DNA of 64,000 bases from a phage. Within the stretch, counting starts at the first letter, position 1, and the number at the start of each line of letters is the position of its first letter. Below the pieces are notes generated by a model. It did no database searches, was not told the origin of the DNA, and saw only the letters and a list, made by a program, of their open reading frames with translations. Positions 1-64,000 of this stretch are shown in pieces. Where the stretch lies: the sequence record PZ295659.1; one strand, given 5' to 3'. The position numbers and the translations under genes were made by a program.

Positions 1-780
1 TTCTTTAAATGGTACCACATCTAAATCTATTGAGCCGCCTGTAATAGCGATTGCATTGGGTATGAATAAACTATCAATAGGGCCTTCCATTACCCAGACG
101 TCTCCTTCCTTAACACGTTCAACACCATAAATTTTTGTTGCAGACTCAAACGCTTTAATAGTGATATATTTCTGAGGAGCATCTTTACGAAGTGCACGTC
201 CTTGGAATGACTCGGCCTTCCCATCTTTATTAAAAATAGGAATCACTAAACGTGGTTCTGGAATCTCTTTCTTATACGTACCAGGTTGAATCTTGTTGAC
301 CAATTTGGGCCATTCTAATGTGAACCATAATCTGTTCCATGATTCTTTAGGAATGCATCGAGACTTAACATATTTCACAATAGGATGCTCTTCAGGCAGC
401 TTGTCCAGACGAGAACAAGACGGCAAAGAATTTATAGTCTTTTTCTCCGGTTCTGGTTTATGTTCAGGAACCTTTTCAATCTTTGGTTCCATTCTAGCTT
501 TTTCTTTACGAACTTCCATTAGATATTCGCGGTAAAGCTCTTCATCATACTCTTTTAAGTATCCGGAAATTGTATTGTGGTATTGACAATTATAGCAATG
601 TACATTACCAGGAGTACCGCCATAATACCATCCACGAGCTTTCATTACATCTGTCTGGGAGTCGCCACAAACTGGACAACGAAATGTTAATTTAAATGTG
701 CTTGAATTATTGATTTGTCTAAAACGAGGTAGGTGAGAAAACGCACGATAAGCAAATTCATTATCTATCCATTCAGCCAT
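1..780 (-). CDS. 61: DNA primase gp61, N-terminal ~260 aa (rest of gene lies beyond window start)
   Basis: Minus-strand translation from ATG 780-778 gives MAEWIDNEFAYRAF...RQINNSSTFKLTFRCPVCGDS, matching T4 gp61 zinc-ribbon N-terminus; absent from ORF track because it runs off the edge. Confidence 0.85.
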   Translation of the reverse strand, partial: MAEWIDNEFAYRAFSHLPRFRQINNSSTFKLTFRCPVCGDSQTDVMKARGWYYGGTPGNVHCYNCQYHNTISGYLKEYDEELYREYLMEVRKEKARMEPKIEKVPEHKPEPEKKTINSLPSCSRLDKLPEEHPIVKYVKSRCIPKESWNRLWFTLEWPKLVNKIQPGTYKKEIPEPRLVIPIFNKDGKAESFQGRALRKDAPQKYITIKAFESATKIYGVERVKEGDVWVMEGPIDSLFIPNAIAITGGSIDLDVVPFKE

Positions 781-819
781 AGTATTCTCCAGAGGCCTTA
801 AATTAATAAGGCCATCATA

Positions 820-1314
820 TCACAACTTATTAATATTTACTTTAATTCGCTTTCTTTTCTTGGAAGGAATTTGTTCTGGACCTTTATTTACGACTGCACC
901 TGTAGTTGTTCCTGATGCAATAGCTTGAGGACTACCGCCTGAATCACCAGCAACCATATCCTCAAATAAAGGGAGTTCTTTAAATATTTCTTTCTGTTGT
1001 TCTTCCGTAATGTTATAGCGTGAAGCTACAGCACTCCAGGCAGACATCATTGAGGCCATTCCATTAAGACCTGGAACAGTGCTCATCATTCGCTTCATTG
1101 AACGAACTGAAGCATGAAAAGGTGTATAAGCCGCTTTCTCTTCGGGAGTAGAAGGACGTTTAAGAACACTTCCACGTTCATCGATGATTTTGGCTTCGTA
1201 TGCTTTCCATTCGGTAAAAGGTTTTTGCATTAGTCGAATAAACTTATATGCATAAACAGAATCTATTGCAGTGTTAATAATACCCATAGGTACCTCCTGA
1301 GTATATTTAATCAA
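820..1314 (-). CDS. hypothetical protein (61.x region)
   Basis: 164-aa ORF in track, same strand as flanking genes; start may be an internal Met. Confidence 0.5.
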   Translation of the reverse strand: MIKYTQEVPMGIINTAIDSVYAYKFIRLMQKPFTEWKAYEAKIIDERGSVLKRPSTPEEKAAYTPFHASVRSMKRMMSTVPGLNGMASMMSAWSAVASRYNITEEQQKEIFKELPLFEDMVAGDSGGSPQAIASGTTTGAVVNKGPEQIPSKKRKRIKVNINKL

Positions 1315-1504
1315 TTACAAAGATTGCTTTGTCACCATTTATATCTGTGACTTCATATGTAGTGCCTTCATACTGTGGAATATTCCAAATTACACCATCA
1401 TTAGCTTTTACGCTAATATGGTATTGGTGTTTTGAAACAACTTCATAATCTTCAAAACTTGTAAAAACACTAATTTTAGAACCAGTGCAAATTGCAGTAG
1501 TCAT
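1307..1504 (-). CDS. hypothetical small protein
   Basis: 65-aa ORF packed between neighbours on the minus strand. Confidence 0.45.
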   Translation of the reverse strand: MTTAICTGSKISVFTSFEDYEVVSKHQYHISVKANDGVIWNIPQYEGTTYEVTDINGDKAIFVID

Positions 1505-1505
1505 T

Positions 1506-2165
1506 TTAACCTCGATTCATAAATGCATTAAATATTTGGTCATCAACAGAAATTTCTAATTCGACTTCAATTGTTTCAGCCTTTTCTTCAGGTGGTAATT
1601 CGTATCCACACACTACAATTTTTTCATCGATATCAAAATACACAGAAGCAATACGATTAATGTTATTTTCGGTTAAGTCTAAATCAACATCAACATCTTT
1701 TTGACCTACACTTAAAGGATAACTAATACGGGTTATTTTATTATCTTTAACAAAGAGACCACCAACATACTCTGTACTACGTTTGAAGTTTACACGTTTC
1801 CGAAATGAAAGATATGATGCATCTTTACCGTGAGCTCGGCTCATAGGACATAATGAATAGCTAGAATAAGAGATGTCAAATCCTACACCTTCAATATGAG
1901 CCAACGCGTCATGATTAAACCAATTATAATCATATGCCAAATCCATTATATTGTAATATGTGAAAGGCACCGGATTAACATCATACGTTGTACCTTTAAA
2001 ATCTGCCCAGGCAACGATTTCGTTATCTTTAACAATTACAAAAATTACACCAATATGATATCCGTTATTATTTTCATTCGGCGTTATATTATAACATTGT
2101 GCATTAGGAAATTTACCATATTTAAACGGCGCATTTTTGTGCATATAATAAATCATATTATTCAC
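1506..2165 (-). CDS. hypothetical protein
   Basis: 219-aa ORF, no recognisable motifs. Confidence 0.55.
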   Translation of the reverse strand: MNNMIYYMHKNAPFKYGKFPNAQCYNITPNENNNGYHIGVIFVIVKDNEIVAWADFKGTTYDVNPVPFTYYNIMDLAYDYNWFNHDALAHIEGVGFDISYSSYSLCPMSRAHGKDASYLSFRKRVNFKRSTEYVGGLFVKDNKITRISYPLSVGQKDVDVDLDLTENNINRIASVYFDIDEKIVVCGYELPPEEKAETIEVELEISVDDQIFNAFMNRG

Positions 2166-2451
2166 CTGTGATTTCGGTTACGATATCTTTGTTATCGAAA
2201 TTAGGGTCACAATACAAGACATAATTGTACTGCATGATACCACCGGACTTAAGTTGTTCAACAACTTTATTAACCATATTAGGACGGTCTCGTTTAGTGA
2301 TGTTCATGATATCAGAGAAAATTTGTTGTTCAACATCTTCTTGATTTGCAGTCATTGACCACTCACAGAGGTCTTTATCATAACCTGCCGTAACTGGAGC
2401 CGGTGCACATGATACTGCAAGTAAGATTGCTGCCAATGATAACTTTTTCAT
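2158..2451 (-). CDS. sp: Spackle, periplasmic inhibitor of tail lysozyme (superinfection exclusion)
   Basis: 97 aa, signal peptide MKKLSLAAILLAVSCA, then GYDKDLCEWSMTA...LKSGGIMQYNYVLYCD as in T4 Sp; AAGGAG SD upstream. Confidence 0.85.
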   Translation of the reverse strand: MKKLSLAAILLAVSCAPAPVTAGYDKDLCEWSMTANQEDVEQQIFSDIMNITKRDRPNMVNKVVEQLKSGGIMQYNYVLYCDPNFDNKDIVTEITGE

Positions 2452-2470
2452 TTTAACTCCTTAGTTGATT

Positions 2471-2510
2471 TGATAGGACTACTATACTATAGTCCATCTA
2501 TAATGTAAAC
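2471..2510 (-). promoter_or_regulatory. early promoter with stem-loop (PeSL type) upstream of sp
   Basis: Minus strand GTTTAC -35 (plus gtaaac 2505-2510), ~18-bp spacer, TATAGT -10 inside inverted repeat gataggact/agtcc. Confidence 0.5.
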
Positions 2511-2514
2511 AAGT

Positions 2515-2763
2515 TTATTCTTTTTCGCGAATAATAATTACTTGTTGAGGCTGCTGAGCAGATTTCTTTTCGGCAACGATAGACCAAATTAAAGTTCCAA
2601 TCCAACCAACCATCGTCCAGTTAAAGAGTAAAGATACAAAGAAGATTGCTGTTGTGCTTTTTGTGCCACGAATAAGTGCGATTACCCAAGGCAACATGTA
2701 AATGATGATTGAACCAATACCTGCGATTAAAACCGCTACTGAACTAGCTACGAATAATTCCAT
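2515..2763 (-). CDS. small membrane protein, superinfection-immunity (Imm)-like
   Basis: 82 aa, two hydrophobic helices; LPWVIALIRG...NWTMVGWIGTLIWSI resembles the Imm_superinfect family signature. Confidence 0.55.
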   Translation of the reverse strand: MELFVASSVAVLIAGIGSIIIYMLPWVIALIRGTKSTTAIFFVSLLFNWTMVGWIGTLIWSIVAEKKSAQQPQQVIIIREKE

Positions 2764-2824
2764 GTTAATTTCCTCTTGATTTGTTATGTTTATAATATCT
2801 TATTTTAACTTTGGCGTAAACCAA

Positions 2825-3193
2825 TTAATTAAATTTGTTTAAACGTTCAATACACTGGACGTAGTTATTTGCGATTTGTTTCTGGGTAGGCTCTTTACCA
2901 GTTGTTTCAATATAGCGAATGAATGCGATTTCAGTAGCCTGTAAGCAATGTTCTTTAACGCGCTGTTCTTTTGACATAGCTACGGTATCAGAATCACGAT
3001 AACGTTGAGCATGAGCATCAGCTTGAATCATTCGATTACCTACAGTAACCGGGTCTTCCACTTCAACTTTAGGTTGGTCATACTGTTTAACATTCGGATT
3101 GTAAATCAGTTGGCCAACGTTATTAGGGATAAAGCCGTGGGCACCACATCCGGTTAATCCAAATACCATTGCTAAAGCGATTAATTTTTTCAT
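2825..3193 (-). CDS. putative lipoprotein
   Basis: 122 aa; MKKLIALAMVFGLTGC signal peptide with lipobox LTGC. Confidence 0.55.
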   Translation of the reverse strand: MKKLIALAMVFGLTGCGAHGFIPNNVGQLIYNPNVKQYDQPKVEVEDPVTVGNRMIQADAHAQRYRDSDTVAMSKEQRVKEHCLQATEIAFIRYIETTGKEPTQKQIANNYVQCIERLNKFN

Positions 3194-3210
3194 TTCAATT
3201 TCCTCTGTAG

Positions 3211-3251
3211 TTGATAGAAAGATAGTAACACAGTATGCGATGCTTGTAAAC
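3211..3251 (-). promoter_or_regulatory. early promoter (GTTTAC -35 type) for lipoprotein gene
   Basis: plus gtaaac at 3246-3251, stem-loop-like gatagaaagatagtaacac, GAGGA SD and ATG at 3193. Confidence 0.45.
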
Positions 3252-3253
3252 AG

Positions 3254-3466
3254 CTATTTTAAACTTTTGCGAAATTTGCGTTTTTCTTGACGAATCTGTC
3301 GTTTAGTCGGACGTACAGCAAATTTAACGAAGTCCACTTTACCGTGTGGAAACTTTTCAGATGCTTCACAGTCCATCATTAGTTCCCATCCTTCCAGAAT
3401 AAGAGCTTTCCATTGTGTAGTTGATGCAAATTCGTATGTTGATGGTTTAAACACAGTTGAATACAT
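3254..3466 (-). CDS. hypothetical small basic protein (VRPTKRQ motif family)
   Basis: ORF 3254..3511 in track; start placed at internal ATG 3466 with GAGGA SD; C-terminus FAVRPTKRQIRQEKRKFRKSLK; paralog at 31249..31446. Confidence 0.5.
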   Translation of the reverse strand: MYSTVFKPSTYEFASTTQWKALILEGWELMMDCEASEKFPHGKVDFVKFAVRPTKRQIRQEKRKFRKSLK

Positions 3467-3467
3467 A

Positions 3468-3659
3468 TTATCCTCTGAAATCAGCTTCGAAAACTTTCTC
3501 GTCATTAACAAACGCTTTAACTAATGCGTTGTTCACTTCAGCAAGTTGTACCGCAACCCACTCGATTTCTTCGCTATCACCTGATAACATGATATCTTTA
3601 GTGAACATCTCGCCGCTTTTAAACCAACCGATAAAAGTAACTTTAGTTAATTTGCTCAT
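3468..3659 (-). CDS. dmd: Dmd, antitoxin against host RnlA/LsoA RNases
   Basis: MSKLTKVTFIGWFKSGEMFTKD...YAEVNNALVKAFVNDEKV matches T4 Dmd (gene 61.5); ATG overlaps upstream stop (ATGA). Confidence 0.8.
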   Translation of the reverse strand: MSKLTKVTFIGWFKSGEMFTKDIMLSGDSEEIEWVAVQLAEVNNALVKAFVNDEKVFEADFRG

Positions 3660-3973
3660 ATTTCCTCGCAAAATGCCCATTCAGCGTGATAAACTGTAGC
3701 ACCTTTAGTATTATTCATTTGAACTACGTCTACCGGAGAAATTACTCGATAGAGACGTGGTTCACCTCCATAAGAGCGTGCTGCTCGTCCTGCATAAATC
3801 TTTGCTAAACCGATATCTTCAGTAAAGAATACACGATCCAAGTTTTTCTTACGTCCAGTTTCAGACAGAACTCCTGTTTCTTCAGGAGGACAAAGTATAT
3901 TTTCGATGTTAGCTGAACTACTTGAACCGTGATAAAAAATCTTAAATTCTGCTTTACAATCGATGGTTTTCAT
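3656..3973 (-). CDS. hypothetical protein with HGS...Y...E motif
   Basis: 105-aa ORF between 41 and dmd; FYHGSSSS, YAGRAARSY, YHAEW motifs noted. Confidence 0.5.
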   Translation of the reverse strand: MKTIDCKAEFKIFYHGSSSSANIENILCPPEETGVLSETGRKKNLDRVFFTEDIGLAKIYAGRAARSYGGEPRLYRVISPVDVVQMNNTKGATVYHAEWAFCEEI

Positions 3974-4039
3974 TTTGTTCTCCTCTTGGTTGGTGTAAGT
4001 ACATCATATCATGCCTAGAGGAAGATGTAAACCCCGAAA

Positions 4040-4061
4040 GGAGACCGAAGTCTCCTTTTTA
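4040..4061. terminator. GC hairpin immediately 3' of gene 41 stop (orientation ambiguous)
   Basis: ggagac-cgaa-gtctcc at 4040-4055; T-run follows on plus strand, weaker U-tract on minus strand. Confidence 0.35.
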
Positions 4062-5504
4062 TTAAAATTTTAACTCATTGGCTAAGCTATCTAGGTCAGC
4101 ACGTGTTGTTTTGGCTTTACCTACGCGTTCCGTACGATTCATCTCTGCCTGACGCATCTGAGCACCTGCGTTTTCATTTACTGTGTTAGGTGTGTTCATG
4201 CCTTCTTGCTCAATCTCAACCCATTTCTGGTTGCCTTTACGTACACCCATCAGGAATTTATTCCACTTATTCTTATCACCGTATCGTGATTTGATTTGTT
4301 TGATAAGTTGTTGTTCAGCTTGTGCAAGTTCTTCGGTTTCAATTACGGCCAACATGAAATCTGCCGTTGCTGGTAAACCTGCTGATTCTGCAATATCGCT
4401 CATGTTCATATCCGAAGCATCCCATGCTGCACGTCCTACTTGAGCTGCAGTCCATAGAACTGTTTCAGATTCTACTGCTAATGCACGAAGTTCTTCTGCG
4501 ATAGCTTTAACTAATGTGTAGCTATTTTCAGTGTAAACTCTGATACGACAAGACCCACAAATACCTAAGTAATCAACCATGATTACAGATGGCACAAAGT
4601 TCTTCTTGAGTTTCAATTCATTAAGCAATGCACGGAATGTATTAGCATTAGCTCCACCAGTAGGATACTGTTTAACTACTAAACGTCCTAATGTGGATTT
4701 TGAACGCCATTTTTCCATCTTGGCTTTATATTCAGCATAAGATACGTTACCATCATCGATATCATCAAGTGATACGTCAAGCATGTTTGCATCTATACGC
4801 TTAGCACAAACTTCTTCAGCCATTTCCATGGAAATATAAAGAACATTATGACCTGTTTGAAGATAATCTGCAGCAAGTGAACAAAGGCCTAAAGATTTAC
4901 CAACGTTAACACCGGCCATTAAAACATTCAGTGTACCGGTTTCAGCACCACCTTTAGTGATTTTATTCAGAATGTTTAATTTGAACGGGACCTTACGTGC
5001 TTTGTTCAGATAAGAAAGCCAGCGGGCTTCATAGTCTTCCATCCAGTCGTGTCCAACATAACTATCAAACGAAATTGAAAGTGCTTGACGCATAATATCA
5101 GGAATAGCTCCTACGTCAGGCATTTTCTTGTTACGTTGTTCTGGAGGTAGTTCAGCATTAGACTGAATCTCAATGATTTTGGATGTAGCATTATACATCG
5201 CTTTTTGCTGGACATATTTCTCAGTTTCTTTAACCAACCATTCGTGGTCTTCAGGAGTATCAGCCAATTTTTCAATTAGGTCTGAAGTTCCTTTATATTC
5301 GGCTTCAGTTAAAGAACTGTTATCTAAAGCCACCTTTAATGCGTTGATAGACGGCATTGCATTATATTCGTTAACGTGGCTCTTTATAATTTTAAAGACG
5401 TTTTTTGCCGGTCCACGCTCAAAATACTCAGAATCCATATAAGGCCAAACCTTAGAAAAATAAGCCTGGTCATATACTAGATGAGACAAAATAATTTCTA
5501 CCAC
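4062..5504 (-). CDS. 41: replicative DNA helicase gp41 (DnaB-like)
   Basis: 480 aa, near-colinear with T4 gp41 (MVEIILSHL...Walker A GVNVGKS...). Confidence 0.95.
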   Translation of the reverse strand: MVEIILSHLVYDQAYFSKVWPYMDSEYFERGPAKNVFKIIKSHVNEYNAMPSINALKVALDNSSLTEAEYKGTSDLIEKLADTPEDHEWLVKETEKYVQQKAMYNATSKIIEIQSNAELPPEQRNKKMPDVGAIPDIMRQALSISFDSYVGHDWMEDYEARWLSYLNKARKVPFKLNILNKITKGGAETGTLNVLMAGVNVGKSLGLCSLAADYLQTGHNVLYISMEMAEEVCAKRIDANMLDVSLDDIDDGNVSYAEYKAKMEKWRSKSTLGRLVVKQYPTGGANANTFRALLNELKLKKNFVPSVIMVDYLGICGSCRIRVYTENSYTLVKAIAEELRALAVESETVLWTAAQVGRAAWDASDMNMSDIAESAGLPATADFMLAVIETEELAQAEQQLIKQIKSRYGDKNKWNKFLMGVRKGNQKWVEIEQEGMNTPNTVNENAGAQMRQAEMNRTERVGKAKTTRADLDSLANELKF

Positions 5505-5513
5505 GATAACTCC

Positions 5514-5855
5514 TTAAAAGAATTTAAATTTTTTCTTGGTCCGTTCATTAAAAGCTTGTTGTACTTGCATTGTAACACATTTTTCAACATGTGGTGCAAG
5601 TTCTGCTTTTCTGTCCTGGTCAAGAACTGCAAAGTCCATTACGATTTTACCATCAACCCAGTCTAGTTTTGTAATATAGACTATATGATGAGAACCATCT
5701 TCAAGCGTAATCAGAATCTCTTGAATGACATTTTCCATTGCTGAACGGATAATTTTAAGAGATTCATTAAACACTCGTTCTTTGCGAATGTCTTCCCCTT
5801 CCGAAGAAGGGGATTCATCAACGATTTCTAGATTTAAATCATCGAGATTATTCAT
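5514..5855 (-). CDS. 40: gp40 head vertex assembly chaperone
   Basis: Syntenic small ORF between uvsX and 41; track ORF starts at a TTG, ATG at 5855 preferred. Confidence 0.6.
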   Translation of the reverse strand: MNNLDDLNLEIVDESPSSEGEDIRKERVFNESLKIIRSAMENVIQEILITLEDGSHHIVYITKLDWVDGKIVMDFAVLDQDRKAELAPHVEKCVTMQVQQAFNERTKKKFKFF

Positions 5856-7020
5856 CGAAATCTTCCATTTCGTCAAGGTCGTTTTCTATATCTGCTGCAG
5901 ACGGAGCATCAGAAGTTTTAACCGGAACTTTAGTTGTTGCTTTGCAATTAATAAGGTCGTTAACAGCGTCATCAACTTCTTTAATAGAAGAGATAGCACC
6001 TAGTTTATATTTAGTTTCAATTGCATCTCGGAAAGGTTTGTGTTTAAACAACGGTCCCCAGAATTCTACACAATCAGTAGCTTTAGCACGCCATGATTTT
6101 TCTTCACGAATCATTTCACCTGTTTCTTCGTCAAGGAATTCACGAGCATACCAACCAGCTTTAGGCTTAACTACAAAACCAATTTCAGTTGCCATTTCTA
6201 ACAAGCCACTGAATGGGTCAATACCACCATCAAAATTAACTGTGATCGGAAAAGTAGATTTCTCTTTAACCGTACGAGATTTTTCTGCTTTCAACGTGAA
6301 GTCATAACCGGTCAATTCTGTACCTTCTTTAACCTGACGTTTAGAGATAAAGAATACAGTGTTAGCAGAGTAAAGAATACCTGTACCACCACCCATAATC
6401 TCTTTAGGATACAATCCGCCAATTTCCATTGCGGTATGGTTAATTGCAACACACGGAATATCTTTAATAGTCAGATACGGGGTCACAATGCGGAACAGAG
6501 ATTTAAGTGCCTTAGCACGAGACATATCACCTACAACTTTCTCGTTCAATGCATCTTCGGTTTCTTTCTTAGATGCAGTATTACCGATTGAATCGATAAA
6601 GATAATAACTTTATCACCGCGTTCAATCGCGTCAAGCTGATTAGTCATATCAACTTTAAGTTGTTCGACAGATTGAATCGGAGTATGAACTACACGGTCT
6701 AAATCAACACCCATTGAACGAAAATAAGATTCTGAAGCACCAAATTCTGAATCATAGAACAAACAAATTGCATCTTTATATTTCTTCATATATGCTGCAA
6801 CCATGGTCAGACCAAACAACGTTTTAAAGTGTTTAGAAGGAGCAGCAAAAATAGTTAAGCCTGATTGCAACCCGGCATTCAGTGCACCACCTAATGCAAT
6901 ATTCAACATCGGAATACGAGTAGGGACTTCATCACGATTATTAAACAGCTTAGACTTAGTCAAGTCTGCAGTCATTTTAGAAGTAGAAGCTTTAATCAGA
7001 CGAGATTTTAAATCAGACAT
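5848..7020 (-). CDS. uvsX: UvsX RecA-like recombinase
   Basis: 390 aa, MSDLKSRLIKASTSK... RecA fold motifs, colinear with T4 UvsX. Confidence 0.95.
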   Translation of the reverse strand: MSDLKSRLIKASTSKMTADLTKSKLFNNRDEVPTRIPMLNIALGGALNAGLQSGLTIFAAPSKHFKTLFGLTMVAAYMKKYKDAICLFYDSEFGASESYFRSMGVDLDRVVHTPIQSVEQLKVDMTNQLDAIERGDKVIIFIDSIGNTASKKETEDALNEKVVGDMSRAKALKSLFRIVTPYLTIKDIPCVAINHTAMEIGGLYPKEIMGGGTGILYSANTVFFISKRQVKEGTELTGYDFTLKAEKSRTVKEKSTFPITVNFDGGIDPFSGLLEMATEIGFVVKPKAGWYAREFLDEETGEMIREEKSWRAKATDCVEFWGPLFKHKPFRDAIETKYKLGAISSIKEVDDAVNDLINCKATTKVPVKTSDAPSAADIENDLDEMEDFDE

Positions 7021-7120
7021 TGTATTTTTTCCATAGGCATCATTATATTTTACTCATGTTTAAAAGATAAGACGATTATATACTAAGGGTTATACAGCAT
7101 TTAAAACTTTAAACAGGCTC

Positions 7121-7669
7121 TTAACGAGCCCATTTGATAATTTCTGTAATCAAATTATTACGTTCGCTTGCATTAAATCCTATAACTTTGTTAGCACCAT
7201 CATGATTAAGTAATTGATACGTTTGGATTTCGTTATGAATTGCAAACTCTTCAAAATATGAAATGACTGTATTAAAACCGAACGAAGACAAAGTAATAAG
7301 GTCGTCTTCAAAACTTTCAGTCATTTCGTTACGTGTTAAAATAATTGTGAACACATCATGGTTTTGGCAAAGACGAACATAATCCTGTTCATAAACGTCA
7401 AGAACCGAGTCCGCATCTTGTCGAATACGTCCATAAACCCAGTTACTAATATATCCACGGTCTAACAGATAAATCTTAGTAGGGTCTAAATAATTCAACA
7501 TCGTTTCGAAACAGCCAACTTCATTTCGAGACTTAACATCGAAACGTCCATCAACTGTTCGTTTAGGGAAATCAATCTTTACATATCTTTCGCTAATTTC
7601 CATTATGTCATTAATGAAAGTTGTTTTACCAGCATTATCCGGGCCATCTACTAAAATAATTTTAGCCAT
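7121..7669 (-). CDS. P-loop nucleoside-monophosphate-kinase-like protein (Tmk-like)
   Basis: 182 aa; Walker A ILVDGPDNAGKTT and LLDRGYIS (DRY-like) motif of thymidylate-kinase-type kinases. Confidence 0.6.
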   Translation of the reverse strand: MAKIILVDGPDNAGKTTFINDIMEISERYVKIDFPKRTVDGRFDVKSRNEVGCFETMLNYLDPTKIYLLDRGYISNWVYGRIRQDADSVLDVYEQDYVRLCQNHDVFTIILTRNEMTESFEDDLITLSSFGFNTVISYFEEFAIHNEIQTYQLLNHDGANKVIGFNASERNNLITEIIKWAR

Positions 7670-7670
7670 T

Positions 7671-8570
7671 TTATTCCTCGATTACGACATCTTCATATTT
7701 AGGTATATTATACGGCGAAGAAATTAAAGCATTAAAGTAGATGAACTCACCAAGACCTGGATGGAATACTTCTTCAGGATTTTCGAAATATTGAATCTTC
7801 GGTCGTCCTTTAAGAATTTGATAGTACTCAGTTTTAGTTGGGTTAAAAATTCGAATCAGCGCTTCTTCAGGATACTTATTTCTGTCGAAGCTATTATTTG
7901 GATCGGTTATATAAAGCGGTTGGCCTAATTGAATTGCACATTCAACCACTTGTTCAAAACGATAACACGGGTCACTAATTCGAAATGGATGAAAAATACC
8001 ATCTAGATGAATAGGAGCCAAATCACCTACAAGACGCTGCATGATGGAAGGACGTATAACTTTCTGCGTTACGATAATCTTATTACCATCTGCACCTGCG
8101 TTAACCAGCACTTCTTTTTGACGTTCATTCAACACAGTAGTTTGAAGTGAACGATTAACCGACAACATGTCGGTTTTTAAGAATTCGTCAATATAAAAAC
8201 GTGGTTTATTAGGGTCCGCAGTGATATTGAAATTGAATTCCACATCAAAAGCGCCGTCATATCCAGTGATATCTGTGATTAGAAAATCACAATCATAATA
8301 AGCAATTAATGAATCAACCACAAATTCATTTTCAGACCAGAAATATTTACGAGTGTTATATGCGTTATCTTTATACCATAATGGAACAAACTTAAATTCT
8401 GGGAAAAGACGTTCACATTCTTTAATATCAGATGCATTACGTGGATATGTAATCACATCACCCGGATTAGCACGGTGCAAATGAAGTTGGAAGTTGCCAT
8501 CCTTAAGGATAGCATACTGTCCAGTTTCATAAGACCGCATACTCAAGATAGGTACGCGGAAAATAGCCAT
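7671..8570 (-). CDS. hypothetical protein; candidate DNA glycosyl(arabinosyl)transferase
   Basis: 299-aa ORF at the position T4 uses for beta-gt, no clear T4 bgt similarity; HPGLGEF region faintly GT-B-like. Confidence 0.5.
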   Translation of the reverse strand: MAIFRVPILSMRSYETGQYAILKDGNFQLHLHRANPGDVITYPRNASDIKECERLFPEFKFVPLWYKDNAYNTRKYFWSENEFVVDSLIAYYDCDFLITDITGYDGAFDVEFNFNITADPNKPRFYIDEFLKTDMLSVNRSLQTTVLNERQKEVLVNAGADGNKIIVTQKVIRPSIMQRLVGDLAPIHLDGIFHPFRISDPCYRFEQVVECAIQLGQPLYITDPNNSFDRNKYPEEALIRIFNPTKTEYYQILKGRPKIQYFENPEEVFHPGLGEFIYFNALISSPYNIPKYEDVVIEE

Positions 8571-9286
8571 TAGTCAAGGAATCCTTTAACATAATCAAAA
8601 TCACGTTCAAACACATGGGCACTTACCATGGTATGAGTATAATCACCAACTTCTACACCACATTCGTTAGCGATATAATGAAGTAATTTTCCTTGGAGAT
8701 AAAAATCCAACTGCATAACAACAGCACAGTTCTGAGAACGCATATGACAGTGGGTATAAAGCTTACCATCACGAATATAATAAGTCACTGAGTCAGTACA
8801 TGGATATTCAAGTGTTTCGTCCGAATCAAGCAAAGCCTGATCTGAACTTTCTAGAATTTGGAACACAACTCTTCGGGAGTTAGGCTTCTCTTTAAGTTCT
8901 TTTAGAAGAGCTGGTAATTGAGCCGCAATGCGAGGACCGTAGAAAGTGTTGAAGTTTGCAGGCAAAGCGTCTGATTTAGGTTTAGAAATAAATTTAGCGA
9001 CATTAGGATATGCCTTAAATGCTTCTTCTGCATCAGTACCACCAGAAATCATAAACTTCCAGAAGTCTTCGGCATATTCATAAGAGATGCGATTAATACG
9101 TGGATCGGTCATTTTGAATGATGAAGGGGTATCAACAACTACTGTCATAGACCCAATTTCATTACAACGTCCAATACGAGAATCAGTAACGAACTGTGGA
9201 TTTTCTAAAATTTCACGATTAACAGCTTTAAATGCGGATTGAAAATCTGCGGCTTTAATATATTTCATTGTGTTATGTTTTCCCAT
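8570..9286 (-). CDS. 42: deoxypyrimidine (dCMP) hydroxymethylase, thymidylate-synthase family
   Basis: NSRRVV, catalytic YPCTDSVTYYIRDGKL, MRSQNCAVVMQLDFY, ECGVEVGDYTHTMVSAHVFERDF align with TS/gp42 core; Asp rather than TS Asn in the pyrimidine-recognition position. Confidence 0.75.
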   Translation of the reverse strand: MGKHNTMKYIKAADFQSAFKAVNREILENPQFVTDSRIGRCNEIGSMTVVVDTPSSFKMTDPRINRISYEYAEDFWKFMISGGTDAEEAFKAYPNVAKFISKPKSDALPANFNTFYGPRIAAQLPALLKELKEKPNSRRVVFQILESSDQALLDSDETLEYPCTDSVTYYIRDGKLYTHCHMRSQNCAVVMQLDFYLQGKLLHYIANECGVEVGDYTHTMVSAHVFERDFDYVKGFLD

Positions 9287-9302
9287 GTTTACCTCAATAC
9301 AG

Positions 9303-9330
9303 TTATTATATACTCAATTCATAAAGCTTA
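9303..9330 (-). promoter_or_regulatory. possible MotA-dependent middle promoter upstream of gene 42
   Basis: Minus strand AAGCTTTA (MotA-box-like) followed ~12 bp later by TATAAT. Confidence 0.35.
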
Positions 9331-9406
9331 TTTGAATTTCTTAGCAATGTTGATATAACGTAAAGCTTCAGCATCGATACTTCCAAGAACACTATGAAGA
9401 AATGCA

Positions 9407-9568
9407 TCAGCGTAGTATTCTAGTTGAACAGGTTTCTTTAATCACTTTAGCCGCTTTAGTTTCAAACAGGCCCATAAGGGCCTTTTTAAGAATTTGTTCG
9501 TTGCTGTTAATTTTCGTAGTCAAAATCTCTTCATTAAGTTGGTGGTTAAAAGTTTTTCTAGAAATCAT
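9407..9568 (-). CDS. micro-ORF (53 aa) translationally coupled to upstream gene
   Basis: ATG overlaps stop of 386-aa gene (ATGA), GAGGT SD; MISRKTFNHQLNEEILTTKINSNEQILKKALMGLFETKAAKVIKETCSTRILR. Confidence 0.35.
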   Translation of the reverse strand: MISRKTFNHQLNEEILTTKINSNEQILKKALMGLFETKAAKVIKETCSTRILR

Positions 9569-10725
9569 TCCGGGTACCTCAAAGCGTCGTCAGAGTTAGT
9601 TATATCAATAATAGATATAGAGTTTTCTGCTAACCCATTTTTAGATAACTGACGTTTATAATATCTTTCACAATATGTACACGTCGTCCCGCAGATTTCA
9701 TTAGCACAATCGAAATCTGGATGTCTGAACCACCTTTTTTCTAAAAAGCCATCTAACAAAGAGGTTTCAATATTTACCGTATGTGAAAACTCGGTCTCAT
9801 TTTCAAGAGTGAAAATAGTCTCTAAAGGCTTCCACAATTCCAACAAATTACCTTCAAATTTTTCAGAAGCATAAGCTTCAAGAACTTTCAAAATGTAGTC
9901 TGTGCTACCTGTACGTCCTGAAACTTTGAATTGAGTGATACCAATATCATTATAAAGTTTCAAATCTTGAGGACGAACAAAACGAGTTCTCAACCAGTTA
10001 AATGGGTCTGTATCACGAGCTTTAATACAGTGTTGCATTGGATAGCCATTTAAGGATTTGGCATCATCTACTGTAACGTCGGTGCTATGGAAAATATAGC
10101 AAGAGTCACGATAGCTACAATGTGTTGTATACCCTTTACCAGCATTAGAACAGAACTCATTTACAAGAACTTCAAATATTATATTGTTCTTATTGCAAAA
10201 CTCTGCTGCACGCTTCAGGAAAGAAACTGAACGGTTCTTATGAATTCCACAGCAGACCTTTTTGATATTATATTGGTCATGCAAGTATTTGATTTGAGTT
10301 ACAGCATCGACATGTAGAATTGTTGAAACTTCAATCTCAATGTCTTTATTAACTTCACGAACAATTTCCATAACAACAGGGTTAGCGATAGTAATACGCC
10401 ATACGCCTATTGACCAAAGATACTGAACATAATCCTGAATAGCTTTCTTCTTCCACTCAACTAGTTCTCTTTTTGAACCAGGATTTATCGTGTTGAGTGT
10501 ATAGTTAAAGCAAATACCTAATTCGTTACAACGTTTAACATAATCTTCTAACATCTTTTTGTCAACGTCAGGAAGCCTAAAATCAGGTCTGGCTGCTACA
10601 AAAGCCATTTCTCTTGTAGAGCCGTATACTTCATTTATCAAGCTATTAGGATAAGTTTTATTGAGCTCTACGATTTTATCAAGAAGAGCTAAATCAAAAT
10701 TCGTTCCGATTTTAAAAGTATTCAT
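9565..10725 (-). CDS. Cys-rich enzyme of unknown function (U32-like layout, C-terminal CX4CX3CX2C cluster)
   Basis: 386 aa; N-terminal region resembles peptidase-U32-type TIM-barrel proteins; C-terminal CANEICGTTCTYC; several central Cys. Confidence 0.5.
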   Translation of the reverse strand: MNTFKIGTNFDLALLDKIVELNKTYPNSLINEVYGSTREMAFVAARPDFRLPDVDKKMLEDYVKRCNELGICFNYTLNTINPGSKRELVEWKKKAIQDYVQYLWSIGVWRITIANPVVMEIVREVNKDIEIEVSTILHVDAVTQIKYLHDQYNIKKVCCGIHKNRSVSFLKRAAEFCNKNNIIFEVLVNEFCSNAGKGYTTHCSYRDSCYIFHSTDVTVDDAKSLNGYPMQHCIKARDTDPFNWLRTRFVRPQDLKLYNDIGITQFKVSGRTGSTDYILKVLEAYASEKFEGNLLELWKPLETIFTLENETEFSHTVNIETSLLDGFLEKRWFRHPDFDCANEICGTTCTYCERYYKRQLSKNGLAENSISIIDITNSDDALRYPE

Positions 10726-10779
10726 TTTTACATCTCGCGTTAATTGATGCGATGGTTTTTGCAGGTCTTACTTAAATTA

Positions 10780-11181
10780 TTATAGATTCGGTTTATATGA
10801 TTTAAATGTTTCGAATTCGCCTTTATTCATAAGAGCTTTGAATTCGTCAGGACGCATAGCTTTGTCGTCGATAATCCAATCATATACTGGTTTATGTGTT
10901 AGCAAATTATGGTACTTCAAGCCAATGTTTGCCAAGTTCTGAATCAGACTTGGGAGAATGTCAATTGCTATACGACCAGGACCTACTGACTTCATACCGC
11001 GAGCAGTGTAAAGCGTTATTGTATGCCCTGCATCATACAGGGCATTAATGGCAGACACCATTTCGACGTCTGGTTTGAAGTTCACGTAATCACGATTGTT
11101 ATTCCACTCGGTTATACAATCATCGACATCAAAACAAAGATTAAGCATGTTTTCTACACGGTGCATTAGATTCGTTCCCAT
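10780..11181 (-). CDS. HAD-superfamily phosphatase-like protein
   Basis: 133 aa; motif I FDVDDCIT, motif II LYTAR, motif IV IIDDK. Confidence 0.6.
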   Translation of the reverse strand: MGTNLMHRVENMLNLCFDVDDCITEWNNNRDYVNFKPDVEMVSAINALYDAGHTITLYTARGMKSVGPGRIAIDILPSLIQNLANIGLKYHNLLTHKPVYDWIIDDKAMRPDEFKALMNKGEFETFKSYKPNL

Positions 11182-12851
11182 TGATGAGTGATATCGCCAC
11201 CGATTGGACGATAGGAAACACCAGTTTCTTTATCAGTTAGTACCCATTTACCAGGATTTTTTGTAATCAGAGTAGCCGTTACAGGTTCTGCTACGTCATA
11301 ACTAATAGAGCCGTCTTGAAGTACACGGCCCATGTTACGTAATTGCTTAGTCAGAAGTTCCATACCTTTATAATATGCGGCTACCGCTTTAAGTGGATTA
11401 TTCTTGAAATAACCACCTAATGCAATCCAGATAATTGCTACAGCCAAATGATGATACTCGTTAAACGAACTCATCTTTCCATATTTGTAAACTAATGGAT
11501 TGATGTTAATAGTCACATTACAAGTTGTTTCATCAATAGTAAACTGACCCCAGGTCGGATTAGCGTTGAATTCATCATAACCTGAAACAGCGTAAAGCAC
11601 TTTAGCTTCATCATACAATTTTGGCCCGTAAATCTTGGTTTCACCAAAATATCCACGAGGGTCGATAAACTTGACTTCACCATTATCAGTAATCATAGTA
11701 TTACTGAAGTTCGGGTCACCATGAATAACAGAGTACTGTCCCTGAGAACGGTTATGATAACGAATAAGGTGTTCTAAAGCTTGTTTCAACATTGGCTTCA
11801 GACGTCCAATCTTAGTGTAGTTCACATGTGTGATTTTACCAAATGAATCAATCAATGGTTGAATACTTTCACAACGATCAATAACTTTCGTATAGAATTC
11901 TTTAGTGAAATCACGACGAACAGTTTCAGGACTTACAAAATAAGTGTCTGTGCTGAATTTCAGTGCATCTAAAATTGCATCAACAATTTGTGGACGAGCA
12001 AGACTCGATTTGGATTTAATATATTCAAATGCCGGCTTACCTTTAATGCGTTCCATTTCAAAGTTATTTTCATTAACAGAAACTAACTGAGGAACTGAAT
12101 CTGATTTCACTTTAAGATACCATGAAATCTCATCTTTCTGAAGAGCTCGACCCTGTTCGGTTAATGCGAATTTAGTTACAGTTTCTTCACCAATTTCAAC
12201 TGCATTAAAACTACGATTAAGTTCACGAACTTCATGAGCTTTTTCAAGTTTAGGCATATCACCTAAATCAATTAGATTCATAAGCTCTGATTTATTGAAT
12301 GCGCTGCCGTAAAGGAATTCTACGAAATCACGCCCTTTGCAGTATTCATGAATTTCCTCATCAGTAGAACCCATATAGAATTCCCAGTCTTTGAACTGAT
12401 AAATTCCTACAACATTACCACCTGTTGAACCTACGTTAGTGATATTTTCACCGTCGAAATTATATCGACATTCGTCACCCTTAACATAGATTGCGTTAAC
12501 ATTCCAAGACCATGAACCAAAATCAGGAATAATATCGCACCAGTTAACAATTACATTATGGCTGTCTAAATCTTTGTGTAATTTAGCAAGAGCATAAGCA
12601 GAACCATACGCTTCATCAACTGTACGAATAGTCACATTGAACCCTTCTTGCTCACAATAAGCTCGAACAGTTTCAGCAAATTTTGAATGAACTACTACAA
12701 TAATTTCATCTGCGCCAAGGTCAGAATAAATTGTATACAAATTGCTCAGAATAGTGTCTTGTTTATAGTTAACAAGCACCTTAGGAATATGATGCGTTAT
12801 TGGATACAAACGAGTTGCCAGTCCAGCACCAAGAATAACAGCTTTTTTCAT
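11166..12851 (-). CDS. bifunctional sugar-1-phosphate nucleotidyltransferase / APH-family anomeric sugar kinase
   Basis: 561 aa; N-terminal VILGAGLATRLYPIT (G-x-G-T-R-L NTase motif); C-terminal VIHGDPNFSN...KFIDPRG (Brenner motif and DxG of choline/aminoglycoside kinase fold). Confidence 0.8.
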   Translation of the reverse strand: MKKAVILGAGLATRLYPITHHIPKVLVNYKQDTILSNLYTIYSDLGADEIIVVVHSKFAETVRAYCEQEGFNVTIRTVDEAYGSAYALAKLHKDLDSHNVIVNWCDIIPDFGSWSWNVNAIYVKGDECRYNFDGENITNVGSTGGNVVGIYQFKDWEFYMGSTDEEIHEYCKGRDFVEFLYGSAFNKSELMNLIDLGDMPKLEKAHEVRELNRSFNAVEIGEETVTKFALTEQGRALQKDEISWYLKVKSDSVPQLVSVNENNFEMERIKGKPAFEYIKSKSSLARPQIVDAILDALKFSTDTYFVSPETVRRDFTKEFYTKVIDRCESIQPLIDSFGKITHVNYTKIGRLKPMLKQALEHLIRYHNRSQGQYSVIHGDPNFSNTMITDNGEVKFIDPRGYFGETKIYGPKLYDEAKVLYAVSGYDEFNANPTWGQFTIDETTCNVTININPLVYKYGKMSSFNEYHHLAVAIIWIALGGYFKNNPLKAVAAYYKGMELLTKQLRNMGRVLQDGSISYDVAEPVTATLITKNPGKWVLTDKETGVSYRPIGGDITHQWERI

Positions 12852-12892
12852 GTTGTGGTCCTCATTGGTAAGTAGGAGTATTGTACACTATT

Positions 12893-13036
12893 CTAGTTAA
12901 AGCATTCATACTTTGCTTGTAGTCCAATCATAATCCATCCGATTACAAGTGTTGGAATCATTACTGGAGCCGTTAAGCTCCAGTAGATAGTCATGACAAG
13001 CATCAATAGTAAAAGTCCTATTGTTATTGCTTTCAT
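12893..13036 (-). CDS. micro-ORF encoding 47-aa hydrophobic peptide
   Basis: ATG overlaps stop of SIS gene (ATGA); MKAITIGLLLLMLVMTIYWSLTAPVMIPTLVIGWIMIGLQAKYECFN; followed by GAGGA SD of NTase/kinase gene. Confidence 0.4.
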   Translation of the reverse strand: MKAITIGLLLLMLVMTIYWSLTAPVMIPTLVIGWIMIGLQAKYECFN

Positions 13037-13668
13037 TGTTCGCCTCGTAACATGGCACCTAGTGCACCGCCAGGGTGGAACTTAAGGAAGTCATTAGAGG
13101 TAAATCCACGTTCAGACGAAAGGTTGATAGCAAACGTATCGATAAGCGCTAACAACAATGTAGTGGACATGGTCGGAGCCAGAGAATTCTCATCAACCTC
13201 TACTGCGATGCCTGTACAGAACGTATAATCAAAAAGAGCTTCATATTCTTGTGGAATGTCTGGGTTACAATGCAACAGAATCTGTTTGACGTTCGGACGA
13301 ATCATTTTAAGATGCTTAGCCACGCCTATCATTTCTTCAGTTTTACCAGAACGACTAATATGAATCAACACATCATTAGGCGCAATGAATCCTGCATCAC
13401 CGTGAGAATAATGCCCGGTGTTCAAGTACATACTAGGGATACCGAGTGAAGCAAATGTTTCAGAAGCTTTAGTTGCAATATTAGCATTCTTACCAACACC
13501 TGTAATAATTACTCGGCTTTCATAATTACTAAGCCCTGGGCGTCGAAGAGTTTCTAGAATAGCATTATAACGAGCAGGGTTTTGACTAATTACTTTGGCC
13601 ATAGCGGCCAAAGAAGAAGCTTGTTTTATGATTGCGTCAATAGCGATAGTAATAGGAGTAGTTTTCAT
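13033..13668 (-). CDS. D-arabinose-5-phosphate isomerase (KdsD/GutQ-like, SIS domain only)
   Basis: 211 aa; IITGVGKNANIATKASETFASLGIPSMYLNTGHYSHGDAG parallels KdsD GMGKSGHIG.K.AATFASTGTPSFF.HPGEASHGDLG. Confidence 0.8.
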   Translation of the reverse strand: MKTTPITIAIDAIIKQASSLAAMAKVISQNPARYNAILETLRRPGLSNYESRVIITGVGKNANIATKASETFASLGIPSMYLNTGHYSHGDAGFIAPNDVLIHISRSGKTEEMIGVAKHLKMIRPNVKQILLHCNPDIPQEYEALFDYTFCTGIAVEVDENSLAPTMSTTLLLALIDTFAINLSSERGFTSNDFLKFHPGGALGAMLRGEQ

Positions 13669-13708
13669 ATTTCTCTCATTTAATTAGTTTACCGTCCATG
13701 ACATTATA

Positions 13709-16420
13709 TCAAAAATCGAACATATCGAAAAGAGATGCTTTCTTCTCGTAATCGAGTTTCGCTGCTGATGTGAATCCTTCAAGTGGTTTAATAAATGTCT
13801 TCTCAAGGAGAACAGTGTAGTCCATCCAATGAAGTACGTCGTCTTTAATTAAATCTGTGATTTCAGTACCAGAAGGCCATGCGATACATTTATCACCGAA
13901 TGGGTTTCCTTCACGTAAAGGCAGAACATATACTTTTTCACCTTCTACAACTTGCGGTGCATCGATATTACCTTTGATGGCCCGGTTATATGTCAGAATT
14001 CCACGAATATGGAACGGACATTTAGGACCAGGGAATCCACCTACGTCATATTTAGCGATGTTATTCGCAGAAGATACCGACGCGATGCTAATATAATTCA
14101 ATTGACGGAATTCTTTTTCAAACTCTTTAAAATATTCTTGTAATGATTCTTCACCTTCTTGAAGCATACGACGAATACATTCTTTAAGAGCTTTCTGTAC
14201 GGCTTTAGGAGTCGAAGATTTCTGCGTCTCTAGACCCATGATTTTGAGTTTAGGCTCAGCGTAACGAGTACCTTCCATATCCCACACGTTTAATGCATAA
14301 CGTTTCTTACCAGTCCAGAATCCACCAATACCTTTAGAACCAAGTGGAGGCCCAGCGATAGCTTCTCGGTCCATGAACATTAAGTGTTGTTTATTGTTCA
14401 TGTATTCACACATTTCACGGAAACCTCTATCAATAGCTGGTTCCATACGTTCACGTGCAAACTTATCTAAGAAGTCTACCCAGTGGTTGGTATCACGGAA
14501 TTTAGATTCACCAACCTTATCGATAATTTTATCAGCAGATACGTAAATAGAGTCTGTATCACCATAAAGAACGAAAGCTTCACCTTCTGTACCACAAACT
14601 TCGTTCAGATATTCATTAACTTTACGTTCAATCCACTGTAAAGCCATTTGCCCAAATGTTGTGATTGCAGTAGCATTACGCAAATCATAATAACGGAACC
14701 AAACGTTGCCAAGTGCACCATAAAGTGAGTTGATAAGCAATTTACGGTTAATTTGAGCAGTCATACCTGCAACTTCGGTACGTTGAGCTCTAAACAACAT
14801 TTCATTAAGAGATTTAGCAGACAACTTTTTAATCTTTTCTTTAATCTCATCACTGAAGTCGAAACGATAATCAACATCTAATGGTTCGTCAACAGAAAGA
14901 TTAGGATTATGCAATGCCTCTTTAATTATTTCACCGTTACGTTGAGCTGCAAGCATGTAACCTTTATGTTCTTTACGTTGATTAAAGACCTTAGTGATTT
15001 CAGTTGGAACTACACCATCACGGTCTTTATAATACATCATGCCGTTAGGAGAGCAACTGTACACATCTGAAGGACGTTCAGCAACAGCGTTAATATAATC
15101 ATGCAATGGAGCTACTTTAAACGTTCCTGCTATTGTTTCCGGGCTAATATTCACTTGGCGAATAATACTTGGATACAGAGATGTAAGGTCGAAACTCATT
15201 ACATATTTGTATCGATTTGGAATAGGTTCCTTAACAAAAGCACCAGGATAAGGTTGAACCGGGTGAGAACGACCTTGTGGAATCACCTTGTTCTGCTCTT
15301 TAAGGCTATTAAAAATAATAGCATCCCATGTTTTAATTGGGCTAAACACAGATTGAATCTGTATCTTAGCATAATAACCCATGTCCAAACTCAAGTTGAT
15401 GAACTGACGCTTAGCATCAATTTGCAATACACGATACACGTCGATAATGTTATAAGAAATATATCGTTGGTGATTGCTTTCACGAAGCTTAGAAATAGGG
15501 CCGTCATATTTCAGTTTACCAACGTTCAATTCAAATTCTGAAATGTAATCCAGAGAATATGACGGCTGATTGGTAAAAGAGAATTTTTTGTAAAGGTCAA
15601 TGTAATCAAGAACAGAGATACCGAACAATGTAATGATTTCACGAGAACCATACATGTTTTCGATAACTTTAACACGAGTTTTACGATGTGGTGATAAACG
15701 TTTCGCAGTAGATTCGCCAAAAATATTCTTGATTCGGTTATACACATATGGAATATCAAATGACTCAACGTTCCATCCAGTCAAAATGACAGGAGTTTTC
15801 TGTTGCCAGAAGTTGAGATATTCCATCAACAATTCTTTTTCGTTATCGAACGGCATATAAATGATTTTATCGATAATTTCGGATGGAACTTCATCACCGC
15901 CTTGTTCTTGAAGCTTGGCCGCAATTTCGATAGACCATTCTTCTACATTACCATATGGAGAATTCAATAGATCAAATACGTAGAACCTGTCGTCAATTGA
16001 GTCATAATGGGTGATAGCATCAATCGGATGTTTTGCTTGTGACGGCTCAGGGAACCCATCCGGGGATGTTACTTCGATGTCGAAGTTAGCCACACGAATT
16101 TTTGTATGGTCGTATTTGATTTCATAGTTATAAGTGTCAGACAAATACGCCAATTTGAAATCGTCCATGCCAAGTGCTTCAAGTCCGATATCTTCCATGC
16201 GTTTAATCCATTGGGAGGCATCACGCATATTGGCGAACAACTTACGAGTACACGGCTTACCATAGATATCAAAATATTTCGTGGCCTGACTTTCAGGACA
16301 ATGTGCAAACAATGATGGTTTATACTCTACTTCACGAGTACGTTCACGGCCGTTAGAATCGATGTAACGTTCAAAAATTGAATCACCAATCTGTTCAACC
16401 GTTAAGTAAAATTCTTTCAT
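13709..16420 (-). CDS. 43: DNA polymerase gp43 (family B)
   Basis: 903 aa; exo motifs FDIE, YNIIDV; pol motifs SLYPSII, YGDTDS; matches RB69 gp43 as I recall it. Confidence 0.97.
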   Translation of the reverse strand: MKEFYLTVEQIGDSIFERYIDSNGRERTREVEYKPSLFAHCPESQATKYFDIYGKPCTRKLFANMRDASQWIKRMEDIGLEALGMDDFKLAYLSDTYNYEIKYDHTKIRVANFDIEVTSPDGFPEPSQAKHPIDAITHYDSIDDRFYVFDLLNSPYGNVEEWSIEIAAKLQEQGGDEVPSEIIDKIIYMPFDNEKELLMEYLNFWQQKTPVILTGWNVESFDIPYVYNRIKNIFGESTAKRLSPHRKTRVKVIENMYGSREIITLFGISVLDYIDLYKKFSFTNQPSYSLDYISEFELNVGKLKYDGPISKLRESNHQRYISYNIIDVYRVLQIDAKRQFINLSLDMGYYAKIQIQSVFSPIKTWDAIIFNSLKEQNKVIPQGRSHPVQPYPGAFVKEPIPNRYKYVMSFDLTSLYPSIIRQVNISPETIAGTFKVAPLHDYINAVAERPSDVYSCSPNGMMYYKDRDGVVPTEITKVFNQRKEHKGYMLAAQRNGEIIKEALHNPNLSVDEPLDVDYRFDFSDEIKEKIKKLSAKSLNEMLFRAQRTEVAGMTAQINRKLLINSLYGALGNVWFRYYDLRNATAITTFGQMALQWIERKVNEYLNEVCGTEGEAFVLYGDTDSIYVSADKIIDKVGESKFRDTNHWVDFLDKFARERMEPAIDRGFREMCEYMNNKQHLMFMDREAIAGPPLGSKGIGGFWTGKKRYALNVWDMEGTRYAEPKLKIMGLETQKSSTPKAVQKALKECIRRMLQEGEESLQEYFKEFEKEFRQLNYISIASVSSANNIAKYDVGGFPGPKCPFHIRGILTYNRAIKGNIDAPQVVEGEKVYVLPLREGNPFGDKCIAWPSGTEITDLIKDDVLHWMDYTVLLEKTFIKPLEGFTSAAKLDYEKKASLFDMFDF

Positions 16421-16447
16421 TTAATTTCCTTTAGACGAGTTATTGTC
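16421..16447 (-). promoter_or_regulatory. gene 43 translational operator-like hairpin plus SD
   Basis: Minus strand GAC-AAUAACUC-GUC hairpin followed by UAAAGGAAAUUAA AUG; loop resembles the T4/RB69 gp43 autoregulatory operator. Confidence 0.5.
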
Positions 16448-16501
16448 TTTTGTTTGTTGATGAACTTATTATACTCCAAATGGGACCGAAGTCCCATTGC
16501 T

Positions 16502-16870
16502 TTAATTACCAATTGTATATTTTGCTTTCAAAGTCCAGTCATCTTTCTGTTTAAAAGAGATAACTCGGAAGTTATTAGTCAGGCTAAATAGATCTTCACG
16601 AGCAGAGTCTTCAATAATAATCAATCCCCAGTCTTCAAGCAACTGAGCAATCGAATCACGTCGCTGATAGTCTTCACCATCAATATCAACCTGACGTCCG
16701 TCCATACGCAGCATTTCTTTAAAGTGGACGATATAGTACTTACCTTGCTTTTGGAGGATATGACAAGACTGGTAAAGGACTTTATCCTTGTTATTAGCGA
16801 TGCCCATACGGGTCAAAGTCTCTTTGACTTTCAGAAAATCTTCAGGGTTCTTCAATTTAATTTCAATCAT
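16502..16870 (-). CDS. regA: RegA translational repressor
   Basis: MIEIKLKNPEDFLKVKETLTRMGIANNKDKVLYQSCHILQK... matches T4 RegA; start at ATG 16870. Confidence 0.9.
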   Translation of the reverse strand: MIEIKLKNPEDFLKVKETLTRMGIANNKDKVLYQSCHILQKQGKYYIVHFKEMLRMDGRQVDIDGEDYQRRDSIAQLLEDWGLIIIEDSAREDLFSLTNNFRVISFKQKDDWTLKAKYTIGN

Positions 16871-16872
16871 TT

Positions 16873-17436
16873 TTACCATTCCAATGCTAATTTTTTAAAT
16901 TGTTTTTGTTCTTTCACATTTTTTGTAACTTCTTTGAGAAACTCATCGGTGACCATGGCCTTCAGTTCTTTAAGGACTATTGGCAACTTGTTATTTTTTT
17001 CAAGGAGCCGCTTATACTCAGTAGCATCATTCATGTTGATTGTGTAATGTTTCATCAACAGTTTGATAACTAGTAACTCTGAAGTGTCTTCGACTAGTTT
17101 AGCCCATTTAGAGAATCGACGACCACGTGGAATTGCCGCCATCATATAGTTGAAGTGCGCTTCATCACTTAATTCAGAACCGACTAAGTTCATCATGTAA
17201 ACAGCTGGCATACATTCTGGGAACTGGGATAATGAGTTCTCAACCATAAATTTTGAGTAGTCGACCTGAGCAATTGACATAGATTTCTTTTCATTAATAG
17301 CATTAATGATTTTAAAGAATTCATTCTCAGGTTTTTCTTTAAACATATCAGCACATTTTTGAATCGCATCAGCGTCATTAGACTTCCATGCAATTTGGTG
17401 CTCGTTAAGCCGGACGTCATCATCGAATAAGTTCAT
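16873..17436 (-). CDS. 62: clamp loader small subunit gp62
   Basis: 187 aa, syntenic and colinear with T4 gp62. Confidence 0.9.
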
Positions 17437-17437
17437 A

Positions 17438-18400
17438 TTATTTCCAAGTCAGTTCGCAGGTCAGTTGAAGAAGCATATACATAACATGTAATTCAATATT
17501 ACTTGCTAATCCATGAAACTTATTGTTTTCGCCTGCAATTTCATAAAGCGAAATAATACTTTTACCAGGTGCAACTTGGTCATAACATTCTGAAACTAAT
17601 TTATCGATGAACCATGAATAATCTGCGGCATATTTTGGAGCTAATGCACGAAGCTGTTTGATATCTTTGTTCTTCATTGCTTCGATAACATCAGAGACTG
17701 TGCCACGGTCATTAGTTACGATAGACAAAATACCCGCATCAAGAACACCTTTAGACGAGTACTGGTCTAATTGACCAATTGTACGACGAAAGTCCGGGAA
17801 GTTCTTTTTAACCAGAGCTGCAACAACTTTCATATCAGCGATTTCGATATTTTCGTTCTTACAGATTTCAACCATACGATGAATCATTTTCTTCATCATC
17901 GAGATTTTATCTTCTTCGGTTGGACGTCCGAATTCGATAACTCGACAACGACTACGTAACGGTTCGATAATTCCATCGATGTTGTTGGCAGTAATAATAA
18001 TAGAACAGTTACTAGAGAATTCTTCCATGAATGTACGAAGGTGTCGTTGTGATTCGGCAAGGCCACTACGGTCAAATTCATCAATAACAATAACTTTCGG
18101 CTTGCCTTCCATTGAGACTGAACGAGCAAATGCAGTTAACGGTCCACGTACAAAATCAATCTTACAATCAGAACCGTTGACGAACATCATTTCGGCATTG
18201 ATATCATTACATAATGCTTTTGCTACGGTTGTTTTACCTGTACCAGGAGAAGGAGAGTGCAAAATAATATGAGGAAGTTTTCCTTTAGATACTAAAGACT
18301 TGAATGTTTCATGGTCATACGCAGGCAGAATACATTCGTCAATGGAAGAAGGACGATATTTCTGTTCTAGAATGTGTTCTTTGGAATTGATAGTAATCAT
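17438..18400 (-). CDS. 44: clamp loader AAA+ subunit gp44
   Basis: 320 aa, Walker [11 protein letters not shown], colinear with T4 gp44. Confidence 0.95.
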
Positions 18401-18475
18401 GTAATTTTCCTCATTATCATTAAACTGGAGGATTTCTCCTCCATAATCGTATCACAATAAACGTAAAGCTTTGAC

Positions 18476-19162
18476 TTAGAAGTCGTGAGTAGAATCAGCT
18501 TCCATCGCAATAACATAACTTACTTGAGAGCTTTCAAACTTAGCTGCAACTTTATCACCAGCTCCCCACAACATTACTTTATAGTTACCTGGCTGGATTT
18601 TCATATTAGCCATATTGATTACGAAGTTAAAGTTATTAGAACCATCATAATCGGTAAGAGTCAAAGAATACTTAGGACGGGTTAGTCTAGAATCTTCAAC
18701 TTTATTATAGCCATTGATAACAATTTTACCATCTTTATTTGTAATAGCAATTGTATCAATCTGAAGACCACGTGAAACTCGAAGCAATTGTTGAAGGTCT
18801 TCAGCTTTAATTTCAGTAATCACAGAAGCCACTGGGAATTGAATTGGCTTATTAGGAAAAACAATGGTGCTCTTGTCAGCGGCAGGCCAATAAACCGTGG
18901 AACGTGTATCTGCAATTTTAATATTGCCATCAGTGTGCATTGAAATTTCAGCATCATCAGACACTAGACTCAAAATGCTTAAGAAGCTATTCAAATCATA
19001 AAGTGCTACGTCAAAATCAATTTCATCAGAGATATTTGCTTCTGCATAAGTGGTGCCATTAACTGCACGAGTCATAATAAATTTACCTTGACTCAGCAGA
19101 ATGCCGGAGTTAATAGAGGCAAAGTTTTTCAGAATAGCGATAGTATCTTTAGACAGTTTCAT
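18476..19162 (-). CDS. 45: sliding clamp gp45
   Basis: MKLSKDTIAILKNFASINSGI... matches T4 gp45; start at second Met of track ORF. Confidence 0.9.
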   Translation of the reverse strand: MKLSKDTIAILKNFASINSGILLSQGKFIMTRAVNGTTYAEANISDEIDFDVALYDLNSFLSILSLVSDDAEISMHTDGNIKIADTRSTVYWPAADKSTIVFPNKPIQFPVASVITEIKAEDLQQLLRVSRGLQIDTIAITNKDGKIVINGYNKVEDSRLTRPKYSLTLTDYDGSNNFNFVINMANMKIQPGNYKVMLWGAGDKVAAKFESSQVSYVIAMEADSTHDF

Positions 19163-19202
19163 TTTATTTCCTTTCAAGACAATTCAAAGTTTAACAAATT
19201 TA

Positions 19203-19619
19203 TTATGCAGCAGCCATTTGCTTTTTAATAGCTTCAGGCAGTGATTCAATATATTCTGGAATTTTAGAAGCAACAATTTCGCCAGCTGCAATTAGTTGTT
19301 CGTCGGCATCAACACAGTAGAAATCTTCCAGACGCTCAGAACCATCTTTATCAAGAACGATTTTTCCGCCGGCTTCAATAGAATCTTTATAGTGCTTACG
19401 CATCAGATGAATCCACATATCAGATACATCGTTATCAATAAAACCATAAATCATAAAACGAGTTTCTTGTGGCAAAGATTGGAGTTTTTTAGCACTTGCG
19501 TCATCACAATGCAGGACCCATGCTTTACGAACACGATTATGGTTATGTGGGTTAGCGTCAGTACGGATAGAAGTAACTTTCAGATCAGCAGCAGTGAAAC
19601 CTTTAGCAGTAGTAAACAT
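19203..19619 (-). CDS. rpbA: RNA polymerase binding protein RpbA
   Basis: 138-aa ORF at the T4 rpbA position between 45 and 46. Confidence 0.7.
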   Translation of the reverse strand: MFTTAKGFTAADLKVTSIRTDANPHNHNRVRKAWVLHCDDASAKKLQSLPQETRFMIYGFIDNDVSDMWIHLMRKHYKDSIEAGGKIVLDKDGSERLEDFYCVDADEQLIAAGEIVASKIPEYIESLPEAIKKQMAAA

Positions 19620-19631
19620 ATTATTTCTCTC

Positions 19632-19832
19632 TTATTCGTAGAAGTCGGTAACTGTCCATGCGGAATTGCGATTAGACATTATTTTATTATACTCATCTTT
19701 AAAAGCAGATTTGAGCATTTGTTCAGTAACAATATGTTCTTCACCTGAAAACGTATTGGTCAAAACATATTTTTTAATTTCAGGGACAACGAGAAGATGT
19801 TGGCCAGTTGAATACTCCATGTTGTTCTCCAT
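19632..19832 (-). CDS. hypothetical protein (45.2 position)
   Basis: 66-aa ORF. Confidence 0.5.
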   Translation of the reverse strand: MENNMEYSTGQHLLVVPEIKKYVLTNTFSGEEHIVTEQMLKSAFKDEYNKIMSNRNSAWTVTDFYE

Positions 19833-19874
19833 TTAATTTGATGTGGTCATTATAACCACATCGTGTTAAAGCAT

Positions 19875-21563
19875 TTATGAAACAGTCATTACAGTAAATC
19901 GTCCAACTTTGCTCATCTGAAGATGTTGTCCATAACGTTGAGGGTCATGGTCTCGATGAGAGATAATGAACACGTTAGTATTTTGTAAACTTCCAAGAAT
20001 GGTATCTATAGCCTTAACAGCCTCAGAATCGACAGCACCATCAAAAACCTCATCAAGAATCAGAGTGTTGATTTTAACACCAGAGACCTTTTCAGCAATA
20101 TCTCGCCATGTAAACAACAATGCGATATCGATACGTGCCTTTTCACCTTGACTAAATGAAGCATAACTGAAATCTTCACGGCCACGTGATTTTATAGATT
20201 CATTGAATTCTTCGTCAATAGAAAACACGTAATCAGCTTCCATGATTTTAAGATAATAGTTAATCTGCTTGTTGAACAGAGGCACATATTTTTTAATGAT
20301 AGCACCTTTAATACCAGAATCTTTTAACATATCTGTGATAATACCACGATGGTATTTTTCAAGAACGATATCCGATTTTGTTTTAATGATTTTATCAAGT
20401 TCTTTTTGAAGCAAAGCTATCTCATCGGCATGGTCGATAAATTCCGCCGAGGCTTGTTCTATTGCAGCTTTAACTTTCTTAGCTTTATCAATAGTGGCAA
20501 TCATTGCTTGTTTCTTGGTACGAATATCAGATGCAAGGTCCTGTTTAGTCTTAACATTAGCTCTATATTCGTCCACTAGGACACTCAGATTATCTCTGTG
20601 ACATGTAAGTTGCTCGAATGAGTGATTACATTCATGAAGCTTATCGGTAATCTTAGAGACAATAGGGTCACCCTGGTGCAACTGTGACGCACAAGTAGGA
20701 CATGTGCCACCGTCATGATACATCTTAATAACTTTGTTATATGAGTCGATTTTAGATTTAATCAAGAATGCTTCTTGTCCGATCTTGTTGAATGCCTCAG
20801 TAGGGTCTTCATCAAGAACGATATTAAGTAGTCGCTCATTAGCTTCTTCGATTTCTGCTTTTAATGAACGAGCTTCTTTGGCTAGGTCGTCATACATATT
20901 CTGTAGACGCGCTACATTATCACCAGATAATTTCTTTTGACGTTCGATATTCTCGTTATAAATCTTAATTTGTTGGATAATACCATCTTTCTTGGCATCG
21001 AGAACTTGTCCCTGGGAATTAAGTTCTCGAACTTGAGACTTATTGATTTTATCCATTTCAGCGAGTGTGCCGACTTCTAAAAGGTCTTCGACAAGTTTTC
21101 TACGAGCAGGGGTGCTAAGAGCCATGAAAGGGGTATACCCTGCCGTCCCAAGCACAACGATTTGTTTAAAAGACGCGTATGACATTCCGATGCTACGTTC
21201 AAATTCTTCTTGGAAGTCACGACTGCTGGCAGATTCATCAAGACGAACACCGTCAACGGAGATTTCGAAAATATTGGGCTTTTGGCCACGTTTAATGAAG
21301 TATTTTTTACCATCGAATTCCATCCAAAGCTCAACTAAGAGCTCTTTCTTGTTCGTGCTATTAATGATTTGCCCTTTCTTAACATCACGAAATGGTTTAC
21401 CGAAAAGTCCGAAAGTAATGGCTTCTAACATCGTAGATTTACCACCGCCGTTTTTACCAGTGATTAATGTCTTTTGGACTTTATCTAATTGGATGTCAAT
21501 AGGATTCCCACCTACCGACATGATGTTTTGATAACGAACACGATTTAATTTAAATGATTTCAT
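19875..21563 (-). CDS. 46: recombination endonuclease subunit gp46 (Rad50/SbcC-like)
   Basis: 562 aa, Walker A GKNGGGKST, coiled-coil middle, signature and D-loop; colinear with T4 gp46. Confidence 0.95.
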   Translation of the reverse strand: MKSFKLNRVRYQNIMSVGGNPIDIQLDKVQKTLITGKNGGGKSTMLEAITFGLFGKPFRDVKKGQIINSTNKKELLVELWMEFDGKKYFIKRGQKPNIFEISVDGVRLDESASSRDFQEEFERSIGMSYASFKQIVVLGTAGYTPFMALSTPARRKLVEDLLEVGTLAEMDKINKSQVRELNSQGQVLDAKKDGIIQQIKIYNENIERQKKLSGDNVARLQNMYDDLAKEARSLKAEIEEANERLLNIVLDEDPTEAFNKIGQEAFLIKSKIDSYNKVIKMYHDGGTCPTCASQLHQGDPIVSKITDKLHECNHSFEQLTCHRDNLSVLVDEYRANVKTKQDLASDIRTKKQAMIATIDKAKKVKAAIEQASAEFIDHADEIALLQKELDKIIKTKSDIVLEKYHRGIITDMLKDSGIKGAIIKKYVPLFNKQINYYLKIMEADYVFSIDEEFNESIKSRGREDFSYASFSQGEKARIDIALLFTWRDIAEKVSGVKINTLILDEVFDGAVDSEAVKAIDTILGSLQNTNVFIISHRDHDPQRYGQHLQMSKVGRFTVMTVS

Positions 21564-21814
21564 ATGTATTCTCTTCGAATGAAGTCCTCTACATATTTTA
21601 ACATGTTATCTCTATCAGCAAAATATTCATCTAGTTCTGCATACATAACAACACCTGGTGCGTACTCACAGGTAACATACATTGTTCCAAAGAAACGAGG
21701 AGTTGATTCCTCGTAATTCTCGGTCCATTCAACGATACCAATATAACCGTCACCAATACTAAATTCATGACGATGGATTTCATAATCAGTCTTCGTCATT
21801 ATACGCGTCCTCAA
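21560..21814 (-). CDS. hypothetical protein (46.1 position)
   Basis: 84-aa ORF overlapping stops/starts with neighbours. Confidence 0.5.
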   Translation of the reverse strand: MRTRIMTKTDYEIHRHEFSIGDGYIGIVEWTENYEESTPRFFGTMYVTCEYAPGVVMYAELDEYFADRDNMLKYVEDFIRREYI

Positions 21815-22043
21815 TACACGCTTCAGCCATTTTAAGAATAGAGCCAGGAGTATCGTTGTCCATTATATTAAAGCTAAATTCAATAGCCCAGTCTGTGCAG
21901 ACATGAACTGCTTTAACTTCATTGCCTTCAACGCGTAATGGCTCAATCCAATACTTGATAGTGTTCTCGAATCCATCATCATCTTTAACGTCCATTTCAA
22001 CTTCAAGCCCAAGCCCAGCATTGTTAAATTCATCTAAAGTCAT
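21786..22043 (-). CDS. hypothetical protein (46.2 position)
   Basis: 85-aa ORF. Confidence 0.5.
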   Translation of the reverse strand: MTLDEFNNAGLGLEVEMDVKDDDGFENTIKYWIEPLRVEGNEVKAVHVCTDWAIEFSFNIMDNDTPGSILKMAEACIEDAYNDED

Positions 22044-23059
22044 TGTGTTGCCTCAATATAAAGTTCATTGGAATATTTGACCAGCGCTTCTCTTTCTTCG
22101 TCTGAGATATCTGGAATCGCGTCAATATATTCTTTAATGATATCTTGAAGTGATTTAATCTCGATTTCCTGGTCATCATCAGATTCAACACTGTTATCAA
22201 CTTTAGAAACCATACGAAGAGAGTGAACTACTTTTTCAAGTTCAGATTCAAACTTAGTCAACTCTGAATCAATTTCTGATACTATAACACGTACGGCTAG
22301 ATTAGTATAATCAGAATAATTGATTTTGCCTTTAAACGGATAAGTGATTCGTCGATGCCATGTTGTTTCATTAGGAATAAATTCCATACGTTCAACATCA
22401 GTGTCAAATACCCAGAATCCGCGCGGGTCGTTCTCATCGCCTGCAGTAAGGGTCCATGGTGTCCCAATATATTTAACGTTAGCAGCTTCAGAGATTGTGT
22501 GGAAGTGGCCAGACCAGACTTGTTTATAGGTCTTTAAGAAATCAGGTTCAAGCCCATGAGACTTCATTCCTTTATAGAAATAAAAGCCATTCAGTTCCCA
22601 GTGACCAACACAATACGCCGCAGAAGAAGTCTTGATGTGCTCTAAGATTTCACCTGTATTTTCTTCACACATCCATGGAACGATATCAATAAGACATCCG
22701 TCAAAATCTACAGTAGTTGGATGTTCGTAAATAGTAAAGTTTTCAAATTGAGTTAACAATTCAGAAACAGTGTTAGGTGTTATTGTATTCTTAAACGCCA
22801 TGTCATGATTTCCTATCGTGACATGAACGTGAATGCCTGCTTTAGAAATCATATCAACGATTTCACGATTGAATTCCATTGTACGATGTGTTATTGCTTT
22901 ACGGACGTCAAACCAATCACCGTACTGAATCCAAGTTTTAATCCCGTGTTTCTTAGAGTATTCAATTGCTTGACGAATACCATCACGTTGAATATCTTGA
23001 ACCCATGGGTCGTCTTGTTTGACTCCGATATGGAAGTCGCCTAAGTGCAAAATTTTCAT
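22040..23059 (-). CDS. 47: recombination endonuclease subunit gp47 (Mre11/SbcD-like)
   Basis: 339 aa, phosphoesterase motifs GDFH, GNHD, GHFH; colinear with T4 gp47. Confidence 0.95.
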   Translation of the reverse strand: MKILHLGDFHIGVKQDDPWVQDIQRDGIRQAIEYSKKHGIKTWIQYGDWFDVRKAITHRTMEFNREIVDMISKAGIHVHVTIGNHDMAFKNTITPNTVSELLTQFENFTIYEHPTTVDFDGCLIDIVPWMCEENTGEILEHIKTSSAAYCVGHWELNGFYFYKGMKSHGLEPDFLKTYKQVWSGHFHTISEAANVKYIGTPWTLTAGDENDPRGFWVFDTDVERMEFIPNETTWHRRITYPFKGKINYSDYTNLAVRVIVSEIDSELTKFESELEKVVHSLRMVSKVDNSVESDDDQEIEIKSLQDIIKEYIDAIPDISDEEREALVKYSNELYIEATQ

Positions 23060-23100
23060 ATTATTTCCTCATTAGTTAATTCATTCTATCATCCGTTTAT

Positions 23101-23132
23101 AAAGCAAAAAAAAAGGAACTCCGAAGAGTTCC
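23101..23132 (-). terminator. rho-independent terminator
   Basis: Minus strand GGAACUC-UUCG-GAGUUCC followed by U9. Confidence 0.6.
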
Positions 23133-23290
23133 TATCCACATAGTACACCGTACAGAGGCTCACGGTTCGATTTGAACTTGATCGGCCTACGGGTAATAGT
23201 ACCTTCTGCTTTAGCTTTTTCATATGATGCGTTAAAACGCTTAATCATATTAGTTTTGCTTTCTCTAATCTTGTTGAAATCGATGTCCAT
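23132..23290 (-). CDS. small ORF (52 aa) ending in the terminator
   Basis: AAGGA SD, MDIDFNKIRESKTNMIKRFNASYEKAKAEGTITRRPIKFKSNREPLYGVLCG; below track length cutoff. Confidence 0.35.
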   Translation of the reverse strand: MDIDFNKIRESKTNMIKRFNASYEKAKAEGTITRRPIKFKSNREPLYGVLCG

Positions 23291-23344
23291 AGGAGTCCTT
23301 AGAAATCTGGATGTTCGTCATTCATTAACCAGCGGTCCATGTTA

Positions 23345-23560
23345 TCACCGTTGCCACCATTTTTTAAGTTGATGTGAATCTACCCACACCTTCGCTACAG
23401 GTTCAATCTGAAAAATACCATCAGACGTACGTCCAATCATTTTGTATTCGGTCTCAGATTGTTTGACACAAATATCACCGTAAGAGCGAAGTCTAAAAGC
23501 GGCTCCTACTAGAAGCCGTTTAAATGGTTTATTTACTAGCGCCATTAATGATGTCCTCAA
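23345..23560 (-). CDS. hypothetical protein
   Basis: 71-aa ORF. Confidence 0.45.
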   Translation of the reverse strand: MRTSLMALVNKPFKRLLVGAAFRLRSYGDICVKQSETEYKMIGRTSDGIFQIEPVAKVWVDSHQLKKWWQR

Positions 23561-23852
23561 TAGCCTGACGAGTAGTAACCCACTGAATTTTAATCAATTC
23601 GTCAGTGTAGGGTTGACGCAGAATATCACGAGATTTTTTAATAGCGTATTCGTAAGCTTCGAAGTTATTTTGAATTGCAGCTTCTTGCGCGTGAGCATAA
23701 AGACGATTAAGTTCGCTACGATTCTTTTTAAGAATCTTTTCGGCTTTCTTAACCGCTTCTGCTTCATTTTTCTTTTGAATTTCTTGTAGCATTTTAGCTA
23801 CTTTATCTTCGGCTTCTTTGTTTTCAGCTCTTTCAATAATCTCAGTATTCAT
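23529..23852 (-). CDS. hypothetical helical protein
   Basis: 107-aa ORF, Lys/Glu/Ala rich. Confidence 0.45.
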   Translation of the reverse strand: MNTEIIERAENKEAEDKVAKMLQEIQKKNEAEAVKKAEKILKKNRSELNRLYAHAQEAAIQNNFEAYEYAIKKSRDILRQPYTDELIKIQWVTTRQAIEDIINGASK

Positions 23853-23853
23853 A

Positions 23854-24147
23854 TTATCTCATTAAATTAAAATAAAAACGTCCGTCCTCTTCAATACAGA
23901 ACTCATACTCAACCGGAGTCCCATTTATCGAAAATGACACGTCATGTGGGTTCAAAGGGTCGATGTCAAAATTAATTTTAAATTCTCGACCCAACAGTTT
24001 TACCAAATAAGGGATTGCTTCGTCAAAAGGTTCTTCTAAGTAGTTAGAGATGTCAATTGTCATCCTCATATAAAAAATCCAAACTAGGCGAATCGCTAAC
24101 AACTTCCTTCTTTTCAGCCCCAGGAGCTTTATAAGCGGATTCTTCAT
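23854..24147 (-). CDS. hypothetical protein (start uncertain, overlaps 3' end of gene 55 in track)
   Basis: 97-aa track ORF; internal Met (MRMTIDIS) more likely start. Confidence 0.4.
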
Positions 24148-24610
24148 AATGCGTCATTTTATCGTAGATGTCTTGAATAAACGTTTCATCTACCAACGCT
24201 ACCATATCATCGTCATGACTGTCGTAGACATTATGAACGAAGTAACTATATTTCTTTGCAACTTCCTTACGTTCTTTTTTGATACGTTGGACAAAAGCAT
24301 TAAAACAAGCTCGAGTTATGTATGCATGTGGGTTATTGTACTTAGTTTCGTCGAAATTATGAAGTCCCTTAATAGAGGCTTCAATCCCATCTGCAATCAT
24401 CTCCTGCTTCCAAGACTGGGTATATCCTGAAAAGTTGAAACGTTTGGACAGGCCTTCGGCGATAAGCATAATTGCTAAACCGATGGTATCATTCTGACGA
24501 ATAATTTTGTTTGGGTCTTTATTATTTAAGAGCTCCTTTTTCCACTCGATTATAGCGGCGAGAAGCTCTTTATTATTCACATAGTTATTTTTAGGTTTTT
24601 GTTCAGTCAT
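24053..24610 (-). CDS. 55: late-transcription sigma factor gp55
   Basis: 185 aa; ...[27 protein letters not shown]...[31 protein letters not shown] colinear with T4 gp55. Confidence 0.95.
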
Positions 24611-24682
24611 AAGTACCTCTTAGCTCAATTCATAGGTCTATTATATCATAATATTTAGAGACCTATCTTAAAGCACGAGATA

Positions 24683-24952
24683 CTATCGGAGCAAACAATA
24701 AGCCTGAAACACTTTTTCCATTAAACGTTTGAACTCATGGATATCGATATAAAGCTCAGTAAGACCGGCATTATAAAGAAAATCTAAAAAGTTCTCATGT
24801 GTTTCATTATAGTCGCCTTCGTTTAATTGAGATACATGAGTTTCCCAAAAACCAACACCTTTAACAAATGGAAAATACGTGACTTTCATGTATTCGTCAA
24901 CATAAAATTCGCCCAGCTTTTCTTCAGTTATACTGATTCGAGTTAATTTCAT
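24683..24952 (-). CDS. hypothetical protein
   Basis: 89-aa ORF. Confidence 0.45.
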   Translation of the reverse strand: MKLTRISITEEKLGEFYVDEYMKVTYFPFVKGVGFWETHVSQLNEGDYNETHENFLDFLYNAGLTELYIDIHEFKRLMEKVFQAYCLLR

Positions 24953-25176
24953 TCTAGTTCCTTTGCTGCTTCAAGAGCAGCATCCAGCGAATCAAATTGG
25001 TCAACGAAATCAATATTCAACGCATCGTCAACCGTAGCATATAACCACCATTGTTTGAATTCATATTCTAGGATAAATCCAGGACCTTCAATCTGAGGAA
25101 GACCTAGGCTATTTGTACCAACTTCGTAACCAGCTAGACGCAGGTCGTTAATCAAAGTTTCTGTTAATACGCTCAT
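24949..25176 (-). CDS. hypothetical acidic protein
   Basis: 75-aa ORF. Confidence 0.45.
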   Translation of the reverse strand: MSVLTETLINDLRLAGYEVGTNSLGLPQIEGPGFILEYEFKQWWLYATVDDALNIDFVDQFDSLDAALEAAKELE

Positions 25177-25505
25177 TTTACCGCCTTAACAATTTTCAGG
25201 TCAACGAATTTTTTCTTACGTTGATTTTTCATACGACGGATAGTCTTTTCAGAGATTTCATGTTTCTGATAAGCTTTAGATTCAACACCAAATGCAGCAA
25301 CGTCAAATTCAGAAAGAATATATTGTACTAGAATTTCACGAATAGAATTACGTCCAATTTTCTGGTCGTGTTTTTGCATGATTTCATAAAGACGGAATTC
25401 CCACGCGTCAAGAACTTGAGGAGTAACAATATTGCCGGATTCCAGAAGAGCAACAACTTTATCGAAAGCGAAAGAATTAACTACGTTTTTGATTTTAGTA
25501 GACAT
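25173..25505 (-). CDS. hypothetical protein
   Basis: 110-aa ORF; preceded by promoter repeat 25536-25570. Confidence 0.5.
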   Translation of the reverse strand: MSTKIKNVVNSFAFDKVVALLESGNIVTPQVLDAWEFRLYEIMQKHDQKIGRNSIREILVQYILSEFDVAAFGVESKAYQKHEISEKTIRRMKNQRKKKFVDLKIVKAVK

Positions 25506-25535
25506 ATTATTTTCCTAGGTTATTTTATTATCCAA

Positions 25536-25570
25536 TGAGAGAATTATACTTTGCTCTCAAGAGTTTGTAT
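25536..25570 (-). promoter_or_regulatory. early promoter stem-loop (TTTACA-17-TATAAT), copy A
   Basis: ~45 nt about 90 percent identical to 55700-55748; inverted repeat gagagaa.../...ttgctctc brackets the -10. Confidence 0.45.
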
Positions 25571-25571
25571 A

Positions 25572-25811
25572 CTATTTTTTAAGCATGAAAAGTAAGTAAT
25601 TTGTATCACGTGGAGTAATATCAACACCCATATCAAAGATGCCTTTATAGATTGGGTATTTGTTTTCGGTTGTATCGAAGCTGAAACTATTTCCATCGCA
25701 TCTAACAGTAATAGCATCTGTTAAAATGTCATACTCAATCCTAACAATTGAATCCCCAATTTTAACGTCGAGGTGTTTTTTGAATTTGATAAAATCTAAT
25801 TCTTGGGCCAT
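25572..25811 (-). CDS. hypothetical protein
   Basis: 79-aa ORF. Confidence 0.45.
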   Translation of the reverse strand: MAQELDFIKFKKHLDVKIGDSIVRIEYDILTDAITVRCDGNSFSFDTTENKYPIYKGIFDMGVDITPRDTNYLLFMLKK

Positions 25812-25874
25812 GATATTTTCCTCGTTTTAAGACGATAGGAAGACATGTTATTATCTTCCTATCGTTGTACATTA

Positions 25875-26087
25875 TTAACCGAACTTTTTAGCGCCTTTCC
25901 AGCCTTCGTACATAACTGCACAAGTCAGTAGTACAGCGTGCTGGCATTCTTTGTATTTGTAAATCCAGAACCAGCGTAAGAAGTCTTCGTCCTCAACGCC
26001 GTTGAGTTTCATATTGGCAAAGAATTCGGCACGTTCTTCACGAAGTTGCCATGACACAATATTTTCAGGATTCATTTTGTGTTCCAC
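25875..26087 (-). CDS. hypothetical protein
   Basis: 70-aa ORF. Confidence 0.4.
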   Translation of the reverse strand: MEHKMNPENIVSWQLREERAEFFANMKLNGVEDEDFLRWFWIYKYKECQHAVLLTCAVMYEGWKGAKKFG

Positions 26088-26299
26088 GCCCCGTTTTCGT
26101 CGATGAACTTAATCCAGTCATTTACAGACCATTTAGTTGTATCATCCTTTGGATTAACATTTAAAGTATATAATCCCTGCTTAAAAAGCATTCGTTTGAT
26201 ATTCATAATTTCCTCAACTGTAACGATAACATTCGTTAGCTTTACGTTTGGCTTCAGTATGAGAAGTATTATAATCATAATCTTCTTTACTGTAAACAT
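26072..26299 (-). CDS. hypothetical protein
   Basis: 75-aa ORF. Confidence 0.4.
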   Translation of the reverse strand: MFTVKKIMIIILLILKPNVKLTNVIVTVEEIMNIKRMLFKQGLYTLNVNPKDDTTKWSVNDWIKFIDENGAWNTK

Positions 26300-26534
26300 C
26301 TTTTTTCAACTTACGAACTTCTTTGCGAAGTTGTCGATTCATTTCGTTCTTGACTTCAGAATCAACCCCGCTCATACGCTTCCATTTATCTGAGCGGAAT
26401 ATGTTTTCAACCATGTCTTTGTGGCTAACACCGTCAGGAGCTTTACGTTTACCAAAATAGTCGTAATCACGAACTTTCAAATCTTTACGACGATACGTTT
26501 TACCCATAAGTACCTCAGAGGTTGATTGATACAA
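26214..26534 (-). CDS. hypothetical basic protein
   Basis: 106-aa ORF, Lys/Arg rich. Confidence 0.4.
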   Translation of the reverse strand: MYQSTSEVLMGKTYRRKDLKVRDYDYFGKRKAPDGVSHKDMVENIFRSDKWKRMSGVDSEVKNEMNRQLRKEVRKLKKDVYSKEDYDYNTSHTEAKRKANECYRYS

Positions 26535-26763
26535 TGCGTTTGATAAAATTCACTTCACTTACTGAAAGGTCTTTGAGACCGATTGATTCTAAACGTTGAG
26601 TAAGCGTCAACATTGGGATATAGTCCCATTGTGTTTTAGACGTTTGATAAGTACGGACGCCATTAGCAATTTCAACATGCAAATCGGAAATGGTAACGAA
26701 TACTGGACGCTCATCATTAACTTTAAGGGTTAGAACAACTTTCTTTGAATCTAAACTAATCAT
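26515..26763 (-). CDS. hypothetical protein
   Basis: 82-aa ORF. Confidence 0.45.
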   Translation of the reverse strand: MISLDSKKVVLTLKVNDERPVFVTISDLHVEIANGVRTYQTSKTQWDYIPMLTLTQRLESIGLKDLSVSEVNFIKRIVSINL

Positions 26764-26942
26764 GGCTTAATTTCCTTTGCAATTGAACAGAAGATACCAC
26801 GGTCACAAAGCATTTCACCAATTTCTGGATATTTGATTGAACGGTACCAAACATCCAGGCTTGAAACTCTGGTTATCTGTACTGCATTACCGTTGACAGA
26901 ATAGTACTGGTCGACCTTAATTTCTTTATCTTCAATTGTCAT
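26760..26942 (-). CDS. hypothetical protein
   Basis: Track ORF 26760..27062 trimmed to ATG 26942 (GAGG SD) downstream of promoter. Confidence 0.45.
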   Translation of the reverse strand: MTIEDKEIKVDQYYSVNGNAVQITRVSSLDVWYRSIKYPEIGEMLCDRGIFCSIAKEIKP

Positions 26943-26955
26943 TTTATTTTCCTCT

Positions 26956-26999
26956 ATAGTAGATGGCTTAATCTTAACACATCTATTGAGGATGTAAAC
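26956..26999 (-). promoter_or_regulatory. early promoter (GTTTAC -35)
   Basis: plus gtaaac 26994-26999; -10-like TAAGAT; sits between terminator and next gene. Confidence 0.45.
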
Positions 27000-27070
27000 T
27001 GTTTTATGAAAATATTTTCGATTTGAGAGGGGCACAAGGAGATAGTGAAGTGAAGATTCCAATGGATTAT

Positions 27071-27109
27071 ATTAGAAATGAGATAAAGAAGACCAGGCGG
27101 CACCTGGTC
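27071..27109 (-). terminator. rho-independent terminator after nrdH
   Basis: Perfect hairpin gaccagg-cggca-cctggtc (27091-27109), then U-rich tract on minus strand. Confidence 0.6.
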
Positions 27110-27431
27110 AATCTTCTATAATATCAGAGTCATATCCTAATGAAATCAAGGACTTTTTAAACTCTGCAATATTCTTTTGTTTCTTATCATTTAAAAATAT
27201 GACAGGATAACGAATATTAAGTGAAGTGAATCCTGCACGTTTAGCAAGAGATACGATTAAAGGACGGTCATATTCAATCTTACCATTATTAGTGAGGACT
27301 TTATAAAATGTATAAGGAGCATTGAGCTCCTTTAAAAGTTTTGTAACAGTATAACATCCCGGACAACGTCCTACTTCTTCAGGGATGCCGTAAATTTCAA
27401 TCTTATTCTTTAAGTTCGAGTTTTGTTCCAC
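27108..27431 (-). CDS. nrdH: glutaredoxin-like protein NrdH
   Basis: ...IEIYGIPEEVGRCPGCYTVTKLL... CPGC redox motif; start set at GTG 27431 with AAGGAA SD (track ORF extends to 27560). Confidence 0.6.
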   Translation of the reverse strand: MEQNSNLKNKIEIYGIPEEVGRCPGCYTVTKLLKELNAPYTFYKVLTNNGKIEYDRPLIVSLAKRAGFTSLNIRYPVIFLNDKKQKNIAEFKKSLISLGYDSDIIED

Positions 27432-27714
27432 GAGAAATAATTCCTTGGTAAGCCCAATAAGGAGGATTAACAGAATCCTCGCCAGAGTTTTCTTCAGGAA
27501 AATAAACCTGGATAACAAATCCAGATTCATCAAAGGTAAAATAAACTGTAGGCAGTTCACCTAACAATTCGGCACGAGCATTAATTTCTTCGAGATCTCG
27601 TTCACGTCCAGCCCAAAAACTAGGATTTAGATTACATTCGTAAAAATAATAGTCATTACCGAACATATCAAAACCTTTCCAACTCTCTACCACATACCGC
27701 TCAAAACTAATCAT
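27403..27714 (-). CDS. hypothetical protein
   Basis: 103-aa ORF. Confidence 0.5.
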   Translation of the reverse strand: MISFERYVVESWKGFDMFGNDYYFYECNLNPSFWAGRERDLEEINARAELLGELPTVYFTFDESGFVIQVYFPEENSGEDSVNPPYWAYQGIISRGTKLELKE

Positions 27715-27716
27715 AA

Positions 27717-27932
27717 TTAAGCCTTTTTATCAAGAACAGAATTCAGTTTATTAGTAATTTTGTCCAAACGTTCATTGAATTCGCTGGAGGATAATCCCTT
27801 TTCCGGAGAAATTAAACTAATCACGAAAAATACACCAGTAAAAGGAATAAGAAAAATAGCTCCAACTGCCATAAACAAAAAGAATGTTACGGTTGTAAGA
27901 AAATCAGCTAAACCTTTACGAAATTTATACAT
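27717..27932 (-). CDS. small membrane protein
   Basis: Hydrophobic stretch FLTTVTFFLFMAVGAIFLIPFTGVFFVISLI; ATG 27932 with AAGGG SD. Confidence 0.5.
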   Translation of the reverse strand: MYKFRKGLADFLTTVTFFLFMAVGAIFLIPFTGVFFVISLISPEKGLSSSEFNERLDKITNKLNSVLDKKA

Positions 27933-28046
27933 ATTTACCCTTAATTGATTAACCAAGCATTGATAAGCACTAAACTATATTGCGAATAAAATTCTGGACC
28001 AAAATGAAAAATCATATCATTTATAGTATCCATAATATAATTCAAT

Positions 28047-28517
28047 TTAATCATGTTTCCACACCCCATCGGTATTTGACCAAAGTCGCTGATTATCTGA
28101 TCCTCGCCACAGTTTTTTGGTCGGAAGATTTTTCTCATACTTCCCATCAATAATAACATCAACATATTTAAGCATTTCTAGTTGTTTAATATCTTCAAAC
28201 TTATATCCTGTCCACAACCAAATGCTTTTATTGGGATAAAGATTTTTTACTGTTTGAACAATGCAATGAACAACATCTCGGTTATCAGGATAGAGAGGGT
28301 CTCCTCCAGTTATAGTTAATCCTTCTATATAATCATTATTCAAACATTCAATTAATTGTTCTAGCGTTTCACCAGTGAATGGAACGCCATTTCTAGCATT
28401 CCATGTTGATTTATTATAACACCCTTCGCATTTATGCAAACAACCGGTAACGAAAAGAACGACCCTGCAACCAGGGCCATTCACAAAATCACAGGGATAA
28501 AATCTATCATAATTCAT
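28047..28517 (-). CDS. nrdG: anaerobic ribonucleotide reductase activating protein NrdG (radical SAM)
   Basis: 156 aa; CX3CX2C-like GCRVVLFVTGCLHKCEGC; syntenic with nrdD. Confidence 0.9.
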   Translation of the reverse strand: MNYDRFYPCDFVNGPGCRVVLFVTGCLHKCEGCYNKSTWNARNGVPFTGETLEQLIECLNNDYIEGLTITGGDPLYPDNRDVVHCIVQTVKNLYPNKSIWLWTGYKFEDIKQLEMLKYVDVIIDGKYEKNLPTKKLWRGSDNQRLWSNTDGVWKHD

Positions 28518-30331
28518 TGGTGTTTAACCCTATGCATGATTTCTTTATTTTTGCCGAGATTAAATCCACGTTCGTTCGGATTTCCAAGATAACCGCATGT
28601 TCTTCTTATGGTGTTCATCTTTTTAGGATCAGTTTCTCCACAAATAGAACAAACAAATCCGTTTTCAGTAGGAGTCATTTCATGGGTACTTCCACACGTA
28701 AAACATTTATCTACTGGCATATTAACACCAAAATAATCTAAATGTTGCGCAGCATAATCCCATACAGCCTCAAGACCTTTTAGGTTATTTTTCATATCAG
28801 GAAGTTCAACATAAGAAATGTGACCGCCAGTCGCAATGAAATGATATGGGGCTTCGCGAGAAATCTTTTCAAACGGAGTAATATTTTCTTCTACTGAAAC
28901 ATGGAAACTATTAGTGTACCATCCTTTATCAGTAACATCTTTTACACTTCCATATTTTTCAGTATCGAGTTTACAGAAGCGATAGCACAGGTTTTCAGCA
29001 GGAGTAGAATACAAGCTAAAAGCAAAACCGGTTCTTTCAGTCCACTGCTTAAGACGAGCATTCATTTTAGTTAAAATTTCTTGTCCAATATCACGACCGA
29101 CAAGAATATTCAATTCGTGAATACCAATGTATCCTAGGGACACTGAACTTCTACCGTTTTTAAATAACTCAATTATGTCGTCGTCAGGTTTAAGACGAAC
29201 CCCGAATGCACCTTCTTGGTAAAGAATAGGAGCAACAGTCGCTTTAACTCCTTTTAAGGAACTAATTCTACACATCAAAGCTTCAAAACATAAATCCATT
29301 CGTTCATTGAACAATTCGGTAAATTTCTGTTCATTGAACTGTGTTCCAATATAAGAATCTAACGCAATACGAGGAAGATTCAGTGTTACAACACCAAGAT
29401 TATTACGTCCATCAAGAATTTCATTACCAGTCGAATCTTTCCATACACTCAAGAAACTACGACAACCCATTGGAGAAACAGGAATAGATGAACCGGTGAT
29501 AGCTTTATTATTCTTAACTGAAATAATATCAGGATACATTCTTTTGCTTGCACACTCTAGAGCAAGCTGCTTAATATCATAGTTCGGGTCGTCTTTATAA
29601 AGATTGACACCCTCTTCAACGAACATAACAAGTTTAGGGAAAATAGGAGTTATTCCATCACGACCAAGGCCTTTAATACGGTTTTTAAGAATTGCCTTCT
29701 GAATAATTCGTTCAGTCCAGTCAGTTCCAGTACCAAATGTAATTGTTACAAAAGGCGTTTGCCCGTTTGAACTAAAGAGAGTATTTACTTCGTATTCATA
29801 CGCTTGGAATGCATCGTATACGTCTTTTTCTGTTTTAGATTGGGCATAATTCAACGCATCAGCGATTTGCCATTTTTCTGCATCCTCAATATGTTTTGCA
29901 TAGGTGCGTTTAACATAAGGAGAAAGTACTTTATCTACATTCGCAAAAGTCGTTCCGCCATATTGATGGGAAGCAACCTGTGCAGTAATTTGTGCCATAA
30001 TTGCAGTAGCAACGCCGATTGATTTAGGAGTTTCAATCTGTGCATTACCTAGCTTAAATCCGTTTTCAAGCATTCCTTTTAAATCTACTAAACAGCAATT
30101 AGTAAATGGAAGAGCAGGGGAATAATCAATATCATGGAAATGGATAATTCCGCTTTCATGTGCTTTCATAATAAAAGACGGGACCATATTTTTGGCAATG
30201 TGCTTAGACACAATACCAGCCATAAGGTCCCGTTGAGTTGGAAAAACACGAGAATCTTTATTAGCATTCTCGTTCAAAAGATCTTTATTAGTTTTATGAA
30301 TTAATCCTTCAATTTCTTTTTCAATTTTCAT
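28514..30331 (-). CDS. nrdD: anaerobic ribonucleoside-triphosphate reductase NrdD
   Basis: 605 aa; C-terminal glycyl-radical motif RRTCGYLGNP; colinear with T4 NrdD. Confidence 0.95.
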   Translation of the reverse strand: MKIEKEIEGLIHKTNKDLLNENANKDSRVFPTQRDLMAGIVSKHIAKNMVPSFIMKAHESGIIHFHDIDYSPALPFTNCCLVDLKGMLENGFKLGNAQIETPKSIGVATAIMAQITAQVASHQYGGTTFANVDKVLSPYVKRTYAKHIEDAEKWQIADALNYAQSKTEKDVYDAFQAYEYEVNTLFSSNGQTPFVTITFGTGTDWTERIIQKAILKNRIKGLGRDGITPIFPKLVMFVEEGVNLYKDDPNYDIKQLALECASKRMYPDIISVKNNKAITGSSIPVSPMGCRSFLSVWKDSTGNEILDGRNNLGVVTLNLPRIALDSYIGTQFNEQKFTELFNERMDLCFEALMCRISSLKGVKATVAPILYQEGAFGVRLKPDDDIIELFKNGRSSVSLGYIGIHELNILVGRDIGQEILTKMNARLKQWTERTGFAFSLYSTPAENLCYRFCKLDTEKYGSVKDVTDKGWYTNSFHVSVEENITPFEKISREAPYHFIATGGHISYVELPDMKNNLKGLEAVWDYAAQHLDYFGVNMPVDKCFTCGSTHEMTPTENGFVCSICGETDPKKMNTIRRTCGYLGNPNERGFNLGKNKEIMHRVKHQ

Positions 30332-30801
30332 TTTAAACTCTTTCTAAGCTGCTTTTTGAATGAAGCTATTAATTGTGTTTTGGTATCAGATTCATTATAT
30401 TCAAATCCTCTTTGAAGCATCTCAGCCATCATTTCCTCTTTACCTAGTCTTGAGAACTCTTTAGTTTTGTCTGGAACAAAATTAGGATGGATATTATTAT
30501 CAGAATAATCTTGTTTCAAATAAGCAAGAAGAGCTTCAAGCCATTCGAGGTAGTCGACATCACGTCCTTTAAGACCGGAACGGTTGAACTTATGCTTCAT
30601 TTGACCTTCTGCTGCGTTGCACAGATTACAGAGTAACCCACGAACTCTACCTGCTTTTGGCCCGTTTAATTCGTGGTCGTGGTCAAGATGGTTACCTTGA
30701 ACATCAGGGTCTAATTCACGGTGGCAAATAGGACACTTACCATTCTGTGCATCATAAAATTTTTGTTTTTCTTCTTTATATTTTGTGCCTGATAATAACA
30801 T
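30328..30801 (-). CDS. 49: endonuclease VII (Holliday junction resolvase) gp49
   Basis: 157 aa; CPICHRELDPDVQGNHLDHDHELNGPKAGRVRGLLCNLCN as in T4 endo VII. Confidence 0.95.
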   Translation of the reverse strand: MLLSGTKYKEEKQKFYDAQNGKCPICHRELDPDVQGNHLDHDHELNGPKAGRVRGLLCNLCNAAEGQMKHKFNRSGLKGRDVDYLEWLEALLAYLKQDYSDNNIHPNFVPDKTKEFSRLGKEEMMAEMLQRGFEYNESDTKTQLIASFKKQLRKSLK

Positions 30802-30836
30802 GATAAACCCTTACCTTAAATAGATAAGGGTATTTA

Positions 30837-31247
30837 TTAACTTAAACGTCTTTCTAAATATTCAATGTATTCTGCGGCTGCTTGCATCAGGTTACCTTCA
30901 TAGCCGTCGTTATTTTCTTGTCCGGCTAATTTAGCTAATGCATAAGAAATTCGTTCACCTTCGAATTCACCAAGTTTACTGCCACAAACTACTTGATCAA
31001 TTTCTTCGAGTTCATCTATTGAATTGGATTCCCAGAAACACCAAAAACCAATATCACGGTCGTGAATGCAAAGTTTCTCGCCGGTAGACAACATCACTTC
31101 AACGATGCCGCCGTCAAGGTCAGCCGTTGTTGAAATACCAATTACCTTGATTATTGTTCCTTTCTTTAATTCAGGAAACTTGACTTGTAGTTCTTCATCT
31201 TCTTTAACAATCTTGAACCATTTACCGCGAGTTTCAGAAATATTCAT
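30837..31247 (-). CDS. hypothetical protein (syntenic with T4 pin region)
   Basis: Track ORF trimmed to ATG 31247 (MNISETRGKW...). Confidence 0.45.
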   Translation of the reverse strand: MNISETRGKWFKIVKEDEELQVKFPELKKGTIIKVIGISTTADLDGGIVEVMLSTGEKLCIHDRDIGFWCFWESNSIDELEEIDQVVCGSKLGEFEGERISYALAKLAGQENNDGYEGNLMQAAAEYIEYLERRLS

Positions 31248-31248
31248 A

Positions 31249-31446
31249 TCAATATTCTCTATAAAAGTTACGATGAGAACGTTTAGCTTTGCGAAGCTGA
31301 CGTTTAGTAGGACGAACTGTAAACGGTTGTCCAGAGAAAAAATTCGGATCGGTTTTAATAAGCAAATACCAATCATGCTTGCCATTTTTTAATAAACGGT
31401 ACAATAATTTAACTTGCATAATAATCTCTTCCCATTTCCATATCAA
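31249..31446 (-). CDS. hypothetical small basic protein (VRPTKRQ motif family)
   Basis: C-terminus FTVRPTKRQLRKAKRSHRNFYREY, paralogous to 3254..3466. Confidence 0.45.
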   Translation of the reverse strand: MIWKWEEIIMQVKLLYRLLKNGKHDWYLLIKTDPNFFSGQPFTVRPTKRQLRKAKRSHRNFYREY

Positions 31447-31547
31447 TTAATTCATTTATTGAAGGTTCATCATAACATGGTTCTTCGTAGTTGTAAACCG
31501 TTTCGACGTCTGGCTCGACAGTTTCCCATCGAGCCGAATACCATGGT

Positions 31548-31904
31548 TTAACCCCGGAGTTTATTGAGCTCTTCATAATCAATCCAGGATTCTAGCCCTG
31601 ATGGCAAATCAGATTCAACATCCCACAGAAGCTCTTCAATGGCTTGCAGGCGATTATATTCTTCAACGGTAATGGTAACCATTGGTGCAACCGGTTCCGC
31701 CTTTTTAACCATCATATCGTTCATCAGGACGTAAAGGTCATCACGAACGACAGTGTCGTTCCAACCCCATGATTTGGCTTCGTAAGCTAACGATGAAGGG
31801 AGCACATTTAAAACTTCAATAATAGTTGGAGCATCAGGACCAAGTTCATTGGCACAAACTTCGTATACATCTTGGAAATCTTTAAGATTTAATGAATATG
31901 TCAT
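31548..31904 (-). CDS. hypothetical protein
   Basis: 118-aa ORF. Confidence 0.5.
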   Translation of the reverse strand: MTYSLNLKDFQDVYEVCANELGPDAPTIIEVLNVLPSSLAYEAKSWGWNDTVVRDDLYVLMNDMMVKKAEPVAPMVTITVEEYNRLQAIEELLWDVESDLPSGLESWIDYEELNKLRG

Positions 31905-32164
31905 TTAAAATATTCTCGTAGTTGGTCAAATCCACCAATGTGACTTCCGTCAGGAGCAAACACTTGAGGCATAGTCAATCCGACTTGTGATTCACGTCCA
32001 AGCTTAACCAGAAGCTCAGCAATTTTCTCATCATCGAACACACCTTTTTCTGGCATAACATTAATGAATTCGAATGGCTGTTTCTTAACAGTCAGCAATC
32101 GTTTCGCATTATCGCAATAAATGCATTTATGAATAGTAGAGTCATACCCGTACACTTTAAACAT
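31901..32164 (-). CDS. nrdC: thioredoxin/glutaredoxin NrdC
   Basis: MFKVYGYDSTIHKCIYCDNAKRLL... CIYC redox motif, matches T4 NrdC. Confidence 0.9.
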   Translation of the reverse strand: MFKVYGYDSTIHKCIYCDNAKRLLTVKKQPFEFINVMPEKGVFDDEKIAELLVKLGRESQVGLTMPQVFAPDGSHIGGFDQLREYFK

Positions 32165-32570
32165 TATTTTTCCTTTCATCAATTAAATATGCAACGCCAA
32201 ATACAATACATGTAATAAAACCTGTGATACAGATAGAAACCAACAACACTGTACCAAAGAACCAAATCAAGTTATCTTTAGTAGTTTGTTTGATATCCAT
32301 CTCACGAATTTCTATAGCTATCGTATCACCTTTATTCAGAAGCGTATAAAACGATGGCGATACACGCCTGTCAAAAACTCGTCCTTGTTCATCTTTATAA
32401 ACTGCAATAAATTCCAATTTAGAATATTTTCCTGTAGATTGACCTGAAATTAACTCCACTACCTCCACAGGAATTACTTTAGTTTCCATGTAAGTATTCT
32501 GGCTGTTCCAAATGAATGGAATGATGGCAAAAACTAAAGCTGCAATAAAACAACGAAGGCTATATCTCAT
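32157..32570 (-). CDS. membrane protein
   Basis: 137 aa with N- and C-terminal TM helices. Confidence 0.5.
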   Translation of the reverse strand: MRYSLRCFIAALVFAIIPFIWNSQNTYMETKVIPVEVVELISGQSTGKYSKLEFIAVYKDEQGRVFDRRVSPSFYTLLNKGDTIAIEIREMDIKQTTKDNLIWFFGTVLLVSICITGFITCIVFGVAYLIDERKNNV

Positions 32571-32875
32571 TATAATGTTCTCTCAAATTTGTGGAAGCAT
32601 TTACGGCATTTCAATTTCAAGTTATCAGTTGTCCAGTTAACCAGTTGGACTTGGATAGTTCCACATTCCGGGCATGGATGTTTTGCTGCCGATTTGGCAG
32701 CATTTTCACGTCGTTCAACCATTTTCATTATTTCGTTCCATGCCGGAGGAACGAACTCTTCTTCACCGTGGATTTTATCTCGCTGAACAAATTCAATCTT
32801 TGAACTATCGTCAATAAACTTAACCAAGCTGTGATTAGTGCTCATGTCAATATCCTCTAAAAGACGTAGTTTCAT
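32570..32875 (-). CDS. zinc-ribbon protein
   Basis: 101 aa; CPECG...CRKC. Confidence 0.5.
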   Translation of the reverse strand: MKLRLLEDIDMSTNHSLVKFIDDSSKIEFVQRDKIHGEEEFVPPAWNEIMKMVERRENAAKSAAKHPCPECGTIQVQLVNWTTDNLKLKCRKCFHKFERTL

Positions 32876-33825
32876 TATAAAACCTCAATTGCATTTCGTA
32901 AACCATCCGCTTTTGCATTCAGAGCTTTTAACGATTTAGTTTGTTCTGCAATCTGGGCTTCGACTTCTTTCAGACGAGATTTGAGATATTCGCGTTCTTC
33001 TCTTAAGTTATCAACTTTTTCTGCTTTAGGCTCTTTAATAGGCTTAGGCTTATACTCGTTAGGGTTCTTCAACTTAATTTGAATGCGAGAACTGTATAAC
33101 ATTGAACCATTATCTTCGGTTTCATCATACATTTCTACCACGTCCATGATTCTTAACATCATGCGAAGTTTATAAGACAGCGAACGAATGGTTTTGTTGC
33201 GCTTATTAATTTCTTCGGCTTTCATGGTACCGAGATTACGTGAGTAGTAATAAGGAACCTGGATATCAATTGACAATGATGCGTTACCATTACCAGTTGG
33301 TTTGAATACTGCAGTAACCCAATCTTTAACATGAACTTTATTTGTACGACCATCACCGCCTGTGAATAATTTACGTGAATGTTTAAAAAGCATATTCACT
33401 TGGTTATTGAATTCACAAGCAAATTTATCAGCGAATTTAGTTTCAGGAATGGTAGATAACCAATCAGCCAAATGAGTCTTTTTAACATCGTTAATAATAG
33501 TAAATTCAACCAAATCAGTTTTAGATGTCACAGATTTAATAAAGCTCGGCTTCATAAAGTTTTTAATGTTATCACGAGCTACAGTAGAAGATAATAAACG
33601 AGAACGTTTAAACCATTGAAGCAGCGTCCCTAATGAATGAGAATACGCATTCTGAGTATCTTTACAGATATGATTTTCTTGGCCTGTGTATGTACCAAAA
33701 TCGCGAAGAATACCACTTACTACAACTCGGTGTGGAACATCAAATCCTAGTGCACCAGTAGCGCGCTGAGCATGAACGTTAGCGATAAGACCTGCAAAAT
33801 AATCAATGTAATGTGAACGTGTCAT
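32875..33825 (-). CDS. hypothetical protein with C-terminal coiled coil
   Basis: 316-aa ORF; own promoter 33850-33883. Confidence 0.55.
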   Translation of the reverse strand: MTRSHYIDYFAGLIANVHAQRATGALGFDVPHRVVVSGILRDFGTYTGQENHICKDTQNAYSHSLGTLLQWFKRSRLLSSTVARDNIKNFMKPSFIKSVTSKTDLVEFTIINDVKKTHLADWLSTIPETKFADKFACEFNNQVNMLFKHSRKLFTGGDGRTNKVHVKDWVTAVFKPTGNGNASLSIDIQVPYYYSRNLGTMKAEEINKRNKTIRSLSYKLRMMLRIMDVVEMYDETEDNGSMLYSSRIQIKLKNPNEYKPKPIKEPKAEKVDNLREEREYLKSRLKEVEAQIAEQTKSLKALNAKADGLRNAIEVL

Positions 33826-33849
33826 AATATTTTCCTCTCGTTAAGATAG

Positions 33850-33883
33850 ATTCATTATACTCCAACCATCCTTGGTTGTAAAC
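33850..33883 (-). promoter_or_regulatory. early promoter GTTTAC-18-TATAAT with internal inverted repeat
   Basis: minus CAGTTTACAACCAAGGATGGTTGGAGTATAATGAATC; similar element at 34845-34876. Confidence 0.5.
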
Positions 33884-33887
33884 TGAT

Positions 33888-34820
33888 TTATGATTTTAAT
33901 GCATTCATTGCGTTAAAAAGTTTAGAGTACTGCAACTGGAGCTTGGTAACTACTTGTTGAGCATCATGAAGCTTAGCTTGTGCTTTGTCAAGTTCAACAG
34001 ACAGTTGGTCCACAGTGGCTTTGATTTGATTATAATAGTAATCTTCTGCAGGAAGAAGACCGTTAGAGATTTCCAGTTTAGACGACGGTGTACCGTTAAA
34101 CATAACAGGTTGTGCTGAAGCTGAATTAATCTTACCGATAGTCGGGGCGACAATAATTGACGCTTCAAACGTTGCATTTTCCTTTTTAAGATTTTTATAA
34201 TATTCAGAGTCTTTGTGCCACCATGGCGCAGGAACCTTTTTACCAATAGATACACGAGCCTGGATAGCGATATGGCCCTTATTCTTGATAGGGTCGATAA
34301 TATTAAGCTCACGAGAATAAATTGCTTTAATCTGGTGGATATTATCACCTAACACTTCCAACGCTTGGTGGAATACACGAGCAACGTTATCATTCTTAGG
34401 TTTATACGTAAGAGTGAACTCGTTCTCACTGATAACCATGATTTCTAACTTATCGTAAGTATATTTCAAATGTTTCATGTTAATTGCTTGAGGACGAATA
34501 CGAGAAGCAATGGCCATCAGATTGTTAAGGTTATTCCGGAACTGCTTAGCGAAATATTGTCCTTCACCACCAATACAAAAATTACGAAGTTTCTGTTTGG
34601 CTAATAAACGGCTGAACTCACCATTTTTAATGAACTCTTTAACGGGTGTGTTAGTAACGCATTCAAATTGAGTAAACTTACGAGAAGTAATCCCATAATA
34701 TGAACAGATTTCCTCAATCTCTTCAGGAGTCTTTACAGGCATACGGATAGGATTAGGACCTGGGGTATATGCGTTAGAGGTAAATTCTTTGATAAGTTCT
34801 CTACGTGTAATAGAAGCCAT
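33888..34820 (-). CDS. hypothetical protein with C-terminal coiled coil
   Basis: 310-aa ORF. Confidence 0.55.
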   Translation of the reverse strand: MASITRRELIKEFTSNAYTPGPNPIRMPVKTPEEIEEICSYYGITSRKFTQFECVTNTPVKEFIKNGEFSRLLAKQKLRNFCIGGEGQYFAKQFRNNLNNLMAIASRIRPQAINMKHLKYTYDKLEIMVISENEFTLTYKPKNDNVARVFHQALEVLGDNIHQIKAIYSRELNIIDPIKNKGHIAIQARVSIGKKVPAPWWHKDSEYYKNLKKENATFEASIIVAPTIGKINSASAQPVMFNGTPSSKLEISNGLLPAEDYYYNQIKATVDQLSVELDKAQAKLHDAQQVVTKLQLQYSKLFNAMNALKS

Positions 34821-34844
34821 TTTATATTCCTCATGTTGAAAAAT

Positions 34845-34876
34845 TTATTATACTCCAACCATCCTTGGTTGTACAT
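34845..34876 (-). promoter_or_regulatory. early promoter, second copy of CCAAGGATGGTTGG type
   Basis: ttatactccaaccatccttggttgtaca shared with 33850-33883. Confidence 0.45.
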
Positions 34877-35871
34877 CATTCCTTAAGAAGTTTTACTACT
34901 TGAATAAGATTAGCTCGTTCTGTTTTATTTTTACCATTTAAGCCTGCTAATCGTGAGATTTCATCGTCAGTTTGTTGAATAGTTACATTAAGTTCGTTAA
35001 TCAAAGCTTCAAAGTATTTGATTTGCTCAGCATGTTTTGATTCAAATTTCTGAACCGGAATAACGTCTTGGTTTAGTTCATCAATAAGGTCTTTAAGAGC
35101 ATCTTCTTGGTTGATGTCATATTCAACTTCTTTTATTTCTTCAACGAGCTCGTCTTTATATCTAACGTCTTTTAGTCCTGGTGCTGGTCCTGAAATCTCT
35201 TCTTTAAGAGTACAAACATATCCAATACGATATCCAATGCCGTCTCGCTTGATAACAACTTCGTCAATAAATCCACAATGTTTAAGACCAGAGCCGATTA
35301 AGTCAAAATATCCTTGACGTCGTCCTTCAAACGTTACACGAACTACTAAGACAGTTTTACCTGCAACCTTTTGAAGCTCACATTTATAAAAGTCTGTTGA
35401 ACCTGAATAACGTGGATGAGTTTTAAAGTTCATCTGACGATCTAGGCCCATTTGTAAGCGTGCTGATACGGCCATAAAACGTGTTTGGTTCTCGTTAAGA
35501 TGAGCAACAATCCATTTCAAAGGCATTTTACCTTGTTCACGACCGAACAAATCAGTATATCCTAGATTACGCAGGATGTTGTTAGAGTTAATCATCGACA
35601 GAACGTTAAGTTTATTCAGCGCGCTGAAGATTCCATCAGCCATTGATTTTCCGTAACCTTTACACGCTTTAATAAGCGCTCGCGGTAGATTAGTATAGAT
35701 TTCAGACGGCATATGAAAATCAAATTTACTAGTCAGTAATTGATGGACTTGGATAGCAATTTGCTCATAATTAAGTGCTCTGCGATCATTATGGTCTTTA
35801 AACCACACTTTAATCTGTGAAGCACATAAACCGTTAATTTCATGTTTTACCGCATCAGATGTAATGCTCAT
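34876..35871 (-). CDS. hypothetical protein with C-terminal coiled coil
   Basis: 331-aa ORF. Confidence 0.55.
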   Translation of the reverse strand: MSITSDAVKHEINGLCASQIKVWFKDHNDRRALNYEQIAIQVHQLLTSKFDFHMPSEIYTNLPRALIKACKGYGKSMADGIFSALNKLNVLSMINSNNILRNLGYTDLFGREQGKMPLKWIVAHLNENQTRFMAVSARLQMGLDRQMNFKTHPRYSGSTDFYKCELQKVAGKTVLVVRVTFEGRRQGYFDLIGSGLKHCGFIDEVVIKRDGIGYRIGYVCTLKEEISGPAPGLKDVRYKDELVEEIKEVEYDINQEDALKDLIDELNQDVIPVQKFESKHAEQIKYFEALINELNVTIQQTDDEISRLAGLNGKNKTERANLIQVVKLLKE

Positions 35872-35933
35872 AACTATTTCCTCAGATTGAATTGGAACTC
35901 AAAACCATTATAACCCGTCCTTGGGTAAAGCGT

Positions 35934-36461
35934 TTATGCGTGAACCGTCTTTAAACGTTCTTCAAATTTCCGAAGAGTACTAATACGTTCTGCTTTCTGT
36001 TTTGTATAGTTTGCAATACGTTCTGAAGTGAGAGCGTATCGTTCGTTTACTGTTTCTTTCATGAAGTCAGGGATTTCACGAGAAGCTTTAATTTCATCAA
36101 ACTTATCGAGTACTGCCTGGTCTTCAGCGATTAAATTTTCATACATCTCGATATCTTTCTTGATAAACTCGATATCTTCCTGGGTTACTTTGGATAAACG
36201 AGATGCTTTATCCTTTTTGTACTGCTCGTTAGTTTCACGAGACCAGAATAATGTACGTTTTTTGTTAGTGTTTTTGTAGACTTCCACAATTCCAACTGAA
36301 TCGATGATAGCAATCCAATTCCAGCGAGATTTGAAAATCTGACCTCCGTCCACGGTAATCTCGTTACCATAAGCAATGTCATTAAAGAACTTGCTTTGTG
36401 CTTCAGATTTAAATTTACCGTCGTTATAATTTACCAGGTTGAAAATATCTTTAGCGTTCAT
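35934..36461 (-). CDS. hypothetical protein
   Basis: 175-aa ORF. Confidence 0.5.
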   Translation of the reverse strand: MNAKDIFNLVNYNDGKFKSEAQSKFFNDIAYGNEITVDGGQIFKSRWNWIAIIDSVGIVEVYKNTNKKRTLFWSRETNEQYKKDKASRLSKVTQEDIEFIKKDIEMYENLIAEDQAVLDKFDEIKASREIPDFMKETVNERYALTSERIANYTKQKAERISTLRKFEERLKTVHA

Positions 36462-36475
36462 GTTTTACCTCCAGT

Positions 36476-36517
36476 AGTTGATAGGTCTATAATAACATAA
36501 CCATAGACCTTGTAAAC
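36476..36517 (-). promoter_or_regulatory. early promoter stem-loop (PeSL)
   Basis: plus gtaaac 36512-36517; inverted repeat ataggtctat...atagacct around TATTAT -10; GGAGGT SD. Confidence 0.5.
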
Positions 36518-36519
36518 AA

Positions 36520-36807
36520 CTAAAAGAAACTTTTTTCGGTATTTTTTCCACTGAACCAAACCGATTTCGGAATTTTCTGTGATTTTTCAGATTTAAGTTT
36601 CTCTTCCTGTTCTTTCTTATATGCATCCTTGTCGTACTGGAACAACTCTAGGGCATTCTTTTGTAGACGGTCTAAGGTAATTAAGGCTTTAGTTTTTCCT
36701 TTCAAGGAAGAGTCCTGGCGAACCTCCTCGCTATATTGCATCGTAGAACTAACCATACGATGAGCATAGAGTTCTACTGCGGCTTTAATTTTTTGCATAA
36801 AATCCAT
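36520..36807 (-). CDS. hypothetical protein
   Basis: 95-aa ORF. Confidence 0.45.
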   Translation of the reverse strand: MDFMQKIKAAVELYAHRMVSSTMQYSEEVRQDSSLKGKTKALITLDRLQKNALELFQYDKDAYKKEQEEKLKSEKSQKIPKSVWFSGKNTEKSFF

Positions 36808-36945
36808 AACATATCCTCTTTGATTTGTACATCATTATTTTTAAATATTTCTATGCCCTCAGTAGGTTCCTGGTGTCCTTCTTTGAGGTAAGCCATATGA
36901 TTATTCATCTTTATGGCTTTTGTTACCTCAGAACTTCCTATAAGC

Positions 36946-37947
36946 TTATTTCAGTAAAGTAACTTCAGAGATTTCCTCCCAACCATCTTTATCAGTTGAA
37001 ATAAAATCTGCTACATAAAGAGCCGTACGTAATGATACATTGCGAAGACGAGATACGTTAGCCTTCATCCAGGACAATGCTTTATACGTTTCTGCATCTG
37101 TCAGACCACGTTTCTGCATCATGTCAGTAGATAATATTACATCTTCAACTCGAACCATAATCTCTTCATTAGAGTGTACTCCAAGGTCGAGATACACTGA
37201 ACGAGATACTAAAGCTTGAAGGTGTGGGGCAAGTTTCGAACCGCGTTCTAACTCTTTATCGATATCAACGTTTGTAATGAAAACGATAGTACCTTCAAAC
37301 TCAAATTCTTTATCAATACCCTTATCATCGAGATAAGATGACGCAGTGCTCCAGCAAACTTTGCGTTTATCTCCGGTATCTAATGCTGCTTTAAGAAGGT
37401 TCAAGATGTCCATATCTGAGAATACGTCAACGTCGTCGATTAAGAGAACGCTGTCTGCATCACGGTTGAGCCAAAGTTGTTCGTAAAGACCAATACCAGA
37501 GATTTTACCATTAATGCTTTTGTATTTGATGAAACCGTTATCATTAGCATTATTAAGCGCTTTATCCAGAGAATACGTCTTACCAATACCTGCTGCACCT
37601 GAAATAATGAGTGAACGAATTTTGCCATCGATAATGCCATTCGTCATCATGTTCATTACTTTAAAGCGTTTGTTGATACGAGTTTTCATATCTTCAGTGC
37701 TTTCAACAACTGCAACTGGTGATGTCTCAGCTCCTTCCATTATGATGTCTGATTTGAAGACCCATACTCCACGTTCAGAACCATCGATCATAACGAAAAT
37801 TTTACCGTCACCTAAGTGGGAACATTCAGGATTAAGCTTTGCCGGGAACCATGTCTTTGTGGCAACATAAGAACCAGAGATTTCGTTATTACGATAGATA
37901 CCTTTTTTGATTTGAACGTTGAACATTTTATTCTCCAATTTACTCAT
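36946..37947 (-). CDS. P-loop ATPase (AAA-like)
   Basis: 333 aa; Walker A ISGAAGIGKT, Walker B-like VLLIDDVD. Confidence 0.55.
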   Translation of the reverse strand: MSKLENKMFNVQIKKGIYRNNEISGSYVATKTWFPAKLNPECSHLGDGKIFVMIDGSERGVWVFKSDIIMEGAETSPVAVVESTEDMKTRINKRFKVMNMMTNGIIDGKIRSLIISGAAGIGKTYSLDKALNNANDNGFIKYKSINGKISGIGLYEQLWLNRDADSVLLIDDVDVFSDMDILNLLKAALDTGDKRKVCWSTASSYLDDKGIDKEFEFEGTIVFITNVDIDKELERGSKLAPHLQALVSRSVYLDLGVHSNEEIMVRVEDVILSTDMMQKRGLTDAETYKALSWMKANVSRLRNVSLRTALYVADFISTDKDGWEEISEVTLLK

Positions 37948-37954
37948 TTCGTTT

Positions 37955-37993
37955 CGATAGGTCTATAATAACATGTTTAAAGCAAAAGTAAAC
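37955..37993 (-). promoter_or_regulatory. early promoter stem-loop (PeSL)
   Basis: cgataggtctataataacat...gtaaac (37988-37993). Confidence 0.5.
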
Positions 37994-37995
37994 AA

Positions 37996-38214
37996 TTATT
38001 TGCGACGAGATTTTTTGGTAAGAGGTTGAAAGAACACTGCTTTACCTGCAGGAGTCAAAGTAACTCGTAATGCATTACCGATTCCCAAGGATGCTTTAAC
38101 AAGACCTTTAGATTTCAGTTCACCGAATGCTTGACGTTGGTCTGCATCACGAGTGTTAACCATAAGACCTTTATCACCAGCTTCACGAATCATTTCTAAC
38201 ATTTTGGTTTTCAT
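37996..38214 (-). CDS. hypothetical small protein
   Basis: Track ORF trimmed to ATG 38214 (GAGGAG SD) so it no longer overlaps its promoter. Confidence 0.45.
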   Translation of the reverse strand: MKTKMLEMIREAGDKGLMVNTRDADQRQAFGELKSKGLVKASLGIGNALRVTLTPAGKAVFFQPLTKKSRRK

Positions 38215-38230
38215 TTTGTTCTCCTCTTGT

Positions 38231-38271
38231 TTTGATAGGTCTATAATAACATATCCTAAAAGCATGTACAC
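38231..38271 (-). promoter_or_regulatory. early promoter stem-loop (PeSL)
   Basis: ttgataggtctataataacat with GTGTAC -35-like box. Confidence 0.45.
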
Positions 38272-38301
38272 TACTTTTTAAAAATATTTTGACCCCCTAA
38301 A

Positions 38302-38315
38302 GGGCCCGAAGGCCC
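38302..38315 (-). terminator. GC hairpin 3' of NTase-like gene (weak terminator)
   Basis: gggcc-cgaa-ggccc directly after stop codon; short U-tract only. Confidence 0.35.
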
Positions 38316-38318
38316 TTA

Positions 38319-39308
38319 TCATTTATAGTATGAATTGTGGTTTTCTAAGTAGACTTGCTCAAGGAAGTCATCCCAGAAACTCATATCTACTTTTTGCTGC
38401 ATACCATTCTTGGCAGCTTGTTCTGATGCTTGTTCAACTTGGTCAACGATATCTTCTAGGAATTCTTGTACAGTTTTAAATGTATGTTTACCAAGCTTAA
38501 CATCGAGAATAAATGGAGCATCCTGAAGTGGGTAAACCAGGTCGCCTGTTTTGTAAATTTCCAATAATTGAAGTCCACCACGACATGCATGACTCAATGC
38601 TTTCCAGTCAATACCTTCGTTAGCTTCTGCCTTACGAGCACGTTCACCATAGTTCTCTTCCAGTTTAACTAGGATGGCATTGAACTCTTTATTGGTTAAC
38701 GTGTCTTGGAATTTACGGTCTAACAGATTATAGAATGTTTGCTTACCTGTTTTCTCGTTTTCAGTTTCAACCCACGAAGCAAATTCACCTACAGGCAGAA
38801 CATTCTTCATATGTGATAAACGAATTACTGCACCATTATCAAAGTATTGTCCCCATTCGTTAGAACGTTTAAGGGCTTGACGAAGAACAGCCAGTCGAGA
38901 ACCCTTGACACCGTATTTAGAAGCTTGCTTACGGACATACCCTAAATAAGATTTCATGTTAGTAGTATAGAAACGAGACCTGTTATCTTGAATATACTTC
39001 CATACATCAGGCAAATCAGATTTAACTACTAAACTTGGTGGAGTGTGAAGCATATCTAATGCGACGGTTTCACCATCCGCAGCTAGTTTAAAGAAATATT
39101 TGAGACTATACAACTCATGGTCAACGTCGTCTTTTGTGTTCTTAGAAGATGTGTTATTCGTGTTCTTGCTCATGTGTTCTTTAACGTTACCGGTCAAGAT
39201 GTCACGAGCATGAGGGACATAAATTTCTTTAAAATCAACGTCAGATTCAGGAGTAGACGTTCCATAAAGGTGGCTACCAAAGTAGCCTTTCATAATTGTT
39301 TTCATCAT
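38319..39308 (-). CDS. Pol-beta-superfamily nucleotidyltransferase-fold protein
   Basis: 329 aa; N-terminal YFGSHLYGTSTPESDVDF (GS...DxD NTase motif). Confidence 0.55.
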   Translation of the reverse strand: MMKTIMKGYFGSHLYGTSTPESDVDFKEIYVPHARDILTGNVKEHMSKNTNNTSSKNTKDDVDHELYSLKYFFKLAADGETVALDMLHTPPSLVVKSDLPDVWKYIQDNRSRFYTTNMKSYLGYVRKQASKYGVKGSRLAVLRQALKRSNEWGQYFDNGAVIRLSHMKNVLPVGEFASWVETENEKTGKQTFYNLLDRKFQDTLTNKEFNAILVKLEENYGERARKAEANEGIDWKALSHACRGGLQLLEIYKTGDLVYPLQDAPFILDVKLGKHTFKTVQEFLEDIVDQVEQASEQAAKNGMQQKVDMSFWDDFLEQVYLENHNSYYK

Positions 39309-39778
39309 TTAGCCTTATATTCAAGAGTAGGACAGACTTTTTCTTTACGAGCTTTAAGGTATTCGCCTATTAATGATTTCTTACGTTCAATAGGCTCAAG
39401 TCCATTTTTAATTCGTTCTTGGTTTTGCGCAATGAGCTCAATTTCTTTATAATATTTTCTGTCGTTATATTTGTCTAACAACCAAGACGGACCAATTATC
39501 AACCCGGCAGAAATAAAAGCCATGACTGATACCATTAAAATGCCTACGCCAATTGAGGCTGGAACTAATGTCCATAGACTGCTAAAAACAAAGAATCTAG
39601 TTAAAATTTCCTGGCCAATGATTACGACTGCTGCTAAAATAGCAAATCCGATAATTGAAACAGACAATACCGGGATTAACGTTTTCCAAAAATAAGCACA
39701 CAACGTTTTAGGGCGATTCCATGTACTATTGAACGCGGCATAAATTTTAAAGTGCCAAGAGTTTTCATTGATAATCAT
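39305..39778 (-). CDS. polytopic membrane protein
   Basis: 157 aa, 3-4 predicted TM helices; stop overlaps NTase-like gene start. Confidence 0.55.
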   Translation of the reverse strand: MIINENSWHFKIYAAFNSTWNRPKTLCAYFWKTLIPVLSVSIIGFAILAAVVIIGQEILTRFFVFSSLWTLVPASIGVGILMVSVMAFISAGLIIGPSWLLDKYNDRKYYKEIELIAQNQERIKNGLEPIERKKSLIGEYLKARKEKVCPTLEYKAK

Positions 39779-39787
39779 AATAATTCC

Positions 39788-40330
39788 TTATTTCAAAGTC
39801 GGGATAATGGAATCAAGATAAGCTTTAAGAGCAACTGCTTCATCTTTGTCTAATGTAACGATATGTTGACGAAGGTCATCAATTTGACGAATAACTACGA
39901 CATCACCATCTTCATAAGAAGGATTAACGCCTAGGACTGTTGTATAGTCAGGGCGGTCCTGATTTGTAATAAAAGCATTACGGCATTTAGCCCATTGAAG
40001 TTTGGCCTTTTTGGCTGTTTCAGATTCCACGAATTCTTTCACCTTAGTGACGAATGTTTTCCAATTATTAATAGAAAAACATTCGTCTTCAGTTTCGATA
40101 TTAACCCCACTATAAAGTCCACGATAAAAACGAACTTGAAGGTCTTCGTCAATGTTAATTACAGATGCATGGCCCGGTGGATTGAGTTTCAAAATCTTGT
40201 CCAGTTCCATAGGAAGAATAGTAACCGCATCATCTTCTTGCGTCAGAACGTAAGCACAACCACGTTTTTCTATACATAAATCACCAAACAACTCAGTCGT
40301 TTCAATTACAGTTTTCATATTATTCACCAA
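39788..40330 (-). CDS. hypothetical protein
   Basis: 180-aa ORF. Confidence 0.5.
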   Translation of the reverse strand: MVNNMKTVIETTELFGDLCIEKRGCAYVLTQEDDAVTILPMELDKILKLNPPGHASVINIDEDLQVRFYRGLYSGVNIETEDECFSINNWKTFVTKVKEFVESETAKKAKLQWAKCRNAFITNQDRPDYTTVLGVNPSYEDGDVVVIRQIDDLRQHIVTLDKDEAVALKAYLDSIIPTLK

Positions 40331-40499
40331 TTAAAGTTTCAACAAAATTCACCAAAGCATTCTGGCAAGCATCAACCTGATTTTCATAAAAGTCTCCGTT
40401 ATCATTTACCGCATGATAAGCTACATCATTCAAATCTGAATCGGCTTCACGTAAGTCACGGATAAGGTCCATCAATTTATTAGCTTGTTCACGGGTCAT
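40320..40499 (-). CDS. small ORF (59 aa)
   Basis: MTREQANKLMDLIRDLREADSDLNDVAYHAVNDNGDFYENQVDACQNALVNFVETLIGE; just below track cutoff. Confidence 0.35.
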   Translation of the reverse strand: MTREQANKLMDLIRDLREADSDLNDVAYHAVNDNGDFYENQVDACQNALVNFVETLIGE

Positions 40500-40623
40500 T
40501 TTACCATACTCGTTTCAATAAGATTCACTATGCCGTTTACCATGTTATAAGTAAACATCGGATAATTGTATTGTACTACAACATAAGCGATAAGCAAAAG
40601 TTTCATTTTGTTCTCCATTTGTT

Positions 40624-40664
40624 TTGGTAGGATTACTATATCATAGTCCTACCAAGACGTAAAC
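40624..40664 (-). promoter_or_regulatory. early promoter stem-loop (PeSL)
   Basis: gtaggattactatatcatagtcctac inverted repeat with GTTTAC -35. Confidence 0.5.
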
Positions 40665-40879
40665 TACCGATTGTGTTTTAAAATACTATAAAGAGCTTCT
40701 ACTTGGCTTGCATCCAGGTAAATAACAACATCATCTTGCTCAATGGAAATTCCGCCAGTATTACCTTCAACGAAATTACATTCGCATACTTCAACGGTGC
40801 GATATACATCACCAACTGGATGCTCAGGCTCCAGAACAATCACACCATCTTCAGAACAACCGCTTGGGTCATATAACAT
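40664..40879 (-). CDS. small Cys-containing protein (MLYD family)
   Basis: MLYDPSGCSEDGVIVLEPEHP...; tandem paralog of 40971..41135. Confidence 0.45.
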   Translation of the reverse strand: MLYDPSGCSEDGVIVLEPEHPVGDVYRTVEVCECNFVEGNTGGISIEQDDVVIYLDASQVEALYSILKHNR

Positions 40880-40970
40880 TACAGTTTCCTCGCTAACCAT
40901 GAAAAGAATAAACCAATTAAAACAGGTCCTACAGCCATTGTTAACCAAGCCCAAGGTTCAAGATAATAAA

Positions 40971-41135
40971 TCATCTCATGCTCCTGTGCCAACAGTTTCT
41001 TGGTTCACGTTTAAAAATTTCATCATGCATTGATTGACAACCAACACAATATATCATCACCATATCATCTTCAGCGCTTTCAGGTAAAAGTTCAAGTACG
41101 CCGTCTTCAGATTTTCCAGTATAATCGTAAAGCAT
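40971..41135 (-). CDS. small Cys-containing protein (MLYD family)
   Basis: MLYDYTGKSEDGVLELLPESAEDD...CVGC. Confidence 0.45.
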   Translation of the reverse strand: MLYDYTGKSEDGVLELLPESAEDDMVMIYCVGCQSMHDEIFKREPRNCWHRSMR

Positions 41136-41142
41136 AATATCC

Positions 41143-41322
41143 TCACATAATCTCGTTAACATACATTTGCAATTCGGTGTGGGCTTCGGCCATCTTTTTC
41201 ATAGCTCTGTTAATGTCGATGTCTCCATCTTCGCAACCATGAGCATTTTCCCAATCAGACACCGCATTAGCATACTCTTCAATCAAAAACATTAACTTAG
41301 AAATTTTTTCTTTACGTGTCAT
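41143..41322 (-). CDS. small acidic helical protein
   Basis: MTRKEKISKLMFLIEEYANAV...; GAGGAG SD. Confidence 0.45.
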   Translation of the reverse strand: MTRKEKISKLMFLIEEYANAVSDWENAHGCEDGDIDINRAMKKMAEAHTELQMYVNEIM

Positions 41323-41337
41323 AACGTTCTCCTCTAG

Positions 41338-41378
41338 TAAGTAAAGACTACTATAACACAACCTGAGGAGAAGTAAAC
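41338..41378 (-). promoter_or_regulatory. early promoter stem-loop (PeSL)
   Basis: gtaaac 41373-41378; inverted repeat tcctc...gaggag around TATAGT. Confidence 0.5.
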
Positions 41379-41386
41379 TGCTAAAT

Positions 41387-41416
41387 GCAAAAAAGCCCCA
41401 ACCTTTCGGAAGGGGC
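41387..41416 (-). terminator. rho-independent terminator (copy 1 of a repeated hairpin)
   Basis: Minus strand GCCCCUUCCGAAAGGUUGGGGC then U6; same hairpin recurs at 57493-57521. Confidence 0.55.
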
Positions 41417-41423
41417 AGGTAAA

Positions 41424-41726
41424 TTAGATAGATTTAGGCTCTAATTTTATTTTCATGAACTCGGCAAATTGTCTGGCAGTTTTTATGCCTTGTTCATGAC
41501 ATTCAAATGCATCATCACAGGGGCTATTTTTGTAATGCTTTGCCATATACTTATAAAATTTTTCAGAATTCTCAACATTTTGAATTTCGAACAAAGTATA
41601 TACGTTTTTAATCCCTGATTCCATAAAGTTGTCAAAGTACGGGTCAACATATGCAGTGCCAACGATAGGAGTTGTTGCTGCAAAAAACCCCAGCATCGCC
41701 ACAATGGCTATCGCTCTTAAGGCCAT
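41424..41726 (-). CDS. secreted/periplasmic protein
   Basis: 100 aa with N-terminal signal-peptide-like hydrophobic segment. Confidence 0.5.
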   Translation of the reverse strand: MALRAIAIVAMLGFFAATTPIVGTAYVDPYFDNFMESGIKNVYTLFEIQNVENSEKFYKYMAKHYKNSPCDDAFECHEQGIKTARQFAEFMKIKLEPKSI

Positions 41727-41738
41727 ATAGGCCTCCTG

Positions 41739-41951
41739 TTAATTTTGGCCAGTATTTATTTTTCGCCTTTGGACGGCCTTAACATCTGCGAGGTATTTTT
41801 CCAGCTTGCGCTTGCGTGTATAATCTGCTTTAGAACCAGTTTGACGGATATCCTCGTTTAAATGAGAAATAGAATGTCCTAATTCTCTTCGGATTTCATC
41901 CAATTGGGTTACAGTAAGATTACGAAGTTGTTTTTCGTTTAATTGCTGCAT
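41739..41951 (-). CDS. hypothetical protein
   Basis: 70-aa ORF. Confidence 0.45.
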
Positions 41952-41978
41952 ATATACCTCTTGGTTAGATATTAGTAT

Positions 41979-42560
41979 TTATAACAACCCTGTCAAATCA
42001 TTCCAATGCTTCCGGCATAATGACACATATCTATCGGTGTCACCAATTTCAATTTGACTGCCATCTGTAATTGGAAGTCCGTCTTCCGTGACTCTAGCTA
42101 CCATTGTGGCCTTTTTACCACAATGACAGACACCTTTAAGTTCAACAAGCTTATCGGCAATAGCCATTAATGCTTGAGAACCTTCAAATAGATTACCTTT
42201 AAAATCTGTTCGTAGTCCATATGCCATTACCGGCACATTGTATACGTCAACAATACGACTAAGTTGATACACCTTTTCAGTAGTTAAGAATTGAGCTTCA
42301 TCAACAAATACACAATGAATATCCTTTTGTGCTGCAGCCCATTTATAGAATTCAAAGATATCCATGTCTTTTGTAATTATATTGGCGTCCTGACGAATAC
42401 CAATACGAGAGACTATTTCACCTTTTGAATCGCGAGTATCAATAGCCGGTTTAAGAACTAATACACTCATGCCACGTTCTTTATAGTTATGAGCGGCAGT
42501 AAGTAATGAAGCAGACTTACCAGCGTTCATAGCGGCATATGTAAAAATTAAACTAGCCAT
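41979..42560 (-). CDS. tk: thymidine kinase
   Basis: 193 aa; P-loop YAAMNAGKS, zinc-ligand Cys pairs CHCGKK...SLCRKH; colinear with T4 Tk. Confidence 0.95.
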   Translation of the reverse strand: MASLIFTYAAMNAGKSASLLTAAHNYKERGMSVLVLKPAIDTRDSKGEIVSRIGIRQDANIITKDMDIFEFYKWAAAQKDIHCVFVDEAQFLTTEKVYQLSRIVDVYNVPVMAYGLRTDFKGNLFEGSQALMAIADKLVELKGVCHCGKKATMVARVTEDGLPITDGSQIEIGDTDRYVSLCRKHWNDLTGLL

Positions 42561-42750
42561 AAGAGTCCTTAGTTAAATTTTCTAAATATGTTTCTAAATC
42601 ATTTTCAGCTTTATCGATAGATTTTACTAATTCGTAGTATGTTTCAGCATCTCCATAATCCGAAGCCAATTCAAAAGATAAATCTCGTTCTAAACTAATA
42701 ATTTCGCTGATTAAAAATCGTATTTCATTCTTTTGTTCGCGAGTAATCAT
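42553..42750 (-). CDS. hypothetical small acidic protein
   Basis: 65-aa ORF. Confidence 0.45.
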   Translation of the reverse strand: MITREQKNEIRFLISEIISLERDLSFELASDYGDAETYYELVKSIDKAENDLETYLENLTKDSYG

Positions 42751-42953
42751 AAGGAATTTATATAATCAATAAGTTCTTGTTCTTTATCGTCGAAATCTTT
42801 ACACAGTTCTTCGTATTCGTCGGTATTAAAAGGACCGCATTCATCGTAAACTTTTTCCAATTCACTATTTTTATCCATAACTTCGTGAATAAGAGAAAAT
42901 AGTCTGTCTTTTTGTTCTTTACTTAAACTCATAACCATGTAACCTTTAAGCAA
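42747..42953 (-). CDS. hypothetical small acidic protein
   Basis: 68-aa ORF. Confidence 0.45.
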   Translation of the reverse strand: MLKGYMVMSLSKEQKDRLFSLIHEVMDKNSELEKVYDECGPFNTDEYEELCKDFDDKEQELIDYINSL

Positions 42954-43141
42954 TATTCTTCTACATGTTGTTTACGACCTTTCTTATCAATAAAGGTATA
43001 TTCAACGAATGTTCCGATGTAGTCTTTATCTACGTCATGTGGACTATTAATTGGGCATTTAGTACGGCAAATGCGTTCCCATTGACGAATAATTACTGCC
43101 TTATTCTTTGGGTCATATGGATGTGGATAATGTATATTCAT
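42929..43141 (-). CDS. hypothetical protein
   Basis: Track ORF trimmed to ATG 43141 (MNIHYPHPY...). Confidence 0.45.
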   Translation of the reverse strand: MNIHYPHPYDPKNKAVIIRQWERICRTKCPINSPHDVDKDYIGTFVEYTFIDKKGRKQHVEEYCLKVTWL

Positions 43142-43635
43142 AATAATGGTTCCCAATCAACAATCACAATTTCTAGTTTAGTGGAATACGTATCTAAAAT
43201 CTCTTCGATGATATCCCAGTTTCCGCCACCGATACCTGCACCAATTCTTGGCATATAAATTACAGGCTTTGTTATCTTATTCTTTCCGAATTCATTTAAT
43301 TCTATTATACAATTCATTAAAGCAGAGTACTCAAAATTAGGTCCTGGCTCAAACTGTGTATAAAGATTAAAGCAATAAGCTTTATGTGTCTTAAAATATT
43401 TTTCATAAACCGAATAAGTCCCGAGTTTAGACTCGTCTCCGAATTCGGTTTGAAGTTTATCGGCTTCTAGAATTTTTGGATAAGCCTTTGCTAATTGTCC
43501 TGCCACACCAGCGCCCATTGTATGAAAACAATTACACCCATGAGCGATATTATTACCTTTAGAAAACAGGGCGACAATATCGCCCTTGATATAGTTTTTA
43601 ATCACTTGCTGCAAGTCCTCTAGTATAAGAGTCAA
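43138..43635 (-). CDS. macrodomain protein (ADP-ribose binding/hydrolase fold)
   Basis: 165 aa; IAHGCNCFHTMGAGVAGQL and MPRIGAGIGGGNWD glycine-rich macrodomain motifs. Confidence 0.75.
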   Translation of the reverse strand: MTLILEDLQQVIKNYIKGDIVALFSKGNNIAHGCNCFHTMGAGVAGQLAKAYPKILEADKLQTEFGDESKLGTYSVYEKYFKTHKAYCFNLYTQFEPGPNFEYSALMNCIIELNEFGKNKITKPVIYMPRIGAGIGGGNWDIIEEILDTYSTKLEIVIVDWEPLL

Positions 43636-43945
43636 CTAGACGGTCCACCATAGAATTGCATGCTGCCTTATCTTTAGGTTCCGCCACCGAGCATTCTAAT
43701 ATTTGCCATTTTTTATGATATCGTTTAATTAAGGTAGACGCCTTGAACCTACTAGACGCCCCATCTTTTTCTCCGTCTTTATACGCATATAACAATTTTT
43801 GTGAAAAATCTACTTTACACTCTTGACTTTTACCACAATAATCAGACGCCGTTCTGTTTGTATACTCCGTTACATCAGTATATGTAGTATTAGCAAGAGC
43901 GTTAAATGAAACCAAGCCAACTATTAAAGCCAACATTTTGGTCAT
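43598..43945 (-). CDS. secreted Cys-containing protein
   Basis: 115 aa; signal peptide MTKMLALIVGLVSFNALA. Confidence 0.5.
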   Translation of the reverse strand: MTKMLALIVGLVSFNALANTTYTDVTEYTNRTASDYCGKSQECKVDFSQKLLYAYKDGEKDGASSRFKASTLIKRYHKKWQILECSVAEPKDKAACNSMVDRLVDSYTRGLAASD

Positions 43946-44484
43946 TCTTTTATTTCCAGTAGTTTGTTTGATTTAAGGTAATTAGCCTTTTCTAGGACTT
44001 CAGAAGCATATTTACTTCCAGCACTTGTCTTCCATCCCGCATTATATGAGGATATAGCTTTTCTTATATCCCCGTTATGTATATTTAACCAATAAGAAAA
44101 TTCGATATAAGCCCATCTGGCTGAATTAGACCGCTTAGATAGCATTTTCTTAATTTGGGCATCAGACATATTATAACCAAGCTGGTTAATTCTTGCCCTC
44201 ATTGTTGGTAGATAATTTTGGAACATTCCATACGCATGGTGACCTTTCTTATCTTTAAGATTAATACCAGCAGATGATTCCTGCCATAGTATTGCGGCCA
44301 TTATGTATCCAAGTCCTTTCTTATGCATATTTTCATGCGTTTTAAATTTTCCATCCTTAGAAAACTGTTCCCCAAACTGATAAGCATAATTCAAGTTATC
44401 GAGTTGGACATTACTAAAAGTATGCTCGGAGCTATGTGCTGATAAAGAAAGAGCAAATAGACCAGCGAGTAGTGCTTTTCTCAT
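43942..44484 (-). CDS. secreted lytic-transglycosylase-like protein (SLT domain)
   Basis: 180 aa; signal peptide; WQESSAG...AYGMFQ resembles SLT catalytic Glu and AYGLMQ motif. Confidence 0.55.
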   Translation of the reverse strand: MRKALLAGLFALSLSAHSSEHTFSNVQLDNLNYAYQFGEQFSKDGKFKTHENMHKKGLGYIMAAILWQESSAGINLKDKKGHHAYGMFQNYLPTMRARINQLGYNMSDAQIKKMLSKRSNSARWAYIEFSYWLNIHNGDIRKAISSYNAGWKTSAGSKYASEVLEKANYLKSNKLLEIKE

Positions 44485-44492
44485 GTTTACCT

Positions 44493-44951
44493 CTAGATTT
44501 TAATCACTGCTTTAGAAGCTTTTCCTGGTAGTCGTTTACTGTTAATAATAGCCATTCTGCATTGAAGAGTCTTCATTTTGAATGCTGGATTTTCGCGACA
44601 AACTGTAAGTCCTAACCAAAGATTTCCATCAGTTATTTCTAAACGGCCTGGGCGATATTCGACGCCTTCGACAAAATCTTCATCAACATCTGGACGTGCC
44701 GGCATTGATAAAAATTCTGCAACTTCTTTAACATGATTTTTTACTTTACGAAATAATTCAAAAACGTAGTTCTCATCTATTTCCCTCTGGATGGCACGAT
44801 CTAAGAGATGTTGAGAATACTTGATATGAAAGCCTGGTAGTCCAAGAGACTTTGCAGCATCTTTTATACCGGCATTTATTTTGCGGAACTCCGTTTCAAA
44901 GATTCGACGGAGTTTATTACGGCGGATAAAAACGTCTGAATTGATAGTCAT
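44493..44951 (-). CDS. regB: RegB endoribonuclease
   Basis: MTINSDVFIRRNKLRR...KYSQHLLDRAIQREIDENYVFELF...GVEYRPGRLEITDGNLWLG colinear with T4 RegB. Confidence 0.9.
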   Translation of the reverse strand: MTINSDVFIRRNKLRRIFETEFRKINAGIKDAAKSLGLPGFHIKYSQHLLDRAIQREIDENYVFELFRKVKNHVKEVAEFLSMPARPDVDEDFVEGVEYRPGRLEITDGNLWLGLTVCRENPAFKMKTLQCRMAIINSKRLPGKASKAVIKI

Positions 44952-44960
44952 TTTGATTTC

Positions 44961-45008
44961 TCCTCTAGTTGACAGGTCTATAGTAACACAACTAGAGGAG
45001 AAGTAAAC
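44961..45008 (-). promoter_or_regulatory. early promoter stem-loop (PeSL) upstream of regB
   Basis: 12-bp inverted repeat ctcctctagttg/caactagaggag around TATAGT, gtaaac at 45003-45008. Confidence 0.5.
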
Positions 45009-45012
45009 TACT

Positions 45013-45228
45013 TTATTGATAAAATGGAGTTAAAGCCCAAGATTCTTTAGATACCATATCGGCGAAATGCCTCATCTCTTCGATTTGGCGACGACGCTGG
45101 TCAGCGTAGTCTTCTTCGCCTTCTTCCTTACAATCTTCAAGGTCTTCTTCAAGATACTTTAAGTATTCACTACAAATTTTGTTGACCTTTTCTTGAAAGT
45201 CTAATAACCCTGTAATAGTAGAAGCCAT
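45013..45228 (-). CDS. hypothetical acidic protein
   Basis: 71-aa ORF. Confidence 0.45.
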   Translation of the reverse strand: MASTITGLLDFQEKVNKICSEYLKYLEEDLEDCKEEGEEDYADQRRRQIEEMRHFADMVSKESWALTPFYQ

Positions 45229-45662
45229 TAGTATTTTTCCTCAGGTCGAAATACTGCACGACACGCCCACATGCTGGCTTCTTTTAGATGTTGCTTAGCA
45301 TACTTAAGAGCCTGCACTGCATCCATATCTTCTTTGGTTTGTTGCTCTGTTTCGTTTTCTTTCAAGATATATGCTTCTTCAATCAGAGCATCAAACATCA
45401 ATCCAAGACGGACTTCTGCATCTTTAATAGCATTCACTTTACTGATTTTATCGTCGGTATGCGGCTTGTAGCCTTTGATGTCTTCAATCGACATAAGGAA
45501 TTTCCTCATCGGTGGCAAGGTCATATTCGACCAATTGGATAGGCTCATTAATACCATATCCACGTACAGTGATATCGGTTGACGGATATTTTCCAGTAAT
45601 ATCACCCGTTCTAAATGATTCAATGAATGATTGCTCGCCTGAGCAACTAAACCAGGCGGCAA
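45228..45662 (-). CDS. hypothetical protein (start uncertain)
   Basis: 144-aa track ORF; an internal Met (MSIEDIKG) may be the true start. Confidence 0.4.
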   Translation of the reverse strand: MPPGLVAQASNHSLNHLERVILLENIRQPISLYVDMVLMSLSNWSNMTLPPMRKFLMSIEDIKGYKPHTDDKISKVNAIKDAEVRLGLMFDALIEEAYILKENETEQQTKEDMDAVQALKYAKQHLKEASMWACRAVFRPEEKY

Positions 45663-45708
45663 AACATTTTAAAACATCTTCAGACCCTTCTATAATCAAT
45701 TTAGCCAT
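45484..45708 (-). CDS. hypothetical protein
   Basis: 74-aa ORF. Confidence 0.4.
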   Translation of the reverse strand: MAKLIIEGSEDVLKCFAAWFSCSGEQSFIESFRTGDITGKYPSTDITVRGYGINEPIQLVEYDLATDEEIPYVD

Positions 45709-46070
45709 TATAGACTCTCAGTAAAGGTACGAGCGATAACGTCACGCTGCTGTTCCGGAGTCAGAGAGTTAAAGCGAACTGCATAACCGGATACACGGAT
45801 GGTCAGCTGCGGATATTTTTCAGGATGCTTAACTGCATCTTCCAGAGTTTCGCGACGCAGAACGTTAACGTTCAGGTGTTGACCACCTTCAATTTTAACT
45901 TTAGGTTGATGTTCAATTTCAATTTCACGAGCATTAAAACCGTAGAAAATTTCCGGGTCTACAATAGCGTCTTCTTTAAAAGTCTTAGAGACAATAATCC
46001 GGGCTTGAGTATCGTCTTCAAAATAAATAGTGCCTTTATGTGCACCTTCAAGAATTTGATATGCTTTCAT
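45708..46070 (-). CDS. grcA: autonomous glycyl-radical cofactor (GrcA/YfiD-like)
   Basis: C-terminal [59 protein letters not shown] carries the glycyl-radical motif RVSGYAV; 3' half visibly more GC-rich than phage average. Confidence 0.8.
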
Positions 46071-46076
46071 ATAACC

Positions 46077-46385
46077 TCAATTAGAAAATAAATTTATCCA
46101 AGATTTTTCTTTAATCAAAAATGGGTCGGAATTATACGCCATTAAACTTTGAGTGATTAATCCCTTAAATGGTCCATCAATAAATTCCATTTTGAAATGT
46201 GGAATACTAGTCATCAACCGTGCATTAGGAGCAGTACAAAGAACCTGCTGCCCTGCGAACGGACCTTTAGTCAAACGATATCGTTTAGGTTTAAAATGGT
46301 AAATCTCGTAATTTTCTACAAGAGCCCTTTTATTGCATACTGGGCTGTTATAACAATACTCAAAAACTTCAATAGTGGTCATCAT
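46077..46385 (-). CDS. hypothetical protein
   Basis: Track ORF trimmed to ATG 46385, which overlaps upstream stop. Confidence 0.45.
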   Translation of the reverse strand: MMTTIEVFEYCYNSPVCNKRALVENYEIYHFKPKRYRLTKGPFAGQQVLCTAPNARLMTSIPHFKMEFIDGPFKGLITQSLMAYNSDPFLIKEKSWINLFSN

Positions 46386-46921
46386 TGCATTCCAATCACA
46401 AAAAATTGAGGACGAGCAATACCGCCGATGCAATATTTGCTTTTGCAGCAGTGCTGTACTGATTTAATATGGACATTGTAAATCTTATCCATATCAGGAG
46501 CTTTAATAGGCTCGTCAATTATATACAGAATACGAGAAAGCATTAATCCACGGAATTTAGAACCTTCATTGCCAATAAAACTACGGACAGAATCAGTAAA
46601 TAAACGGAATCGAATATCATCGCTAGAATAACGAGAAAATTCTTTTTTAATGTTGCCAACAGAAATTTTAGCATAAGCTGAAGTATTAGAAAGAACAATA
46701 ACTGTTCCACCGTCGTACAGCCAATTAACCGCAAAATTAGTTACTGCGGTCGATTTACCTGATTGTCTGCCACCATCTAAACGAAGTGTACAGTACTGCT
46801 TGAGTACGTCTTCAAATGGCGGGGCATAACCGTTCTTACAAATTTCTTCTACTCTAGCATCAGAATGGTGTGTAAAAGCATTCATCAGGGATAGATAAGG
46901 TCCAGTTAAAAATGTTCTCAT
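46382..46921 (-). CDS. P-loop NTPase-like protein
   Basis: 179 aa; Walker A-like GGRQSGKST. Confidence 0.5.
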   Translation of the reverse strand: MRTFLTGPYLSLMNAFTHHSDARVEEICKNGYAPPFEDVLKQYCTLRLDGGRQSGKSTAVTNFAVNWLYDGGTVIVLSNTSAYAKISVGNIKKEFSRYSSDDIRFRLFTDSVRSFIGNEGSKFRGLMLSRILYIIDEPIKAPDMDKIYNVHIKSVQHCCKSKYCIGGIARPQFFVIGMQ

Positions 46922-47094
46922 TTAGTTTCTCTTAAGGTTGGGGGCCATTCCGTGGCACATGTTAGGTCCTTCGACTCGCTATGTAAACCCATTACCGCAT
47001 TGCGCTCGACCTTATTACAGGTTGGAAAAGGTACATCACTCAGAGGACTCGACGTTCATAAGGAGAGGTTGCGTTTCCCTTTATTAGGCAAGAA

Positions 47095-47424
47095 TTATAC
47101 TCTAGGCTTTTGAGCTTGTTTGGTATTGGATTCCCATGCGGCTTTGGTAATTTTGTTAGCGGCATAACCAAAGGCACTAGATAGAACACCTTTAGAGTTG
47201 AATACATCCAATCCAATAAGTACACCGGCTGTGTTAAATTTAGGAGCAAAGTACGCATTAGTTTTAGAAAGAGCTTTTTTCAATTCAGGGTCTTGAACCA
47301 AGCCATCAAAAACGCCTTTACTATTTACTTTATATGTTACTTTGGGATTTTTAGCTTCTTCGATAGCAGCTTTCTGTTCCGCAGATAATGTAACTTCAGT
47401 GATAAACTCTTGATATGTTTTCAT
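47095..47424 (-). CDS. internal-protein-like (Ip) with capsid targeting sequence
   Basis: N-terminus MKTYQEFITE matches T4 internal protein CTS (MKTYQEFIAEA) with LxE-type gp21 cleavage context. Confidence 0.65.
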   Translation of the reverse strand: MKTYQEFITEVTLSAEQKAAIEEAKNPKVTYKVNSKGVFDGLVQDPELKKALSKTNAYFAPKFNTAGVLIGLDVFNSKGVLSSAFGYAANKITKAAWESNTKQAQKPRV

Positions 47425-47465
47425 ATGTTTCCTTTAAATGTAAATAGGCCTAAGTATAGGCCTTA

Positions 47466-48044
47466 TTAATTACCACGGGCTGCATTAGCAACGGCATAAG
47501 CGTACTGAACATTAGCGTCTTTAAACGTACCTTTAGAGGTATCTATTTCTGCCTTAAAGCCGCCTTTAGCCATAACATCGGCAAATTCTTTACGGAAAGC
47601 CATTGCATCAAGACCTTTCCATGATGATTTGTGCTTGGCGAATTCAAGACCAGCGTAGTTGACAGCCTTAGCTAATTTATTATCAATAACCCATTTACCG
47701 GCTTTAGGCACAAACTTCGGGCCTTTTTGTTTAGAGAACAGTTTTAAATTCCAGCGACGAAGATCACTGTCGGCTTTAACAAAAGCTGCGTCTAAGTTAC
47801 TAGCAACAACATCTTCAATATGAGCAAATTTAAGTCCGTCAACTTCAATATTTAGATCGTTACGCCAGCGAAGTCCTTCCCAAGCGAAGGCTTTAAAATC
47901 AGAAGCTTTTGTGGCTAGATATCGTTCAATTGGAGCAGTTTTAGGGTCAAAGCCGTTTCCACCACGATAAGTCCACTCGTCCTTATTAATGCCTTGAGCT
48001 TTTCCTGCAAAGGCCTCGGCGATAAATTCTTTATACGTTTTCAT
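47466..48044 (-). CDS. internal-protein-like (Ip) with capsid targeting sequence
   Basis: N-terminus MKTYKEFIAEA; 192 aa. Confidence 0.65.
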   Translation of the reverse strand: MKTYKEFIAEAFAGKAQGINKDEWTYRGGNGFDPKTAPIERYLATKASDFKAFAWEGLRWRNDLNIEVDGLKFAHIEDVVASNLDAAFVKADSDLRRWNLKLFSKQKGPKFVPKAGKWVIDNKLAKAVNYAGLEFAKHKSSWKGLDAMAFRKEFADVMAKGGFKAEIDTSKGTFKDANVQYAYAVANAARGN

Positions 48045-48169
48045 TTTTGTTTCCTTGTTTGTTTTGATAGAGTAATTATACCATATTAATACTTAAGCGT
48101 AAACTGTTTAAGCTTTACCGCCGGAAATAATTCCGAAGTTGTTAAAATCGTATCCAATATCGTCAACAT

Positions 48170-48367
48170 CTACTTTAGGCTTGCTACAACATAAGCAATT
48201 TCACTACGTTTTGCATAGGTGTTGATTTCTTTACCATCGCCACCTAAGAAAAAATACCCATTACGTTTTAATGAGCCAAAGTCTTCCGCATCACCAATGA
48301 AAGCTTTAACTTTAAATTTAGGACCTTTGGCATCTGCTTCAGCGATAAATTCTTGATACATTTTCAT
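48170..48367 (-). CDS. internal-protein-like (Ip) with capsid targeting sequence
   Basis: N-terminus MKMYQEFIAEA; 65 aa. Confidence 0.55.
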   Translation of the reverse strand: MKMYQEFIAEADAKGPKFKVKAFIGDAEDFGSLKRNGYFFLGGDGKEINTYAKRSEIAYVVASLK

Positions 48368-48373
48368 TTTTCC

Positions 48374-48787
48374 TTAGTAAATTGATTTACCATAGTATTT
48401 GTACCAAGTAGGACGTTGAGCAATTTTTTCATCTAAGCGTGCTTGACTTATCGCAATGGACGCTTCTGACGGGACATAATTATTACGAAATTCGGCAGGG
48501 ATGTCAGAAATATCCTGAACAGTCGTGTCCTTGATTTTGAAACCACGTTTCAAGCATTCAGCGATTAGCTCGATTTGTCGTAAACGTAAAAATTCGAGTT
48601 TGTCGTAAAAGAATGTTACGTGACCTGTGCCTAAGATAAATGTTGGAGAGATTTTAAAATCCTTTACACGTTTACCGTTTTGAACATGTTTACGGACCGC
48701 ACCAAATACGCGTGGTAATTCACGATACTCAGCCATAAGATGTTGGTCGGTCAGTTCAGAAACAAGTGTTAAATTGATACGAGTCAT
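48374..48787 (-). CDS. denV: endonuclease V (pyrimidine dimer DNA glycosylase) DenV
   Basis: [35 protein letters not shown]... colinear with T4 DenV; start at ATG 48787. Confidence 0.9.
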
Positions 48788-48794
48788 AATTTCC

Positions 48795-48844
48795 TCCAAG
48801 TAGTTGATGAATGTATAGTATCAAAGTCCTTGGAGGAAGTAAAC
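48795..48844 (-). promoter_or_regulatory. early promoter stem-loop (PeSL) upstream of denV
   Basis: inverted repeat cctccaag.../...cttggagg, gtaaac at 48839-48844. Confidence 0.45.
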
Positions 48845-48845
48845 A

Positions 48846-49127
48846 CTATTTTTCTGAAGCGCCCGAAATATATTTTTCAAGACGTTGTTTCATCAGCGAA
48901 CCGTTCTTGGCGATTTCTTCCGGTTTATCACACATACGCAACAAGGCTTCAAGCTTAACGATATCACTGGTACGTTCAAATTTGCGAGTATCTATCTTAC
49001 TAGCAAGTTCAGAAATACGTGCTAATAGACTTTCAGCTTCAACCAAAGCTGCACCTAGCTTAGTTGCAAATGTGTCAGTAGCTTCGTTAAGAATAGATTC
49101 TGATAAAAATTCACTATATGTTTTCAT
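48846..49127 (-). CDS. internal-protein-like (Ip) with capsid targeting sequence
   Basis: [11 protein letters not shown]-terminus; ATG overlaps stop of lysozyme gene. Confidence 0.6.
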
Positions 49128-49612
49128 ATATACGCTTTCCAAGTTCCTGTTTTAAATGTTGAGATTACGCGTTTCGCACGATTAGGTGTCTGACGATACC
49201 ATTTAGATTGGGCTAGATTTACTGCCGCTTCGTCCCAACGTTTCTGTTGAAGCATACGAAGAGAATTAGTAAAACCAGCGACGCCTGCTACACCCATTTG
49301 GAAGACCATATTAACCAATGCACATCGACGAACTGCATCTAAAGAATCATATACCGGTTTAAGTTTAGCATTACCCAAGATTCCGCGAACGGCTTTATCA
49401 ACGTCTTCATTAAATAGCTTTTCGGCCTCATCAAGGGTAATTGTACCGTTGCATTTACGTCCGATCATTCTGTCAAGTTCAGCTTTAGCTACGGCTAAAG
49501 ACGGGTTCTTTGTTACTAAATGACCTATGCCAATCGTCCAAAAGCCTTCAGTGTCTTTGTATAAAGTCAGTCTAAGACCTTCGTCATTACGAAGCATTTC
49601 AAATATATTCAT
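49124..49612 (-). CDS. e: lysozyme (endolysin) E
   Basis: [32 protein letters not shown]... catalytic E11/D20/T26 context as T4 lysozyme. Confidence 0.95.
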
Positions 49613-49646
49613 AATACCTCCCACGTTTATAGGAGGTATTTATTAC

Positions 49647-50120
49647 TTATAGGATGGTAGTGAGCACCTTATATAATGATTTGCCCATTACATATTCCCA
49701 TTGAGAAGGTTTAATTAAAGCGAATGCATCAAATTCAGGAATCTGTCGTCCGTCTGGGAATGTATGATAGGAATTACAAACACTGTTTCTGAATTGCTCG
49801 TGCTCTACAGGGATGGTATATAGGAACAGATGAATATTCTTATTGTCTGAGTAATGATGTTCACCTAGGTCTTTCAGGAAGGCAGGGTCATATTGTGTAA
49901 ACCCAGTTTCTTCTTCGCATTCACGAATAGCGGCTTCGATAGGAGATTCACCGGGCTCGACACGACCTTTAGGAATATCCCACCGATGAGCTAAAGAACC
50001 TTTAGGACGAGAACCAGTTACACGCCCCATGAATAATTCTTTATCTTCGGTAAGGAAAATAATACCAGCTGATAGTTCTTTCACTTTATTTTTCTTACTC
50101 ATCATCTCAAATTCCTGCAT
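49647..50120 (-). CDS. nudE: Nudix hydrolase NudE
   Basis: Nudix box GRVEPGESPIEAAIRECEEETGF. Confidence 0.8.
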   Translation of the reverse strand: MQEFEMMSKKNKVKELSAGIIFLTEDKELFMGRVTGSRPKGSLAHRWDIPKGRVEPGESPIEAAIRECEEETGFTQYDPAFLKDLGEHHYSDNKNIHLFLYTIPVEHEQFRNSVCNSYHTFPDGRQIPEFDAFALIKPSQWEYVMGKSLYKVLTTIL

Positions 50121-50593
50121 TCGGTAATAAAACGTTCAACTTCATTATTCTTGGCCTTTATCTTGTCTTTATGTTCTTGTAAACTACTTTTAATAAGATT
50201 AATAATGATGGCGGCGGTACCGCCGCCAATGATGCCACCAACAACACTTATGATAATAGATACTAATAAGATAGCAATAATATCAACAAAACCGAAAGAA
50301 CTCACCTTAGTACTGAAAAACCATATAGATGGTACAAATATAATCCATCCTGTTATCCATTGGCACTTATTGAAAAACTTTTCAAGCTCAGCTTGAGTTG
50401 TTCGTATTACTTCATCAATAGGTTGATATCCATTAATGTATCTGTTCACGATAATACCTGCTGGCTGGTCGATTTTAAATTCTTGGCAAATACGTTTCAC
50501 TAAGTAGGATGGACAGGATGTCCAATCTACTGAATAGTATGAAATACCTTCATTGCCGTCGTCTATATTAGACCAATATGTTTTGTTAATCAT
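50102..50593 (-). CDS. membrane protein with C-terminal FITECR motif
   Basis: 163 aa, two TM helices, C-terminus ...ERFITECRNLR. Confidence 0.5.
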   Translation of the reverse strand: MINKTYWSNIDDGNEGISYYSVDWTSCPSYLVKRICQEFKIDQPAGIIVNRYINGYQPIDEVIRTTQAELEKFFNKCQWITGWIIFVPSIWFFSTKVSSFGFVDIIAILLVSIIISVVGGIIGGGTAAIIINLIKSSLQEHKDKIKAKNNEVERFITECRNLR

Positions 50594-51279
50594 TACCAGC
50601 CTTCCATAGGGAATTCCAGATAAACTTGAGCATTGACACGAATTTCATTGGTAATCTTTTTAACTCGGTCTGTATTACGAGATACACGTCCGAACCAACG
50701 CCATCCATTACTAATTGCACGAGAACCAGTGTGCCATGTTTGCCAATCAAACTGAAGAAGAGTACGATCTGGAGCTTCCCATTTCTCTAGTTCACCTTTT
50801 TCAATTTTTTCGAGGACTTCTTTGTGCCACTGACGATAGATAAGTTCGCCATCAGGAATCTGACTGAACTCTGCAGTTCCTGTTGCAAAATGAGTAGGAC
50901 ACACATCAGCGTTAACAAGACCAAGAATATGTTCAGACAAATAGCGAGGATTGTCATAATCAGGTTGTCCTGCAGTAATAAAGTGCTGACCAACTGGAAT
51001 ATCTGGGCGTGGTACGTCATCATGGTGATATCCAGGAATAGCAGGATACCAACCAGGCATCAGCATGTGGACTCGTGAATCAAATACTACATCCGAGTCT
51101 TTCCAATTATCAGGAAGATTTTGGATAAAGCTACGAGTAATTGGGCCGCCATTATCAAAAGCAAAATTCAAATCACAGTTAAAGAACATAGGCTCGTTTT
51201 TAATCTGGTCGTTTTTAATCGCATGAGCAAAACCACCTACTGCACGAGCTTGGCTATTAAACACTTTAGAACTATTCAT
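50593..51279 (-). CDS. hypothetical protein
   Basis: 228-aa ORF. Confidence 0.5.
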   Translation of the reverse strand: MNSSKVFNSQARAVGGFAHAIKNDQIKNEPMFFNCDLNFAFDNGGPITRSFIQNLPDNWKDSDVVFDSRVHMLMPGWYPAIPGYHHDDVPRPDIPVGQHFITAGQPDYDNPRYLSEHILGLVNADVCPTHFATGTAEFSQIPDGELIYRQWHKEVLEKIEKGELEKWEAPDRTLLQFDWQTWHTGSRAISNGWRWFGRVSRNTDRVKKITNEIRVNAQVYLEFPMEGW

Positions 51280-51280
51280 A

Positions 51281-51586
51281 TTATTTTCCTCGACATTCTT
51301 TAATGAAATTTTCTAGATTGGTAGATTCAATAGCTTTTTTACGAGCTTCTGCGTGTTCTTCTTCAGACAATTTACATTTATAATTGACCCAGACATTATG
51401 GTCGAAACTAGTCGTGGCATATAATAACAATGCTCCGACGAATAATAAAAACGGTGATAAGAATACAAAACCGGGAACACCATCCATATCGTAAGCCTTT
51501 TGTAATACTGCAACAGAAAGGGCTGCGTAAAAAGGTGATGCAAATATTGTTAAAAGACCAATTCGGTTGGTTTCGCCTAATTTCAT
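51281..51586 (-). CDS. membrane protein with C-terminal FIKECR motif
   Basis: 101 aa, two TM helices, C-terminus ...ENFIKECRGK whose codons contain the SD of the next gene. Confidence 0.5.
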   Translation of the reverse strand: MKLGETNRIGLLTIFASPFYAALSVAVLQKAYDMDGVPGFVFLSPFLLFVGALLLYATTSFDHNVWVNYKCKLSEEEHAEARKKAIESTNLENFIKECRGK

Positions 51587-51605
51587 AATATTCTCCTCAT
51601 GTTTT

Positions 51606-51644
51606 AATAGGACTACTATAACATAATCCTATAATTGTGTAAAC
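51606..51644 (-). promoter_or_regulatory. early promoter stem-loop (PeSL)
   Basis: ataggactactataacataatcctat with gtaaac at 51639-51644. Confidence 0.5.
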
Positions 51645-51656
51645 AGTTTTGTGAAG

Positions 51657-52613
51657 TTATTTGAAAGGTTTCACCATATGAAAATTTTCTTTAAACCGTT
51701 TGATGTAATCATCATGTCCTAAGCTTTGGTACATACTTACTACTTTGCTGTAGTTTTCCCAGGCGTATTCACGGAACCAACCGGAGGTGATGCTTGTACA
51801 GACTTTTTCCAATGCCATCATGAAACTGGCTTCAGGATTAATTTTAAAGTCATTAGGAATCTGAGAACGTTCTAATGCTAGTACACATGATTCTTCATAT
51901 ACACCGGCCAATTTGACCATTTCTGGTAAAGATTCGAACTTCTCGCGTGAGGTCATGACTTCAGAACCGTCTTTCATATAAAATGTATATGCTGGACGGT
52001 CTGTTAGTGCAATGGCTTCATGAATAGTATCATGGTCATATGTATAGATGTCATCTTTAAAGAACGCACTTTTAGAAGTGTCAAGAACTGGGTGAGCATA
52101 GTTCAAGGTTTCTTTCTGGCGTTTCAGCATAATTTCAGTAAGTTCATCGTTCAGTGTAACACCTTTACCACGAAGATACTGAATATGGTTCATAGTCTTT
52201 AAAAAGAATGGATTATTTTTCTTGAAACGATGAGACATCTTAATTGCAAGACATATCTCAGGAGTTGCCCAGTAAAACCCGTTCAAACGGTCTTTAGTCA
52301 AATTTTTCTTGGCGTATTTTAAAAGGTCATAAGAAGACGTGAAATCTTCAGGAGTGAGTTCACCGACTAATTCACGGACATTAGTGATTGCCGGAACAAT
52401 ATATGCTTCAAAATGAGTTTCGCGTCCATTATGGAAGCATTTGAAAACTTGGACATCAGGGTTATCTTGATGAACATATACACCCATCATTTGATTTTTG
52501 AACACATTCCAAGAACATTGGTCCGCAATAAAGTCCCAATCACTATTTTTGATAGCACTAGAATCAATAAGACCGTGATAGTGAAGTGCACGAGAACCAA
52601 TAACTAACATCAT
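51657..52613 (-). CDS. nucleotidyltransferase-fold-like protein
   Basis: 318 aa; N-terminal MMLVIGSRALHYHGLIDSSAIKNSDWDF resembles the GS...DxD start of 38319..39308. Confidence 0.45.
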   Translation of the reverse strand: MMLVIGSRALHYHGLIDSSAIKNSDWDFIADQCSWNVFKNQMMGVYVHQDNPDVQVFKCFHNGRETHFEAYIVPAITNVRELVGELTPEDFTSSYDLLKYAKKNLTKDRLNGFYWATPEICLAIKMSHRFKKNNPFFLKTMNHIQYLRGKGVTLNDELTEIMLKRQKETLNYAHPVLDTSKSAFFKDDIYTYDHDTIHEAIALTDRPAYTFYMKDGSEVMTSREKFESLPEMVKLAGVYEESCVLALERSQIPNDFKINPEASFMMALEKVCTSITSGWFREYAWENYSKVVSMYQSLGHDDYIKRFKENFHMVKPFK

Positions 52614-52641
52614 AATATTTTCCTCGGATTAATTCATTAAC

Positions 52642-52893
52642 TTAAATTTCACGACATGCGGTATCATATTCATCCCAGAGGTCATCGTGTGAAGCCTCTA
52701 CCAATGGAACGATTGTACCATTTATATCTTCATTATAAGGACAAATTGTACAATGTGCATCTTCGAATCGGATGCCTTTGTGTTCAGATTTTTTATAACG
52801 CATATCGAATATCTTTGCAAACTTTTCACGAGTAATGGTTTTAGCAACCACTTCGGTTCTAATACTTTCGTAATAAATCATTGTGGGCTCCAT
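52642..52893 (-). CDS. hypothetical protein
   Basis: 83-aa ORF. Confidence 0.45.
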   Translation of the reverse strand: MEPTMIYYESIRTEVVAKTITREKFAKIFDMRYKKSEHKGIRFEDAHCTICPYNEDINGTIVPLVEASHDDLWDEYDTACREI

Positions 52894-52898
52894 TTAAT

Positions 52899-52939
52899 TT
52901 GATAGGACTACTATAACATAGCCCTATCTTGTTGTAAAC
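52899..52939 (-). promoter_or_regulatory. early promoter stem-loop (PeSL)
   Basis: gataggactactataacatagccctatc with gtaaac at 52934-52939. Confidence 0.5.
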
Positions 52940-52944
52940 TGTTT

Positions 52945-53142
52945 TTAGCAAGAATAACTAGATGATACCCAGCCTTGAACAGTAATACTATTATTTGATA
53001 CCGAGATTGCGTTCTGGAGATTCAGACCTGCGTTATCTTCAATCCATAATGTAACTTCTTCGCGTTCTTCTGTTGCAATTTGGAACAGGTTTTCCAGGGC
53101 AGCTACTGCCGTACGTACAGCACAATCTAATTCACGAGACAT
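52945..53142 (-). CDS. small protein, C-terminal WxSSxxC family (member 1)
   Basis: 65 aa ending QGWVSSSYSC. Confidence 0.45.
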   Translation of the reverse strand: MSRELDCAVRTAVAALENLFQIATEEREEVTLWIEDNAGLNLQNAISVSNNSITVQGWVSSSYSC

Positions 53143-53151
53143 ATGATTTCC

Positions 53152-53424
53152 TTAACAAGTGTGAGAAGATGCAATCCAACCACCGGTTTCGAGGCTTAGG
53201 TTGTAGTCGTATTGGTAAACGTCAGCCCATTCAGCATAGCCGTTTTTTGTACAACGTTCAAGGTCGGCTTTAAGCTGTCCGGGTGAATGATAGGTTCCAC
53301 CCATACCATAAGCTGGATACAAGTCGAATGTTGTGTTTTGTTTATCAGCAATTTCTTTGGCGGCCTCAATAGCTGCATAGATTTTTGCTACAGCTTCAGC
53401 CAGTTCGGTTTGTTCTTTAGACAT
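53152..53424 (-). CDS. small protein, C-terminal WxSSxxC family (member 2)
   Basis: 90 aa ending GGWIASSHTC. Confidence 0.45.
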   Translation of the reverse strand: MSKEQTELAEAVAKIYAAIEAAKEIADKQNTTFDLYPAYGMGGTYHSPGQLKADLERCTKNGYAEWADVYQYDYNLSLETGGWIASSHTC

Positions 53425-53433
53425 AGTGATTCC

Positions 53434-53739
53434 TTAGCACAACGCAGAAGACGAAACCCAAGCACCTTCAGTAATAACGTAACCATTACCTTCACGCTTA
53501 ACATCGCCACCATTATTTTCAATTTCATTTTTCATCCACTGGGATACGATTTCACCCTTAGGATAATAAGTACGACCGCTACCATAATCACCTACAGAAA
53601 ATGATACGGCATATTGGTCTGCGATCTTTGTTGCTTCTTCTTCGATACGTTCAGCTTGATTCAGAAGTTTATAAATTGCATCTGAAGCGGATTTGGCATC
53701 ATTAAACTCTGGTACTTTAATTTCAATAATCTTACTCAT
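53434..53739 (-). CDS. small protein, C-terminal WxSSxxC family (member 3)
   Basis: 101 aa ending GAWVSSSALC; internal similarity to member 2. Confidence 0.45.
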   Translation of the reverse strand: MSKIIEIKVPEFNDAKSASDAIYKLLNQAERIEEEATKIADQYAVSFSVGDYGSGRTYYPKGEIVSQWMKNEIENNGGDVKREGNGYVITEGAWVSSSALC

Positions 53740-54095
53740 TTTCTACATTCCTTAATAAAGTTTTTGATTGTTTCATTTTCACGTCTAGATAAGAGTTCAT
53801 TATAACTAATCATTTGAGAAGCGTAAACCTTTTTATTTTTCTTGTTATGGTTTATAAAATCGTAGTAAAAATAGACTACAGTACAAAATGATGCGATGGA
53901 TGCAAAGGCTTGGGTATACCGTAAGTCCTGCCATTGGTCTGTGAATCCACCAGTGTTCCCTATAAATCCTAACACAACGCCGTCAATAAGAAATCCAACT
54001 AATCCAAAGGCAAATCCCATGCCAATACTCATAATAAAAATTAGAATGTTCTCACCAAGAGAAGGCCATACGGTTAAGAGTTCAGGCTTTTGCAT
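53736..54095 (-). CDS. membrane protein with C-terminal FIKECR motif
   Basis: 119 aa, TM helices, ends NFIKECRK. Confidence 0.5.
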   Translation of the reverse strand: MQKPELLTVWPSLGENILIFIMSIGMGFAFGLVGFLIDGVVLGFIGNTGGFTDQWQDLRYTQAFASIASFCTVVYFYYDFINHNKKNKKVYASQMISYNELLSRRENETIKNFIKECRK

Positions 54096-54469
54096 CTTAT
54101 CTCCTTAACGAATTCCATGGCTTCTTCATATTCATACTTTTTAACAGCTTCATCATACTGAGCTTGGGCTTTTGCGCACTGAACTTTCCATTCTCTTAAT
54201 CGGGCTCTGTGATGACGGCCTTGGTACCAATATCCCACCCAGTTAATAGGCATTAATAAAAACGGTACAATAAGTGGTGCGACGAACATTAATGAAAATG
54301 CTGCATCAGACGATATAACTTCACTAGAATCTAAAACAGCTCCTATAATCATAAAGATTAAAAATGCTAAAGCTAAAATAGGGCCAAATAGTACTTCGTT
54401 TGGGATTAATTTACGTTTGTATTCATACGCCCAGGGCTTAATTGGCATGTATAGGGTTGGCTTTGACAT
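54074..54469 (-). CDS. membrane protein with C-terminal FVKEIR motif
   Basis: Track ORF trimmed to ATG 54469 (MSKPTLYMP...); ends ...EFVKEIRCKSLNS. Confidence 0.5.
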   Translation of the reverse strand: MSKPTLYMPIKPWAYEYKRKLIPNEVLFGPILALAFLIFMIIGAVLDSSEVISSDAAFSLMFVAPLIVPFLLMPINWVGYWYQGRHHRARLREWKVQCAKAQAQYDEAVKKYEYEEAMEFVKEIRCKSLNS

Positions 54470-55034
54470 ATTCTCTACATTCCATAATAAATTGCTCAAG
54501 GATTAAATTGTTAGTGAAATTAGGACTAACAACCATGGTTTCATAAAGCGCATCAATAGCACTTAAAGCATCAACTCTTTTAAGCAAAGGCTTGCCTTCA
54601 TACATAGTTTCAGAATCGACGATTAACGTAAAGTAATATTTTTTATTATTGACCAGAACTTCTGTATCAATATAAAACATGTTAGATCTTAAAAGCTTGT
54701 CTCTAAAACCATAATAATCTTCAGAGCGTTCGCTGATATATTCCCATTCAGTGTTTAAACAACAAACAGACCACGTAGGAGCAACGAAATCAGTGAATCT
54801 AATATCATGGTCTGCAACTAGTTTAGCAATAGCTCCGATATCATGAATCATAATACCTGGGGCTAATAAAGATTTTCGGTTATTTGCATATTCAGTTGTC
54901 TCATAAGAAGACGACCAGTACCATTTACGTCCAGTTGCAACATATCGTAATGAATCAACTAAAGACGTAGGTGGATTTACCTTATTTCGGAACTCTTCGA
55001 ACATTGAGTCAATATCATTATTTTGGTTTCGCAT
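54438..55034 (-). CDS. hypothetical protein with C-terminal FIMECR motif
   Basis: Track ORF starts at TTG; ATG 55034 with AAGGA SD preferred. Confidence 0.5.
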   Translation of the reverse strand: MRNQNNDIDSMFEEFRNKVNPPTSLVDSLRYVATGRKWYWSSSYETTEYANNRKSLLAPGIMIHDIGAIAKLVADHDIRFTDFVAPTWSVCCLNTEWEYISERSEDYYGFRDKLLRSNMFYIDTEVLVNNKKYYFTLIVDSETMYEGKPLLKRVDALSAIDALYETMVVSPNFTNNLILEQFIMECREYVKANPIHAN

Positions 55035-55051
55035 GTTAACTCCTTTATTAT

Positions 55052-55075
55052 CCAAAAGGAGGACCGGAGTCCTCC
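55052..55075 (-). terminator. hairpin terminator
   Basis: ggaggac-cgga-gtcctcc; U4 follows on minus strand. Confidence 0.45.
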
Positions 55076-55083
55076 GTATTATT

Positions 55084-55677
55084 TTATTTCAAAGAGTTAA
55101 TATATTCTTGTACATCAGCAGAAGTGGTTTCGACACCAGCTGGAGTGCCATTGAACGTTTCAACACGAGTCAGAGTGTCTTCGATATCAACCTTAGTTAG
55201 TGCAGCGATTTCAATTACATCATCAGCCGTAGAGATACCAAGGGCATTGGCTGCTCGAGTTTCACGAATGTATTCGAGTTTGATTGCCAGATTCTGACGA
55301 GCATCGTCAAGTTCAACCACCTTACGAGCAATTTCAATTCGCATAGCGGCATACCCGTCAGCTTTTGTATTAAGTTGTTCGGCAGTTCGACGATACAGAA
55401 GACCAAGCTTAGCATGCATGGTAACATCTTGTCCTTCAGCCAGGAGCTTACGAATTTCACGTTCCTTAGAAGCGGCTTGCTTATTCTTTTCAATAACAAG
55501 TTCGCGAATACGTTTTTCTTCATTAATAGATTTAACAGAAGCCGTTTTTAGTTCTTTGATTTGGGTAATCAACTTATCTGCAGCTGCGTTATACTGTTCT
55601 TCAACAGTCAGATTTTTAGCCATAGCAGTACCCAGTTTAGTGCGGATGAATTCAACAAGTTTCTTCAGTGTGTTCAT
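55084..55677 (-). CDS. coiled-coil protein (possible PspA/IM30-like)
   Basis: ~197 aa, almost entirely helical heptad-like sequence; ATG 55677 with AAGG SD. Confidence 0.45.
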
Positions 55678-55711
55678 ATTATTACCTTTCAATTGGTGGT
55701 TTATTATCCAA

Positions 55712-55748
55712 TGAGAGCATTATACTCTGCTCTCAAGAGTTTGTAAAT
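55712..55748 (-). promoter_or_regulatory. early promoter stem-loop (TTTACA-17-TATAAT), copy B
   Basis: Near-identical to 25536-25570. Confidence 0.45.
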
Positions 55749-55975
55749 TATTTTTTAATCAAATTGACATAAAACTTGGCGTCTTCCGGATGCATGCCTT
55801 CACAGTATTCTTCAACCATGAACTTCTTAACGGCTTCATAAGGACCACTCAGATTAAGCTCAGTTGTCCAGAACTTGGAATCTTGGACTGAATCGATACG
55901 AACTTCAGGGTGACGGTTGCGAATAACTTCTTCAGTGTATTCATAATCAACGACATCAATACTAACTGTAGCCAT
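55748..55975 (-). CDS. hypothetical protein
   Basis: 75-aa ORF. Confidence 0.45.
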   Translation of the reverse strand: MATVSIDVVDYEYTEEVIRNRHPEVRIDSVQDSKFWTTELNLSGPYEAVKKFMVEEYCEGMHPEDAKFYVNLIKK

Positions 55976-55989
55976 TTTGTTTCTCCTCT

Positions 55990-56034
55990 GTAGTTGATAA
56001 GTCTATAGTATCACCATCCTTGGTGCTTGTACAT
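55990..56034 (-). promoter_or_regulatory. early promoter with CACCAAGGATGGTG inverted repeat
   Basis: Hybrid of PeSL and CCAAGGATGG promoter types. Confidence 0.4.
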
Positions 56035-56042
56035 CATTATTT

Positions 56043-56348
56043 TTAATTTTTCCAACTTAACAACTTGTAGTGCCCTTCATTCGTACGAGGTTTATCCCAA
56101 GAAATACTAATATATGATTCACTGTCAATAGAAGTCGCCGGGTTTTTCTCTACCGTAAGACCTTCACTTTCCAGCCATTCAATAGTATTTGCGCATAAAT
56201 CAGAAGAACACCTCATCGGAAACCTGCAAGATTTTTCACCTTTAGCTGCAGTGTTATACATCTTTTCTAAAATACGCTTTTGCACGTTTTTAAAAATAGT
56301 TTCAGCGGATTCTTCAGATTTTTTATTCAGTTCAGTATAAAGACTCAT
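56043..56348 (-). CDS. hypothetical protein
   Basis: Track ORF trimmed to ATG 56348. Confidence 0.45.
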   Translation of the reverse strand: MSLYTELNKKSEESAETIFKNVQKRILEKMYNTAAKGEKSCRFPMRCSSDLCANTIEWLESEGLTVEKNPATSIDSESYISISWDKPRTNEGHYKLLSWKN

Positions 56349-56405
56349 AACATTCTTCTCATTAATAGGGCTCATAATATCTCAATCATAAGCCCATGTA
56401 AACAA

Positions 56406-56669
56406 TTATTTCATATTATTGAAATAATCTTCCGCATCAAAATCGTTATCATGGTAAACTTTGGTAGACGATTTGGCGTAGCCTTCAGCCGAGAACATAT
56501 TAATCACAACTTTAATTGTATACCACTGTCCGTCTTCATTACCCATTACTGCATAGGTTTCATACACAGGGTGTTCAGGACCGATAACTTTAATATCATT
56601 CACCGTACGTCCGAAATCTTCTGGAACGCATTTCATAAAGAAGTTGAACAGTTCACCGTAATTATCCAT
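56406..56669 (-). CDS. hypothetical protein
   Basis: Track ORF trimmed to ATG 56669 (GGAG SD) so it no longer overlaps its promoter. Confidence 0.45.
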   Translation of the reverse strand: MDNYGELFNFFMKCVPEDFGRTVNDIKVIGPEHPVYETYAVMGNEDGQWYTIKVVINMFSAEGYAKSSTKVYHDNDFDAEDYFNNMK

Positions 56670-56699
56670 TTCATTCTCCAAGTTTTTCTGTATCGGTAG

Positions 56700-56740
56700 T
56701 TGATAGTTGTATAGTACCACAGAAGAACAGGGATGTAAAC
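56700..56740 (-). promoter_or_regulatory. early promoter stem-loop (PeSL)
   Basis: gtaaac at 56735-56740. Confidence 0.45.
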
Positions 56741-56840
56741 AGTTTTGTGAAAAAATTTTTAAAAAGTTTTGTGGAATTCTAGGACATGGAGAGGAAAGGC
56801 CTAGATACCAAAAAGCCCTATCTAAATGATAGGGCTAAAA

Positions 56841-57404
56841 TTATTTACCTAGTTTAGTTATTATAGCTTCGGCAGCAGCTTTTAGCTTAGATGCAGTGTT
56901 AATACGATTTTTAATTTCAGTATACGCATCGCCAAGAACATCAAGGCTATCAGAATAAACACTTACACTATTGCGTTCGCTATTTGAAATAGAACCTTTA
57001 GTTTTACGATCAAAATCAGTGTACACGTCTTGAAGATCACGGGCTGCCTTCTTTGCATCATCCAATGCATCAAGAGCTTTATTCAAAGCATTGACATATT
57101 TTTTAGTGTCAAACATATTCTTAGAAATTTTAACAGGTGCACGTTCAGGAGTAGCTAAGGCGGATTTAGGAACCTGCGTGCCAGATGCCAGTTTCTTAGA
57201 AATTTTGAAAAACGCTTTATTGAAACTATTTTCTTGACTCATCGTAAAAGAACTAGTATCGATGTTATACATTTCAATAGCTTTAGCTTTCCACTTAAGA
57301 AAATCGCCACGGTCTTTTGGATCCAAGTGGAAGAATACTTTAGTAAGATCTGCTTCAGATGGTAATTTTGCTGCTTCTGTTAAAAATTCGGCATAGGTTT
57401 TCAT
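56841..57404 (-). CDS. internal-protein-like (Ip) with capsid targeting sequence
   Basis: N-terminus MKTYAEFLTEA; 187 aa. Confidence 0.6.
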   Translation of the reverse strand: MKTYAEFLTEAAKLPSEADLTKVFFHLDPKDRGDFLKWKAKAIEMYNIDTSSFTMSQENSFNKAFFKISKKLASGTQVPKSALATPERAPVKISKNMFDTKKYVNALNKALDALDDAKKAARDLQDVYTDFDRKTKGSISNSERNSVSVYSDSLDVLGDAYTEIKNRINTASKLKAAAEAIITKLGK

Positions 57405-57492
57405 TTAAAATCCTTGAAATAATTTATCGGTTTGTTATTAATTATTTATTACTTTGGTATTATTAGTAACAGCATTCTCTGAGTGATTCAAA

Positions 57493-57521
57493 CTAAAAAG
57501 CCCCAACCTTTCGGAAGGGGC
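57493..57521 (-). terminator. rho-independent terminator (copy 2 of repeated hairpin)
   Basis: Same GCCCCUUCCGAAAGGUUGGGGC + U-tract as 41387-41416. Confidence 0.55.
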
Positions 57522-57833
57522 TAAGCCTTGCGGCAACCTTGTCGGGGTTCCACCTGCTAAGGCAAGTGTTTGTACGAAACGCCGGGATTCGAACCCGGTT
57601 ATTAAGCAGTTGACGCTACTCAATATTTTTAAAAGGCCATATCTCGACCATATCCGAACGTTCCGTCAAAAACGCTACTCGGCTTACGGCAAAGATATTT
57701 CCTCGAATCGATAATTCTGTGCGCCGTTTCTGCTGTGATGTAAGGGGATATTAACAAATCATAAAGATTTATTAAGACCAGTCCTTACGCAGGGAACATC
57801 AGTCCGACGACTTACCGGTAGCGACCCGGCTTC
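57522..57833 (-). ncRNA. possible small stable RNA / degenerate tRNA region
   Basis: ~310 nt without convincing ORF, relatively GC-rich, canonical T-arm CCGGG-TTCGAAT-CCCGG (plus 57582-57598) but no full cloverleaf found; ends at a terminator. Confidence 0.25.
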
Positions 57834-58178
57834 TTATTTTGGCATATCATCAATTTGCTCTCGACGCCGACGCCATAGATTAATCGCTTCATTAGCACAT
57901 TCGGCGTTTGGTATATGGCGGCAATAATATAATGATTCGCGTTTCTGGAACCGATGTTGCAACGGGATTTCGTTTAAAAGGTCTTTACGGTCAAAGTATT
58001 CAAAACTAGTTAACCCGGAACGATTTTTAAGGAACTTCCAATGGCCGAATTCATTTTGAACATAGATGTAATCTGCATGTTGGTATAACAAATTAATCAA
58101 TCGGTCTGAAATAACTGTATCATATTCGTTAAAATAAAACGTTAAATCATGAACTACCAGATAAATATTGCCTTTCAT
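57834..58178 (-). CDS. hypothetical protein
   Basis: Track ORF trimmed to ATG 58178 to avoid overlapping tRNA. Confidence 0.45.
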   Translation of the reverse strand: MKGNIYLVVHDLTFYFNEYDTVISDRLINLLYQHADYIYVQNEFGHWKFLKNRSGLTSFEYFDRKDLLNEIPLQHRFQKRESLYYCRHIPNAECANEAINLWRRRREQIDDMPK

Positions 58179-58196
58179 ATTTTCCTCACTTAAAGT

Positions 58197-58273
<77 letters not shown>

Positions 58274-58279
58274 AATATA

Positions 58280-58353
58280 TGACCCAGACCAGATTCGAAC
58301 TGGTAACCTTTCCCTTATGAGGGGACTGCTGCTAACCGTTGAGCTACAGGGCC
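58280..58353 (-). tRNA. tRNA with anticodon CAU (Ile2 or Met)
   Basis: Acceptor GGCCCTG/CTGGGTC (one U-U mismatch), T-arm ACCAG-TTCGAAT-CTGGT, anticodon loop CTCATAA; D-stem weak. Confidence 0.5.
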
Positions 58354-58432
58354 TAAATAACTTTCTATTATTAAAGGCACTTTAGAGCACCTTTGGTAAT
58401 AGAGGGTATGAATTAATAATAACACATAATTC

Positions 58433-58948
58433 TTAAAGCAAATCAATCATTTTAACGGTTGGCAAAACGATTTCTTCTTCAATATAAGCAAATTCGACAC
58501 GTTCAACTACACGCAAGAAATCATAATCATAATATTCAGAAGCATAGCCAAGAATATCAGTGAGACCTTCTGATACCAAATATCCATTCTCACGGAACAG
58601 GTCAAATACACGTGATTCGTCTTCTTCAGATTTATTACCGAGGTCGACTTCAATATCAAAGACCTTTTTAATGAATTCTGGATAAAGCTGGTCTGAGAAC
58701 AGTCCTTCAACCAAGTATTCATAGATTAAAAGCGAGCAATCACTGAATAGTGTATTACCACAGTAACGTTCAACTTTAGTACTAGAATGACGACTCTTAA
58801 ATTTCTTCAAGAGATATTTAAACTGTTGGAGCTCATGCTCTTCTACACCAAATAATGTTTTGGTTTTATAGTTGTCGCCGTCATTTTCCCAAGTAGTGAC
58901 ATCAATTACATAACCTTTAGGAATTGTACTGCCTAAACAAATATTCAT
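58433..58948 (-). CDS. hypothetical protein
   Basis: 171-aa ORF. Confidence 0.5.
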   Translation of the reverse strand: MNICLGSTIPKGYVIDVTTWENDGDNYKTKTLFGVEEHELQQFKYLLKKFKSRHSSTKVERYCGNTLFSDCSLLIYEYLVEGLFSDQLYPEFIKKVFDIEVDLGNKSEEDESRVFDLFRENGYLVSEGLTDILGYASEYYDYDFLRVVERVEFAYIEEEIVLPTVKMIDLL

Positions 58949-58952
58949 TTAA

Positions 58953-59243
58953 TCACCGTACCATATTAATGTAGTTATATTCAATGCAACGTAATTTCAA
59001 AGGGTTCTTGAAAATATCATATTCAAGAGGGCCTGATTCAGTTTCAATAAAGAAATCAAAGTTAACTGTGTTAAATTTATCATCTTCACAGAGTAATTTA
59101 ACCTGTGAAGACGAACGGTCGATGTAAACCTTTTCAACTTCAAAACATGTTAAAATGCCATAATCATCAATCAAGGCTTTAGCTGCTTCTTGATCATATT
59201 TATATCCATTTTCAATGGATGATACTTTCGCATAAAGAATCAT
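58953..59243 (-). CDS. hypothetical protein
   Basis: 96-aa ORF. Confidence 0.45.
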   Translation of the reverse strand: MILYAKVSSIENGYKYDQEAAKALIDDYGILTCFEVEKVYIDRSSSQVKLLCEDDKFNTVNFDFFIETESGPLEYDIFKNPLKLRCIEYNYINMVR

Positions 59244-59245
59244 TA

Positions 59246-59620
59246 TTAACCTTTATCAACAATAGTATGTGTATGGGCATTTACGATTTGCCACCAGTCA
59301 AAACTATCGCCAAATCGTTTTGATTTATTGTCTTCAATAATTTGGCGTAATTCATCTTCAGTAGCGGCTTTCGCGATTAAATCAGCATATCCACCACGAG
59401 GATAATAATTATCACCTGCAAAAAGTAAAAAGTTTGGTTTAATATTATTAAACTCTTCAAGAGTAATAACTGTTCCACCAGGTTGAACAATATCTACATA
59501 ACTATATCCTAATTTTTGAGCAGCATCTACTGCTTCAAGCAGGGTATCATGAGCCCATCCAATTTGGCAATCTGGCTTTTCAGATGGATTAGCCTGATAA
59601 TCCGCGTACACTTTATACAT
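59246..59620 (-). CDS. hypothetical protein
   Basis: Track ORF trimmed to ATG 59620. Confidence 0.45.
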   Translation of the reverse strand: MYKVYADYQANPSEKPDCQIGWAHDTLLEAVDAAQKLGYSYVDIVQPGGTVITLEEFNNIKPNFLLFAGDNYYPRGGYADLIAKAATEDELRQIIEDNKSKRFGDSFDWWQIVNAHTHTIVDKG

Positions 59621-59621
59621 T

Positions 59622-59828
59622 CTATTCACCTTTTGCAATTTTATCCATAACGATAGCGATTAAGCCGATTAGAAATGCTACTACCAATGAGATAGAATTT
59701 TCTGTTGTTGTCAGTAGTCCGCAAATGAATCCTACAAACATCGAAAAACTAAAAGCCATTGAAGCAATTACTACAGCAACATTACGAATCAGTTCAGCGC
59801 GTTTCATTTTATTTCTCCATTTACTCAT
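59622..59828 (-). CDS. small membrane protein
   Basis: 68 aa, two hydrophobic helices. Confidence 0.5.
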   Translation of the reverse strand: MSKWRNKMKRAELIRNVAVVIASMAFSFSMFVGFICGLLTTTENSISLVVAFLIGLIAIVMDKIAKGE

Positions 59829-59834
59829 TTGATT

Positions 59835-59874
59835 TGATAGGACTACTATAACATAGTCCTATCAGCATGTAAAC
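59835..59874 (-). promoter_or_regulatory. early promoter stem-loop (PeSL)
   Basis: 10-bp inverted repeat gataggacta/tagtcctatc around TGTTATAG, gtaaac at 59869-59874. Confidence 0.55.
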
Positions 59875-59877
59875 TAC

Positions 59878-60165
59878 TTACAGAAGAGTTTTTGCAATAA
59901 TTTTAAGCTGAGCTACAGAAATATGCTTAGCTTTAAACAGTGCAGTCTCTTCAGCCGGAGAGATAACAATAGTAGCGCCATCTTTCTTAGCAGACCATCC
60001 ATCCCCTAAGTAAACAGTACCTTTTACTTCTTCGCCGTCAACCAGACTAATCATTGGTTTACCCTCGCGTCCTTTATTTGCTTTAATAACTTCAGAAGTA
60101 AGGGTTGCTTCGGTCAGAGTAGAAACGTTAGCAACAGGTGATATAAATTCTTTAAATGTTTTCAT
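59878..60165 (-). CDS. internal-protein-like (Ip) at the ipI locus next to 57B
   Basis: N-terminus MKTFKEFISP...LTEA; sits where T4 carries ipI. Confidence 0.55.
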   Translation of the reverse strand: MKTFKEFISPVANVSTLTEATLTSEVIKANKGREGKPMISLVDGEEVKGTVYLGDGWSAKKDGATIVISPAEETALFKAKHISVAQLKIIAKTLL

Positions 60166-60189
60166 TTTATTTCCTTGAGGTCGTTTATT

Positions 60190-60229
60190 TGATAGGATGA
60201 TAGTAACACACCATCATCCTTATGTAAAC
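60190..60229 (-). promoter_or_regulatory. early promoter stem-loop (PeSL)
   Basis: gataggatgatagtaacacaccatcatcc, gtaaac at 60224-60229. Confidence 0.5.
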
Positions 60230-60242
60230 TGTTTTGTGAAAA

Positions 60243-60928
<686 letters not shown>

Positions 60929-60932
60929 TTTA

Positions 60933-61667
60933 TTACCTTAAGATTTTTTCAATTTTAGAATAAAGCTCTTCTAAAGAGCCGTCGTTTGTAATAACTAAGT
61001 CGCCTTCTTCAATAGGCAACCCAGCTTCTGTAATATGTTTATCAGTGGATTCAGTACCAGAGCGAACCACATGAATAACTGTAGCACCCATCGCTCTAGC
61101 GGTTTCCATTTCATGGACTTGGCGTGTATCGGTCACAACGTAGTAATCGAAATCACTTCCAATATAATCCATATAGTTTAATGCAAAAAGCTTAACCCAA
61201 TACATACGGTCAAATAAATTAACGACAACATCCGTACCGAGGGCTTGCATAAGACGGCGGATTGACCACGTGTCGTTGATATTATTTATAGCTTCACGCA
61301 GGGCTTCATACGGTTTAATATCTAGATATGAATATCCACCTTCTAGTGATGATAATACGTTAACACCATTAATTGGCAGGTATTGTCGCTGTAAATAAAT
61401 TAGCGTTTCTTCCATTAATTCAATAACATCCAATTTATTGAGATTTAATGGTGTTTCACGGTCGTATCCAATGCCTTCAAAGTATTCATATTTCAACTCG
61501 GTGAATACATCAGGGTTTTCGGCATGTTTACGCTCCCAAGCTATTGCTAGAGCGTCTTTAATTGGATATGCTAATTGATATTTTATGGATTTAAAGTTTG
61601 AATTGATGTAATCAGCAGTAGTGTCTTTACCACTACGTTTGATGCCGCTTAAAAAGATTAGCTCCAT
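60933..61667 (-). CDS. 1: deoxynucleoside monophosphate kinase gp1
   Basis: MELIFLSGIKRSGKDTTADYINS...DRMYWVKLFALNY...AMGATVIHVVR colinear with T4 gp1. Confidence 0.95.
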   Translation of the reverse strand: MELIFLSGIKRSGKDTTADYINSNFKSIKYQLAYPIKDALAIAWERKHAENPDVFTELKYEYFEGIGYDRETPLNLNKLDVIELMEETLIYLQRQYLPINGVNVLSSLEGGYSYLDIKPYEALREAINNINDTWSIRRLMQALGTDVVVNLFDRMYWVKLFALNYMDYIGSDFDYYVVTDTRQVHEMETARAMGATVIHVVRSGTESTDKHITEAGLPIEEGDLVITNDGSLEELYSKIEKILR

Positions 61668-61721
61668 AGGTTTTTCCTCATATAATTTATGAACGATTAT
61701 AACATATGGAGCTAGAAGCGA

Positions 61722-62312
61722 TTAACGCAAGGAAGGGTGTCTAGAAATGGATTTAGATTCGACCGCTTGACGTGGCTGTTGAGATACAATGACTTCGCCA
61801 TCCTTTTCTATCGTCATATACGCGTAGTGAATAGTTGCTACGCACGTAACGGCAGGGTCAGAGTCTTCGGTGTAACTAAATTCAATTTCACTCAAATCAG
61901 AAATCCATGGTTTATAGAAATTTGCCGTCAAAACTACTTCGGTCTTATTGTTGTTTAAAATGTGCAAAGTAACAAACTCAGGACCATCTGAGTGGGCCGT
62001 ATTATGTCCGGTTATATAGTTATTAGTGCTGAGCATCCATTTATACATGTTCATCCAGGACGTCATGTCTTCATCAACTATAAATCGTACAACAAAAGGG
62101 TCATATTCAAATGTGGTGCCTGCACGCATTGCACGTCCTAACCCCATTGTGCCTGTCACAGTTTCAACAACAGGAATTCTCACACCTGGTAATGGAGCCG
62201 TTTGGGCATTGAGCACAAAACCTGAAGTTCGTGTACTATCTGGGATATCCACAACAAAGTTTGTTATATTTGTTTGGTTAAAAATCTGTCTCGTTGGACG
62301 AGTCATAAGCAC
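61722..62312 (-). CDS. 3: tail completion / sheath stabiliser gp3
   Basis: 196-aa ORF at the T4 gene 3 position between 1 and 2. Confidence 0.65.
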   Translation of the reverse strand: MLMTRPTRQIFNQTNITNFVVDIPDSTRTSGFVLNAQTAPLPGVRIPVVETVTGTMGLGRAMRAGTTFEYDPFVVRFIVDEDMTSWMNMYKWMLSTNNYITGHNTAHSDGPEFVTLHILNNNKTEVVLTANFYKPWISDLSEIEFSYTEDSDPAVTCVATIHYAYMTIEKDGEVIVSQQPRQAVESKSISRHPSLR

Positions 62313-62408
62313 CTCAAAAACGCTTTAATAAAAATGCAGTATAATGGTTTTAGGTCTCTTCCATTAATCTGGTTCAACAGAATATCAGAAGAACGGAAGA
62401 GAATAGAA

Positions 62409-63230
62409 TTAAGATTTCCAAACAGTATTCGCAGAGAAACGTTTTCCTTTTGACATAAACTGCTGAGTAGGTAACATGATTATGTTAGCCCAGTCTTTGG
62501 GAGCTATTTCTGTTATTGTTCCTCTAATGTGGCCTGGCAGGTATGCTTTAATCATTTTGTCAGCACCTTGAAATCCTTTCACCTTGCTCCAGTCTATCTT
62601 CAACTTTGTGTTATTAGTAATAGTAGTTGTGCTAGCATATTGCTTCAGCAATTCTTCAAGAAACTGTTGACGTGCTTTAGGTGGGATATAGTGCAAGTTT
62701 AGCCCATACATCAAATTATGTTTACCTAATCCTAAATAAATAATCAAAGGATATCGGTCCCAGTATGGCAGAGTATCTTTATGTTTAGCATCATACACGT
62801 AAGTATAAATTTTGCCTGGCGTAGGCTTGACTACTTTATGACCTTTTACACTTTTCTTAATTGTTTCAACGAACCACTTGGATGATTTGTTGTTTACTGC
62901 TGCGCCTTCATTTCTAATCTTTTCTCGTATTGAACTGCGAAACGAGTTTATCATCAGAAGCTGGCGTTCTTGCTTATTGAGTTTATTTTTAGGTTTAGAT
63001 TCAAGCGTTTCAATTTTCTGTGCAGTCTTAATAGATGATGCGTATCTAGACATTGCAGATGTAAACGACGAGTATTTTATTCCTTTTGATTCTGCAAATG
63101 CTTTTGCAGTGATTCCTTTCTCTTTAGCTTTCTTGTATTCTAATCCTATCTCAATCCATTTTCTTTCATTCATAGACTGAGTAATCTTAGGGGCTTGTAC
63201 GCCTTCAGATATAATTTGGAATATGCTCAT
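62409..63230 (-). CDS. 2: DNA end protector gp2
   Basis: 273-aa ORF at the T4 gene 2 position. Confidence 0.75.
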
Positions 63231-63232
63231 AA

Positions 63233-63682
63233 TTACCCCTTGTATCCGAGTTTCCTAAGCCCGTCTTCGGTTAGAACTCGAAATTTTATATTTCTCTTTT
63301 CTGCGACAGCAGAAGCAGCTTTCCATTTGTCACAGTTCACAGACCAGGTATATATTTCATTCATATAACGTTTCTTTGCTGCAGTCGTAAGATTTACAGG
63401 CTTAATAGGCGGCTGAGTTTCTTTCTTTGGTTTTATTTCTACAAAGAACTCTTGACCTGATGCATCTTTCATCCATATATCCATAAAGTATCGACGTTTT
63501 TTACCTTCTGCGTTACAGAAATATGGAATTACTGCTGTTTCGCTGCCCCACGCAATAATTTCTGGATTTTTATCTAACCATTCGAAAAAGAATTTTTCCC
63601 AGTTTGAACGATACGTTATTTTGGTATGGTCTCCACGGTATTTTTTTAAATTTTTCGGGACCCATTTACCAGAGTAGGCCAT
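63233..63682 (-). CDS. 4: head completion protein gp4
   Basis: [42 protein letters not shown]...; ATG 63682 downstream of late promoter. Confidence 0.8.
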
Positions 63683-63693
63683 GTTGTCCTCCT

Positions 63694-63701
63694 TATAAAT
63701 A
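63694..63701 (+). promoter_or_regulatory. late promoter TATAAATA for gene 53
   Basis: Exact T4 late-promoter octamer on plus strand ~40 nt upstream of gp53 start. Confidence 0.6.
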
Positions 63702-63708
63702 GTATTAT

Positions 63709-63716
63709 TATTTATA
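63709..63716 (-). promoter_or_regulatory. late promoter TATAAATA for gene 4
   Basis: plus tatttata = minus TATAAATA, ~27 nt upstream of gp4 ATG; divergent from the gene 53 promoter. Confidence 0.6.
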
Positions 63717-63742
63717 CCAATTTCATATTGGAAGGAGACTAT

Positions 63743-64000
63743 CTTGTTATTTACATTCTTCGACCCAATAGGATATAGTGCTAAAACAGTTAATAAGAAC
63801 GCACCTACTATTCCTATGACAGACATATTTCGTAACTATAAAGAGTACTTTAAGCGTGTTGCTGCCAATTATAGATTACGTTCTTATTATATTAAAGGCT
63901 CTCCACGTCCTGAAGAACTAGCAAACATAATTTATGGCAACCCTCAATTATACTGGGTCCTTTTGATGTGTAATGATAACTATGATCCGTATTATGGTTG
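63743..64000 (+). CDS. 53: baseplate wedge protein gp53, N-terminal part (continues beyond window end)
   Basis: Only plus-strand gene; AAGGAGA SD then TTG 63743 (or ATG 63815); ...MTDIFRNYKEYFKRVAANYRLRSYYIKGSPRPEELANIIYGNPQLYWVLLMCNDNYDPYYG. Confidence 0.6.

Follow-up and report, generated by a model that had tools for sequence, protein, structure and literature searches.

The internal proteins of T-even phages that carry a capsid targeting sequence (CTS) at the N-terminus form an injected anti-restriction class that is already well described and belongs to textbook T4 biology. IpI is said to have been presented as an anti-restriction internal protein by Bair and Black in 2007, and Repoila reportedly described the genes ip4-10 of T-even phages in 1994. 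The proteins Ip4-Ip10 of other T-even phages (e.g. T2 Ip4, Ip5 and Ip7) were found via the tag; they have the same leader as the genes studied here and occupy the same two loci, and their cargo is non-homologous.

Mutagenesis of T4 IpIII has assigned packaging to residues 4 and 7 of the tag, and cleavage by the prohead protease gp21 to residues 8 and 10 (PMC9026906). In T4, the first 10 residues alone suffice to package foreign proteins (PMC3012670, PMC9026906). As for the targets of these proteins, mature T4 IPI* inhibits GmrSD (PMC3012670), while the targets of T4 Ip2 and Ip3 are two distinct GmrSD enzymes, neither protein protecting against the target of the other (Silas 2025, PMC12373910). 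Ip3 inhibits the two-gene GmrSD (GmrS1/GmrSD2) of strain ECOR17 (PMC12373910), a strain whose infection requires IpIII and in which IpIII without its CTS is effective as well. The published specificity of internal proteins is for variants of the host nuclease, and not for the sugar on the DNA (PMC12373910). When ip4-10 were tried against five further active GmrSD systems, no reproducible inhibition was found (Silas et al., PMC12373910). Phage P1 provides a parallel, in that its Dar anti-restriction proteins are likewise head-packaged and enter the cell together with the DNA (PMC12810830); the Dar proteins are unrelated in sequence to the set described here, are incorporated by another mechanism, and lack the MKTYxEF leader.

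Results

Six genes carry the capsid targeting sequence

We analysed a stretch of 64,000 nucleotides (the window) from an RB69-type phage (Mosigvirus), in which the RB69 cytosine-arabinosylation cluster is present at 99% amino-acid identity or more. The genes for gp21 and for the scaffolding core protein gp22 fall outside the window, but the phage is expected to encode both, since the window matches RB69-group genomes at 95-99% identity. The original prediction was that six ORFs begin with MKT[YF]x[EK]F[IL] followed by an acidic residue. All six are real, lie on the minus strand and stand at the coordinates it gave (Table 1), with the correction that the third begins MKM rather than MKT. The acidic residue falls at position 10, one residue beyond the motif, and it is Glu in five of the ORFs and is replaced by Pro in IpI.

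Table 1. Coordinates of the six tag-bearing genes in the window, with predicted mature products and matches to PHROG families
Feature	Product	Coordinates	Strand	N-terminus	Predicted mature form	PHROG match
CTS-bearing gene, RB69ORF123c family	109 aa	47095..47424	-	MKTYQEFITE, then V	99 aa, pI 9.7	phrog_3966 'unknown function', 1e-31
ipIII ortholog (T4 IpIII orthology)	192 aa	47466..48044	-	MKTYKEFIAE	182 aa, pI 9.6	phrog_5341 'internal virion protein', 8e-118
Frameshifted gene, RB69ORF125c family	65 aa (open part 48170-48367)	48108..48367	-	MKMYQEFIAE		phrog_2667 'internal head protein', 1e-15
CTS-bearing gene, RB69ORF127c family	93 aa	48846..49127	-	ten-residue tag, cleavage predicted before S	83 aa, pI 6.3	phrog_3499 'internal head protein', 1e-46
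CTS-bearing gene, RB14ncORF136c / RB69ORF148c+149c family	187 aa	56841..57404	-	MKTYAEFLTE, then A	177 aa, pI 9.5	phrog_2280 'unknown function', 2e-53
ipI ortholog	95 aa	59878..60165	-	MKTFKEFISP	IPI*, 76 aa

The start MK[T/M][Y/F]x[E/K]F[I/L] occurs in 6 ORFs of the window and in none across 200 shuffles of it. A looser pattern, MK.[YF]..F[ILV], found no ORF beyond the six in any of the six frames of the window, and a very loose one added two ORFs, both unconvincing. The ORF at 27403-27714 (MISFERYVVE), whose support is the very relaxed pattern alone, was rejected as a CTS gene.

That the shared N-terminus is the T4 CTS, as had been proposed, is borne out by the residues that mutagenesis had defined and by the direct orthology of two of the ORFs to T4 IpIII and IpI. 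Both packaging determinants are kept in all six (Tyr or Phe at position 4, Phe at position 7), as is Ile or Leu at position 8. The predicted gp21 site that ends the propeptide, (I/L)-x-E, is I/L8-x-E10 in five proteins and L17-T-E19 in IpI. Moreover, the codons of the tag vary synonymously among the six genes (ACA/ACG/ACC, GAA/GAG), and the tag is kept in homologs whose cargo part is only 31-36% identical, which points to selection acting on the peptide. The predicted mature forms are basic in five of the six (pI 9.0-9.7), as in T4 IpI-III, the exception being the RB69ORF127c-family product. T4 Ip2, the BrxU / ECOR21 GmrSD inhibitor, has the same CTS and is likewise small and basic.

Upstream of the six genes we found no canonical T4 late promoter (TATAAATA); a sigma-70-like promoter of the ipIII ortholog lies at 48103-48075. 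Searches of Pfam and NCBIfam returned no family other than IPI_T4, and sequence searches of the PDB returned no entry other than 2JUB, in both cases for IpI. Literature searches on the RB69/RB14 ORF names and on virion proteomics of RB69-like phages gave nothing usable, and direct evidence on the virion location or N-terminal processing of the four proteins that are not T4 orthologs was not found.

Two genes are orthologs of T4 ipIII and ipI

Over its full length, the ipIII product shares 93% of its residues with T4 IpIII (178/192, no gaps), and its 10-residue CTS is the same. By this orthology it should block ECOR17-type two-gene GmrSD.

The ipI product matches Pfam IPI_T4 (PF11634) over residues 20-95 at 1e-50 (169.7 bits against a cut-off of 25; profile positions 1-76 of 76), and the same residues align with PDB 2JUB, 'Internal protein I', at E = 6e-42. 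The structure begins at residue 20, and the predicted cleavage at LTE (residues 17-19) is that of T4 IpI. T4 IPI is 89% identical to the protein found here and equal in length; both have a 19-residue propeptide that ends in (L/I)TE, and four substitutions separate them in the mature part. The protein is closer still to RB69 IpI, with 94 of 95 residues identical and the mature part fully so. GmrSD-family enzymes cut RB69-type DNA, a restriction that RB69 IpI reportedly prevents (PMC6024577, PMC13390438). Orthology again shows the likely target: the IpI encoded here should block CT596-type GmrSD.

An ortholog of ipII is absent from the window; Ip2 aligns with the RB69ORF125c-family product over 11 N-terminal residues only.

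Four genes carry other cargo

The family to which the RB69ORF125c-type gene belongs is named 'internal head protein' in RefSeq, as are copies 100% identical to the RB69ORF127c-family gene. The mechanical ORF of the latter begins at a TTG at 49142; in relatives, the start is annotated at the ATG at 49127, which overlaps the stop codon of the lysozyme gene e (ATGA). The product of this RB69ORF127c-family gene aligns across 90% of its length with Ip5 of T2 and PP01, at 47.6-51.2% identity and E values of about 1e-14 to 1e-17, and, on the strength of this similarity, is a distant relative of Ip5.

The remaining two families stand without such a name in the databases. Relatives of the RB69ORF123c-family gene were found by tblastn in 91 phage records and those of the RB14ncORF136c-family gene in 165, and the annotation is 'hypothetical' in 91/91 and 165/165. 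Neither gene bears an Ip name in the database records examined. The RB69ORF123c-family product has weak matches, confined to the CTS, with the internal-protein families phrog_2667 and phrog_7857, and its homolog in Dhakavirus WG01, 36% identical, retains the tag as MKTYQQFITE. For the RB14ncORF136c-family product, an exhaustive search with HMMER through 1.8 billion representatives returned T-even-type phages only, together with one 31% homolog that starts MITFNEFLNE. Because the two families lack diverse homologs, AlphaFold2 was run on single sequences, and the models (pLDDT 45.0 for the former; mean pLDDT 62.8 and pTM 0.31 for the latter) were too poor for any binding mode.

The genes occupy three sites and behave as exchangeable cassettes

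The original prediction called this an expanded set of divergent cargo proteins. The set is indeed expanded relative to T4, which has three such genes, but it is ordinary within RB69-like phages, where six or seven are usual: the six of this window recur in phiC120, and RB69 has seven. Similarly, divergence does not describe IpIII and IpI, and one of the genes is frameshifted.

Five of the six genes lie in the two ip loci (the denV-e region and beside 57B). The RB14ncORF136c-family gene differs from Ip4-Ip10 in occupying a third site, bounded by e.8 and the rnaC/tRNA region, where it falls within a 697-nt insertion relative to T4. The position of ipIII differs as well: here it is downstream of denV and flanked by two other ip cassettes, whereas in T4 it adjoins gene e. 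RB69 has an unrelated gene, ORF124c, at this site. The swap between the two has one limit at 48016 of the window, where the CTS ends, 29 nt inside the coding sequence, and the other at 47433. The window lacks the RB69ORF156c cassette, and the junction falls within a 55-nt leader-plus-CTS repeat. Judging from these junctions, the ip genes behave as exchangeable cassettes, which would be swapped, gained and lost at the repeated segment that holds the ribosome-binding site and encodes the CTS.

The leader occurs on other cargo in environmental phages

A scan of IMG/VR for the leader gave at least 120 loci and at least 145 tagged ORFs; clustering the cargo parts by sequence gave at least 72 clusters. 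Among the matches listed, many loci have T4-like replication genes as neighbours. Some of the tagged ORFs carry enzyme domains, namely S-adenosylmethionine lyase and cytidylyltransferase-like domains, and DUF6267 occurs as well. CTS-like variants were also seen on ADP-ribosyltransferases.

Discussion

The six genes are, very probably, the ip genes of an RB69-type T-even phage, encoding CTS-tagged nuclease inhibitors that are packaged in the head and injected. During prohead assembly, the CTS would bind each protein to the scaffolding core, so that many copies are enclosed in the head. There gp21 would cut after the Glu of (I/L)-x-E, at residue 10 in five proteins and at residue 19 in IpI, and the mature, mostly basic protein would stay with the packaged DNA and enter the cell along with it. 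Once inside, it would block stoichiometrically, before phage gene expression, a host nuclease that attacks DNA with sugar-modified cytosine. From their tags we infer that the RB69ORF123c-, RB69ORF125c-, RB69ORF127c- and RB14ncORF136c-family products are packaged and injected likewise, and that, most likely, they inhibit further first-line defences. GmrSD-family type IV enzymes are the leading candidate targets of these four; since the screen of ip4-10 was negative, a GmrSD target for internal proteins other than those of T4 is an extrapolation.

The reading of the set as injected anti-defence factors agrees with the literature on T-even internal proteins as diverse injected anti-restriction factors (PMC3012670, PMC12373910). 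One part of it finds no support: the proteins had been proposed to be matched to this phage's own DNA modification. IpI, IpIII and the RB69ORF127c and RB14ncORF136c families are common to arabinosyl Mosigvirus and glucosyl-hmC Tequatrovirus. Since most of the families thus occur in glucosyl-hmC phages too, we reject a tuning of the set to arabinosylated DNA.

It is important to ask whether the four proteins have specific targets at all, and whether they reach the virion. They might be packaged mainly as basic DNA counterions or head-packing proteins, with no specific anti-defence target. The mature forms are mostly lysine-rich and basic, solid-state NMR has found that T4 internal proteins contact DNA phosphates through their lysines (PMC3012670), and ip4-10 gave no reproducible inhibition of the GmrSD systems tried. 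We nevertheless consider this improbable: all three T4 internal proteins examined are specific nuclease inhibitors (PMC12373910), the RB69ORF127c-family product is near neutral, and a role in packing DNA leaves the rapid turnover of cassettes and their non-homologous cargo unexplained. Far less probable again is that the common N-terminus is a mere recombination or translation-initiation module and that the non-T4 products stay outside the virion. As such a module would predict, the DNA of leader and CTS is repeated and has cassette junctions inside it, but the peptide is conserved in spite of synonymous codon differences and in homologs of such low identity, and ten residues are enough for packaging in T4. 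A more serious contender, which we regard as possible but not favoured, keeps injection and anti-defence and directs some of the proteins beyond GmrSD-type IV nucleases, e.g. at modified-cytosine glycosylases or other early-acting systems. It would account for the negative screen of ip4-10 on additional GmrSD systems; DNA glycosylases and other systems reportedly act against hypermodified T-even DNA; and distant T4-like contigs bear the same leader on SAM lyase and nucleotidyltransferase domains. Against it, all three characterised internal proteins act on GmrSD-family enzymes, and in the view of Silas et al. the two ip loci are both aimed at variants of that family (PMC12373910).

A separate matter is whether the set is whole. 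Alignment with phage SQ17 places a 1-nt deletion (CCC to CC) near 48179 in the RB69ORF125c-family gene, which shortens the product from 86 to 65 aa; in comparison with SQ17 and RB69, the last 21 residues are lost, their 21 codons running on in another frame to 48108. The frameshift was found in no other record, nor does any phage record contain a match of 99% or more to the 65-aa product; the frameshift is thus either peculiar to this genome or an error of sequencing. This copy is probably disabled, to judge from the reading frame. Decay would have a precedent in RB69, whose own copy of the RB14ncORF136c family is frameshifted and split into ORF148c and ORF149c. The first 63 residues of the shortened product, including the CTS, are intact, however, and could still be packaged, and an error in the CC/CCC run is possible. 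We therefore hold it an even question whether the set is partly decaying, with a pseudogene at 48170-48367 (or an assembly error in its place) and a working set of five.

The preferred reading, that of injected nuclease inhibitors, has a small practical gain: two families, in 91 and 165 phages, could exchange the label 'hypothetical' for that of putative internal protein. In addition, the RB14ncORF136c family marks a third ip site, and the RB69ORF125c-family copy is revealed as frameshifted. Since known targets are limited to IpI, Ip2 and Ip3, the uncharacterised CTS families are ready candidate inhibitors with a simple assay. The phage's opening move against nucleases able to recognise its modified DNA is made with these injected proteins. 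More tentatively, the MKT[Y/F]xEF[I/L]xE leader may mark cargo for injection throughout the T4 superfamily instead of being an oddity of a few small T-even proteins, a reading for which the IMG/VR scan gives support, with the RB69ORF123c and RB14ncORF136c families as further first-strike inhibitors of non-GmrSD targets. If this were true, it would mean that environmental T4-like phages practise an injected, enzymatic counter-defence.

Six tagged genes in the window

An ORF listing of 45-62 kb, together with a six-frame scan of the window, recovers the same six ORFs that the original prediction had named as bearing the capsid targeting sequence (CTS) of T4 internal proteins (Ip). All six lie on the minus strand, and their ten-residue tags begin MK[T/M][Y/F]x[E/K]F[I/L]. 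When the window was shuffled 200 times the motif did not appear once, and relaxing the pattern adds no copies in the six frames of the whole window. The predicted form of the tag must be amended in two respects. Five ORFs start with MKT as claimed, but the third (48170-48367) begins MKM; and the acidic residue, said to follow the motif directly, is found at position 10, except in 59878-60165, which has proline there and an LTE site at residues 17-19 instead.

CTS-bearing genes of the window and related loci elsewhere
Feature	Location	Strand	Product or N-terminus
CTS ORF	47095-47424	minus	109 aa, MKTYQEFITE
CTS ORF	47466-48044	minus	192 aa, MKTYKEFIAE
CTS ORF	48170-48367	minus	65 aa, MKMYQEFIAE
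CTS ORF	48846-49127	minus	93 aa
CTS ORF	56841-57404	minus	187 aa, MKTYAEFLTE
CTS ORF	59878-60165	minus	95 aa, MKTFKEFISP
Example leader-bearing loci (L008-L127, from IMG/VR)	L127 8480-9337; L067; L086; L054; L059
ADP-ribosyltransferase genes (ART-PolyVal, ADPrib_exo_Tox), CTS-like leaders	L006 1419-2033, 2092-2526; L127 9501-10310, 10721-11578

Since the CTS residues are kept, two of the genes are orthologs of IpI and IpIII, and others have named relatives, the reading of these genes as T-even internal proteins is essentially right. It repeats established T-even biology, reportedly described in Repoila 1994, Bair & Black 2007, Rifat 2008 and Srikant 2022. Silas 2025 is likewise prior work on these proteins. 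What is new is minor: two CTS families that public records leave unannotated, of which one occupies a third locus; a frameshift peculiar to this genome in one ip copy; and explicit cassette junctions inside the CTS.

Conservation of the tag

In T4, the CTS steers internal proteins into the prohead core and gp21 cuts the tag off; about a thousand internal-protein molecules remain with the DNA and are injected together with it (PMC3012670, PMC9026906, PMC7697877). The first ten residues suffice for the packaging of foreign proteins (PMC9026906, PMC3012670, PMC7697877), and mutagenesis of T4 IpIII shows that packaging depends on residues 4 and 7, and cleavage on residues 8 and 10 (PMC9026906). 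These determinants are kept in the six ORFs, save for Pro10 in 59878-60165. The CTS codons vary synonymously between the six genes, and the tag persists in distant homologs: a WG01 protein with only 36% overall identity to the 47095 product yet begins MKTYQQFITE, and the sole remote homolog found for the 56841 protein (31% identity) begins MITFNEFLNE. As these synonymous differences and distant homologs show, conservation of the CTS acts on the peptide, beyond the DNA alone. Of the predicted mature proteins, five have a basic pI (9.0-9.7), as T4 IpI-III do; that of 48846 is near neutral.

Identity of the six proteins

The gene at 47466-48044 is the IpIII ortholog, with 93% gap-free identity to the T4 protein. 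IpI has its ortholog at 59878-60165, whose product matches Pfam IPI_T4 (1e-50, residues 20-95), is 89% identical to T4 IpI, and agrees with RB69 IpI at 94 of 95 residues, the mature parts being identical. PDB 2JUB aligns from residue 20 of this product onward, and the mature N-terminus is thereby fixed.

Two of the remaining four proteins belong to families named 'internal head protein'. The 48846-49127 product (phrog_3499; identical RefSeq copies bear the same name) shares 48-51% identity with the Ip5 proteins of T2 and PP01. The gene's ATG and the stop codon of lysozyme gene e have bases in common (ATGA, 49124-49127), an overlap that suggests translational coupling to e rather than an independent ribosome-binding site. 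In RB69ORF127c (L003 2423-2704) the leader is scrambled (MKTYMNFYQNLSLNE) relative to this gene and the remainder is identical, a pattern that hints at compensating frameshifts within the CTS of the RB69 reference sequence. The 48170-48367 product belongs to phrog_2667, the RB69ORF125c family; within 48108-48367, a 1-nt deletion near 48179 (CCC to CC) shortens an 86-aa protein to 65 aa. The gene occurs in 205 phage records, and since the deletion is absent from every one of them, it is either an error of sequencing or a mutation private to this genome.

The other two families are of 'unknown function': 47095-47424 (RB69ORF123c family, phrog_3966) is a 'hypothetical protein' in 91 of 91 phage records, and 56841-57404 (RB14ncORF136c family, phrog_2280; divided into ORF148c/149c in RB69) is 'hypothetical' in 165 of 165. 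The phiC120 RefSeq record has the same six genes, naming four as internal virion/head proteins and two as hypothetical. Searches of Pfam, NCBIfam and PDB with the four non-T4 proteins gave no matches, and AlphaFold2 on single sequences gave poor models. All six ip genes lack a canonical late promoter in their upstream DNA, and the literature yielded no proteomic evidence on these ip families.

Genome setting and cassette exchange

The ip region is 96-98% identical to RB69-group phages of the genus Mosigvirus (SQ17, phi25-307, phiC120, PhAPEC2, RB69), in the T4-type order vs.8, ip genes, denV, ip gene, e, nudE, e.2-e.8, tRNAs, trna.2-4, ipI, 57B, 57A, gene 1. In comparison with T4, e.8 and rnaC are separated by an insertion of 697 nt, and the 56841 gene lies in it. 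The stretch 57492-57839 is 92% identical to the T4 rnaC/rnaD region (species 1 and 2 stable RNA) and has no Rfam family match; the small ORFs 57438-57623 and 57629-57757 are probably spurious. Only two tRNAs follow (Arg-UCU and Met-CAU, 58197-58353), as in RB69, versus eight in T4.

At the site of IpIII in the window, RB69 carries the unrelated ORF124c. Homology to RB69 breaks off at 48016, where the CTS ends 29 nt from the start of the coding sequence, and is restored at 47433, which is 9 nt upstream of the following CTS gene. RB69ORF156c is absent from the ipI locus, the junction lying within a 55-nt segment (60143-60197; 32 nt of leader and 23 nt of CTS) matched by each of the two copies in RB69; SQ17, the best match at the denV-e locus, carries a different pair of CTS genes at ipI. 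These breakpoints with RB69 (48016-48044, 47425-47433, 60143-60197) fall in or beside CTS-coding or leader DNA, and this repeat of about 30-55 nt looks like a recombination joint for the swap, gain and loss of ip cassettes. Cassette exchange in agreement with such joints was reportedly described by Repoila et al. 1994 and Comeau et al. 2007. The swapped cassette also contains a GC-rich hairpin with a perfect 7-bp stem (AGGCCTA...TAGGCCT, 47446-47463) and a T-rich tail; it is placed between ipIII and the 47095 gene and is terminator-like on either strand.

Repertoire, DNA modification and probable anti-defence role

The set had been called expanded and matched to the phage's DNA modification; the first description holds only relative to T4, and the second is not supported. 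By the strict motif in fetched loci, T4 has three CTS genes, T2 two (three with the annotated ip5, whose leader differs), SQ17 six, and RB69 six (seven with ORF127c, whose leader has diverged); WG01 has at least four in one locus. Given these counts and the same six genes in phiC120, six is above T4's three but ordinary for Mosigvirus.

The window holds a complete RB69-type cytosine-modification cluster (7124-13617; ORF045c-ORF055c homologs at ≥99% amino-acid identity), which encodes a thymidylate-synthase-family enzyme, a GutQ-like isomerase and an NTP-transferase and includes sugar-nucleotide genes. The RB69 annotation of the matching interval shows neither a-gt nor b-gt of the T4 type. The cluster identifies the phage as a Mosigvirus of the arabinosyl-cytosine type. 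The Mosigvirus modification, arabinosylated cytosine, was first described as arabinosyl-hmC (PMC6024577); a later revision gives mono- and di-arabinosylated 5-hydroxycytosine instead (PMC13390438). The IpI, IpIII, 48846 and 56841 families are common to these phages and to the glucosyl-hmC Tequatrovirus.

IPI* inhibits the GmrSD type IV enzyme from strain CT596 (PMC3012670). IpIII is needed for growth on strain ECOR17, where a host-expressed CTS-less form also works. Ip2 and Ip3 each inhibit a different GmrSD variant without cross-protection, and both ip loci were proposed to be hotspots of GmrSD inhibitors; when ip4-10 were tried against five more GmrSD systems, no inhibition could be reproduced (Silas et al. 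2025, PMC12373910). GmrSD-family enzymes act on RB69-type DNA, and RB69 IpI is reported to be protective (PMC6024577, PMC13390438). By orthology, IpI and IpIII of the window phage would counter GmrSD likewise; for the other four genes we infer packaging, processing and an anti-defence role. As judged from its distribution, the ip repertoire tracks host nuclease diversity, not the sugar.

The leader in environmental contigs

A scan of IMG/VR with a degenerate DNA pattern of the CTS leader matches at least 120 loci (chance expectation below one, by a rough estimate), with at least 145 tagged ORFs in at least 72 cargo clusters, so that the leader is widespread among T4-like viral contigs from the environment. 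In 45 loci among the matches listed, the neighbouring genes are distantly related to T4 genes for replication and recombination. Cargo domains include an S-AdoMet lyase (above the Pfam cut-off), a cytidylyltransferase-like domain and DUF6267, with weak GNAT and PARP-like matches as well. Other genes on the S-AdoMet lyase contig are those for T4 RNase H and PhoH, a denV-like gene, and a pair of ADP-ribosyltransferase genes whose leaders are degenerate. In L006 and L127, both distant T4-like contigs, the ADP-ribosyltransferase leaders read MITFKQFLNE, MKSFKKFVAD and MLTFKSYLNE; in L006, one such gene adjoins the remote homolog of the 56841 protein. The breadth of these loci and their enzyme-domain cargos suggest that the CTS tag is in use far beyond the T-even phages, and that it may deliver enzymes.

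Follow-up and report, generated by a model that had tools for sequence, protein, structure and literature searches.

Why do five genes of one T4-like phage locus encode nearly the same C-terminal peptide, and is it the peptide or the underlying DNA that is conserved? The window, a 64,000-nt stretch of DNA from a Mosigvirus (a T4-like coliphage), contains the gene order e.6-e.5-e.4-e.3-...-e.2-nudE-e, identical to the order in T4. T4, the best-studied phage, has many conserved early genes to which no function is yet assigned, e.2–e.6 included. The first-pass annotation had read the shared tail, of the FIKECR type, as a reused junction cassette in which the tail codons form the Shine-Dalgarno (SD) sequence of the next gene. 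We argue instead that the tail is probably a short C-terminal peptide module conserved for a role in the protein, with the SD overlaid on it by ordinary dual coding and no DNA element involved.

The tail and its carriers

A six-frame search with F[IVL]xE[CI]R returned exactly five matches within real genes, all on the minus strand and 1–11 residues before the stop, in agreement with the five tails annotated initially; one further match, at 2188, lies in a non-coding frame. Over the final 20 residues of 117 crude gene calls, chance would give 0.0035 such tails; five are observed. With a PSSM derived only from tails of other genera, the five window tails rank 1–5 of 18,018 positions (20.6–27.0 bits), and the next-best window position scores 11.7 bits. 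A relaxed motif is enriched at the C-termini of this locus only, with 4 window occurrences where 0.15 are expected; elsewhere in proteins it occurs at chance level. In T4, scanned in all frames over 126 of its 169 kb, the motif was found only in the e.2 remnant, e.3, e.4 and e.5.

The carriers are homologues of T4 e.2, e.3, e.4 and e.5 and one Mosigvirus-only membrane protein (P2). The four homologues give full-length HMM matches to PHROG 2203, 2330, 2604 and 2607 (E-values 3e-53, 9e-50, 1e-63 and 7e-95, respectively) and are syntenic between e.6 and nudE, which together assign them to the T4 orthologous groups; their identity to proteins of T4-type phages is 37–58% (tblastn). The genes and their motif codons are:

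54438..55034, minus strand: e.5 homologue, 198 aa, soluble, ending in LILEQFIMECREYVKANPIHAN and stop; phrog_2607, E 7e-95
54474–54491, minus strand: e.5 motif codons; the final 32 nt of e.5 overlap the e.4 start
54074..54469, minus strand: e.4 homologue, 131 aa, two hydrophobic segments by hydropathy, ending in EAMEFVKEIRCKSLNS and stop; phrog_2604
54095–54112, minus strand: e.4 motif codons; the e.3 ATG (54095–54093) lies inside the e.4 R-C codons
53736..54095, minus strand: e.3 homologue, 119 aa, membrane protein, ending in ETIKNFIKECRK and stop; phrog_2330
53742–53759, minus strand: e.3 motif codons; ATGA overlap with the following gene, which starts at 53739
51281..51586, minus strand: P2, Mosigvirus-specific 101-aa membrane protein, ending in NLENFIKECRGK and stop; phrog_9798
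51290–51307, minus strand: P2 motif codons; the following gene starts at 51279
50102..50593, minus strand: e.2 homologue of 163 aa, with a soluble N-terminal domain and membrane segments, ending in EVERFITECRNLR and stop; phrog_2203
50114–50131, minus strand: e.2 motif codons; the e.2 stop overlaps the nudE start (50105 or 50102)

The T4 proteins end in EKFVKECREYVKAITIPSK (e.5), KFVKESRCKSQS (e.4) and EFVIDCRKIK (e.3). The T4 e.2 gene is broken, yet a remnant of its tail is kept; elsewhere in Tequatroviruses e.2 encodes 162 aa with the C-terminus NNFITECRKLK. Homologues of P2 occur in 150 phage records, every one at least 80% identical and named Escherichia, Shigella or Mosigvirus. The description of four of the five carriers as membrane proteins holds, with a maximum Kyte-Doolittle 19-residue mean of 2.3–2.9 in those four and 1.56 in e.5. 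PeSL-like promoter repeats are present in the same locus at ~51605–51650 and ~52895–52940, distinct from the tails.

Across phages, 36 tails were found in 8 genera, and Aeromonas phage avDM5 supplies a 37th. The Pseudotevenvirus EC-F2 has a looser form set further inside the protein (FIHSCK, 27 residues from the C-terminus). The tails follow the consensus hydrophobic-x-x-[FW]-[IV]-K-x-C-R-K-stop. Over the 36 tails, F/W and I/V/L are each retained in 36/36, R in 33/36 and C in 28/36 (otherwise M, I, V or S), position +3 varies across genera (E, G, Q, N, Y, S, L or H), and the distance to the stop is 0–13 residues. Carriers span at least 10 PHROG families, soluble proteins included, always in the e.6–nudE locus and usually with four to six copies per genome.

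Conservation as peptide and overlay of the Shine-Dalgarno sequence

Nucleotide identity among the five window tails is 0.717, against 0.712 ± 0.032 expected from their peptides and the window codon usage (P = 0.41). The similarity is confined to the amino acids, an outcome that the first-pass annotation had itself set against its reading. Synonymous sites also speak against a cassette. Every tail codon varies synonymously (F, TTT/TTC; I, ATT/ATC/ATA; C, TGT/TGC; R, AGA/AGG/CGA/CGT/CGG), and the tails diverge synonymously about as much as the remainder of the genes (0.172 vs 0.176 in e.3, 0.170 vs 0.214 in e.4 and 0.162 vs 0.220 in e.5); the slightly lower values for the e.4 and e.5 tails suggest a weak RNA-level constraint, from the SD, alongside the peptide constraint. 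Within-genome homogenisation is absent, tails of different families in one genome being no closer than tails across genera (0.16 vs 0.16). For two tails the next start codon is 37 and 61 nt away and intergenic DNA follows; both keep the motif. Conservation of the tail is thus at the peptide level, specific to the locus and deep across genera. A tail kept by protein-level selection, with the SD merely overlaid, would not be a reusable DNA junction cassette.

The SD sequences of the downstream genes are placed as follows relative to the tail codons:

54100..54107, minus strand: e.3 SD, TAAGGAGA, within codons V-K-E-I of the e.4 tail; anti-SD duplex −9.0 kcal/mol
53748..53755, minus strand: SD of the gene after e.3, TTAAGGAA, within codons I-K-E of the e.3 tail; −6.1 kcal/mol
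54480..54487, minus strand: weak SD-like site before the e.4 start, TTATGGAA, within codons I-M-E of the e.5 tail; −3.3 kcal/mol
51287..51294, minus strand: SD of a 228-aa gene, GTCGAGGA, from the C-R-G codons, mostly past the P2 motif; −5.9 kcal/mol
50112..50119, minus strand: nudE SD, TGCAGGAA, from the C-R-N codons at or after the end of the e.2 motif; −4.3 kcal/mol

The e.3 SD site has a synonymous GAG/GAA polymorphism among Mosigviruses, and the T4 counterpart of the weak e.4 site reads AAGGAA. The AAGGA SD attributed to the tail is therefore clear at two junctions (e.4 to e.3, and e.3 to the next gene) and weak at e.5 to e.4; at P2 and e.2 the SD (GAGGA and AGGA) comes from codons past the motif. 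The five junctions comprise overlaps of 32 nt (e.5/e.4), 22 nt (e.4/e.3), 4 nt and 1–4 nt and one 1-nt gap, each with an SD within the final 3–12 codons of the upstream ORF. This is the structure of coupled overlapping pairs, a stop/start overlap or tiny gap with the SD in the upstream ORF. The ATGA overlap reported for these junctions holds for e.3 and, arguably, for e.2 (ATGATGA), but not for P2 (TAA-T-ATG) or the two longer overlaps. Overlap or close abutment is common in the window (58 of 118 junctions), and a purine-rich Arg-codon skew is found at every window gene junction, with or without a tail (12/12 in non-tail genes). Folds of the junction RNAs compared with shuffles gave z from −0.34 to +1.50, with no stable structure occluding the downstream start; this speaks against enforced coupling, although termination-reinitiation may still take place. 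An SD-like triplet (GGA, GAG or AGG) occupies motif codons 3–4 in 18 of the 19 tails with the next ATG at ≤5 nt and in 2 of the other 17 (Fisher p = 5e-7, a significance overstated by the phylogenetic non-independence of the 36 tails).

That a conserved DNA or RNA junction cassette, TTTATTAAGGAATGTAGA, is reused here to supply the SD and enforce coupling, with the peptide as a by-product, is very improbable. Three window tails do match the proposed DNA block, TTTATTAARGAATGTMGA, with 0, 1 and 1 mismatches (3 being allowed), the SD falls inside the motif codons at nearly all tightly abutting junctions, the tail Arg codons are AGA, AGG or CGA rather than the usual CGT, and the e.2-type tails of CIP9, EI and CHI14 swap E for G yet keep AAGGA (as AAA GGA). 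The e.2 and e.4 tails, however, fail to match the block, and identity among the tails equals the peptide-only prediction. The residues described as invariant (F, I/V, C and R) contribute nothing to the SD, whereas position +3, which helps to form it, is the one that varies across genera. Two window junctions, P2 and e.2, have the SD outside the motif, as do 15 of the 17 junctions with a more distant start, and two tails lack an adjacent start codon. The Arg-codon skew is a general property of junctions, the tails are not homogenised within genomes, genes that overlap or closely abut are usual in the window, and the unstructured junction RNA argues against enforced coupling. What survives of the earlier interpretation is a real tail whose codons often hold the downstream SD; a coupling cassette, the more exotic claim, is unsupported. 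It is even harder to credit the tail as a nascent-peptide signal that pauses the ribosome near the stop and so promotes re-initiation at the overlapping downstream start. At 5/5 window junctions the end of the motif is −1 to +11 nt from the next ATG, and in 19 of 36 tails it is at most 5 nt away, while the distance from the motif to the gene's own stop is more variable (0–13 codons); but the next start may be as much as 61 nt away, two tails precede intergenic DNA, the EC-F2 motif is 27 residues from the stop, and the tail bears no likeness to known arrest motifs.

With the tail read as a peptide module, each junction would be ordinary dual coding at a tight gene boundary, neither mobile nor a reused DNA element. 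The translation-initiation region of the next gene falls on the tail because the genes of the locus abut or overlap, and the free motif positions +2 and +3, with the choice of Arg codon, would spell the SD (K-E as AAG GAA, K-G as AAA GGA, E-E as GAG GAA, Arg as AGR). The ATGA-type junctions common in T4, with an SD in the 3′ end of the upstream ORF, are similar in that the downstream SD lies in the final upstream codons, ATGA or other short overlaps are present, and the choice of codons and amino acids at the boundary leans towards purines. Such junctions explain only +2/+3 and the Arg codon, however, not the invariant F, I/V, C and R, and give no account of tails without an adjacent start. 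The locus is a clean natural case of a peptide motif and a downstream ribosome-binding site in the same codons, the free positions absorbing the RNA constraint.

The reused junction cassette is a PeSL-type idea. In T4-type hyperplastic regions, PeSLs are mobile regulatory cassettes that lie between genes, combine a sigma-70 promoter with a stem-loop, and show conservation at the DNA level (Arbiol et al., 2010; PMC2839356). Like them, the tails recur at the boundaries of genes within a hyperplastic part of T4-like genomes, but they are coding, unstructured and conserved as peptide only. We rejected the tail as a PeSL, an intergenic sigma-70 promoter with a stable stem-loop, because it lies within coding sequence and has fold energies not below those of shuffles; DNA-conserved, recombining PeSL copies were rejected on the peptide-level identity and the absence of homogenisation.

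Relationships among the carriers and possible role of the tail

No pairwise similarity among the carriers was detected after removal of the tails. By hhalign, e.5 and the soluble families are joined to the other carriers through 10–32 tail columns only; e.4 and e.3 without their tails are homologous over their full length (92.8%, E 4e-7), and e.3 matches P2 over 55 columns (84%; the TM2-linker-tail part) and e.2 over 76 columns (87%). Thus, e.3 and e.4 are true paralogues, e.2 and P2 may share a TM2-linker-tail module with e.3, and sharing of the tail is in part simple descent. Descent could be taken as the whole explanation: the carriers would be highly diverged tandem paralogues or partial duplications, and the tail the slowest-evolving remnant of a structural helix with no shared-partner function. 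The adjacency of the carrier genes and the variant peculiar to each family (e.4 never has C at +4; e.5 has CRE or CRD) fit this account, which we nevertheless regard as unlikely. The e.5-position proteins and the small soluble families phrog_32323, 9796 and 22510 share just the tail columns, the e.5-position proteins of different genera have diverged beyond HMMER profile linkage with the tail still kept, and a shared selective cause is needed to explain why four specific residues are so strongly kept on unrelated folds. Descent accounts for the origin of the tail, not for its maintenance.

The tail is predicted to be the end of an amphipathic α-helix. In two AF2 models of low to moderate confidence (pLDDT 66 and 61), the e.5 tail lies within helix 177–192, and one continuous helix of e.3, 52–118, takes in the tail and is the best-scored part of a weak model. 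The hydrophobic moment of the tail is 0.53, against 0.35 ± 0.17 in shuffled sequences.

As a common, near-terminal peptide on otherwise dissimilar proteins, conserved across taxa, the tail has the properties of a short linear motif. It would mark the dissimilar early proteins encoded between e.6 and nudE (E.2–E.5, the Mosigvirus membrane protein and, elsewhere, small soluble proteins), and we infer a shared docking or targeting role, in which a common helix on the cytoplasmic side would allow membrane and soluble carriers to bind one partner or each other. Our literature search found nothing on a common binding partner or destination. More tentatively, the tail may be a signal for sorting or docking, the C-terminal equivalent of the N-terminal capsid-targeting sequence (CTS) of T4, that recruits four to six early proteins per phage to one partner or to a membrane-associated hetero-oligomer. 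The recruits would be the inner-membrane E.2, E.3, E.4 and P2 together with soluble E.5 and proteins of ~95–110 aa, and candidate partners would be a host protein or E.6, which is highly conserved and always adjacent. The T4 e.2–e.6 block, so far uncharacterised, would then form a single functional system. A tail on about ten otherwise unrelated families at one locus offers a concrete, testable handle on these genes.

The CTS (MKTYQEFIAE) is a conceptual precedent for a shared sorting signal, being likewise a terminal peptide of ~10 residues, with an amphipathic F-I core, on non-homologous proteins from a plastic locus. It is N-terminal, whereas the tail is C-terminal, occurs on early membrane and soluble proteins, adds C-R-K and is not known to be cleaved or packaged. 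We give almost no credence to the tail as an actual C-terminal copy of the CTS/gp21 protease site, xEF[IL]xE, which is N-terminal on internal proteins encoded nearby. Inspection by eye shows a hydrophobic-x-x-F-I-x-E pattern common to MKTYQEFIAE and xxNFIKE(CR), T4 gp21 cleaves in an I-x-E context, and five genes of the window bear a CTS; but the top 16 matches to the front half of the tail PSSM include no CTS N-terminus, E at +3 is not conserved across genera, and the carriers belong among the early membrane proteins rather than the head components. The tail was likewise rejected as a member of the CTS class (N-terminal MKTYxEF[IL]xE with gp21 cleavage) on its C-terminal position and because its PSSM misses the five CTS N-termini of the window.

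C-terminal amphipathic helices that target or dock proteins at membranes include the MTS of MinD and FtsA. These have no sequence relationship to the tail, the hydrophobicity of which is modest (mean H −0.20), but they resemble it as short basic amphipathic helices at the extreme C-terminus, the predicted tail helix having a hydrophobic stripe at i, i+3, i+4 and i+7.

The C-terminal peptide and its carriers

The 49.6–55.1 kb locus of the window shares 97.6% identity with Escherichia phage S143_2 and other Mosigvirus (JS98/HX01-like) T4-type phages. Every gene of the locus lies on the minus strand, and gene identities taken from PHROG profiles and T4 synteny give the following order of transcription:

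55084–55692, minus, e.6 homologue, first in transcription order
54438–55034, minus, e.5 homologue
54074–54469, minus, e.4 homologue
53736–54095, minus, e.3 homologue
downstream of e.3, minus, seven genes without T4 counterpart, P2 included
51281–51586, minus, P2, a 101-residue membrane protein, one of these seven
50102–50593, minus, e.2 homologue, after the seven
downstream of the e.2 homologue, nudE, e (lysozyme), an internal-protein gene and denV, in that order

The products of e.5, e.4, e.3, P2 and e.2 end in a common tail (consensus hydrophobic-x-x-[FW]-[IV]-K-x-C-R-K-stop). A six-frame regular-expression search of the window for F[IVL]xE[CI]R gave five in-gene matches, all at the ends of these genes and 1–11 residues before the stop codon (a sixth match lies in a non-coding frame), compared with an expectation of 0.0035 for the last 20 residues of 117 genes at the window amino-acid composition, the gene calls behind these statistics being crude (first ATG, greedy non-overlap). 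This bears out the first-pass annotation, which had placed such tails at five gene ends; its description of four of the five proteins as membrane proteins also holds, as strong hydrophobic segments are found in four of them and none in e.5. With a position-specific scoring matrix (PSSM) built from non-Mosigvirus tails only, the five tails occupy ranks 1–5 of 18,018 positions (20.6–27.0 bits). The next match (11.7 bits), YVSLCRK at the thymidine-kinase C-terminus (41979–42560), was rejected as an unrelated Tk motif.

We read the e.6–nudE locus in Dhakavirus, Kanagawavirus, Moonvirus, Marfavirus, Klebsiella phage Phi_KR1 and Winklervirus, using annotated GenBank phages instead of the 6 loci given by a related-locus search of viral contigs. 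Together with Mosigvirus and Tequatrovirus, these provided 36 tails from 8 genera. The core has F or W in 36/36 tails, I, V or L in 36/36, K in 20/36, E in 16/36 (otherwise G, Q, Y, N, S, L, H and others), C in 28/36 (otherwise M, I, V or S) and R in 33/36. Hydrophobic residues fill position −3 in 30/36 tails, the residue after the motif is usually basic, and 0–13 residues separate the motif from the stop. The carriers fall into at least 10 PHROG families, small soluble proteins included, none with a function annotation (2203, 9798, 2330, 2604, 2607/13418, 32323, 9796, 22510, 10830 and 10543; some distant genes were assigned family labels by position and size).

The T4 e.3, e.4 and e.5 proteins end in EFVIDCRKIK, KFVKESRCKSQS and KFVKECREYVK..., respectively. 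Reference T4 has a broken e.2 (102 residues); other Tequatroviruses encode an intact 162-residue e.2 ending NNFITECRKLK. The rest of e.2 survives out of frame in the T4 e.2–nudE gap (5492–5652 of the T4 locus, L001; T4 67472–67582, minus), where a 36-residue ORF ending ..NNFITECRKLK overlaps the nudE start. Over 126 kb of T4 in all frames, the tail occurs only in the e.2 remnant, e.3, e.4 and e.5. Among more distant phages, the gene that follows e.6 carries a clear tail at its C-terminus in Aeromonas phage avDM5, a degenerate form in Serratia phage WSPA, and in Pseudotevenvirus EC-F2 no more than a looser motif, FIHSCK, placed 27 residues before the end. From the survey across genera, the PSSM ranks and the T4 scan, we take the tail to be locus-specific, C-terminus-specific and old.

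Nucleotide sequence and translation signals at the junctions

The first-pass annotation had read the tails as a reused DNA junction cassette that contains the Shine-Dalgarno (SD) sequence of the downstream gene and enforces translational coupling. The mean pairwise nucleotide identity of the five tails is 0.717, compared with 0.712 ± 0.032 (P = 0.41) when synonymous codons are resampled from window usage with the peptides fixed, and the identical-codon fraction is 0.51 compared with 0.54 expected. The similarity is only what the peptide and codon usage predict, and the cassette model fails by the refuting condition that the first-pass annotation had set for it, similarity confined to amino acids. 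Three tails fit the proposed DNA block within 3 mismatches (0, 1 and 1), but the remaining two do not. When Mosigvirus and Tequatrovirus orthologues are compared at codon pairs that encode the same amino acid, the fractions with a synonymous difference are, for the tail and the rest of the gene, 0.172 and 0.176 in e.3, 0.170 and 0.214 in e.4, and 0.162 and 0.220 in e.5. The tails use AGA, AGG or CGA for Arg rather than CGT (56% of Arg codons genome-wide). This oddity is generic to junctions and not tail-specific: where non-tail genes of the window have an Arg codon in the 20 nt before another gene's start, it is never CGT (12 of 12).

Read base by base, the e.4–e.3 junction (TAAGGAGA) and the junction of e.3 with the next gene (TTAAGGAA) clearly draw their SD from motif codons, and the e.5–e.4 junction has a weak site (TTATGGAA); at P2 and e.2, however, the SD (GAGGA and AGGA) is formed by the codons after C-R. 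The DNA and SD part of the original proposal was thus right for about half of the cases. We recorded, for each of the 36 tails, how far the next start lies from the motif and whether codons +2/+3, the free positions of the motif, contain GGA, GAG or AGG. An SD-like triplet is present in 18/19 tails whose next ATG lies within 5 nt and in 2/17 of those with a more distant one (Fisher p = 5e-7; the tails are not phylogenetically independent). It is spelled AAGGAA by K-E, AAAGGA by K-G, GAGGAA by E-E, ATGGAG by M-E and AGGAGC by R-S. In this way the two free positions of the peptide accommodate what the neighbouring gene needs at the RNA level, which is the true core of the first-pass idea.

The motif is kept in Dhakavirus phrog_9796 and Phi_KR1 phrog_22510 despite 61 and 37 nt of intergenic DNA after it. 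The junction RNAs of the window are no more structured than shuffled sequences (z −0.34 to +1.50), with no structure there to occlude the downstream starts. Tight junctions are the norm in the window and not a property of the tails, since, by crude gene calls, 58 of 118 window junctions are overlaps or gaps of no more than 15 nt. An SD within the upstream ORF is an ordinary arrangement. Two other candidate signals were rejected: the out-of-frame ATG in GAA-TGY (the E-C codons) as a hidden start, which is not conserved across tails, and a RegB GGAG site, which in the window is found in the e.4 tail only and is polymorphic (GAG/GAA) among Mosigviruses.

Structure, kinship and possible role of the tail

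The tail hydrophobics at −3, 0, +1 and +4 form an i, i+3, i+4, i+7 stripe, and the helical hydrophobic moment is 0.53, compared with 0.35 ± 0.17 for shuffled sequences. AF2 models, which are of modest confidence, place LILEQFIMECREYVKA within a C-terminal helix (residues 177–192) of e.5 (13-sequence alignment, pLDDT 66, pTM 0.68) and give a single helix from TM2 to the C-terminus of e.3, with the tail the best-scored part of a weak model (pLDDT 61, pTM 0.28). The e.5 fold is uninformative, as a Foldseek search of the PDB gave nothing below E = 0.09 (TM < 0.2). Purifying selection acts on a C-terminal amphipathic helix common to unrelated proteins of one locus, and the downstream SD is superimposed on the free positions of this helix. 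By the positive-inside rule, the basic stretch after TM2 would put the tail on the cytoplasmic side, a placement that agrees with the occurrence of the tail on soluble proteins lacking a signal peptide.

With the tails removed, no pair of window proteins exceeded shuffled controls in pairwise comparison. Profile–profile alignment without tails does join e.3 and e.4 (92.8%, E 4e-7, 103 columns) and, on this alignment, the two are true paralogues. Alignment of P2 and of the e.2 C-terminal half with e.3 spans TM2, linker and tail (84–87%) and is obtained only if the tail is included. The match of e.5 and of the soluble families to the other carriers is limited to 10–32 tail columns. These patterns point to a probable mixed origin, with the membrane proteins arising by tandem or partial duplication and the soluble ones having acquired or retained only the terminal helix. 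Gene conversion or cassette swapping left no sign in the variable tail positions, where likeness between different families is 0.16 both within a genome and between genera (0.20 for orthologous tails). Searches for relatives were negative: Pfam gave no significant family for the five proteins, e.6 and two soluble carriers; a word-indexed protein search returned close relatives only (14 clusters for e.5, 3 for e.3); an e.5 HMMER profile against 1.84 billion representatives gave 5 matches, all of Mosigvirus/Tequatrovirus type or fragments, and no distant carriers; and e.2 had no match in a PDB sequence search.

All that is said of tail function we infer. Since a tail-bearing genome usually has four to six copies, on membrane and soluble proteins, the helix may be a common docking, oligomerisation or targeting element. 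That Cys can be replaced by M, I or V suggests hydrophobic contact rather than chemistry, and E.6, always encoded immediately upstream, would by position only be a candidate partner. The nearest conceptual precedent is the T4 capsid-targeting sequence (CTS), a short terminal peptide on unrelated proteins, but no link exists between the sequence profiles, and resemblance of the tail to the CTS or the site of its protease gp21 was rejected by PSSM. Nor are the tails PeSL cassettes, intergenic elements that combine a promoter with a stem-loop and are conserved at the DNA level (PMC2839356). The searchable literature held nothing relevant on e.3, e.4, e.5 or e.6 and no description of the tail, an absence that is weak evidence. 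From these comparisons and this absence, we class the tail as a shared terminal peptide motif, not a new mechanism.

Other features of the locus

Conservation of the e.6 homologue (55084–55692, minus) is very wide, with 1,102 phage records, and the gene directly downstream of e.6 is tail-ended in nearly every phage examined, avDM5 included. Klebsiella phage EI annotates e.6 as 'shock protein A', but e.6 has no PspA Pfam match and no PDB sequence match. The 228-residue phrog_1843 protein adjoining e.2 (50593–51279, minus) is shared at 70–99% identity by many T4-like genera, and mycobacteriophages and phages of Gordonia, Bacillus and Cronobacter have proteins ~30% identical to it. This unusually wide spread suggests a horizontally mobile gene.

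Three tandem phrog_899 paralogues share a second common C-terminus:

52945–53142, 53152–53424 and 53434–53739, all minus, phrog_899 (the three ends being ..GWVSSSYSC*, ..GGWIASSHTC* and ..GAWVSSSALC*)

Dhakavirus and Kanagawavirus have an expanded family of 5–6 copies, with the pattern W-x-[SP]-S-S-x(0-3)-C-stop (L010 5300–6542; L011 2966–4045 and 4392–4589, in the compared loci), and TAA GGAAAnnnn ATG follows several copies. An early-promoter-like repeat (GTTTACA...TATAGTAGTCCTAT) occurs twice (~51605–51650 and ~52895–52940, minus), in the only intergenic gaps of any size within the locus. Its copies are similar to the PeSL or early-promoter elements found in T4-type hyperplastic regions.

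At least five CTS-bearing proteins are encoded in the window, five genes starting with the T4 internal-protein CTS, MK(T/M)Y(Q/K/S/A)EF(I/L)xE:

47095–47424, 47466–48044, 48170–48367, 48846–49142 and 56841–57404, all minus, CTS-type genes

Phage mogra and phages of the Dhaka, Moon, KR1 and CHI14 types have a 78-residue gene (MSIAIYIK...) that separates e.2 from nudE (3496–3732 of compared locus L002) and is missing from the window (50095–50117, minus). The endpoints are two near-identical start contexts (GAGATGAGTA and GAGATGATGAGTA), which suggests loss by microhomology deletion at translation starts. The lysozyme gene e has an inverted repeat (atacctcc...ggaggtat) over its SD (window 49610–49650), and Phi_KR1 has an equivalent hairpin ahead of e. 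In T4, the e SD is sequestered in early transcripts, an arrangement that the window repeat fits.

Follow-up and report, generated by a model that had tools for sequence, protein, structure and literature searches.

Nucleotidyltransferases (NTases) of the MenT and AbiEii types are encoded downstream of small partner genes. A comparable association exists in HepT-MntA, in which the NTase MntA reportedly AMPylates its partner HepT. MenT enzymes extend the 3' ends of tRNAs and one of them, MenT1, is blocked by the short protein MenA1 (PMC10435456). Moreover, MenT-type NTases can phosphorylate a Ser or a Thr placed in their own active site (PMC11375011). The locus studied here would be a variant of this "NTase plus small partner protein" theme. 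It lies in a 64,000-nucleotide stretch of phage DNA (PZ295659.1; the whole stretch is hereafter called the window) that belongs to the RB69-like T4-type phages of the genus Mosigvirus and is 97.8% identical to Escherichia phage HX01. Our results point to a widespread and undescribed phage module, in which small acidic proteins with a Cys-ended tail are coupled to a toxin-like NTase. A search of the literature found no paper on the small proteins, on the names of their open reading frames (ORFs) in RB69, or on the DUF7275 and DUF7277 domains of the enzyme.

The small proteins and their tail

Three consecutive genes on the minus strand of the window encode A (52945..53142, 65 aa), B (53152..53424, 90 aa) and C (53434..53739, 101 aa), whose orthologues in RB69 are RB69ORF136c, RB69ORF137c and RB69ORF139c, respectively. 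Their products end in QGWVSSSYSC, GGWIASSHTC and GAWVSSSALC, and the segments that code for the last eight residues and the stop codon correspond to 52945..52971 in A (W-V-S-S-S-Y-S-C), 53152..53178 in B (W-I-A-S-S-H-T-C) and 53434..53460 in C (W-V-S-S-S-A-L-C), all on the minus strand. The original prediction, which described three consecutive genes for proteins of 65-101 aa with the endings GWVSSSYSC, GWIASSHTC and AWVSSSALC, each finishing exactly on a Cys, was confirmed. When the ORFs of at least 55 aa starting with ATG were collected from the six frames of the whole 64-kb window, only three out of 196 had Cys as their last residue, and these three were A, B and C; none of the other ORFs of the window carried a W..SS..C tail before its stop. 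The sharing of this tail by the three proteins is far beyond chance. The genes are separated from each other by 9 nt, and a Shine-Dalgarno sequence (TAAGGAA) is found 6-8 nt upstream of each ATG, where it overlaps the preceding TAA stop codon. The three proteins are acidic, with pI values of 4.1-4.7.

Copies of the A-B-C genes that are 95-99% identical in their DNA are present in 131 phage records, and orthologues of B were detected by tblastn in 282. In well-annotated relatives, the region sits between e.2-like and e.3-like accessory genes, within an early/middle transcription block of the minus strand. A promoter-like site, identified by consensus match only, lies upstream of C within the e.3-like gene (53799..53827, minus strand); in the relative SA35RD, a T4 middle-promoter-like site has been annotated at the corresponding place, and an annotated terminator separates the A orthologue from the 83-aa ORF that follows it. 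Bases 1-80,000 of T4, which include the syntenic e.2-e.3 junction, contain neither the small proteins nor the NTase, and e.2 directly abuts e.3 there. Frameshifted orthologues are found in RB69 (ORF139c, 71 aa) and in mar005P1; individual copies are therefore dispensable in the laboratory, which fits an accessory role in host takeover or counter-defence.

The three genes had also been regarded as a tandem triplet of paralogs, a view that holds for two of them. B and C are 29% identical over 73 aa (pairwise BLASTP, E = 9e-7), they both match phrog_899 with E-values of 1e-18 to 1e-22, and a family HMM made from ~140 family representatives, from which the close relatives of both proteins had been left out, gives 74 bits for B and 80 bits for C. 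The internal IAD...G.Y motif that they had been said to share was borne out as well: it corresponds to the family core IADxxxxxF...YG(M/S)G(G/R)TY(Y/H), of which the YG segment is AYGMGGTYH in B and YG-x-G-x-TYYP in C; both proteins have the main body type. Their matches to the family profile are full-length, from the N-terminal helix (...EAExIADE...) through F-x-F to the YG-x-G-x-TYYP hairpin. Judging from these alignments, B and C are true paralogs. The similarity of A to them is confined to the last residues. This protein belongs to phrog_4882 and not to phrog_899, its BLASTP matches to the other two consist of one match of 16 residues and one weak alignment of 39 residues that finishes with the tail (E = 1e-4 and 8e-4), and the 13.5 bits that it obtains with the family HMM all come from the tail. 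Its subfamily is made up of well conserved proteins of 65-70 aa from Mosigvirus, Dhakavirus-like, Klebsiella/Enterobacter and Yersinia phages, in which the tail is kept. When the profile of this subfamily is compared with the main family, only the last 16 residues match (hhalign, 93.6%, E = 2e-7); once the tails are trimmed, the comparison is no longer significant (hhalign, E = 0.035), with N-terminal helices in equivalent positions. A thus appears to be a tail-sharer, without demonstrable full-length paralogy to B and C.

The family to which these proteins belong is large and restricted to phages. When 1.84 billion cluster representatives were searched exhaustively with HMMER, 177 proteins were retrieved at E <= 1e-3, nearly all of them 70-120 aa long; at least 177 clusters at 50% identity are therein represented, and a word-indexed search added further members. 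Matches of 738-3668 aa to the family profile were rejected as spurious, the three that were checked being Ig/PKD repeat surface proteins that align with the hairpin region only. A weak hairpin-like match (14.9 bits) was also seen in T4 tk.1. Every named match to the family is a phage "hypothetical protein" and none of its members has a Pfam domain. Likewise, A, B and C have no match in Pfam, NCBIfam or PADLOC, and they only match families of "unknown function" in PHROGs.

The tail of these proteins is strictly conserved. Cys is the last residue in 180 of the 195 members shorter than 200 aa, and several of the others carry one extra residue after it. In the Cys-ending members, the Trp at -8, the Ser at -5 and -4 and the Cys at -1 are each present in 180/180 sequences, the spacing from Trp to Cys is always 7, and a Gly at -10 is found in 128/180. 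The tail consensus reads G-x-W-[VILMQ]-[SAP]-S-S-x-x-Cys-COOH, and A, B and C were all assigned to the terminal pattern G-x-W-x-[SAP]-S-S-x-x-C. Related loci display variant tails (WYPSSC, WQSSSC, WESSSC, WNSSDC, WYSSHC and WQASASSC), and extra internal copies of a W-x-[SD]-[SD] motif exist in 30 of the 195 members (e.g. WESSSEGWESSSEGWVSSSSQC). The mean net charge across the family is -8, and the terminal Cys is the only one in the protein in 89/195 members. Across 174 different tails of related loci, each of the six Ser codons is used for the two invariant Ser (TCN and AGY, the latter in 23-25% of the cases), and three different stop codons follow the tails. Since the invariant Ser are drawn from both codon boxes and the stops differ, the constraint on the tail is exerted on the protein and not on the DNA; a DNA-level origin of the tail is ruled out by this codon diversity.

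Four types of bodies were found upstream of the tail: the YGMGGTYYP type, the 65-aa type of A, proteins of ~73 aa with an internal "DWQSSxCYGEG" copy and a terminal "W-x-SSSC", and longer forms of 140-175 aa. The corresponding genes occur in arrays of one to five. Since at least three of these body types have nothing but the tail in common, the latter is a portable module, and the invariance of its W/S/S/C residues across unrelated bodies looks chemical and not merely structural. The small-protein family, its tail and its array organization are without a described counterpart.

The AlphaFold2 (AF2) model of C has a pLDDT of 90.7. A long helix is placed at the N-terminus, the YG-x-G-x-TYYP segment folds into a hairpin, and the Trp of the tail is held by the last strand of a small sheet. 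The final SSSALC residues make a short terminal helical turn, with a pLDDT of 87 for residues 91-100 and of 63 for the terminal Cys. According to this model, the tail may be a packed structural element instead of a free docking peptide. The predicted fold had no match in the PDB, a sequence search of the same database with C returned nothing meaningful, and a Foldseek search of BFVD only retrieved uncharacterized family members. In addition, no resemblance of the small proteins to known antitoxins of NTase toxins was found, be it in sequence or in structure.

The nucleotidyltransferase and its linkage to the tail genes

The proposed partner enzyme is a 318-aa protein encoded ~330 bp downstream of A on the same minus strand (51657..52613). 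An ORF of 83 aa (52642..52893, minus strand), which belongs to phrog_3723, is not a member of the small-protein family and is restricted to T4-like relatives, lies between them. DUF7277 and DUF7275 are the only Pfam matches of the 318-aa protein at E <= 1. In an alignment of 26 sequences that are 47-76% identical to the window protein, residues G6, S7, D25, D27 and E69 are invariant; they are recognizable as the hG[GS]...DxD...[DE] signature of the pol-beta-type NTases, and the protein has the GS, the DxD and the third acidic catalytic residue expected from this fold. Congruently, the fold comparison ranked the MenT1 toxin first (10.1), followed by ANT(2'') (8.5), TglT/MenT3 (8.4), TM1012 (7.5), MenT4 (7.5), the JHP933-like NTase from H. 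pylori (7.1) and LnuA (7.1). At the sequence level, the protein matches neither PF08843/DUF1814, RlaP (PF10127) nor the CCA-adding enzymes (PF01743) in Pfam, it has no AbiE match in PADLOC, and no PDB entry was matched by sequence. The C-terminal DUF7275 half has an invariant set of its own (H128, R129, H174, D193-H194-D195, H198, E240, E241, E248, R249 and C272) and could hold a second functional site. With its MenT-like fold, the enzyme represents a new branch that is specific to phages; its family is present in 734/50,697 phage records and essentially absent from cellular genomes (5 MAG contigs among 185,579 species representatives).

The association between tail genes and NTase was studied from both sides. 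Three distant members of the small-protein family on metagenomic phage contigs each have a DUF7277/DUF7275 gene just downstream. The small-protein-side sample, composed of 13 viral contigs obtained with a degenerate DNA pattern for YGMGGTYYP and of the earlier loci, includes three loci that are cut off on the NTase side; in all the loci that have downstream sequence (17/17), the NTase is found on the same strand within ~700 bp. Conversely, 80 viral loci were gathered by homology to the 318-aa protein, and 73 of them have one to five tail genes upstream on the same strand. As two of the seven exceptions carry variant tails (WVQSSC and WDSSTC, each followed by the stop), the linkage extends to ~75/80 loci. 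The same order of genes is seen in Phapecoctavirus nepoznato (with three copies), in Otagovirus phiPsa374 and in Acinetobacter phage DLP3. In Stenotrophomonas phage Bhz51, the tail gene immediately follows that of the NTase, and Pseudoalteromonas phage H101 has a variant tail (WYESRC before the stop) upstream of its NTase gene. In one lineage (L005/L006), the DUF7275 and DUF7277 parts of the NTase are encoded by two separate genes, with three tail genes between them. The linkage is near-obligate, resistant to rearrangement and found in phages only.

NTase genes without tail genes were found in one T4-like locus (L046) and one marine group (L066-68, L092), as well as among the distant homologues from Gordonia, Streptomyces, Rhodococcus, Brevibacillus, Curvibacter and Vibrio phages. 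Some of these tail-less enzymes (those of the T4-like locus, the marine group, and the actinophage and Bacillus-type phages) keep the catalytic residues; since these residues are kept without any tail gene, the NTase has a function that is independent of the small proteins. Residue 272 of the NTase is Cys in every locus with tail genes and Ile or Phe in four distant homologues that have none, a distribution that gives weak support to the coupling and is confounded by phylogeny. A similar covariation of Cys243 with the tail genes was rejected, as this position is Tyr in 18 loci that do have tail genes.

Possible functions of the module

The functional coupling of the small proteins to the NTase seems very probable. 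The existence of catalytically intact NTase homologues without tail genes speaks against it, and so does, in the window phage, the presence of the 83-aa ORF between the triplet and the NTase, together with the terminator of the relative and the promoter-like site in the gap. The reading that we favor, to which we give a rough probability of one in three, is that an array of tail-tagged small acidic proteins works with the downstream NTase, the tail being recognized and one of its invariant nucleophiles possibly modified. Because the motif is strictly conserved, modular, arrayed and near-obligately linked to a catalytically intact NTase, the invariant tail would be the element that the enzyme recognizes. 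The tail would then enter the active site of the NTase, where the Ser at -5, the Ser at -4 or the terminal Cys would accept a nucleotidyl or a phosphoryl group, and a whole range of small, diversified effectors could in this way be marked or switched by a single enzyme early in infection. Such a chemistry is plausible, given that MenT-type NTases can phosphorylate a Ser or a Thr in their active site (PMC11375011). A covalently modified tail, rather than a non-covalent regulation, is a much more tentative part of this reading than the coupling itself. The AF2 prediction of a tail that is partly packed into the fold speaks against the recognition of the tail, and the upstream position and acidity of the small genes' products would suit an antitoxin-like inhibitor equally well. 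It is less likely than not, although the chance is substantial, that the module is a new protein-tagging system in which a pol-beta/MenT-like NTase covalently nucleotidylylates or phosphorylates a portable W-x-x-S-S-x-x-Cys-COOH tag on diversified effectors. If this were true, all the proteins of a host-takeover or anti-defence set would be armed, switched or targeted by one enzyme, by means of a module that is present in >700 sequenced phages (T4-like, rV5-like, Otagovirus and jumbo phages) and has never been described.

Several other scenarios may explain the association. The main alternative is a non-covalent role of the small proteins as regulators or adaptors of the NTase, acting either as an antitoxin-like brake or as tail-docked specificity adaptors whose variable bodies steer the enzyme to its targets; the tail could in that case imitate the 3' end of an RNA, as a pseudosubstrate. 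One or several small genes followed by the NTase, on the same strand and with tight spacing, is the layout of abiEi-abiEii and menA-menT. The NTase fold resembles that of the MenT toxins, the inhibition of MenT1 by MenA1 provides an example of a short protein with such a role (PMC10435456), and the strong acidity of the small proteins, in the window (pI 4.1-4.7) as in the family (mean net charge -8), is also in line with it. The combination of variable bodies with a constant tail would suit the adaptor form. Nevertheless, the predicted packing of part of the tail, the tail-less NTases and the separation of the triplet from the NTase by the 83-aa ORF and the terminator also weigh on this scenario, which we consider possible but doubtful.

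Alternatively, the small proteins could be independent effectors directed at the host, which would act on a host target, on a metal or through redox or disulfide chemistry of the Cys, and their proximity to the NTase would reflect a common regulation or a common pathway, such as the takeover of tRNAs and translation. The location of the genes in the early/middle accessory region between the e.2- and e.3-like genes would be congruent with this hypothesis, as would their dispensability, deduced from the frameshifted orthologues of RB69 and mar005P1, and the fact that many phage anti-host proteins are also small and acidic. Furthermore, some members have two W-x-S-S-x-C motifs, whose Cys residues could pair. 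Yet, the terminal Cys has no other Cys to pair with in 89/195 members and no host motif or partner was identified. Above all, the near-obligate linkage spans T4-like, rV5-like, Otagovirus and jumbo phages and survives both the splitting of the NTase and the rearrangement of the locus, and it is therefore hard to explain without a direct functional dependence. We thus regard independent effectors as unlikely.

The possibility that the small proteins are RiPP-like precursors, whose Ser-Ser-x-x-Cys end would be cross-linked (in the manner of lanthionine or aminovinyl-cysteine) or processed to a peptide, was suggested by the C-terminal S-x-x-C, which resembles the ring pattern of the AviCys peptides, and by the diversified arrays with a constant segment, which are reminiscent of the prochlorosin-type RiPP loci. 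It is very improbable: C is predicted to be a compact globular alpha/beta protein (pLDDT 90.7) with the tail inside the fold, the neighborhoods that were read contain no dehydratase, cyclase, flavin decarboxylase, radical-SAM enzyme, protease or exporter, and the sole conserved neighbor is a pol-beta-type NTase. The lipidation of the terminal Cys, one of the roles contemplated at first, is unlikely, given that this Cys is at -1 and not at the -4 of a CaaX box and that the proteins are acidic, of cytoplasmic type and devoid of signal peptide and lipobox; we know of no bacterial system for the lipidation of a C-terminal Cys. Ubiquitin-like proteins or sulfur carriers were also discarded, as the fold is not a beta-grasp, the ending is not Gly-Gly and the neighbor is not E1-like. 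Finally, the overlap of each TAA stop with the TAAGGA of the next Shine-Dalgarno sequence could evoke spurious ORFs or a DNA-level signal, but the chances of such an artifact are negligible in view of the restriction of Cys endings to A, B and C among 196 ORFs, the 74-80 bits of the HMM matches, the confident AF2 model, and the hundreds of homologues in which the invariant W/S/S/C residues are encoded by varied codons, from both Ser boxes, before different stops.

If the coupling of the Cys-tailed proteins to the NTase is real, an unstudied two-component module exists in large virulent phages, among them the relatives of RB69 and RB69 itself, a tractable phage of E. coli. In this module, a toxin-type NTase is paired with proteins from the phage "dark matter" that bear an exceptionally strict C-terminal motif. 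It would provide a functional handle on at least four families that are only annotated as hypothetical (phrog_899, phrog_4882, DUF7275 and DUF7277). A real coupling would also carry the biology of NTases and their partners (MenAT, AbiE, HepT-MntA) beyond bacterial defence and toxin-antitoxin systems, to the side of the phage, and it could reveal a new protein modification or a new regulation of tRNA- or RNA-directed NTases.

Comparison with known systems

HepT-MntA (HEPN/MNT, type VII toxin-antitoxin) resembles the window module in that a pol-beta-fold NTase stands beside a small protein, which MntA is said to nucleotidylylate covalently; it is therefore a precedent for the proposed tail chemistry. 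The acceptor in this system is a Tyr of a HEPN RNase toxin, whereas the candidate acceptors in the window are the Ser and Cys of the tail, in fold-orphan proteins that are not related to HEPN. With regard to MenA-MenT and AbiEi-AbiEii, the window enzyme has no sequence membership in their families (neither PF08843/DUF1814 nor PADLOC AbiE) and, contrary to MenT and AbiEii, it has an additional conserved C-terminal half, DUF7275, with its invariant set of His, Asp, Glu and Arg. The partners also differ, as those of the window type come in arrays of one to five, share an invariant tail and have a predicted fold that is unrelated to the solved antitoxins. Moreover, the window module is restricted to lytic phages, with 5 MAG contigs in a set of 185,579 species genomes.

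The RNA-repair NTases of jumbo phages (RlaP and the CCA-adding enzymes; PMC7824862) are, like the window enzyme, pol-beta NTases from large phages that encode tRNAs. In the window, tRNA-Arg and tRNA-Met genes are located ~5.6 kb from the locus, and some distant homologues of the NTase adjoin an RNA ligase (in a Streptomyces phage) or tRNA clusters (in Gordonia and Rhodococcus phages). Nevertheless, the window enzyme has no Pfam match to either RlaP or the CCA-adding enzymes and, to our knowledge, none of these repair enzymes is accompanied by Cys-tailed small proteins. Regarding the tail itself, an invariant and exactly placed C-terminal residue on which a neighboring enzyme acts is a trait that the family would share with ThiS/MoaD, the ubiquitin-like tags, microcin C and the AviCys RiPPs. 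Yet, those proteins end in Gly-Gly or Asn, they are beta-grasp proteins or short peptides, and they are associated with E1-like, LanD or other enzymes, whereas the members of the tail family end in Cys, have a predicted orphan alpha/beta fold and are encoded next to a pol-beta NTase.

The DUF7275 half and the surroundings of the nucleotidyltransferase gene

The DUF7275 half of the MenT-like nucleotidyltransferase (residues 120-318 of 318; gene at 51657-52613, minus strand) has an invariant residue set of its own, made up of SHRFKK, H174, Y-D-H-D-x-I-H (192-198), EE (240-241), ER (248-249) and C272, which suggests that it holds a second active or binding site. No PDB match of significance was found for this half. 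In the related loci L005/L006, each half is encoded by a gene of its own, and this pair of genes, one on either strand, flanks the small Cys-tail genes.

Genes for tRNA-Arg(TCT) and tRNA-Met(CAT) (58197-58353, minus strand) are located about 5.6 kb from the nucleotidyltransferase gene, upstream with respect to minus-strand transcription. Distant homologues of this gene adjoin an RNA ligase gene in Streptomyces phage TunaTartare (L024) and tRNA clusters in Gordonia phage Aphelion (L023) and Rhodococcus phage NiceHouse (L111). These neighbourhoods hint that the enzyme acts on an RNA or tRNA substrate. In Acinetobacter phage DLP3 (L022), the gene at 4183-4497, located two genes downstream from that of the nucleotidyltransferase, carries the annotation 'putative ADP-ribosyltransferase'.

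The e.2/e.3/e.4/e.5-like neighbours

Four minus-strand genes resembling e.2/e.3/e.4/e.5 (51281-51586, 53736-54095, 54074-54499 and 54438-55055) encode proteins with a common C-terminal motif, their endings being ...NFIKECRGK, ...NFIKECRK, ...FVKEIRCKSLNS and ...FIMECREYVK...; membrane helices are predicted in several of them. Comparable endings (FIETCKNENK, FIKYCRGK and FIENCKNEK) occur in genes preceding the Cys-tail arrays of other T4-like loci (L003, L031, L039). From these endings, the e.2/e.3/e.4/e.5-like proteins look like a second paralog family defined by its C-terminal motif.

Frameshifted Cys-tail genes and possible relatives

The orthologue of the Cys-tail gene at 53434-53739 in RB69, RB69ORF139c (P0002, 71 aa), and that of the gene at 53152-53424 in phage mar005P1 (P0193, 75 aa) are both truncated by frameshifts, and in both the divergence sets in ahead of the tail. 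Some sequenced isolates, the RB69 reference among them, thus have a broken copy of one or another Cys-tail gene; alternatively, these frameshifts could be sequencing errors.

Between the triplet and the nucleotidyltransferase gene sits an 83-aa acidic ORF (phrog_3723; 52642-52893, minus strand) ending in ...LWDEYDTACREI, in which Trp and Cys are again spaced by 7 residues, the Ser-Ser pair is missing and the Cys is not terminal. This ORF may be either unrelated or a degenerate relative.

The array and its linked nucleotidyltransferase gene are absent from the 80 kb examined of phage T4 (L117). The T4 gene tk.1 (L117 10346-10549), whose product has no Cys tail, matches the hairpin region of the Cys-tail family weakly (14.9 bits; ...LSFEISSEYGDAETYY...), a similarity that may represent either a remnant or chance.
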